64,000 nucleotides of DNA, from contig MU062841.1 of assembly GCA_013265495.1 (NCBI GenBank), positions 5,481,786-5,545,785 of the forward strand, given 5' to 3'. Shown here piece after piece: positions 1 through 64,000 of this stretch; the stretch's first letter is position 1, and every line of letters begins with the position of its first letter. The notes below the pieces were generated by a model that was not told the origin of the DNA, made no database searches, and saw only the letters and a list, made by a program, of their open reading frames with translations. Both the position numbers and the translations under genes were made by a program. The stretch comes from Vicugna vicugna. Its lineage: Eukaryota.

Positions 1-2489
1 CCCGGGGCTCCTGCTCCAGAGTGAGCCTGAGATGGGTGAGGCAAGTCCATCTTGGATCCCAAATGCCTGTCTCAGCGTGAGCATCTCATAGGTCTGAATG
101 TGACTGGGAATCCCCTTCACATCCTCCCAAACTGTCCCATTCAGGCCTTCCTGGGGGAATACAGACCTGCAGTCAACAGCACCTCAGTGACAGGTATGGA
201 AACCCTAAGAGTTTATACAACGTGGCCCAAGCCAACCGGTTAATCTTATGCTGAACCAAATAAACCTTGACTGGTTCCAACACTGCAGGAAACACTGGCC
301 ATGTTGGATTCCGTGTCAGTCACAAATGTGACACCTTTCTAAGGGATAGTTCAGTGGTAACTTTTATGACTACATGATATCCACCTTTAGAAATCAGCCC
401 CCAAGTAAGATGCGACTCCACTGTAATAAAAGATCATGGAATTCATTTTCTTGCTTTCAGACAAAACAATTATCACGCTGCCACAGACAGTTAAGAATTT
501 AAAACACAGTAAAATAATTCCCACACGCACTGCACTCCAGCCCCACAGAACTTCTTTCAGGCCTCCAGGGGCACATGCTCCCTCCACCACCCCCTCCCCA
601 GCTCACTCCTTCTTACTCCTCTGGCCTGAGCCTTGTCTGTCCAGGAGTTCTCTGAGCGCCTGACAGGGTTGGGGCACAGCACATGAGTTCCCACGGCATA
701 GTTCCCTTTGCTGGTTGATGGGTCTGTTTCCTGCCCACATCCTCAGCACTAAACCACCACGAGCACATTGGCCCAGAGAATTTTGATCACTACCTTAACC
801 CCAGAACTTGGCAGTCAAACCACCTCCTCCACACATATTTGTTCAATGATGACTGGAATATTTCAGGAATTCACTTTAATGTTTAATAATCCTAAACGTC
901 AAGGAATTCTTCCCATATTATAATTTCCCCAAGTTCCTCTTGCTGCATTTCAAGGTTTGTGCCTCTAATTCAAAGAAGACTGGTCACTTCCCCTGTATAA
1001 GTAATACACACCCACGAAGTCCACGGCTCTCACCACTCCCTTCTCCACGTTCAATATTTTCGATCTCTTCCCTCTCATTGTTCTCCACTCCAAATCTTCA
1101 TCTTCTCCCAAGGTGCCCCAGTTCGGGCCTTTGAGGGGTCCGTGGGCCTGCAGCAAATTGCTCCTTGGTGACAGGTGTGGGAATTCTGATACACAGGTAG
1201 TTGTGCAGGTGGCACAAGGCAGTGGGTGGCTTTACAATCACACAGCTCTGGGTTCAAATTCTGCCTCCACTGCACACTGGCGATGAGACCTTCAGAGTCT
1301 CTTCACCTCCCCAAGCTGCTGATCAAAACGTGGCGAGAGGAAAAGTTGCCACAAGGGGCTGACGTAAGAATCAAGAGAGGCAGAGTGTGCAAACCCATCC
1401 TGGCTGGCCAAGTGTCTCACCCCAGAGGACGGGACATTGGGGGCTCTGGAGCCTGGGCAGCCTAGGCCAGACCCAGTGAGGCTTCAGGGGACAAAGTTGT
1501 TGCCAAGCAAATCCTACCACCTTGCGGCGCCTGTGCCCAGGAGCCCATCCCACCCAGCCTGAAGCCCCACCTTCCCCCTCCACCTCCAGTCGGCTGCTGC
1601 TTCTGGGGGTATCCCCCTCTTCTCTGCTACCCCAAGGCTTCTTGACCTGGACCAAACCCCTAACCCCAGGGTGTTCTCAACTTTATCTACTAGTCCTGTC
1701 ATCCTCAAAGACCCCTGCTCTCAATGGTCCTCATCGAACAGTTTTAGGGCTGCTTTCTGCCTCTGGGGTCTTCCCCCACCTCAGTCCTTCTTCAGCCATG
1801 AAGCAGCTACTTGAGGCCTGGGTGAGTGACTTTCCCGTTATCAGCGGTGTGCCTGTACTCCCCAGTCTTTACAGAGTATCCCTATTCTGGATACTTCTGG
1901 AAGCAAGGACAAGAGCCGTTTCCTCCTTCACTTCCTGTGGTCTGAAGCCCTGACATTCCAAGGCAGGCAGGAGGTGAGTGACAGCCTGAAGTGACGGGCT
2001 ATTAACCAGGCTTCTGGGAAATAAAGCAGAGAGGGGCGGTGGACTGAGGCTGTCCTGAGATTTCAGGCAAACAGGCTTTAACTTGCTGTGTGTGCTTGCA
2101 GCTTAGGGATCTGTGAGCTCTCAATAATTGGGTTGCTGACCCTCCAGCCACGCTCCTTTTCCCCCTGCTGGGGTAATAGAATGGGTCAGCGAGTCCATTC
2201 TGTTTTTAGTGCCCCCTAATTCTATGCCTAACAGTGGCTCTGGATTTCCTGGCCTAGGAAGGGAAACACGCCCAACCAGATGGATGTGGTTGGGACTGAC
2301 CTGCCATCCATCCATTTTGAGACTGCCTGATGGAATCCATTAATGTCCAAATTACCCATGTCCCTTTCCAAATAGGTCAGAAATGCTTGGCTGTCACATG
2401 TATAACCTGGAAAAAGGTGAGAACGGGAGTTGTAAAAGCTAAAGATGATACAGCTGAATTCCGGAGAATTTTGGAGCCTAAATATGTTG

Positions 2490-2760
2490 GAAGGAGGGAA
2501 GCATTTACTGAGTGTTTATAACAAGCCATGCATGATGCTAAGTACTTTCACATAAATTATCACATTACCTGTGAAATAGTATCATCTTCGTCTTACCGAC
2601 GACAAAGATGAAGTTAAGAAAGGTTAAGAACTAGCTCTGTAGGCAGATCTGAGTTCATATTACTAGTGAGTAACTCTAAGCAAGTTAACCAAACCTCTTT
2701 GAGTCTATTTTCTCATCTATAAAATAAGAATAGCAGTGCTCACTCTGATTTAAATAGAAA
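2490..2760. mobile_element. MIR fragments
   Basis: TATTTTCTCATCTATAAAATAAGAAT core and GCATTTACTGAGTGTTTAT...TGCTAAGTACTTTCACAT. Other MIR pieces lie at ~5600-5720, ~14370-14470, ~22580-22720, ~34050-34200 and ~35460-35560. Confidence 0.55.
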
Positions 2761-4149
2761 TATATGTGTAGGGATGGGCTCCAGCCCAGCTCCTGGCACT
2801 CAGGGGTCTCTCCACTGTTGTAAATAGTAACAGTACTTGTAATCAGCCTAAGATCATGAAACAAATTCAAACCCAGGTTTTCTAATTCCCAAGTTCAGTG
2901 CTCATGAGAAAAGATGCTGATTCACTTAAATAATTTTTGAGTATGGTCATGAGGCTGGCTCTGCCCCAGGATTTGGAAGTTCAGTTATGCATAGGAGCCA
3001 GACCAACGACTCATTGTCCTATGAAGTGCCAAGGTGCACATTCAAGGTGCAGAAATGCAGGTGACTCTTGAGGACACATTACCAGGAAAACAGGTTTATA
3101 AAAGTGGTGATATTTTCTCCATAACACCAGCAAAGGGGAAAAACAGAAATGACTGAAAATCATTGAGGAAGAAATGTTCATATGGGGGCTAAAATTCTGC
3201 AGGAGACTTCTAGTGAGCTGGGGGGTCTGTTTCACATGGTACACACACACACAGAGCAGCAGCATTTCTCTTAGGTACACAAACACACCTCAAATTGTAA
3301 CTCCCAACACCCACATCACGCACTGTACTCTTTCCTCCTCCCACTGTTTTCTTTAAAGACAGAAAACATCATCTTTTACTTTGTTCCTTGGCAATCTTCC
3401 ACCCAAGGATATACTAGAAACATTTTTTGGTCTTGTCTGGCAGCCAATGGAAGATTCAGGCTGGCACTCAGCATATATGGTCACTTCTGCTATAATGCTG
3501 AAAACACTTGGATTCTGCAAAATCACACTCTGACAACAGGGCTTCTGAGGAGTGGGGGCTGGGGAAGACCACTAATCTATAGAATTCTGTAGCCAGGGCA
3601 CTAACAAAACAGAATCTAGTCCCACAAGGATGCTAATGCAGTGAAGCCCCCGCTGGCATGTGCCCTGATCCCTAGCAACCTTAAATCCTGGGGTTTCATT
3701 CTTCTTCCTAAGATGTAGGTTCTCTGAGGTGTCAGTCCTAACAGAGACCAGTTCCATCAAAATCAAAAATGTAGTCCAGGATGGGCCACCTCTTCATCAA
3801 TTTTGTAAAACAAAGTGGGGTGGGGTGGGGTGGAGCTAGGGGATCCCCCTTCCACTCGGTTTCCCCAGACAGCCTAACCCAGTAAAAAGGCTGGTGGTGA
3901 GTCTTGAAGCTACTAAACTAGCCACTGCTTGCAATAAAGGAAGGCACTTCTATACAATTTTCAGTTTTTCTTAGGGTATTCCATCCTGTTTCTGGTCACT
4001 TCAAAATATTAATGTCTGAGGAAAATCTCACAGGAACTAACCTAATTTCAGGTTATCCAGACACCATTTCTCTACATACCAATTTTACATGTGCTATTTC
4101 CCTTTAAAGAAACAACTCCGTAACAAAACAGACCATCTTATGAATGGTC

Positions 4150-4943
4150 ATTAAAATTCTGGTACCAACTCAAGTGTGGGGTTTTTTTTTCTTACACCAA
4201 GCAACTCTCAGGCCGAGCTAGGTGTCCTCCAATTCATCTCAGTTCTGACACTGTCTACCTGAAGAAAGCATCAGATCCCACGAGTTAAGGACTCCATCCT
4301 ACAAGACCCCTTCGCCCCTCTTCAGGTGTCAGTTGCAAGTCCAAGTGGTCACTTGTGCTTCTGATCAACTGGCTATAAACTGGAGATTCCAAGGACCTCA
4401 TCTTGGGTGCAGTTAATTTGCTAAAGCAGCTCACAGAACCCAGAGAAACATTTTACTTATTAGAGCACTGGTTTATCACTGAGGGATATAACTCAGAAAC
4501 AGGCAGATGGAAGAGCGCACAGGGCAAGGGATGGGGAAAGGGCTCAGGGCTTCCACGCCCTCTCCCAGGACACCACTCTCCCCAGAGCTCCATGTGTCCA
4601 CCAGCCCCAATGCTCTCCAAACCCCGTCCTTTTGGGTTTTATGGAGGCTTCATTACATAGGCATGACTACATCACTGGCCACTGGTGATAGAACTCAATC
4701 TCTAGCCCCTCCCCGGAGGTCAGGGGTGGGACTAAAGTTCCAATTGTCTAATCACATGGTTGGCTCCCCTGGCAACTAGCCTCCATCCTTAGATTACCAA
4801 GAGGCTTTCCAAGTCACCTCATCAACATAACAAAAGACATCCTTATGCTCTCATCACAGGAAATTCAAAGGGTTTTAGGAGCGCTGTGCCGGGAATGGAG
4901 AGGAGGACCAAATATGTATTTCTTCTTGTACATCATGAAATCA
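4150..4943 (-). mobile_element. Solo ERVL-class LTR, MER21-like
   Basis: Recognisable MER21 segments such as AGTTAATTTGCTAAAGCAGCTCACAGAAC, CTCCCCGGAGGTCAGGGGTGGGACTAAAGTTCCAA and GAAATTCAAAGGGTTTTAGGAGC. Boundaries approximate. Confidence 0.75.
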
Positions 4944-6183
4944 GTCATGAAATTAGTCACCACCTCACCCTGGTGATTCCTTCCCTTCCAGGTTAGAGGT
5001 CCCTGAGGTGAACATGCAGTGAGTTCACATACACAACTCACTCCGAGACCCAGGAAGGGAAATGCGTGCCTGGTCCCATGGCTGCCTTCACCCTCTCCCA
5101 CTGCCCAGGCTTCACTGCAGAGGTGTCACTGCTGCCCATGAAATCCGCAAGCCTTAGCTGGGGCATCATCCCTCTGGAACAAGATGAAAGCAGGCATGCA
5201 CGAGGCAGGGGAAGGATGGACTATCATGACCAGGCACCTCAACTTCAATCACCAAGAGCAACTTTCCCAACACTGTGTAAGAACACGAGGCTACACGTGA
5301 CGCAGAAACCACATTTCACAAGCTTACATCGTACAAGCCGGTCCGTTTCATCCAAAAGGCTTTCTGAGAGGATACCAGAAGTTTTATAGGACCCAGGACT
5401 GCAGCCTTGCTATTGGAACCACTATTCTGAGCAGAAAGGCACATGCCTGAGACCTTCCCTCTCTTCCTCTCATTTAGCAAATGCTCACTGAGTGCCCTCC
5501 ATGTGCCAGGAACGGGGACAAACGGTGACCCAAGCAACACAGAGAGGTCAAGAGCCTCGACCCAAAGGCAAGAGGTCAGGTTCTCCTCCTGTACCATCAG
5601 TCACCTACAGTAAGACTCTCAGCCAATCACATCTGGCTGTGACCCTCAGCCCCCCAACCACTGTCTGTAAAATGGAGACACAGGCTGACCTCACATACTT
5701 CACATGACTGTTTCAAAACACATAAGCTGTGATTAAACTGTTTAAATATAAAATGCTTTAAAGAAAAAAGAAAGTAGGAATGAAAATAGGAAGGAGGGGA
5801 GGGAAGGAGTGAGGAAGGGGAAGGGAAGGAAGCAAAGTAAAGCAAGGAAAAAAGAAAGAATCATTTCCTAGGCTAGACTGATATACTTTTACATCAAGTA
5901 AAAAGAAATACAAAACAAAATGACTAAGAAACTACATAGCACTGGGTTTTGTTTCACGAGCCTTGAAGCTTTCACAGAACTCAAGGCTTTTGATTCATTT
6001 CTTTCTGTGCTTTCTTCATGGGCCCAGGAAGCCAGCTGATTCACTACAAAGTAATGCAACACGACTCAGTTACCAGCCTGGAAGAAAAGGAAGGGCACCC
6101 TAAAAGGGGGCTCTCTCTTCACAGGGAGAAGCCAGGAGTCCTCAAAGGACAAATCAGCCGAGACCCACACAATAATAAACTCG

Positions 6184-6189
6184 TTTATT
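6184..6189 (-). terminator. Probable MRPL46 polyadenylation signal AATAAA
   Basis: TTTATT on + at 6184-6189, about 120 nt past the stop codon. First canonical hexamer downstream of the stop. Confidence 0.7.
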
Positions 6190-6307
6190 TCTCAGAGTTT
6201 AGTTTGCCGCTTGACATTCTCTGCAAAGATGAGGCAACCCCACGACATCCGTTCTTCAGGCCAAACCGCAGACCCATCCAAGCACTGACCACAGGCAGCT
6301 CAGTCCA

Positions 6308-6558
6308 TCAGAGGTCCAAGAGAAACCTCTTAACCTGGGCCAGGTATTTTGGTTTCAAATAGTCATCCAGCTCCTCCTTACTGACCCATACATGGTGGCC
6401 CTTCTTCCCGGCCTGGGAAAAGTCTCCAGTTAGTAGTAGTGCTTTAAAGAAGAATATTTTGGCCCCAAGGCTGCTCTCTGTCCGCACTGCCTGGGGGAAC
6501 TTGAACTTGTAGTGGCCACAGGGTGCATTTCCCAGGAACTTGGCTTCCATGTTGTTTT
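6308..6558 (-). CDS. MRPL46: MRPL46 coding exon 4 (251 nt to stop)
   Basis: Acceptor CCTCCTCCCTCAG|AA. Encodes [23 protein letters not shown]...RFLLDL, with TGA at 6310-6308. Confidence 0.96.
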
Positions 6559-9500
6559 CTGAGGGAGGAGGGGAAACAGAATCGGAAGATGAGGACACAC
6601 CTACCTGTTTACTCTGGTGCCCAAAATCATCAGGGTCTCTGTGAGAGTCACTTCCGGCCTGAAGTACAAAGCAATCCCTGGGAGTGAGAGCTCGGGTCAC
6701 TCCTGAAGACCCTCGTCTCCTCTCAATCCAAAGGCTCCCGATTCAGAGTCCACTCCTCGTGTCAAGCTACTGCTCTCAGGCTGAGGCCAGCAATGCAGCT
6801 CAAACACCACCACCGGGGAGTCAGAGCCCCGAGCTTCTAGACTCAGCCGGGTCACTAGCTGTTGACAAAGGACCAAGACACTCGGTATCTGTAAAGCAAG
6901 GTTCGTCAGTCTTTTAAACGGAGTGTCTCATGGAAAGCATAAAAAGGACCCGATTTGACTGCTGCAGGGTGAAAACCAAAGTTAAAAGGCAAAGACAGAT
7001 GGACAGATGATATCTGCAATCTACAGCAAAGGGTTAGTAACCCCAACCCAGCTTTTCAAAGGATGAGGAAATGACGGATGAATTACTAAATGGCACTGGG
7101 AGGATGGACTAGCTAACAGGAAAAAATAAAGCTCACTCCCCATATCAAAACTGACACCATACAGATCAAGGATTTAACAGAAATGTAAAATTTTCCTAAA
7201 CAGTTTGTACATTCTGGGTGATGGTTTAATGGATGTTTAACAGTTTCTCAGTTTTCCTGTATTTTAAATTTTTTCATTAAAAAGAAACCATAAGAGTACT
7301 ATTTTAAAATGTCGGATACTTTCTGTATCATTTATGAGAGGGGGAAGTCCTAACCAAGACACAAAATTCAGAAATCCAAAAAGAGAAAACATATTTATTC
7401 ACATAGAAACTAAAATCTTTCTGCAAGGAAAAATGAAGCATAAAAATGTCACAGACCCAAAAAAACACAAACAAGGAAAAATATTTTCAACACATTCAAC
7501 AAAGGAATAATATCTTAAGGTATAAGTAGTATTTAGAAATCAATGAGGAAAAAAACCAACAACTCTAAAAGAAAAATGAATCAAAATATGAATAAGAAGT
7601 TTACATGAAAATAAGTATCAATGACCTATAAGCTCATTAAAAGATGCTCAATCTCATTAACAATCCAAGAAATATAAATTAAAACAACAACAATACATCA
7701 TTATTACTGAAGCTCAAAAACTGAGCTATACACTGCTCGTCAAGGATAAGGGAAAACTGGGTTCTCTCACACACACTGTGAGGATGTAATTAGTATAACT
7801 GCTATGATTGGCAAGAGGTATCAATTTTAATTACATATACCCTTTGATCTAGCTACTCTGCTTCTAGAATTTCATCTTTCTGGGTATATTTATTTGCCCA
7901 TATGAGCACAGCGGAGTATACGCAGATGTTCACTGTAGTTTTATTTGTAAAAGCAACAGACTGGTTAAAGTGCAGTACACACATATATGAAATGGTACAC
8001 TGGCATTAAAAGTATAAGATATGTTTTCACTTGCTGATAAAGAACTATGTTTAAAAGCTGTATATAAGAGAAAGGAAGGCATGTAACTGTGGGGGTGTGT
8101 ATGTGTGTGTACACATGCTCCCACTATGAAAAGAAAGAAACATAAAAAACCTATGTGCCTGCAAATTCTAAATGGATACACAAATAACTATCCATGGTGG
8201 CTGCCTCTGAGATGGGAAAATTACTTATTATTTCCTATAGTACTACATTTACTAGACACTGTTAGATATTTTTTCACAATATACAAGGAATTGCTCTTCT
8301 CAATATTAAAAACACCACCACCGTGATCAGCATGAGATGAGGGATTCATGTATGACATGAGTTCTCCTATAATACAGAATGTCAGCAGTGGGGATCTGTA
8401 GGTTGTGGAATTATATTGACATGCTTCTTTATACTTTTCTGAACTTTCCACTTAATTAAGTGAATACATACTACTTTTCTATATCTGGAAAAAATGGATT
8501 AAAATGTAATCAAATTTTTAAAAAAATTTCATTACAAACACAAGCCAAGAATCTAAATGGGTGGTTCACAGAAGAGATACAAACAGCCATAGGAAATACG
8601 AACATATGAAAAGATGATCAATCTCACCAGCAGTCAAGAAACTGCTAATCCAAAAGAGATCATTTTTTTACTGACTGGACAGGCAAAAATTTTAAAAAGA
8701 GACTACTTCACACGTTGGGAGGTCGAGACAAACAGGCACTCTTATACACCACTCCTGAAAATGTCAAATGTTGTGCATGTTCTGCAGGACACTTGGGCAG
8801 TATCTATCAAACACTGAAAGGTGTCATCCTTGACCACTACTTCCACGTCAAGGAGTTCCATCTTGCAGACACACTTGGGAAGTGTGCCAGTGGGGAGGAA
8901 AGGAACATCTGACTTTTTTATGTATGTACTTTTATATTGCTTGAGCTTTTCTTTGCCATTTTAATTATTTTATATTATTTGCCATTTTAATGAATTTGAA
9001 ATAAATCAACATATTTCATTTTACATGCATCTATAAAATACTAATGTATCCTTTCACACTTATTTATGACAATGGGAATGTTAAAAGGAAAAAAGCATGG
9101 TGCTAAGGGGAGCCCCTTCCACGTGGCGCACAACAAGTGGGGCTGAGCATCTAGATACAATACCCTACAAGAAACCCAGCTGCCAACTCCAGTGTGATGG
9201 CTAAGAAAACTGAGAGCGCAGCAGAAGCCCCTCCCATTCCATCTGTCTCCTTACCTCTCCTGCAGGCCACACAGCCCCTCTCAGGAAAGGATCAAGACAG
9301 CACACCCGGCTGCTGACATTTCATTGGCAGGTACTTACGCTGGTGGCAGGGCCAGTAAAGTGGCTGTGCGTTTATACCACCAAATCATTTACTCAATACG
9401 CATTCAGCAAGTACCTACTATGTGTCAGGTACTTTGCTAGATACTAACTATATTTTCAAGGGAGTCAGAATTCTGGCTGGGGAGAGACCATGTGTTACTA

Positions 9501-12500
9501 ATTATACAGCAATGGAATAAATGAAGAACGTCTTCTCCGCTGAACGTAATCTCCCAGGAAGCACAGGTAGTGCCCTGTTCATCACTGTGACCCCACTGCC
9601 TGGGGAGTGTCCAGCAAACCCTGGGCACAGAGTAAATGTGTGCTGCATCAACTGAGTAAGGGCACACACAAGTGCTAGGAAGCCTAGAGGGAGGAGTAGC
9701 TCCCTCTACCTACAAGGTTCCACCACAGAAGACAGAATGTACGAGCTGCATTTTAAAAACTGAGCAGTCAGGCTAGAGAGGAATAAAGCCTTCCAGGCAG
9801 GGACCAGACCCCAAAACAGAGACACATGAAAAACCACATTATTCATGGAATACAAAAGGTTTGCTAGGTTAGAACTTAGAATATACGTTAATGAGTGGCA
9901 AGACGGAAGACTGATGAGCTTGAGAACAGAGCAAAAAGGATCTGTAGACCATGCTCGAAAGTCTGCTTTTATGGGAAACCCTTTAAGAATTCTAGGCAGA
10001 GAAGTGACAAGGGAATTGTGTTTTAGAAGGCTCAAGCTGGTGCATTGAAGAGTATGACACGAAAGCAAGGGGGAACTTATTTGGCATCTACTTCAATGGT
10101 CCAGTGTAGTGGTTCTCAACCACTGTGACTTCACTGCCCAGGTAACATCTGGCAATGCCAAGAGATATTTTTGGTTATCACACTAGGAGGAGTGGGGATG
10201 GGTTAGCGCTACTGGCATCCAGCAGGCAGGGATCAGAGATGTTGCTAAACATCTTACAATGCACGGAAGCCCCCAGAAAGAATCATCTCGCCCCAAATTT
10301 CAACAGTGCTAACGCTGAGAAACCTTGGTCTAGTGACAAATGAAAAGGGCCACAGTTAAAGCCACAGGAATAAACAGGGGACTACTAAGAACAAACCATG
10401 TTGGATTCACAGGCTTATGGATGCTAGAAAGAGGTCAGGGATAACTGAGGTTTCTAGTTAGGTGAATGGGTAAAGGGTGGTGTCAGTAAGCAAGGCTGCA
10501 AGGACAAAAAGAGAAGTAGCTGAGAGAATGGTAGAAACAGCAACTCTGAATGTACTAAATATAAAAATCTCCATGGGGGAGAGGGAGCACGCAGGGATGG
10601 TGCCTGCCAGCCTCTGTCCATGAAGGGTATTCCAGTAGGCCCCTAGATGTGTGCTAAATTGGAGGCCTGCCCCCCAGACCAATGCTTTATGTTAAGCAAA
10701 CAAGCCTTTTTCACAGCAAGTCTGGGTGCTTTTCAATTGGCTGCCTCTGCACTGGGCCTTCAGGGGCAGAATCTCAATCATAGCTGTCAGGGACAATACA
10801 GACTGTTAAAAACCAAGCAAAATGAGGCAAAAGAGAATAACCAACCAAGATATCTTCCTCAAAATGATACCAGATGGCCAAGAAATGAAAAATCTCATTT
10901 TCAAAGGAACACCCAAAATTCAAAGTCAATCTTAGAACTAGGCAGTGGATTACCTAGACACAGAGGTTCTGAAAGACCGAGCACTTCTCCAAGATCTGAA
11001 GTACAGGCTGCAGAGATGGAATGTGACAGACCACATTCGAGATGTGACAGAACTGAAGCTACTCCACATCATCTAAGTTCTCAGCACAATGATGCTGCTT
11101 TAAAAAAGAGGGGTAGCTCTATGTAAAGCAGATCAGGAAAAGGTCCATACTCTGCAGAGGTGAAAGAAAATCCACTTCCCTCAAGAATCCATAAATTATA
11201 CTAACCAAGAATGTGGGAAAAGAGAAAACCAAACAGCAAATCCTGATCATTTTTATGACAGGAACCACAACAATAAATAATGATGCTTTCAGTGCTGTAA
11301 AACCTGAAACACATCTCAACACTAGTACTGATTATCAGAATCTTGTTGGAACTAACAGTTTCACTGGTGCTCCAAATGGAGAGACAAACATGCCACTGAA
11401 GGGAAGGCCAATAGGACCTACTAAGCCAGACCCATCATAGCTACACCCTACTGATGATAAAACAGTTTATAGCACTGTGCCCAAAAGAAGATCCGGGTCA
11501 ATTAAACCAGAAACATTACTGGAATCACTTATTTCTATGGAGAATGCAAAACTGTGGAAACCTGGAGGAAAGTGTTTTGCACTTTATTGGAAGACACAAG
11601 CTTTACCGAGCAGAAGCTGCAACTCCATTCTTCAAGTATGACAGCAGTGTATGGAAACTGTGAAGTGCTACTAAGCAACAATCGGCCCATTCAAATAGAG
11701 GCAGGGAGGAAGACCGCATCTACAACCAAATTCCTGACCTCCGCAGAGGAGGTGATGGCCAGCCAGGATGATGCACTCAGCCAACCCAACAGTTCTACCA
11801 ACCTCCCCAGGCTCAGAACTAATAATGAGAAGAGTCTTTGCGAAGAAAGAGTGGTGACTGAAATATCCTGGTCAACACCTGTTGCCAGACCTCCTACTTT
11901 CCCAACAGAATAAAATGCAGCCATGGTGGATATTATCATTTGGAGAATGAAAAAGTAGATTTTAGGGGAAAAAAAATTCAACCCACACAGAGAATGAGGA
12001 AAAAATGTGCAGTTAAATAAAGCAAAGAACTTTTACAAGTGAAAGAGAGAATTCTTCCTTCTGCCATCAATAAAACCAATGTGCTGTTATAAAAATAAAT
12101 AAATAAATAATTTAAAAGAAATAAAATAGAAATAAAATTTTAAAATCTCAGTGATAGAAATACTCTCACTTGATCTAAGATTATCTTCCTAGCTGAAATT
12201 TTTATAAATACCCAAGTTTCCGTTAACCTTCCCACCTCCGATCCTTAAAGTCATGCCCACAGTCAGCCTGCAAATCCTCTGGCTGAGTCCGGTGTGTTTT
12301 GTGGTGTTTAAGGGAGGCAAAGAACTCACCTGAGAGGTTCACCAGGCTTCGCTCAGCTGTTTGTCGCAGAGTCTCCCCGGGCTGCCACTCTGCCTGTGGC
12401 AGCATCCACAGATCCTGGTCTCCAAGCTTCTCTTTTATCAACAGAATAAGGTTCCTGTCCAGTTTGCGGTGCAATGAGGTTTGGTCATTCTTTTCATCGG

Positions 12501-14753
12501 CTTCTGCAAAGAAAACAGGGGGTCAGAGGAGACAAGAACTCTACGACCTGCCAGAACCAAGAAGATTAGAGTTTTACAGTCCTTCTTTAAGGTAGAGCCA
12601 CAACCTTGGCCCTCAAAGAGCTATTAATCAAATTACAACCCTGACCCGTCTCTCTAACTCTGGCCCTCTCTCAAGATAGTCTCCCAATCTTGAGGAAACT
12701 AAACTGTAACGAGAAGAAATCAGAAGCTGAACTCTTCCTTTGAAGAGCAAACTATAAAGTACTTTGAGCCTTTGGAAAAGCAATACCCAAACACTATTTC
12801 TTTGGTTTGGACACTCTTACTGACTTAACCAGTCCCTACTTTCTCTGTTCTTTGGTCTTCATTATGAAACAAAGATAAGAGAACTCATTCCCCTGCTTTA
12901 GGATATATTTCAGCTAAAACACAGGAAACTAACGGTAAAGGCTTAATTCCTGCCCTCTTAGTCCCAAACTAGGAGTTAAACTCAGATAATACCCATGAAT
13001 TTTAACTGAGACAGAAAAGGCTATCCCAAAACTCTTACCTCCCAGTCAAAAATAACAGACTTTTTAAAAAGTAAACTAGGGTAGATGTGAGGAACAGGGA
13101 AAAGAATTCATTTTTCTTTTACCTGAAAGAAGTTTTGTCATCCAAAATCATTTGTAACTTAAAACACAAAGCAGGGGTGAAGCAACTGTCCTCTGTTTGG
13201 GAACCATACCACCCACCTTTCCATACCTCTAACTGGCCTGAATAGACCACAAACCTGTTATTCGAGCCCCAGGTTTGAACTGTAGGAATTTCTGCTCCCA
13301 CATGTCTTCCAAATCTTGAGCCAGCAATATATTTTGCTCATCTTCTTCTTCTTCATAAAGGTCACTTTTCCTCTTTTCCAGTTGCTGGGCTTCTTCCAAA
13401 GCACGAAGCTCATGGTCTGAATACAGACTTCTCTCTATCTCGATCTGAGAAAATTAAAAGGGCAAAAATCTACCCCAAACTGGGAAAATTAAAAGGACCA
13501 AAAAAACAGGCAGACTAAAACAGAGCTACAGCACACCTGACAGACTCAGACTGTTTACCACCCAACATAACCAGACACATAATCAAAACACCACAGTGAA
13601 AACAGAGAAAGGATAAAGGTCACCTGCACTTTGGGCCTAAGTTATATTTGCTAAAATGTCTAATTGTGATTGGAGGTCAGGGCTACTACAAAGAACAGGA
13701 GACTAGGACAGGCATTGCCTACCCAGTTACCACCCTCTAGTCATGTAAGTCTTTGATCAGAATCTCACTCATCATGGACTTTCCTGCCTCAGGAAGTTTA
13801 CATATGCTGTTCCTTCTTCCTAGGGTGTTTTAACTCATGCTTTCCTAGGAGATTCCTACTCACCCTTTGGAACTCGATTTAAATATCATTATCTTAAGAA
13901 AGATATTCCTTGACACCCCCCATAAAATCAAATTAAGTGTCTCTGTTAAACACTCTTTCTGTACCCTGTGTTTTCCTTTACAATGCTAACCAGAGACTGC
14001 AGTTCCACATAGGATTATTTGGTTATTGACTGACACCTCCTCCACTAGCCTGAAGTGCTCTGAGAACCAGAGCTATGTCTGTCTTACTCACCACTGCATC
14101 TCTAACAGTTAACATAAGGTCTGTATCAAACAGCTGCTAAATGATTATCTGTAAAGTGATTAATACAATATTTACAGAGTAAATTAAAAAGCACGTAAGT
14201 GAGGTTTATATCTCTCAGTAGCCAAGACAAAAACATCACAAGTTCTGGGGAAACACAGTATCTTTTAATCACTCTCTATGGGGATTTAACCCCCTCAGAG
14301 CCATTACACTTGTTTTTGCCCATGTTTCTTTATTTGTCCCTCATACAAATAAACTTTATTACTTACTCTTGCAGGTAAGTATACTGAAATTCATAGAACT
14401 AAAGTGACTTTCCCAAGGTCACACAGATTAATCGGTGCCTGAGTCAGTCTCAAACCCAGGCCAGCGTGCCTCTATTGCTTCCCCAGCTGTGGCCTTGAAG
14501 CCATGGCCCGCACCTCAGGTCTCACCTGCTGCAGCAGAGCCGCCATCTCTTCCTGCAAGGGGGTCAGCGGCTTCGAGACCAGAGGTGGCCGCTGCAGGCA
14601 CAACGCGCCCATCAGGCGCCATGGAGACCCGCTGCTCGAGGGCGCGGCGGCAAGGGCCAGGCTGCGAGAACCCAGGCTACGGGGCCAGGGGCCCTCGAAA
14701 CGCCGCCAGCCTCTCGCCACCCCTAACACAGTCCGCCTTATAGGCGCCGCCAT
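6308..14753 (-). CDS. MRPL46: Mitochondrial ribosomal protein L46, spliced CDS complement(join 14526-14753, 13255-13444, 12330-12503, 6308-6558) = 843 nt, 280 aa
   Basis: The four exons translate in continuous frame: [11 protein letters not shown]...MAALLQQ / [16 protein letters not shown]...PGARIT / [19 protein letters not shown]...AERSLVNLS / [19 protein letters not shown]...KRFLLDL*. This matches recalled human MRPL46. All introns are GT-AG and the phases (0,1,1) are consistent. Confidence 0.97.
7340..8300 (+). mobile_element. Ancient L1 (L1M/L1ME-type) ORF2 3' end and 3'UTR fragments
   Basis: A-rich sequence with L1 3' hallmarks (AAAAGATGCTCAATCTCATT, TTTGATCTAGCTACTCTGCTTCTAGAATT, CACTGTAGTTTTATTTGTAAAAGC). 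A further fragment lies at ~8530-8830. Confidence 0.7.
10107..10327 (+). mobile_element. MER20 (hAT-Charlie MITE)
   Basis: TAGTGGTTCTCAAC...GCTACTGGCATC...TGCTAAACATCTTACAATGCAC...TGAGAAACCTTG matches the recalled MER20 consensus. Confidence 0.85.
10777..12143 (+). pseudogene. TDRD3: 5'-truncated processed pseudogene (retrocopy) of TDRD3, antisense within MRPL46 intron 3
   Basis: Stitched + frames give QGQYR...[10 protein letters not shown]...[16 protein letters not shown]...[10 protein letters not shown]...[12 protein letters not shown]...KLYRAE...[19 protein letters not shown]...[21 protein letters not shown] (stop 11820-11822). This matches the recalled C-terminal half of human TDRD3, including the Tudor domain. 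No introns; several stops and frameshifts; AATAAA at 12069-12074; A-rich tail at ~12091-12143; candidate TSD AATCTCA at 10770-10776 and 12144-12150. Confidence 0.93.
12330..12503 (-). CDS. MRPL46: MRPL46 coding exon 3 (174 nt)
   Basis: Acceptor TTTCTTTGCAG|AA and donor TCAG|GTGAGT. Encodes the Nudix-like segment [18 protein letters not shown]. Confidence 0.96.
13255..13444 (-). CDS. MRPL46: MRPL46 coding exon 2 (190 nt)
   Basis: Acceptor TTTTCTCAG|ATC and donor ACAG|GTTTGT. Encodes [63 protein letters not shown]. Not in the ORF track. Confidence 0.95.
13780..14165 (+). mobile_element. L2 3' end fragment
   Basis: CTCTGAGAACCAGAGCTATGTCTGTCTTACTCACCACTGCATCTC is characteristic of the L2 terminus. 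Confidence 0.6.
14526..14753 (-). CDS. MRPL46: MRPL46 coding exon 1 (228 nt, includes mitochondrial targeting peptide)
   Basis: ATG at 14753 in context AAGATGGCG. Arg/Leu/Ser-rich N-terminus. Donor CAG|GTGAG at 14526/14525. Confidence 0.96.
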
Positions 14754-15137
14754 CTTACAACTTTCCCACAAGGTACCGCGCTCCCAACGGGGTTTTGGGC
14801 CAATCCCTTGTTCCCACAAGGCAGCGCGGGAGCGGCCAGACGGGAAGAGCTCGGTTCCCCAGAACTACTAGAACGAACCATTCCAATTTGGAGGGGTGGG
14901 CGAAGATCTCATATTAAAAAATTAGGAAAAGTGGGAGATTCCCAGTTGCACTCGTAATGATAGTTATTATGGAGCGTATAATTGGGAATACAAATCTTTA
15001 ATGTACCTTATGAAGAGGAATCAGATGACTTTTCCTCTGCACCCCCCCCCACTAGCGCTCGTGGTGCTGGCGCCGCTCCAACTCCACCAAGCTCCGCGGT
15101 CTCCGCGGCCGGGGCCTGAGTGGGGTCAACTTAAGTC
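14754..15137. promoter_or_regulatory. Bidirectional CpG-rich promoter shared by MRPL46 and MRPS11
   Basis: The divergent ATGs at 14753 and 15138 are 384 bp apart, with CpG-dense flanks (~14500-14860 and ~15050-15560). Motifs: YY1-type AAGATGGCGGC overlapping the MRPL46 start, CCAAT at 14800-14804, and two ZNF143/SBS-like TTCCCACAAGG copies at 14763-14773 and 14811-14821. Confidence 0.85.
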
Positions 15138-24369
<9,232 letters not shown>

Positions 24370-24649
24370 CGGGCAGGAAGCCTGCACCTGAATCTGACCT
24401 CAAGTCCCTCTTCCAGCCTGGAGCTCATAGAAAGCACGCTGTCAGAGCTCTCTCCGGAGGAGGGCTTGGTGGAGGTCCCTCAGGCACTGAGGGAGAGCTC
24501 TGCCCGCTTACCTGGTGGCCTTTGTTGTTCTTCCAACTAGAGACCGGTGTGCCCAGTAGTGAGGCCATGCCTCTCTTGGACATGAGGGGAGCTACAGGGG
24601 TGGCTGTGGCCCAGACTCCAACCAGTGAACGCTGCCTCTGCTCTGTGAA

Positions 24650-24655
24650 AATAAA
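24650..24655 (+). terminator. Probable MRPS11 polyadenylation signal AATAAA (a second AATAAA lies at 25029-25034)
   Basis: Canonical hexamer ~280 nt after the stop, followed by a GT/T-rich stretch (tgttaggttttttg). Confidence 0.7.
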
Positions 24656-27600
24656 AATATCTCTACCGTCTGTAGTAATTTGTTAGGTTTTTTGCTTCCA
24701 GAATTGCAAACAGTTACCCCCACTTCCTCCTGAAAGTGAGACTGTGAATTGAGGGGTGCCCCTGGATGGAAGGATTGAGTCGTAAATGTGAGCTGCTTTG
24801 TACCAGATACCTGCCTTGGGTTATTGCTATGAGTGCCTCTGGGTCAAAGCCAGTAGCACAGGACTGGCTACAGAGGGAGGCTGCTCCTCTCCTCCGCTCC
24901 CCTGCTCTCCCCTTCCCTCCCTAGGCAAAAAGACAAATAGAATTTCTTTCCTTTCAGTGTAGATGCAGTGTTTTCCCTTCTTTCAGCCAAGATCATCACC
25001 TGACACCAAGCTATACCGTCACCACTAAAATAAACCTATTTAACACTAGAGTACCTGGATGCTGGCAGAATATCCCTTGGCATTTAGGAGAAACAATTTT
25101 CCAGCCATCTGCCTGCAGCCTGGCTCTGACATGGCCATAAATTTTTTTTTTCCTAAAAAGCATATATACCCTCCCCCTGGCGCCTTTATTCCTTCTCTCT
25201 AGTCATTATTCTCCTACCCTGGGAAGACACATTGCTTTTTAAATCTAAGTATTAGCCCAAAGTGATGGAGAAGCCACTGCCAAAGCAGGAACGGTCCATC
25301 CGACCAACGTTTGCAGACGCGGACTACCGCACAAACGCAGGCTGAGCACTGGGGGAACAGGTGTGGCGCCATCATTCCTGTCCCGGAGCTCACAGGCATG
25401 TGGCTGAATTAGTCAGAAAGAGGTTCCATACGAGGCATGAATCTTATCGGTGTTTGAGTGAAAGAATGATCCCCTCAGTTCATCCCATCAAGGGATCACC
25501 CGATGTCTTTAGGATTAGAAACCCGCAAAGCAGCATGGCCACAGGCTGAGGGGTAAGAGATCATCAGGTTACTGGGTCTGGCTCAGTTGGCATGTGGGTC
25601 AGGGGTTTAGACCAGATAGGAAGACAAATGGAGGTAAAAGCTTACCAAAGCATCAAGAGAAAAGGAAGGAGGAAAAAACCTGTGGTCACACAGTTTCGAT
25701 AGATGTGATGGAGAAAGGGAGGTGAGCATGTCAAAGGCTGCAGTCAGAAAGAACTTGAGAGTTAAAGAGATGTTAGAGCTAGCTTATTTACCGGCAGTGA
25801 AGTTGCGTACGTAGGCATCAAAAAGAGAGTGAGAATAGAGTCACTGAGGTGGACAAACTACAAGAGGTGGACAAAGAAAGTTGTCAGCCTCTGTGCTGAA
25901 GCGCCATAGTGGGCATCAGGGCCGGGGATAGAGAAGTCTGAGAGTGAGAGTCCGCAAGCAGCACGGAGCAGCCAGAGCGCAGGAAGGAGTACAGAGGCTT
26001 AGGAAGAGGTGGGTAACAGATGCACGAACAGAAGACAAGGACCGTTGGGAGGAGATGGCAGAATGATGTCCCAGAAGGGAGGAGGCGTTGGCAACACTCT
26101 GATTCCCATCCCGGGCCACTGGGGGTGAGATGTGCAGAGTTGGGAGGAACGGGGAGAATGATGGTAATGAACTGAGCCCTAGGGACCACAGAAGAAAGGG
26201 CAGGCTGACAAGAGTCCTGGAGAAGAACACAGGCTGCAGGTTGGGGCAGGGGTGCCCGGTGTGGTGACTGGAGATGCTGAGAGGGTGTGGGGACAGAAGA
26301 GGCTGGGGAGTGCCTGGAGGGGGTGAGGACAGAGCGCCGCCATGGTCATGTCTGGTTTGGAACCTGTGTCCAGTGTCTGCTCTGCCTCTAACCTGCTTTC
26401 ATAAAGGATACTGAAGGTCAGAACCCATGGGAAGATGCTCAGTCTTACTAGTAATCAAGGAAATGCTAATTAAAACGCATGACCATCATTCCCCAAGTGG
26501 TGCTAATCCAAGCCACAATGGTGACAAGATCTCCCAGGAAAAAAGCAGAGAACAGGGAAAAGCAGACCCGGTGTTGTATCCTGCGAGAAGGACGAGGCTG
26601 CAAGGAGGCAGGGATGGAGCAATCAGGGAGACAGCAGGTGCGGCATCTCAGAAGCCAAAGGGCTGAGCACTTCAGGAGGGAGGGGACAGCCAAGGTGCAG
26701 ACTGCGGCTGAGCGGCCGGGTAGGAGTTCGAGCAAGGTGAGGACTGGGCAACACCCATGGATTTGGCAACGTGAAGGTCATGATTCACCAAAGGGGAAGA
26801 GGGGGGAAGATTCCACAGAGGCGCCAAGTCTTCTGGTAGAAGCTGTGTCATGGCCACGGGGCATGTATGAGGAGATGGCGGCCATGAGTCAGGGTGTATA
26901 GGAACCCTGGACCTGAGGGAGAGGGGAGGGGAGAGGCCTGGAGCTGGAGGGGAGCAGACCTTAGCATGGCGGTGGCAGAAGGCCAGGGCTCAGAGGGAGA
27001 CAGCGGTGTGGGGCCCCCTATGTCAGGCGCCTGGTCTAAGTTGGGAACAGCAGTGTCTGACGCCAGCCACTTGGGCACTGACATCAAAAACAAAGTCCCT
27101 GCAATCAGTAGGCAGGGAAACTTTTTTCCCCCAATATTCCATAAATTGTTCTGAAATAAAAGTGCTCTCCCTCTCTGAGCTCTTATTGGGATGGGAGGTG
27201 CAGATATAAATAGCCAGAGCCTCGTCAGAGGGAGATCTGGCCGCGTCGGTGAACACCTAAGATGGACAGACCTTGAGCTTCCCAACTCCCTCCTAGGAAT
27301 TTACCAGACGGAGCAGTGCTGTCCCTGCTCGGAGACTCCCCGCTCTACGTCAGTGCCCTGTAGCCACACTGCCAGCCCAGCAGCCAGTAGCCCCACGGGA
27401 CTCTTGAGCACCTGCGACGTGGCTTGCTTAACAGAGGAGCTGAGAGTTCAGTTTTATTTAATTTCAATTAATTGAGATATAAATCCAACATGCGGCTGGT
27501 GGCTACTATACTGAACACCGCAGCTGAGGTGTGCTTTCACGTGGGTGGGAGGACGCAGAGATGAACGCTCACCGAGGCACCGTGAGGAGCCGTGGAAGAC

Positions 27601-27892
27601 TGGAACCCGACTGTCCATCAGCAGTTAAAGAAATGACAGTCCATCCACATAATGGAATGTTAGCGCTGAAACAGGCCAAGATACACTGCTAAGGGAAAAC
27701 AGTGTGCATAATACAGTGACAAATTTTATAGATAAATACAGGATATGTGTACATAAATGTATACACATCGAGTATTTGGAAAGACACACCCCAAGCGGTA
27801 GCGTTCTCTACAGGGAGAGAAATGAAATGACTGGGAAACAGGCAGAAAGAAGACTTTTCACCTTTTTCACCTTTGGAAAAGGGTGCCATATA

Positions 27893-28091
27893 CAGTTGCC
27901 CCTTGAACAATTTAGGGGTGAGGGGCCCGAACCCTCCACATAGTTAAAAATGCGAGAATAACCCACAGTCGAGCCTCTGTATCCGCAATTGTACATCCAG
28001 GGATTCATGTAGTATTGTATGTATTTAAGGGGAAAAATCTAAGTGTAAGTGGACTCTCGAAATTCAAACCATGTTGTCCAAGGGTCAACTG
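27893..28091 (+). mobile_element. Tigger2-family MITE (MER8/MER28-like) with TIRs
   Basis: Left TIR CAGTTGCCCCTTGAACAA and right TIR TTGTCCAAGGGTCAACTG, preceded by TA. Confidence 0.8.
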
Positions 28092-29160
28092 TCCATGTTG
28101 TTTATTCAGATTAATTAGTGAACCAATTAAAATAAAAAATAGAGAAGTAAAGAGCTAGTTGATAAGAAATGTGTAGAAGCTGCAGTCAGGCATCATGTAA
28201 ATTTTCTGAAGTATGCAGATAACATTTTTTTAAATAGACATTTTGACACACACAGACCTGGAACAGCCCCCAACCTGCAGCTGGCCCGGTTCTTGGGGAA
28301 AGACATCCGCCTTGGCTCTGAAATTTGTTCTGGTAATCAGTCTGCCCCCTCCCCTCTGCCTGCCCGGGGTTCAAATTAAATTGTGCACATGCTCTGAGAT
28401 TCAGCGTAACAGGTCTTGCCAGAAAAGTCGGCCCAGGTGTCATTACTGCTTGGCTGGAAGGAGGGGGCAGACGGAGCGCAGAGCCTGGTTTCCATAGTGC
28501 CTGGTGGCAGCTTAACCCCCCTGGATTTGCATAATCCCCTTGAACTGAAAGGAAATGTCAACTGAGGGGCAGCATGGTGTCACAGGGGCCCTGGCTGCAG
28601 GACACCTGTCGTCTCAACCCAGCTTGAGCACAGACTCAGCAGGCTGTCAGCCACACTACCCTCCCCACAATGGACCTCAGTTTCCCCCTCAGGAACAAGA
28701 GGCAGTCTAGTGGGCTGTGGCTCTGGCACCTGGGAGCGCACAGATCAACCACAACTGGGAGGAAAGCCCGGGTTCCCATGCGCTGGCTTGCACTGGCGGA
28801 GAGCCTCAGCCTGTGACCCAGGCCTGACTGGATGCCCTGGAAATGCCATTGGCTCTTCTCCCCACGTGCTCTCCCCAGGGCTGCAGGCTGCCATTCCTCC
28901 CAGCCTGCTTGCAGCAAGGAGGGCAGGAGCTTCAGGGATACCCAGCCCCAGATGGAATCCTGTCTCTGCATCAGGGGAAGCTCAGCTGCTCCATCTCCAC
29001 GGGGCTGTTAGGGGCATTTGCTCAGACAACAGTGCACTCGCTTGGACACCGCTGGTGCTCATCCCGGCGCCTCAGTGCTCATCCCGCACCGCTCCCTCCA
29101 CTCCAGCCTGCAGGGTCCTGGCTGGGAACAGAGGTGGATGCAGATGCAAGCCATTCTTGC

Positions 29161-29180
29161 TGTTATTATTGTTGTTGTTG

Positions 29181-29237
<57 letters not shown>
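29161..29237. repeat. Compound microsatellite (TTG)n(TTA)n
   Basis: About 5 TTG units followed by about 17 uninterrupted TTA units. Confidence 0.95.
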
Positions 29238-29241
<4 letters not shown>

Positions 29242-29790
29242 GCTCAAAGCTTTTTTTCCTGTGATTTTAATTGGAAAATATTCTGTAGGAGCCAACCTCC
29301 TACTCTGTTAAACCCACTCAACTGTAGATTAAGCCAGATTGTTACAAATTTGCAGCCAAAAATTAAATTAAATTTAAAAGCCAAATGATTCAACAGTCTA
29401 TCCTTCAAGAATCTTTCCTCTGTCCCTCCTTCCTTGAAAATCTATCCACACTCATATAAAATACATGTAGAAGCTGGTATCTGCCCTCAGCAGCTTCGAG
29501 GCTGGCAGGGAAGACAAATTCAGAAAAAGTCCATTGTAATCACACTGGTGCAGGTGTGGGTGGGTGTGATGGTACTGGTGATGAGAAGAGGTATCAAGGA
29601 AGACTTCCTAGAGGAGGTGACACTTGAGCTCAAAATATGAGTAAACATTAGAAGGGAAATGTGGGGGATGAGGGGTGATGGGGGAAGTTTCCAGCAGAGA
29701 GGATGGCGTGGACAAAGGGCAGAGTGCAGAAATGAGTCTGTGCGGTAAACTACAGACAGGTGGGAGCATCATGTGAGGGAGCAGGGAGGC

Positions 29791-30110
29791 TGCAGCAGGC
29801 TGAATAATGGCCCCCAAAGACATCAGATCCTAACTCTGAAATCTGTACATGTCACCTCACATGGGAACAGGGTCTTTGTAGATGGACTAAGGATCTAAAA
29901 ATGAGATTATCCTGGATTATCTGGGTGGACCCTAAATGAGATCACAGGTATCCTTAAGAAATGGAGGCAGCAGGAGATCTGACGGCACTGACAGAGGAGG
30001 GGCAGGCCATGTGACCATAGAGGCAGAGCTTGGAGTGATGAAGCCACAAGCCAAGGACCGCCTGGAGCCACCAGAAACTCCTAGAGGCAAAGAACAGACT
30101 CCCACTAGAG
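29791..30110 (+). mobile_element. MaLR LTR 5' part, MLT1C/D-like
   Basis: GAATAATGGCCCCCAAAGA...GAGATTATCCTGGATTATCTGGGTGG...CCACAAGCCAAGGA...CTAGAGGCAAAGAACAGACTC. Confidence 0.8.
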
Positions 30111-32309
30111 ATGAGATGAGAGTTTGCTGGAGAACAGATGTCAGGACTGCCTGGCAGGTCTCGTTCAAGAAAGGTTTAGAGGCAAAATTGCTCTGGGTTG
30201 AAGAGGACCAAGAAGCACCGGAGCTGCCACAGGGCGTGTCTAACAGGAGGGACTCGGGGCTGCGGCAGCCTTGACTCCGCACCAGCGCCCCACCTCTGCA
30301 GGACCGACCGGGCTCCCTCCCTGGGTCCTGCATCCCGGGCCCCTCTCCAGCCCCTGGGCTGCGTGAGAGGAGCACAAAGCCACCTCCAGGAGAGGACAGT
30401 CAGGATCCTGGCAGCATGTCCCTGGGAGCAGGCAAAGCACATTGTCCTGTCAGGACTGGGATAATTGGGGCAGCAACGGAAATGCACTTCTCACCTATTT
30501 TCTGCCTGATTGAAGAGAACTTTGCAGTCATTTAGGGCCCTCACACCCCTATAATCAGAGCGTGTGTCACTCAGATGGAGGCAGAAAACTGGGTCACCGT
30601 GTGGGCTCCAGAGCCTCCAGGATGTGACAAAGAGAACAGGCCCACCAGGTCCTGTGCGCCACAAGGACATGGCCCACTCCATGCAGCCCCTCAGCGAGGG
30701 CCACGTTCAGGAAGCAGGCCGAACGCCCATCACTGCCTCAGATCAACAATATCAGATCTCCTCTTCTGTACGTCAGGACCCCTGTCTCAGGAAGATTCCA
30801 CGGCATTCTGGTTGCTTTTATTTTAAGCCTAAGTACCATTCTGATATTCAATTCTCTCCAGGGATCTAAAATTCAGTCAAATCTATAACAAAACTCCAGT
30901 CTCTGGGCCTTTCAAAGCTTCTCCCCTGGCCGCTCTGCAGATTCTGTCTTCACTCCTCCTCGGTCAGCATGGGGGAGGATAGAACGAGAGGGAAAGTGCA
31001 AAGCTTGTCCTGCTCTCCGGGGGGCTCTCTTGCCAGCACACTTCCTTTACAACAGGCTGGCTCTCATATGGGCCCCTGGTGGGTTCTTTGGGCCCAGTCT
31101 CCATATGCCACCATGCCGAGACCTCTGCCCTGGGCTTTTCTATGGTGGACATGATGTGCTGCCCCAACACCCACTCCCCCAGGGAAGGGCCTGTTGCCCA
31201 GCCGCTGTCAGCTCCAGGGAGAGCCACAGAGAGCTGCAGTGCCCAGGTCACACCCTTCCAACGGCACGCCCACCTGCTGGCTGATGGAGGCCCAGTGTTA
31301 GGGCCTGGTCCCCTCTGACAGGCACCGTGGGATTGGTTTAGGCCTGCAGCACAGCTCGCCTTCTCTCTGCCCACCCTGCTTCCTCCCCTCCCTTCCACAG
31401 GGTCTCTCCTGGGCCGCTCCCTAACAAACATCCCGCACACAGGAGTGTCTCAGAGTCTGCTCTCTGGAGAATCCAAACACAACCCCTTAAGCGACAAGCT
31501 CCCTGCCCTGTGGCTCAGCCCACCCAGCCTCCTACTGCAGGGACCCCTCAGCCCCAGCAGGTGAATGGGCTCAAGCCCAGCTCCCTCCACAATCCCCACT
31601 GAGCCACAGGAACCGTGGAGATGCCCCACTCGTCCTTGCCGCACCAGCTGCTGCCCCTCTCCCCTGCCCCGCTTTGCCAGCATCATCCCTCCTGGAAGCA
31701 GGCACCACTCTCCATCTTCATGTGTATCCCCCACCCGCACGCTCTGTGAGATACATCAATGTTTTGCTGTCAGGAACTCGCTTGAACTCTGCCTTAGAGG
31801 TGGCACGGAGCAGGCTCTTAGGTTTTCTGCCGCTTAGTATGCGGCCAGCCAGGGCATGAGACACGACTCTCCCCTTCTGATAGGTGCCCCAAGCCCCCCA
31901 AGTCCTTCCCCCCAGCACTTGGCTCTGAAGCAGGGGAAAGCCGCCATGGCTGTCTGTAGGGTCTCATTAGTTAGCTGTGCTCGCACAAGATCTGGAAGGA
32001 AGAACAGAGGCAGAGACCACGCCCTCCCCACTCCTTCCGAGCCATGGCAGCGTTCCCATCCTTGGGTCAAGGAGAGGCAGTGGTCTGAGGTCCCCCACGC
32101 CCGCAAATGCTCCCGAAGCCCTGTCTTCCTTGTAAGGCAGAGGCAGCAACTCCCGCAGGGTCTGCAGGGGTGTTCTGGGTCCTTCCAATGGTGGTGTAAA
32201 CACCAAATTTCCAGTAACAAATCCTTTCCTACCCAAAACAGCCAGAGGGCTGTTTGTCTTGCAGGTATGTGACTAGCGCTTCTCTTTACCACCCCTTCTC
32301 ATCCTCAAC

Positions 32310-32420
32310 TGTACACATGGAATTCTTGGGGACCCTTATCAAAATGCAGGTTCTGATCAGTGGGTCTTGTGTGAGGCCTGAGAGTCTGCATTTCTCACAA
32401 GTTCCAGGTAATGCCTTTGC
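32310..32420. mobile_element. MER5A-like hAT-Charlie fragment
   Basis: CTTATCAAAATGCAGGTTCTGA...GGCCTGAGAGTCTGCATTTCTCACAAGTTCCAGGTAATGC. Confidence 0.65.
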
Positions 32421-32856
32421 AGTCACCCCACCTAAGAAAGTGCTAACATGTAATAGTGTTCAGCAAACATTGGCAGGACTCACCGAGGGGAGGAGCCGAA
32501 GCCAGTGGCTGGGGTGGGAGCCTCACCTCGAGCCTCACTTACCCAGGGCTGCCCTGACTGGCCCATGCTGCAGGGCAGACAATACCCAGCTGCAAACTCA
32601 GCCATATTCCAGACAATGCCATGAGAATGCTGGCGAGCGTTAGACATGCAGTTCTTAACACAGTTTTGTAGAATATTTCTGGAGAAACTTTCCAAAACAA
32701 TAAGGAAAAGACTAGATTGCCAACAAGATGAATAACTAAAATGATATGTGGGAGTGGATTTTTGAGTGTTGTCCAGAGTTCAAAATATTAGTCAGTGTCA
32801 GATTCTGAAAGGACACACCTTACTGATGTCTCTAAAATGTGACAAAAGAATTTAGA

Positions 32857-33041
32857 GGGGGGAGGGTATGGCTCAGTGGTAGAGTGCGTGCTTAGCATGC
32901 ATGAGGTCCTGGGTTCTATCCCTGGTACCGCCACTAAAAAATAAATAAATAAAACTAATTCCTCCCCCCAACCCAATAAAAAGAAAAATTTGCAAAAAAA
33001 AAAAAAAAAAAGGACAGGAAAAACAAGAGTTTAAAAAAAAG
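32857..33041 (+). mobile_element. tRNA-Ala-derived SINE (camelid vic-1-like), full length with A-tail
   Basis: Head GGGGGGAGGGTATGGCTCAGTGGTAGAGTGCGTGCTTAGCATGCATGAGGTCCTGGGTTCTATCCC has Pol III A and B boxes and the AGC anticodon loop. A-rich tail. 10-bp TSD AGAATTTAGA at 32847-32856 and 33042-33051. Confidence 0.9.
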
Positions 33042-36000
33042 AGAATTTAGAAATTAAAATGATGGGAATATTTTTCTTCTTTTTTTATATAGGTACTTAA
33101 ATATTTATTGAGTGAATCAACTGCCTATGTAATATGAAAAAAAAATGCCCAAAATGTCATTCTAAGCTTTAAAGTATGAGACAGACTAGAATGGTTTCCA
33201 GAGGCCATATTCTGGAAAGGGGTCACTAAGAAATCCCAGCATTCTATACTTACTTCCGGTAGCTTACCCATATATTCCTCTGGCCCCAAGTTATTCAAAT
33301 TTTTATTTCATTGTCCTATTATTTTCAACGTATTTTTGAGAACTGCTTCAAATCCTTTGTGAAATAAGGCAGGAGACAGAAGAGCAGACAAAACCAATGA
33401 AATCAGCAGCCCCAAATCAAACGGGATATAGACTATGGATGTGGACGAGAGAGGGGTTGAGAATAAGACAGGAGAGATACCGTTCACCCCAGTTACAGAC
33501 AGCCTCCAGGCCCAACGTCTAAATTTTACATCTTACTTTCTAAAAGGGCAGGAGGTTCTCTGATCATTTGGAAGAGCTCCCTGGCCATCAAGAGGTAGGA
33601 GATTCCACAGCCTTAGCGATGGCCCTGTCACCTCCTGCTGCCATGGGGACAGAGATTAGCAGGCACTAAACTCCCTGGGCTCGGAGGTGCTGGCAGGGCC
33701 AGGCAGAAGGGCCCACTGTGCCTCTCCGCCCGGGGGTCACTGAGGGTGCTGGGTACACCTAATCCAGCTGTCACCACGCACTCGCCCTGTCTGCAAACAA
33801 CAGCTGCTCGGGGCTGGGCTCCACGGCTGCCCATCTGCCGCCCTCCCTCCCTGGCCAGAGATGCTCAGGTGTCCTTAAGATGGCCCCTATCCCTCACAGC
33901 ATCCCTCCTCATTCCCCGGGGTTTGGATCTGTGTCTGGGATGGGGATTTTCCTTCCCCCGGACATGCCATCTGCCCTCCACTATCCCACGCCCTTCCCCA
34001 GGGCCCACCACATGCAGCGGGAGAGGGAGGGGCTGAGCTGGAGGCTCTGAAGCCATCTGAACCCTGGCTCCAGCTTTGTGACCTTTGGCAAGTTACTTAG
34101 TCTCTCTGTGCCTGATTCCTTAGCTACAGGATGGAGACAGCAACAGTAGGCGCTTCAGAGAAGCGGAGCTGAGTCCATTAGGTAACGTGAACAAAGACGT
34201 CTACAGCATCTGGCTCAGGTGCCCGCGCCTGCTAGCTCTTTGTAGCCCCTGCATTCCCTCTGATCCTCCAGAAGGCACCCCGGCAGCAGACCTCCCCTCT
34301 AACTCCAGCAGGGCCCTCAATTCCATCTGTCTGTGCTCTGACAAGGTGAGCCAGAGGCAGCCTTGTATATATAACCCTCTTCAGGAAGTGTCCTGAAATC
34401 TATGACTGGACCTTAAGAATCTAGTGGAAAGACTATAAAACTAAACGCCTGCAGCTGAATTCTGGCCCTGTCAGTGAGCCCTCACCCTAGTGGAGATCCC
34501 GTTGCCAAAGCCTCATCACTCCGGCAGCAGAGTCTCAATAATTGTATGCTGCTTCCTGATGGGAACTGGATTTAGAAAACACAGTTTTATACTAAAATAT
34601 GAGTATCTGGGGGCCACTGCCCTAGGAAGGGGGCTCCCCCTGCTCTCCCTCCTGTCTGGCAGGGTCGGCAGGCTGGCACAGCCTCAGCTGTGAGGCCCCT
34701 AGAGGGGAGCTGGTCTTTGCTCCCTATTAGAACACCTAAAATGTAGAACCCCACAAACCCAGAAAAAGGTTCGAAAGCTGTTTGAAAGGATCAAATGATA
34801 ATGTTATGCAGTGGTCCGAAAAACAAAACTGGGGGGAGCCCACTGAAGTCAATGGAAGGGTGAATGGAGGCCATGAACCTGAATCTGTAGGGAGCTTCTG
34901 AATTAGGTGGCCTCTGACACGTCTTTGAGTTGTACCTCGCGGCAGTGACGCCTTCCATTCTGTGATACTTGCAGCCCCCAGGGGCCCCAGCCCAGCCTCT
35001 CCGTTCTGTTCTTGAGAGGAGGGATGGAGCGGTCACACTCTTCCTTGGCCTCCCTCTCACTGCACCCCTGGGCCGGGCTCACACAGGATAAAACACGCAC
35101 CGGGAAGGTGTCTGCAAGCTGAGACAAGCCGGCCCTCGCCTGTGTGGTGGGGCAACTCGAAGGTGGTGGCTTCGTATTTTCACCTCATCAGTGAGAAGCA
35201 GCTGGAAGGGAAGCCAGAACCGAGGGTCGCCATCTCCCAGGTCTCTCCAGAAATGGAATGAGCTAGTCCTTTCTCACCAAGTTTCAAATGACTTGAAAAT
35301 GCAGATTAACCCTTCACACACTCACTGGCACCCACCCAGACCCGGGGGGAGGATGTGTGCTCCTTGGGAGGGGGGCTGCGGAGCCTCAGGCTTGACTCGT
35401 GCTATCTGCCGCGGGTCCTGGGCACCAACCACATGTCAGACAGGAGCCAGGGGTGCAGTCTCTTATTTCATCCTCACAACAACCCTCAAAAGTTGGTATT
35501 ATTATGCCTTTTTATATGTGATGAAACAGGCTCAGGGGACACTAGAGAAGTGTGGAGTCAGAATTCCAGAGACCAGAGTCTTAGCCATTTCCTCCCTCCC
35601 AGAGAGGTTAATGCCTCTGGCTGTTCTCTTCCCTCCACACTGCCCCCTTTTCTCACCAGGCAAACTCCTCTCATCCTTCAGATGAGACCCCAGCTCAGGT
35701 CCCAGCTCTGCCAGAAGCCTTCCTGGACCCCGCCAGTCTGGGTCAGGCGCCCGGGGTCTCTGCTCCCATAGTCCCTTGTGCACCTGTCTCTCACCTGCTC
35801 TCAGTGAACCCCACCCCAGCCTGTTGCTTTCTCTGCCTTCCCATCTGGTCTGTAAACTCGGGTCTGCAAAGACCACACCCTGTCGCCCTTTCAGCCCAAT
35901 GCCTTGTTCAGGCTGTGATACTCAAAAAGCTCAAGAAATATTTGTGGAAAGAATTAATGAGGAAATACAAGGGGACCCCTGCAAACCCAGCCTCACTCAC

Positions 36001-37199
36001 CACTGTGGACACAGAAGGCTGCAGGGGCTGCAGGGCAGCAGGCCAGTGGCCGGGTGAGATGGGTTATGCAAGCCGGAGGCACAGCCACCCAGTTCAAAAC
36101 AGCCCAGACCCTGGGACCGCCGGCCTCCTGCCGGCAACGTGAAAAAGCAGGCCATTTTACAAACCTTCAAAATTGTAAAAACACCACAGATACCCAAAAA
36201 GCATGTCACTGAGCCGCATCTCATCTCAAAGTGTCCAGTTTGCAACCTCTGCAGAAGCATCTGGGAGGAATCAGGACCTAAAGTCTGGCTCCCAAGCAGC
36301 CATCTCCCACCCGCCTTGAGAAGTGGCAAGTTCAGCCTCAGGACGGGGCCTGCTGCCGACATCTACCTCCCCACACCCCTTTCCAAAGCCCCTGGAAACC
36401 CAGAGCAGGTACAGGGCCACCAGGGATGAGGTTTTCCTTTTCCCCTTGCCCAGAACAGGTGCTCCCAGAGACTCCAACTCCCCCAAGTCCATTCTGAAAG
36501 GCAGGCTCTACCTACTGCGGGGCAAGATCACTCTTCCCCGAGGTCTCTCAGCTGCAATTCACAATCCCAGCAGACTTTCTAGACCGTTTCACTCTGTCTG
36601 AGTTATAGCTGGTGACATTCTCTCTGTCTGCTCTGATCATGAACTTGAAGGCGAGGGATGGAGTGGATGGTTTAGCACCATACCTGGCTTTGCAGGAATA
36701 ACAGGTTCGAGTCACTCACTTCCTCTGAAGAATTAGCCTTAGACCCAGGGACAACTGCCTCACCCCCACCCCAGGCTGTGACAGTAGGTGGGCCGGCCAC
36801 CCACCTTATCAGGAGAGCCGCAATCAGATGTGAGTGCTGCACGTTGCTAGGGAGCAACTGGCAACAGCTGGCTGAGAAACAAGTCGTGTCCTCGGGAAAG
36901 CATGTTCTTGGCCTCTAATTAAATGCTGCTGCAGCGTCTTCTCCTTCAGGGAGCTATAGAATTAATGCAGGCAGGAGCAGGCAGGGAGTAGTAGGTTCAC
37001 AAGCCTGTTAAGGCCCCTCCTTTCTGTGCAAAGGAAAGGCTCAGGGGGCAGGAATGAAATTGCTAAGCCCCCAGGAGGCTGCTAAAGAAAATCCTGGCCT
37101 CAGACTACTCAGCTCAGCTAAGCCCACAGAGAGTCTAATACCACTTCTGTTGCTACAGCTAAATTCATTGCTTAAACACTTTTAGAAGCTTATTAAATC

Positions 37200-37695
37200 T
37201 CACTTCTGGGTATATATCCAAAAGAATTGAAAGCAGGATCTCAAAGAGGTATTTGCACACTTATNNNNNNNNNNNNNNNNNNNNNNNNNNNNNNNNNNNN
37301 NNNNNNNNNNNNNNNNNNNNNNNNNNNNNNNNNNNNNNNNNNNNNNNNNNNNNNNNNNNNNNNNNNNNNNNNNNNNNNNNNNNNNNNNNNNNNNNNNNNN
37401 NNNNNNNNNNNNNNNNNNNNNNNNNNNNNNNNNNNNNNNNNNAGTGAAATAAGAGACACAAAATGACAAATACTGTACAATTCTATTTATATGAGGTAAC
37501 TAAAGTAGTCATTCATAGAAACAGAAGGAGCTGGGATGAGGGGGAGATGCGAAATTATCGTTTAATGGATATAGAAGTTTGCAAGGTGAAAAAGCTGTAG
37601 AGATTTGTTGCACAACAATGTGAACGTACTTAACACTACTGAACAATACTCTTAGAAATAGGTAAGGTGGGAAATTTTGTTTTTTACCAAAACTA
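37200..37695 (+). mobile_element. L1 3' end (L1MA/MB-like) spanning an N gap; further antisense L1 at ~37990-38590
   Basis: CCACTTCTGGGTATATATCCAAAAGAATTGAAAGCAGG, AGTGAAATAAG...ACAAATACTGTA and CACAACAATGTGAACGTACTTAACACTACTGAAC. Confidence 0.8.
37265..37442. other. Assembly gap (178 N)
   Basis: N run inside an L1. Confidence 1.
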
Positions 37696-39009
37696 CAAAT
37701 TAAGAAAAAGCTCATTAAAAATGTTTAAGTAACACATGTTCACAGTAAAAAGAGTTACAAAGATAAAAGGAATAAGCTAAAACATAAATGTCCAGCCCCT
37801 CCACCCCCAGGCCCCCTCTGCAAAGGTAACTAATAGCACCTTGTGTGCCTTCAAAAGGGTTTATGACTCTAAGAACATGTGTGTATTTATGTCCATATTG
37901 ATTTTAATGTCAGTTCAGATTTTAGTCTTTTTTTTTTTTTACAAAAAATAGCATCACATTAAACACAGTTGGTCAATTTAATACGCCTCAGAGAGCTTTC
38001 CAAATCAATACGTATGGGTCTGCTTCAATATTTTTAAACAGCTGGATCAGATCCCATGTTATGGACATTCTATTTAGTCTGTCCTCTATTGATGCACATT
38101 TAGTAGTTTCTACTTTTTCATTTTTAGAACAGTTGCAATGAAAAGCCTTATACATATTATTTTGCTTTCATATGCAAATGTTTTGGCTTGATACATAGAA
38201 TTTGACTGGGCTAAAAGATATGCATATTTATTAAGATACTGCTCTTTGTCTTTCAAGAAATCTGAATCTACTCCCTCTCCTACCAACAGTGGAGAGCACC
38301 CTACGCTCCTGACAATACTGGGTCATCAAACGTTTTTAACCTTTGCTAATCTGATGGGTGAAAAATACATATTTTAAGCATTTTTCGTATTGCTGTTGAC
38401 CATGTATATTTTTTTCTGTGAACACCCTGCTAATAATATTCTGTGCCCATTTTTTTTCCTTTGGGATTGTTCATCTTTTTATTGTATATTTTTTTAAATG
38501 TTTTAAGCTAAGGAAATCAATCCTTTGATAAATGGGCTGTCATTTGATTTTGCTTTGATATTTTTTTGCCACGTGTTAAGTTTTCATTTGTATGTATTCA
38601 GTGTTTTGGAGGTTTTGTTCCTTTCTTAAAAGGGGCTTACTCACTGCAATTATAAACAGAAATCTAGAAGGCAATGGCACCTCAGCAATTAGAGGTCTAT
38701 TTTGTGTCTCTTGTCTTTCTCCGACCTTCACACTTGCTGCTTGCCCCTCCCTGAATCTTCACTTCGTGAGACCCCTTCTCCATCTCTCCCCATTCTACCT
38801 TTTTTAAGAAACTCGACATCTTTCTAACAATGCTTTCCAGCCTTCCAAAACTCATCCCCCTACTTGATAACCAGGAAAGAAATCTCCTGTCCCTCCAGAA
38901 TCTTGAGGGGATATGTCACAGTCATGAGGCTGGCTGCCACAATGTACCACTAACAAAGAAGAACCCAGATACTTAAACCATGACAAAGCTTTTTTAGTCC
39001 TTGCAAGCA

Positions 39010-39303
39010 CTATTTTATACAGTATTAACTATGCCTTTTATTTTCTGATGCTTTGACATCTTGGGGCCTTGCTGACCCTGTAGGGAATTCCAGTCCCAGA
39101 GTTCAGGAATTCCTGGATTAGCAAACAACTTTCTGGGAGTGTGCCTTTCGTAACACACCAACCAATCCAGAGTCAATACCCAACCACCTCCTACATGGGG
39201 CTCTCACACTCTGAGCCACTATCCAGCTGCCCTAATCACCCCAGGGCCAAGGATGAGACAACTAGTGACAGCCCTCTGTCCCAGAGCCCACCCGAATCAT
39301 TCA
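39010..39303 (+). mobile_element. ERVL LTR fragment, MER74/MER73-like
   Basis: TTTTCTGATGCTTTGACATCTTGGGGCCTTGCTGACCCTG...CTGCCCTAATCACCCCAGGGCCA...GACAACTAG. Confidence 0.7.
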
Positions 39304-39304
39304 G

Positions 39305-40047
39305 GGCATCCTGAAGAACATCCAGTTTCATCAGCGTTTCCCATTTGACTTCAACTCTAATTTCATTTTCTTCCTATATGGAATCACATATCCCTGGAAG
39401 TTAATCACATATCCCAACGTCAGCATGAAGTTTCCAACAGATTGGTCCATGCCTTGATAATGAGTCCTGTGCTTTGCATGAACTGGTCACACTAGGCCTC
39501 TCATTGCATTGGGAACATCTTCATTTATTCCAAGGGATGTGACAGTTTCCCCTTCATTCTTTGCCTTATCTGGTGTTTGACAGGCAAACGTTTTGCACCC
39601 ATCTCAGCATGTCAGTAAAATTTCAGTTACTAGTGTGTATCTTTCTTTAGTTCCAAAAAGCACTTAGTTGCTGCTTCGCAACAAATATGGGTTCATAATA
39701 TTCTTCCAGTGGCAAAGCTTTGCTTCAGTAATACCAAAATTAACCCCTCTGCTCTACTTCTGTACCTTACTCAGTACAAAATAACCTTTCATTATATTAC
39801 GAAATCACAGTATAATCTTTTTGAAGACACCTTAAATAGCACATCCATTTAACACACGTGGTATCAGTAATGCATACGACTGGACAGAAATGATGGCAAC
39901 ATACTCACTGTGCACACGCACCTTGTGTAATTTGTCCAGGTGACGACACAGTGACATCACAGCTGCTGCCTGGCACTGATATGATGACAATTTTAGATAC
40001 ACTCCGATTTCGAAAAATGCATCCCAGAATTGACACGATGAAGTAAA
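39305..40047 (-). mobile_element. Tc2/pogo-superfamily (Kanga/MER104-like) DNA transposon, 5' end with degenerate transposase start
   Basis: The minus strand gives (V/M)SSKRLYCD..KVILY from 39830 and SQMGNADET (GNADET at 39341-39324, the first catalytic Asp motif of pogo/Tc2 DDD transposases). The terminal region TTCATCG...GAAATCGGAGTGTATCT resembles the MER104/Kanga 5' end. Confidence 0.7.
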
Positions 40048-40657
40048 CACCTTCCTGTGTAAAGTGCTCATTAGCATCATTTCTGGTCCATAGTAAGCTC
40101 TTAATGTTAACAACAGACTCTCAGCAAACACAGCTCCCTCTATCCAAAGTGTCTGGCTGCAAAGAGGGTTAGGGATGGTCTGATCTTTTCAGACCTGGGT
40201 AACTGGGGACAGCGGTCATAGTAGCAGAATGGTACCATCTCAGAGGCCACCAGCCTCCTGTGGGTGATCAGGGGCTGGGCCTGGAAAAAGGCAAGTAATT
40301 TGTCCAGGTGACGACAGCAGTGACATCACAGCTGCTGCCTGGCACTGATACGATGACAATTTTAGATACACTCCGATTTCGAAAAATGCATCCCAGAATT
40401 GACACGATGAAGTAAACACCTTCCTGTGTAAAGTGCTCATTAGCATCATTTCTGGTCCATAGTAAGCTCTTAATGTTAACAACAGACTCAGCAAACACAG
40501 CTCCCTCTATCCAAAGTGGCTGCAAAGAGGGTTAGGGATGGTCTGATCTTTTCAGACCTGGGTAACTGGGGACAGCGGTCATAGTAGCAGAATGGTACCA
40601 TCTCAGAGGCCACCAGCCTCCTGTGGGTGATCAGGGGCTGGGCCTGGAAAAAGGCAA
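39927..40657. repeat. Direct tandem duplication, copy 1 39927-40294 (368 bp) and copy 2 40295-40657 (363 bp)
   Basis: By-eye alignment: identical except 1 substitution (T/C at a CpG) and indels of 1, 2 and 4 nt. Confidence 0.95.
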
Positions 40658-41099
40658 CCGTATGTCGCTTGGTCATCAAGGAATGAAGAAGTATTTAGTT
40701 AATACTCATTTAGTGCTCACATCTACCTGCAAAGTGGAAATTATCTTCATTTGACAGAGGGGACACAGAGACTCGGTAAAGTTTTTGTTATCAACCCCAG
40801 GGTTACATAGCTGGTAGGCACCAGACCTCATCTGCCGGCCTGAGCTGTTCTCATAATTCTGTCAGGGCACCATCTGTAAAGAACTGGAGTCCTACTATTC
40901 ATCTCTCTGCTTCCTACATTGTTTCTGCCTCTGGTAATCAAATGTTACATGAGGGTGAAAGCTTTCAGAATTTTCTTTTTAAACAACAGAGGGTTGTAGC
41001 TATAAAGGGTATACACTGAGCAGATTAATGTTGTAAACAAAATTACCCCCTAGAACATCAAAACCACTTAATATGCTCAATTGCTTTCGGAGCACGCAT

Positions 41100-41271
41100 N
41101 NNNNNNNNNNNNNNNNNNNNNNNNNNNNNNNNNNNNNNNNNNNNNNNNNNNNNNNNNNNNNNNNNNNNNNNNNNNNNNNNNNNNNNNNNNNNNNNNNNNN
41201 NNNNNNNNNNNNNNNNNNNNNNNNNNNNNNNNNNNNNNNNNNNNNNNNNNNNNNNNNNNNNNNNNNNNNNN
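41100..41271. other. Assembly gap (172 N)
   Basis: N run. Confidence 1.
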
Positions 41272-41879
41272 TTATGTGCTTCTCTGTCAGGCCTCAAATT
41301 TTAATGGAAATGCTAAATTTAAATGGAAGCTTTCTCTCAAAGGTCTAGAGCAGCTTCAAACTGATGGTTGACATGCTACCTTCCTGTGTCAGTAGAGCTG
41401 AGAGGAGAGAGGTTCAGGGAAGAATTTAGATCTGAAAGGTATATACCTTGAAATCTCTGCTTTTCTTTAACATTTTGGTTCCAAAGAACTTGTTTCTCCA
41501 AAGATTCTTGAGATTCACTGGATCTTTGTGGAGAGAAGACACTAGAATTTACATAAAGCAGCTTTAAATCCTTTAGAAACAAAGTTAGTATAAACAAACA
41601 CATAGGGGTTGAAACTAATTATGGGTCAAGTACTCAATCGGCTGAGTGCTTTATCTCCCATTTTAGTTAAATCCTTTTAGGCACAACAAACAGCCAGGCC
41701 AGCTCATGTATGACTGCAGAGGGCTAAAGGGAGAGCCAGAAATCTTACAGAAATCGAAGAATAGGAATCCAAGAATAGGAATCATAATGGGCCTCATGGG
41801 AACTGGGACTGACTCTAAGAATGTTCCCAGACAGCAGGAATTTCATGACTCCAGAGGTGACCTGCCTTTCTCTTTGTAT

Positions 41880-42290
41880 TTGCTTTCTCAACTGTAAGAA
41901 ACAAAAAAATCCAATTCAAAGTGGCCTAAATGGTAAGGCAACTTACTGTCTCACAGAACTAGAAATCCAGATGTACAGAGGGTTTCAGGGGTTTGTGACC
42001 TAGTCAACCGACTCTGCCACCTCTGAGCCGGCTTCTTTCTTCTCCATTTCGCCAGGCAGAAGGCCAGCTTCATCCTGAAACTGGCTCTTATTGAGCATGA
42101 TCATAGGGTACTGGGTGGTGGAAATGTGAGCTATATGTTTCTTCACTGACATTTTCAAGAGAAGTGTTTCCCCAGAAGCCCCAGGAACTTTTATCTCACG
42201 GTATCACTGAGCTGAACTAAGTCACATGACATTCCTAAACTAATCTCTGAAGATGACTGGTCTTAGCCTAGTTCTAGTCACTAGCAAAGA
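41880..42290 (-). mobile_element. Old MaLR LTR fragment (MLT1J/K/L-like)
   Basis: CAACTGTAAGAAACAAAAAAATCCAATTCAAAGTGGCCTAAATGGTAAGG and ATCACTGAGCTGAACTAAGTCACATGAC resemble old MLT1 ends. Subfamily uncertain. Confidence 0.5.
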
Positions 42291-42349
42291 GTACAGGACC
42301 GTCATGACTGGTTTAGACTGCTCGGGCACATCCCTGGAGTGAAGTCAGG

Positions 42350-43110
42350 TATGTGGGGGATGAAGGGAAGGGAGGGGTATGGAAAAAAGAAATCGAGAAT
42401 AACTCCTAAGTTTTTGCCTCAAGTAAATGAATAGATACTGAAGTCATTTGGGAAAACCTGGAGGAAAATCAGGTTGGAGTCGGGTGCGGGAACCAAGAGC
42501 ATTATTTTGGATATGCTAGTTTTGAAGTGCCTTTTAGACATCCAGATGAAGGTGCCATGTCAGCCATGGGGTATATACATTTGGCTCAAGGAAGGAGTCA
42601 GGGCCGGAGTTAGAATTTCGAGAATCATCAGCTTACACCTAGAATTTAAAAACAGAGGAATGGATGAAATCAACTAAAGAAAGAGAAAAAGAGGTGAAGA
42701 CCCACGGCCAAGGGCTGGGGCACTCCAACAACTAAAGGTAGAGCAGAGGAACCAATAACTTCAAGGGGAAATGGGGTCAAAGCAGGAGTTTTTAAAGAAA
42801 GACCCTAGAATGTATCTTTATGCTAATGGGAATGACCTATCAAGAGAAAGATGGAGAGAGAAAATAACTGCAGAAGCAAAGACCTTGAGAAGTCATAAGG
42901 AGGTAGGATTCCCTGAACAGGTGGAGGGGACTGGCCTTTTATAGAGGGCTATTTCATTCAGGAGGAAAGGCAGAGACTGACCACAGAGGCAAGGAAAGAT
43001 AAGGAATTTCCACCTGATTGTTTCTATTTCTGCCATGAAGTAGGTGGCCAGCTGATCAGCGAGAAAGGGGAGGAGGGACTTTGAAGAGAGAAATGAAGGC
43101 ATGAAATAAA
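42350..43110 (-). mobile_element. L2 fragment
   Basis: CTCCTAAGTTTTTGCCTCAAGTAAATGAATAGAT and TTTGAAGTGCCTTTTAGACATCCAGATGAAG. Confidence 0.65.
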
Positions 43111-43489
43111 GAAACGAAAACAGCAGTTTCAGGGGGTGGGAGAGTATGTGAGGACTGCTCAGCTTTTAGAGGTGATGGAAAGATCTAAGACATGACAAGG
43201 GAATGCATGACTGAGGTGGGGGAAAGGCTGGGAAACTGGCCATGGTCACACAGCGAACGAGCGGAAGGGCCAGGACTCACATTCAGGCCCGGGTGACCTC
43301 ACGTTCTGTGCTCTTGCTACTCGACCAAGCCTTCAGATACAATCAAGCCACCTGATACAAAGAAAAAGCTACAGGTGAAGCGCCTCTACAAAGGTGATCT
43401 CAGCCCCCAAAACATGTGACTGCTGATTTCCTCATGGCCTACTCCTTCCTCATGACTAGGAGAATGCTGCAGCACGTCACCCACCTAGA

Positions 43490-44020
43490 TGGCCAGGGAA
43501 ATTGTTCAAGCCCTACCTCTGGAGTGCCACTGACTTGTCTGGTCTATCTCTAGTCTCCATTTCCTCCAAACCACCTTCCAGACTGCTGAAAATTACCTTT
43601 GTGGAAACCCTATTACGCCTTGACTGCATAAAGCCATGCACAAAGCTTCTCTGTGTTTCAGTCATTCCCCCAACCCCAACCCCGGTTTGTGCTGTAGCCA
43701 TTTAGATTACTTGCCATTCCACAACTGCGACAGCCCTCTTGATGCTTCGAAGCCTTTGCACATACTGGACCTCTCCCTGAAATGCCCTCGGCCCAGTTCA
43801 CACAACACATTTCCACCCATCCAATTTCAGTATCCCTTCCCCAGTATAGCTTTCCTTCTCCGCTTCCTTCACTCCACTATTACCAGATATACACCACTGG
43901 GCCTTTTACCATTTTGCATTATAATTCGATTTGCCTATTTCTCTCCTCATCCTCAGCATCTTGGCACAGCATCTACCTGACACATAGTAGGCGCTCAAAT
44001 CTCATGCTGAATGCTGAGTG
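43490..44020 (+). mobile_element. L2 3' end fragment
   Basis: Ends CTTGGCACAGCATCTACCTGACACATAGTAGGCGCTCAA. Confidence 0.65.
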
Positions 44021-44794
44021 AGGATGAATTTAGCTGTTCAAAATTGGAGATGATGAAAGCAGCTGAACTGTTTTTGGTGGGGCGCAGCATCTCATGTCAC
44101 ATTTCCCAAGGGAAGCCAATCTAGATGGCAGAAGGGTAGAGGATCCACAGCACCTTTCACAGCCTGCTCGGAAACCCAACATTTCAACGCTGTCTTCAAA
44201 GTCAGAGGCTACTACATAAGCTTATCACATAAATGGTGGACACATTATGGAGATGAAACATAAACACCCTGACAAGCCCTGTGGTGGACACTGGCTGACA
44301 ACATGACAGAAGGATGCTGGCTGCAGGCCCGCAGGTACCTGCAGGAGAGCTGTGATGGCTCAGCCATCCAGGAACAACCAGTCTCATCTCTTCAGGGACA
44401 CCTGCAGCTTGCCAGCTCCCCCTACCCAAATTACAGTACGTGCTGCACAGTGTTTGTCTCTACTATGGCCAAAGAGAACCGCTCGCTCTTCCACCTGCAC
44501 AGCCCAGATGGTACAGATGGGAGCATGCTTCCACACGAGGATGTGCAATTACACCCCGTTCCTCCAGCTGTAACAATTACCAGGAGAACACCCGAGGGAA
44601 GGAACAATCCTGGCAGATAGCTGTCTTCCACACTGGCACACACCACTTAGTTCTCCCAAGAGCAGCTGCTGGATTCATGACCTCTGGTCCCTTTCAGTCC
44701 TTCCTGGACCCCATGTATTTAAAAAGCACTGGGTGAGATCACAACATAAAGCAGTCTTTAAACAGGATATTTTTAAGTAAGAAAATACCAAGAC

Positions 44795-44800
44795 TTTATT
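44795..44800 (-). terminator. Probable DET1 polyadenylation signal AATAAA
   Basis: TTTATT on + strand, ~440 nt beyond the stop. Confidence 0.55.
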
Positions 44801-45241
44801 TTTTTTTTTCTTATAAAGACAGCCCTGCTGTTGGCTAAGTGGAAAGGATGTACACAGTTCTGATGAGTAAACAAGATTTACCTGCTTCAGGCTGCAGACC
44901 ATAATGCCAAAGAAGTGACACGAAGGGGTAGAGGTGTAATGCTCTCATCTTCATAGCAATAAAATGCAAAATAAAACAAAAATGGAACAGACTTAATTAA
45001 CGCTGGGCATTCCCACAGGGAAAAGGCAAGAGGACTTTAAGTCAATCAGTAGTGGTACTGTGTCCGATAAAAAAAATCCAGCAGGCTAAGCCACCCTCGC
45101 TCCCCTCTCCAGCTCTCCTCTCCGAGGTGTATCAGCCTGGAACCGACAAAGCTGGGAATCAGGAGCTTTTGCTTTACAGTCCACTGAGATAAGGAGGGGC
45201 AAAGTCTTGGAAGACCAGATAACCTGGCTTTGGCGAGGCAC

Positions 45242-59857
<14,616 letters not shown>

Positions 59858-59928
59858 NNNNNNNNNNNNNNNNNNNNNNNNNAAGTAGGAGTCAAGCAAA
59901 TAAAAGACAATTTCTCAAAACATAAACA

Positions 59929-60136
59929 CAGTTGACCTTTGAACAACAAGGGCGTTTGAGGTGCCAACCCCCTGCAGCCAAAAATTCAAGTATAACTTAC
60001 AGTCAGCCCTCAGTATACACAGTTCCTCCACATTCGCAAATTCAACCGACCAGGGATGCGTATATTTACCATTTAAATAAAGTCCATGAATAATTGGACC
60101 AGTGCAGTTCAAATCTGTGTTTTCAAGGGTCAACTA
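59929..60136 (+). mobile_element. Tigger2-family MITE (MER8/MER28-like), same family as 27893-28091
   Basis: TIRs CAGTTGACCTTTGAACAAC ... TTTTCAAGGGTCAACTA and the same internal layout. Confidence 0.8.
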
Positions 60137-60429
60137 CGTACGCAAGTCAAATAGATTTCCCTCCATATATCCTGGGCCTAGGGGCTCCCAAGATGATAGT
60201 GATCAGCACTTCTCCTTCCCAGATGATAGTTAGGAAGTGGTCCAGACATTTCTGAGTCTAGAAACAGGTTTGAGGGAAGGATCTAATTCACTAGGAATAC
60301 GTTCAAAGCATGCTTAGCTGTTGGGAATACTCAACAGAATAAACCTATAACTACACTGAATTTGTTCAGTGTAAGCATCACACTCAATGTACATTCATTA
60401 AATAAAACCATATTTATGGGGCTGTTAAG

Positions 60430-60965
60430 ATGTCCATGATATCCAAAGCAATCTACAAACTTAATGCAATCCTTATCAAAACCCCAATGTCATTTTTTGC
60501 AAAAAGAAAAAAAAAAGGAGAAACAAAAGAAAAATTCGTCCTAAAATGCACATGTAATCTCAAATAGCCAAAACAATTTTGTAAAAAGAACAAAGTTGGA
60601 GGACCCAGGCTTCCTGACTTCAAAACCTGTTACAAAGACACAGTAATCAAAAAAGTGTAGCACTGGCATAAAGACAGAAAAATATACTAAAAGAACACAA
60701 TTAAGAGTAGAGAAATAAACCCTCATGTATATAAACTCAAAATAAGAAGTTCAGAGAACCCCGAACATTATAAACCCAAAGAAATCCATGCCCAGACATA
60801 TCACAATCAATCTGTGAAAACTAAATCACAAAGGAAAAATCTTGAAAGCAACCAGGTAAATGACACATTACCTATTGGAAAACAACAATTTATATACCCA
60901 TGATGTCTCATGAGGAACTACAGAGGCCAGAAAAAAAAGCAGAACAACATTTTTAAGTGTTGAAA
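60430..60965 (+). mobile_element. Two abutting L1 fragments (ORF2-derived 60430-60735, ORF1-derived 60740-60965)
   Basis: AAAGCAATCTACAAACTTAATGCAATCCTTATCAAAA and GAACAAAGTTGGAGGAC (ORF2), then CCCAGACATATCACAATCAA...AAAATCTTGAAAGCAACCAG (ORF1). Confidence 0.65.
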
Positions 60966-62071
60966 TGGCTGTCAGTTTCATCATTCATATCTCAGCTAAA
61001 ATAGCAGCACTTTAGAATTTTCCAACTATTTAGGCAACTAAAGTCATGCCTTTTTCCAACCACATCAATCTATCATTTTGCCCTATTTTCTTCAGCTCTT
61101 CTTACTTTCTCAAATTATCTTATTTGTTTACCTTGTATCTGTCTCCCCACATCAGACAGCAGAGACCTGTCGAATTCCTTGCTGAATCCCCAAGACCTAG
61201 AACAGGTGCCTGAGACAAGATAGGTGTTCATAAATAAGTTAAATGAATGAATGGAACATCTGACAAGGGACTCGAAGGATAAAGAACTCACTAGGCAAAG
61301 TAAAAGACGAATATTTCAGAAAGAAGGTAGCTTTAAGATACATTTAGAAAGAGCACAGCATGGCACATTTGGGGAACAGTAATTCCAAGAGGTCAGAACA
61401 CAGGAAGCACAGAGTGAGTAAGAGGAGACAAGAAAAGTAGAACTAGAGCCAGATTGGAAAACAAAATACTTTTGTATGTCAGGCCACACAAGTTATTACA
61501 GGTTTTAAGCAGAGGAGGGACTGATCCAATCAATCTATATTTCAGAAATAAAAACATACACATAATGAGGGAATTTTATATTGTCTCCTATATTTGAAAT
61601 TCCTTATATAAGTACATATACGATCTAGTCAAGCTAAAGATGTACATACCTCTGACTGAGCAAATCAAGTTTCTCAAACTGCTAGTCATAACTCACTAAT
61701 GGTGCTTTGAAATCAATTTACTGGATATACTGATTAACATTTTAAAAAATGGAATGAAAAAGAGAATACCAAACTGTATCACACATAGTAAGGGTAAGCA
61801 CTGTTGTGTGAAACTTCTGTTTTAATTACATATACGAGTTACAAGGGATGGGAGAGGCTGTGCCATCCAGGTGATGAGGGCTCAGGCCAAGGGTGTACCA
61901 GGGAGCCCCCTTAATGACTGGCAGGCTTCTCTTAAGGGTGACAGGCAGGGAACAGCCTGATTCACCCCCTCCCCAATGACTGAAAGAAGAATGTCCCCTA
62001 GACAAGGAGTTCTTAACCATACAAGCACTGGGTGAGGATATAAAATATATTTCCTAATGATCCAGACTAGA

Positions 62072-62270
62072 GCAAGAGACTGCAGACTTCTACCCTCAGG
62101 CCAAATCTAGCCTGCCTGCCTGTTTTTATAAATAAAGTTTTACTGGAACACAGTCATACCCCCTCATTTACATTTTGCCTATGGCTGCTTTTGCCCTACA
62201 AAGGCATAGCTGATTAGTTGAGACCAAAGAGCACACAGCCCACAAGCCTAAAATAGTTTGTTGGCCCCTG
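62072..62270 (+). mobile_element. MER58A-like (hAT-Charlie MITE)
   Basis: GGCCAAATCTAGCCTGCC...AAATAAAGTTTTACTGGAACACAG...CTATGGCTGCTTTTG...AAGCCTAAAATAG. Confidence 0.8.
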
Positions 62271-62278
62271 ATCTTAAG

Positions 62279-62470
62279 CACTGATTCCCAACTGGGGCAA
62301 TTTTGTAATATATGGACATATTTTTGGTCGTCCTAACTTGGGAGGGAGTGAGGGGTGCTACGAGTGTCCAGCAAATAGAAGCCGGGATGCTGCTAAACAT
62401 CCTACAGTAAACAGGACAGCCTCTCACATATGGCCCAAAATGTCCATAATGCTAACGCTGAGAAATCCTG
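62279..62470 (+). mobile_element. MER20 (hAT-Charlie MITE)
   Basis: GGGGCAATTTTG...GGATGCTGCTAAACATCCTACAG...TGAGAAATCCTG. Confidence 0.82.
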
Positions 62471-62479
62471 ATCTAAGAG

Positions 62480-62990
62480 AGATGTCTGTAGATATATTAA
62501 CAGGAGACATATACAAGAACATCTGTAGCAGGACTGTTAACAACAGCAAAAACTGACAACACTCCAAATGCCCATCAATGGTAGACTAGATAAATTTATC
62601 CAGTTCTATTCATGCAGTGGAATCTTATGAAGCAATGAATTAACACCCTACAGTTATATATAACAACATAGATGAATCTCAGGCACAACGCTGAATGAAG
62701 GAGGCAAGCTGCAGGATATATACACTGTGATTCCATTTCCGTAAGTTTCAAACAATGTCTATTTTAAGAATACAAATATGTATGGTGTATATTTACAAAA
62801 GCAAAGGAATTACAAAATTCAAAACAGTGCTTAGCTCTGATGAAGAAATGTGATGGGAGTTAGAGATACACTGGCAATTCCAAGTGTTATGTTTTCTTGA
62901 ATCAGCATTCACTGTACTGTTATTCTTTTAAAAATTACATGTTTTGAAAGTATTATTTGTACATACTCATAAATTTTTTTAAATTAGAAA
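62480..62990 (+). mobile_element. Ancient L1 3' end (L1ME-like); similar fragments at ~46320-46770 and ~47255-47790
   Basis: CAACAGCAAAAACTGACAACACTCCAAATGCCCATCAATGGTAG and ACAACATAGATGAATCTCA. Confidence 0.65.
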
Positions 62991-64000
62991 ACAATCATTG
63001 TGAAGGGAAAACAAAGCTAGGACAATAAAATTAAGCCTGAAGTACACAGAAACGCATACCATGAGGACCTGCAGAACTGCCAAGCGTCTAATTTGGCTCT
63101 GACTTTCTCAGCAGACAAGGCACAGGAAAATACAATCAGTTACAGAATTTGCACTGCCAATAAGATAAAAACTTAATAGCTGCTTGGAAGAAGCACAGCA
63201 ATCCCAAGCACTGGATTTTAAAAGAAATCTCTCTCATGAGTCTTCTCAAAGGAACTTGGCATGATACGGTGAGCAATATCCTCCACTTCGGAACAATAAA
63301 CACAATATTGAGTTTCATAAAGCTACTCCTTTAAACAGTGACAGAGCTGATGTGACTATTTTGATACAGTCCAAAACACACAATATTAAGGTTTAAGCAC
63401 TTTAAAATACCAAGTAATGCACAAAACTGCCTTATTCAATCCCTGCCCAGGCCACCTCTGCCACCAGCACCGTGCCAACTTAAAATGGGGCTTGGAGGCA
63501 GAGAGGGAGACCAGAATGGGTTGAGAGAAGTAGGTAAAGCCCAAGAATGGGAGAAGGAATAGGCATTAGGAACCATCGAGCAGATTAACCACATATAACT
63601 GAGTTGAATAAGGGATACTAGTGGTTCCACTCAGAAAGAGCCACTGATCATTTTCAGCAAAGTAGATGCTCAATTCTAAAAAAAAAAAAAACAAAAAACT
63701 TGTGTACCTTTTGAGCAGTCCCATCTTAAACTCTCTGATTTGCTTTTTTAAGGGAAAGACACCAGTACTAGGGTGGAGAGAGTAGAGGGGTGGGGTGGGT
63801 GGAGATGAAGGTCTGTTAGCTTCAGCTCCAAATTGTACAGGAAATCCTCACTGAACTTCCTAACGCTTCTCTCGGTGTGCACTCCCCCACCCCCTGTCTC
63901 TCTCTCTAAATTTTTCTATCACACAATTATGGTTTCTAGAGACATGATGGAATTCTAAGTCTTTTTCAACATGTCCTGTTATTATCCCAATTATAAGATA

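Follow-up and report, generated by a model that had tools for sequence, protein, structure and literature searches.

A TDRD3 processed pseudogene with an L1-antisense leader in intron 3 of MRPL46, shared by four mammalian orders

The window analysed in our study is a stretch of 64,000 nucleotides from Vicugna vicugna (contig MU062841.1 of assembly GCA_013265495.1, positions 5,481,786 to 5,545,785). It contained the gene MRPL46 on the reverse strand, and the exon model of this gene gave an intact protein of 280 amino acids, which was 98% identical to the MRPL46 of Camelus. Intron 3 of the intact gene (6559-12329, 5.8 kb) was found to contain a retrocopy of TDRD3 in antisense orientation, so that the exon model bears out the antisense position proposed in the initial annotation. 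The MRPL46 pre-mRNA must carry the reverse complement of the retrocopy until the intron is removed. A whole-genome profile search with PF11788 gave no match for MRPL46, and the controls of the search were also without a match. Runs of N were present in the window at 37265-37442, 41100-41271, and 59751-59882.

The stretch 10771-12089 on the forward strand corresponds to the four 3'-terminal exons of TDRD3, spliced together without their introns, and in this part it is an ordinary processed pseudogene. When 10777-12143 was searched at the DNA level against the same genome, it matched three separate places of contig C10588 (E=1e-232, 3e-69, and 4e-21), and the fourth parental exon on this contig was detected by sensitive blastn. 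No other strong match was found in the genome. Introns of 10.7, 29.8, and 5.1 kb lay between the parental exons, and the exon borders were AG/GT, with consensus splice sites. The retrocopy crossed all three exon junctions without introns, was contiguous and collinear with the parent, and was 84% identical to it when gaps were excluded. The translated large exon of the parent had 95-89% identity to narwhal, pangolin, deer, and bat proteins that bear the name TDRD3 or Tudor domain containing 3. A PDB search with a piece of 54 amino acids of the copy (11477-11638) matched the solved Tudor domain of TDRD3 (3pnw_C, E=1.7e-9), and the solved structures matched by the copy were of the TDRD3 Tudor only. 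A Pfam search with short translated pieces of the copy, which were too short and broken, gave no Tudor match. Because the parent has introns at the junctions and its homologues carry the name TDRD3, the copy is a processed pseudogene of TDRD3 and not of another Tudor gene.

The copy covered 363 parental codons and the stop, and 244 of these 364 positions were identical; about 365 C-terminal residues had been read from the stitched open reading frames, and the PDB and DNA matches confirmed that these fragments are pieces of TDRD3. The copy of the large exon contained a deletion of 11 nucleotides at 10787 in the camelids, and Phocoena and Budorcas had lost 9 nucleotides there. The copy of the next exon contained a deletion of 15 nucleotides and smaller deletions, and the parental stop codon TGA was found as TAA at 11820-11822. 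The polyadenylation signal was in place as initially annotated, and an A-rich run after the end of the parental homology (12089) was present in every species that retained the 3' end. The features of the locus are given in Table 1.

Table 1. Features of the MRPL46 intron 3 insert and of the adjoining exons (positions in the window; parental positions on contig C10588)
Feature	Position	Strand	Parent or basis
MRPL46 exon 4, coding part and stop	6308..6558	-	hand-built gene model
Target-site duplication, 5' copy (AAATATAAAAATCTC + CA)	10557..10573	.	single at empty sites, doubled in filled species
Leader of 197 nt, antisense to an old L1 family's 5'UTR	10574..10770	+	dispersed copies, ORF1 strand, donor motif at junction, co-occurrence with retrocopy
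Large TDRD3 exon copy	10771..11600	+	parent 238625-239475; begins at the exon's first base
Next TDRD3 exon copy, second half of Tudor domain	11601..11706	+	parent 250213-250338; PDB Tudor match
Last coding TDRD3 exon copy	11707..11832	+	parent 280158-280283
TDRD3 3'UTR exon copy	11833..12089	+	parent 285424-285673; 87.5% identity; AATAAA 12069-12074
Decayed A-rich tail	12090..12134	+	begins where parental genomic homology ends
Target-site duplication, 3' copy (AAATTTTAAAATCTC + AG)	12135..12151	.	includes 3' AATCTCA
MRPL46 exon 3	12330..12503	-	hand-built gene model; donor 179 nt from insert

The leader that precedes the large exon belonged to a family of which at least 40 copies lie dispersed through the genome (70-81% identity). 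The opposite strand of the family copies was found to encode L1 ORF1, which was identified through a fragment of the ORF1 RBD-like domain (Pfam PF02994, E=1.5e-5) and a PDB search (LINE-1 ORF1p, E=0.001); Pfam searches with three fragments of the ORF1 coiled coil gave nothing useful. The family copies shared a common end about 410 nucleotides past the leader match, and the leader corresponds to approximately nucleotides 410-600 from the L1 5' end. It was 82.7% identical to the per-column majority of the family copies, which themselves had a mean identity of 77.3%, and its decay was about that of the TDRD3 part. The leader ended in CAG, and the family copies read CAG/GTGAGT at this point, the slash marking the junction. 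A motif of the GTGAG, GTGAA or GTAAG type was present at the junction point in 15 of the 27 family copies that reached it. The parental large exon was preceded by a TTTTCAG acceptor, and in Equus, Canis, and Manis the junction read GGGGC(A/G)G with AACCTAAATCAC, the start of the parental exon, immediately after it. The leader adjoined the retrocopy in every species with the insert; the empty sites of Eulemur, Rhinolophus, and Talpa lacked it, and a match was also lacking in Phyllostomus. It was thus inserted together with the TDRD3 part, as antisense L1 sequence. A search of 160 kb of the camelid TDRD3 locus (C10588:128600-289399), which takes in all 12.3 kb of the intron leading to the large exon, gave no copy of the leader, and neither did the 10 kb on the 5' side of this exon in the narwhal; the source L1 was therefore lost, was never fixed, or lay elsewhere.

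The inserted unit extended from about 10574 to 12134, and its homology to TDRD3 started with base 1 of the parental exon. It was flanked by a target-site duplication of about 15-18 bp, AAATTTAAAAATCTC-like, at approximately 10557-10573 and 12135-12151, where the border of the 5' copy is uncertain by about 8 nucleotides because of G-rich microhomology with the leader. In each of the six other filled species that were examined, the insert was likewise flanked by the duplication; at their empty sites, Eulemur, Rhinolophus, and Talpa had a single AAATTTAAAAATCTC-like copy.

The insert was present at the same site, in the same orientation, and with the same duplication in Camelus, Phocoena, Budorcas, Equus, Canis, and Manis, which together with the window makes seven carriers from four orders. 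The non-carriers were four, Eulemur, Rhinolophus, Talpa, and Phyllostomus (one primate, one eulipotyphlan, and two bats, with no afrotherian or xenarthran); the empty-site junction was viewed in the first three, and the insert was absent in Phyllostomus. The initial annotation had suggested that the retrocopy may be lineage-restricted. It was indeed absent from a primate (Eulemur), but a narrow restriction does not hold, as the insert was common to Cetartiodactyla, Perissodactyla, Carnivora, and Pholidota. Whale, horse, and dog were among the groups proposed in the initial annotation for dating the insert, and in these (Phocoena, Equus, and Canis) the site was filled; the sequence found once at the empty sites was longer than the proposed AATCTCA. 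As the carriers belonged to four orders and the bats were empty, the insertion very probably dates to roughly 75-80 million years ago, in the common ancestor of the carriers and later than the branching-off of the bats. In the tree, the stem of the retrocopies had near zero length, the cetartiodactyl copies formed a clade (support 100/98), and the branch of the window copy was about 0.14 changes per site.

The retrocopy contained about 12 frameshifting indels and 3 in-frame stops. The mismatch rates at codon positions 1, 2, and 3 were 0.149, 0.147, and 0.194, respectively, and the identity of the insert between species equalled that of the flanking intron. Since the change was near equal over the codon positions and the insert was no more conserved than the intron around it, the retrocopy decays neutrally. 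It is today passive intronic DNA, and no sign of function was found. A functional copy could act as a retrogene for a truncated Tudor-domain protein, or could regulate TDRD3 in antisense if RNA of the MRPL46 intron paired with the TDRD3 mRNA. For this there is an open reading frame of 159 amino acids (10647-11126) that spans the leader into the TDRD3 sequence, and 21-36% of sampled words of the insert were present among the contigs assembled from four RNA-seq runs of two studies. The reading frame, however, depends on the deletion of 11 nucleotides, which has that length only in the two camelid copies, and the RNA contigs are strandless and would be the same for an unspliced intron. The Tudor domain is broken by frameshifts and by the deletion of 15 nucleotides, the lesions are lineage-specific (Phocoena carried two SINE insertions and Budorcas lacked the 3' third), and we regard a functional copy as extremely unlikely. 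A chimeric coding frame was also considered and rejected: the ATG of the leader is in the frame of TDRD3 only after the camelid deletion.

The unit 10574-12134 very probably goes back to a single L1-mediated event in the ancestor shared by the four orders, in which a chimeric mRNA, spliced from L1-antisense and TDRD3 sequence, was retroposed into MRPL46 intron 3, and the copy was non-functional and neutral. The initial annotation had instead described a simple 5' truncation with an insert starting at 10777 and a candidate AATCTCA duplication. Such a plain truncated retrocopy (10778-12143), landed beside a pre-existing repeat fragment, agrees with the occurrence of AATCTCA at 10771-10777 and again at 12144-12150. 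The first of these copies, however, is the start of the TDRD3 exon: it aligned to AACCTAA, the seven bases that open the parental exon, and still reads AACCTAA in Equus, Canis, and Manis. The longer duplication brackets the leader and the TDRD3 part together, and the upstream repeat was present in all filled species and missing from the three empty-site junctions. Beyond the insert the repeat had no continuation, with scores no better than those of shuffles. The truncation model thus keeps hardly any probability, since the copy starts precisely where a parental exon does, behind a leader that was inserted with it. The case shows that a short look-alike beside a repeat can mislead the calling of retrocopy borders and duplications from a single genome. 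A template switch, in which the L1 reverse transcriptase jumped from TDRD3 mRNA to an unrelated RNA containing antisense L1, would also give two unrelated parts with one tail and one duplication, and it agrees with the failure to find the source L1 in the camelid locus and the 10 kb of the narwhal. A jump at a random point would, however, need two coincidences, because to the base the junction coincides both with the start of the TDRD3 exon and with a strong 5' splice-site consensus of the L1 family. We consider the template switch improbable, and the same two features point to a spliced chimeric template.

In the chimeric reading, the template would have been a polyadenylated mRNA, and an L1, probably a still young one, would have supplied its 5' exon from the antisense strand of the L1 5'UTR. 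Splicing would have joined the CAG/GTGAGT donor of this exon to the acceptor that precedes the large exon of TDRD3, with the other three exons following. From the bases on both sides of the junction, we infer that it was made by splicing. The transcript may have started at the antisense promoter of the L1 and not at a point further upstream, and the 5' end at about 10574 fits either a transcription start or a truncation point. The mRNA would then have been retroposed by L1 machinery into MRPL46, opposite to the host gene and with the duplication described above, after the split of the bats and before that of Cetartiodactyla, Perissodactyla, Carnivora, and Pholidota. The copy, having neither the N-terminal half of TDRD3 nor an evident promoter, would have been dead from the outset and would have decayed neutrally since. 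More tentatively, and with more doubt than confidence, the leader may be the DNA fossil of a transcript from the antisense promoter of a then-young, never-fixed L1 in a TDRD3 intron. If so, the antisense promoters of L1 5'UTRs yielded spliced germ-line gene chimeras already some 75-80 million years ago, in a lineage unrelated to the primate L1PA, and retrocopies could be mined systematically for a record of extinct transcripts driven by transposable elements.

By itself, the retrocopy is one more dead retrocopy, with two modest uses, as a phylogenetic marker and as a transcript fossil. Presence/absence markers of retroposons have been compiled for the laurasiatherian orders (Doronina et al., 2022, PMC9141728), and a class of 14 such markers places Chiroptera outside Cetartiodactyla, Perissodactyla, and Carnivora/Pholidota (Doronina et al., 2017, PMC5453332). 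The MRPL46 insert resembles these markers as an orthologous insertion with clean empty sites, and its pattern fits the class of 14. Those markers are L1 or LTR elements, whereas the present one is a processed pseudogene; neither MRPL46 nor TDRD3 is named in the main text of PMC5453332. The insert adds one rare genomic change to the disputed branching of Laurasiatheria and favours bats outside the group of hoofed mammals and carnivores. A single marker can mislead in this radiation through incomplete lineage sorting (PMC5453332), and since the published markers conflict at the bat node, one marker cannot decide alone.

No paper on a TDRD3 pseudogene, or on a link of this kind between TDRD3 and MRPL46, was found in the literature. 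The insert resembles other processed pseudogenes in being an intron-less copy of a spliced, polyadenylated mRNA that ends at the parental cleavage site, with an A tail, a duplication of 15-18 bp at an A/T-rich site, and a disabled frame. It differs from them at the 5' end, which is a foreign L1-antisense exon and neither the normal start of TDRD3 nor a random truncation. Buzdin and colleagues reportedly described chimeric retrogenes of U6, L1, and mRNA parts that arose by template switching. The insert shares with these the two unrelated RNA-derived parts, the one tail, and the one duplication. The junctions of template-switch chimeras (U6-L1, U6-mRNA, and similar) are not tied to splice sites, whereas the present junction falls on a donor consensus and an exon start.

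Chimeric transcripts from the L1 antisense promoter have been described (Speek, 2001, as cited in a passage of PMC6501411; Criscione et al., 2016, PMC4908685; also PMC9396940). The MRPL46 insert differs from them in being a retroposed DNA fossil alone, from which splicing, and perhaps initiation in the L1, is read back over some 75-80 million years. Its L1 belongs to an old family with a 5'UTR unrelated to that of the human L1PA, and the source L1 was not found in the TDRD3 locus of today. In both cases, antisense L1 5'UTR sequence from a few hundred nucleotides inside the L1 5' end appears splice-joined to an exon of a neighbouring gene, and the leader would preserve the structure of an ancient spliced L1-antisense/TDRD3 transcript.

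The insert in the window is a genuine processed pseudogene of TDRD3; it is ancient and well delimited, and its L1-antisense leader is unusual. The translated pieces stitched together in the initial annotation were present in the window; one of them (11477-11638) matched a solved TDRD3 Tudor structure in a PDB search (3pnw_C, E=1.7e-9), and all of its remaining PDB matches were also TDRD3. Searched against its own genome, 10777-12143 matched, apart from the window itself (C10346:5481786-5545785), three separate places on a different contig, C10588, which holds the intron-bearing parent (E=1e-232, 3e-69, and 4e-21); this is far beyond chance. A fourth place on this contig was found by sensitive blastn against the fetched parental region. 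The introns between the four parental exons were 10.7, 29.8, and 5.1 kb, respectively. The large exon had a stop-free translation, with protein identities of 95% to narwhal, 93% to pangolin, 91% to red deer "TDRD3, partial", and 89% to bat "Tudor domain containing 3". In the window the four exons were contiguous (junctions 11600/11601, 11706/11707, and 11832/11833), and parental homology stopped at 12089, 15 nt past AATAAA (12069-12074), followed by an A-rich run. Because the match was to TDRD3, the introns were absent and no other Tudor gene matched better, the assignment as a TDRD3 processed pseudogene stands.

Coordinates of the host gene, the parental TDRD3 exons, the bat inserts, and the runs of N
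Feature	Location	Strand	Remark
MRPL46 exon 1	14753 (ATG)-14526	-	intact 280-aa product model
MRPL46 exon 2	13444-13255	-	intact 280-aa product model
MRPL46 exon 3	12503-12330	-	intact 280-aa product model
MRPL46 exon 4	6558-6308	-	intact 280-aa product model
MRPL46 intron 3	6559-12329		5771 nt
Parental TDRD3, upstream coding exon	C10588:225350-225523		alignment to homologue residues 27-84; the homologue has UBA Pfam domains
Parental TDRD3, upstream coding exon	C10588:226161-226334
Parental TDRD3, large exon	C10588:238625-239475		consensus acceptor, GT donor
Parental TDRD3 exon	C10588:250213-250338		consensus acceptor, GT donor
Parental TDRD3 exon with stop codon	C10588:280158-280283		consensus acceptor, GT donor
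Parental TDRD3 3'UTR exon	C10588:285424-285673		consensus acceptors and GT donors listed for all four exons
Bat insert, Rhinolophus MRPL46 locus	L028:6510-6835
Bat insert, Phyllostomus MRPL46 locus	~L031:6600-6950
Run of N	37265-37442		178 bases
Run of N	41100-41271		172 bases
Run of N	59751-59882		132 bases

The MRPL46 exons of the window encoded an intact protein with 98% identity to Camelus MRPL46 and 82-90% to that of other orders; at the DNA level, the window was 96.7% identical to Camelus ferus over 9.4 kb, which suggests a camelid source that does not belong to Camelus. The insert and MRPL46 were on opposite strands, with 179 nt between the insert and the donor of exon 3; the antisense placement in intron 3 was thus borne out. 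In nine orthologous loci (L023-L031, positions 1 to ~2650), MRPS11 (PF00411) and MRPL46 were arranged head-to-head, and in Talpa the PF00411 call overlapped MRPL46. From this arrangement, the window should hold the shared MRPS11/MRPL46 bidirectional promoter region at ~14750-15200, with MRPS11 above ~14900 (+).

The borders of the insert differed from those first proposed, namely a 5' border at 10777 and a candidate 7-nt AATCTCA duplication. The large parental exon opens with AACCTAAATCACAGCCG after a TTTTCAG acceptor and window 10771-10787 reads AATCTCAATCATAGCTG, so the 5' AATCTCA is the start of the TDRD3 exon and not a copy of the target site; in horse, dog, and pangolin the orthologous retrocopy still has AACCTAAATCAC at the exon start. 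The lemur empty site reads ...GAATGTACTAAATTTAAAAATCTCATTGGGAC... in one copy, and those of mole and Rhinolophus are likewise single. In the filled species, a AAATTTAAAAATCTC-like string flanks the unit of leader, TDRD3 part and tail on both sides. The real duplication is ~15-18 bp long (~10557-10573 and ~12135-12151) and brackets an inserted unit of 10574-12134. The cut site, CT|AAAT, is A/T-rich, the type expected for the L1 endonuclease.

MRPL46 orthologues were obtained, and their loci were fetched and compared for insert, leader, and flanks. Camelus ferus, Phocoena, Budorcas, Equus, Canis, and Manis all had the TDRD3 copy in intron 3 with its orientation unchanged, and Rhinolophus, Phyllostomus, Talpa, and Eulemur lacked it; the flanks aligned in all ten species. 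Every filled species contained the 197-nt leader directly between flank and TDRD3 part. The leader had no match in the four insert-free species and was absent from the empty-site junctions read in Eulemur, Rhinolophus, and Talpa. Just downstream of the exon start (window 10787), the four cetartiodactyl copies alone had a deletion, which measured 11 nt in the window and in Camelus but 9 nt in Phocoena and Budorcas; Equus, Canis, and Manis do not share it, so it is a small synapomorphy of Cetartiodactyla.

Several loci carried later changes of their own. The Budorcas retrocopy breaks off within the second TDRD3 exon; the remainder, its 3' third, is gone, and unrelated sequence stands in its place. 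In Phocoena, two tRNA-derived SINEs of cetartiodactyl type (GGGACTTCCCTGGTGG...) had inserted later, one inside the TDRD3 copy and the other just past the 3' duplication, where it re-used and re-duplicated the AAAAATCTCAGTG target. In both bats the empty target site was preceded, a few bases upstream, by a separate insert of ~300 bp. In Rhinolophus it was bounded by the inverted ends CAGTTGACCC...GGGTCAACTG; in Phyllostomus the one end read was of the CAGCTGACCC type. The insert resembles a non-autonomous DNA transposon that became fixed before the divergence of the two bat suborders.

The distribution of the copy places the insertion in a lineage that had already separated from bats but had not yet radiated into Cetartiodactyla, Perissodactyla, Carnivora, and Pholidota, an interval dated to ~75-80 million years ago in published timetrees. 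This placement agrees with the maximum-likelihood tree built from the exon-A part of two parental sequences and the retrocopies: both parental sequences were on short branches, the retrocopy stem length was near zero, the cetartiodactyl copies formed a clade (support 100/98), and the path to the window copy amounted to ~0.14 changes per site. A previous study reported 14 retroposon markers with the bats-outside pattern vs. 8, 9, and 12 for the alternatives (Doronina et al., PMC5453332), and the conflict was ascribed to incomplete lineage sorting (PMC5453332, PMC9141728). The MRPL46 intron 3 locus is one more marker of the majority class. Neither MRPL46 nor TDRD3 is mentioned in the main text of PMC5453332, and our literature search found no published description of a TDRD3 retrocopy.

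Compared with the parent, the coding part was 83.7% identical (K2P 0.19) and the 3'UTR part 87.5% (K2P 0.14). In the parental frame the retrocopy contained ~12 frameshifting indels and three in-frame stops, and 244 of the 364 parental positions (363 codons and the stop) were unchanged. The first, second, and third codon positions had mismatch rates of 0.149, 0.147, and 0.194, respectively, and the Tudor domain was hit by frameshifts and a 15-nt deletion. Identity between species was equal in the insert and the adjoining intron, and the lesions were lineage-specific (the two SINEs of Phocoena, the large loss of Budorcas). The decay is thus neutral, and no sign of function was found in species identity, lesions, reading frames, or RNA-seq contigs. 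A 159-aa ORF (10647-11126, +) starts with an ATG in the leader and continues into TDRD3 sequence; it most likely arose by chance, because it is in the TDRD3 frame only through the 11-nt deletion of the two camelid copies. Between 21 and 36% of sampled insert words were found in contigs, which carry no strand information, of four RNA-seq runs from two studies, as expected from an unspliced MRPL46 intron. The earlier proposal that MRPL46 pre-mRNA carries antisense TDRD3-like sequence holds by geometry.

The insert was first described as a simple 5' truncation. Its TDRD3 part begins at the first base of an exon and is preceded by the co-inserted leader, which contradicts that description. The segment 10574-10766 matched at least 40 dispersed genome copies at 70-81% identity, and the repeat did not resume on the far side of the insert. 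The family copies were homologous over >2 kb, and most shared an end ~410 nt past the leader match. Opposite to the leader strand, they contained L1 ORF1 fragments (Pfam PF02994, E=1.5e-5, above cut-off; LINE-1 ORF1p in the PDB search, E=0.001). The opposite-strand ORF1 and the shared end indicate that the leader is antisense L1 5'UTR, ~nt 410-600 from the L1 5' end. Its identity to the column-wise majority of the copies was 82.7%, compared with a mean of 77.3% for the copies themselves; the source L1 was thus close to the family master sequence at the time of copying.

The leader stops at …GGGGCAG, directly followed by the TDRD3 exon, where the L1 family reads …CAG|GTGAGTCC; in 15 of the 27 family copies reaching this point, GTGAG, GTGAA or GTAAG was found within -10 to +12 nt of it. 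The junction thus coincides exactly with a strong donor consensus in the L1 family and exactly with the first base of the TDRD3 exon, and appears to carry the mark of splicing. The template was therefore most likely a spliced chimeric L1-antisense/TDRD3 mRNA; a template switch by the reverse transcriptase is the minority alternative. For the chimeric mRNA, the RNA may have begun at an L1 antisense promoter, or the copying may have truncated a longer RNA in which the L1 piece was an internal exon. The source L1 was found neither in the 160 kb searched of the present camelid TDRD3 locus nor in narwhal within 10 kb of the exon; the insertion may never have become fixed, or the element may have been lost later. 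The insert is of modest interest, as a tidy phylogenetic marker and the fossil of a TE-gene chimeric transcript. Human chimeras from the L1 antisense promoter are well described (PMC4908685, PMC9396940), and antisense activity was measured for one pig L1 5'UTR (PMC6501411).
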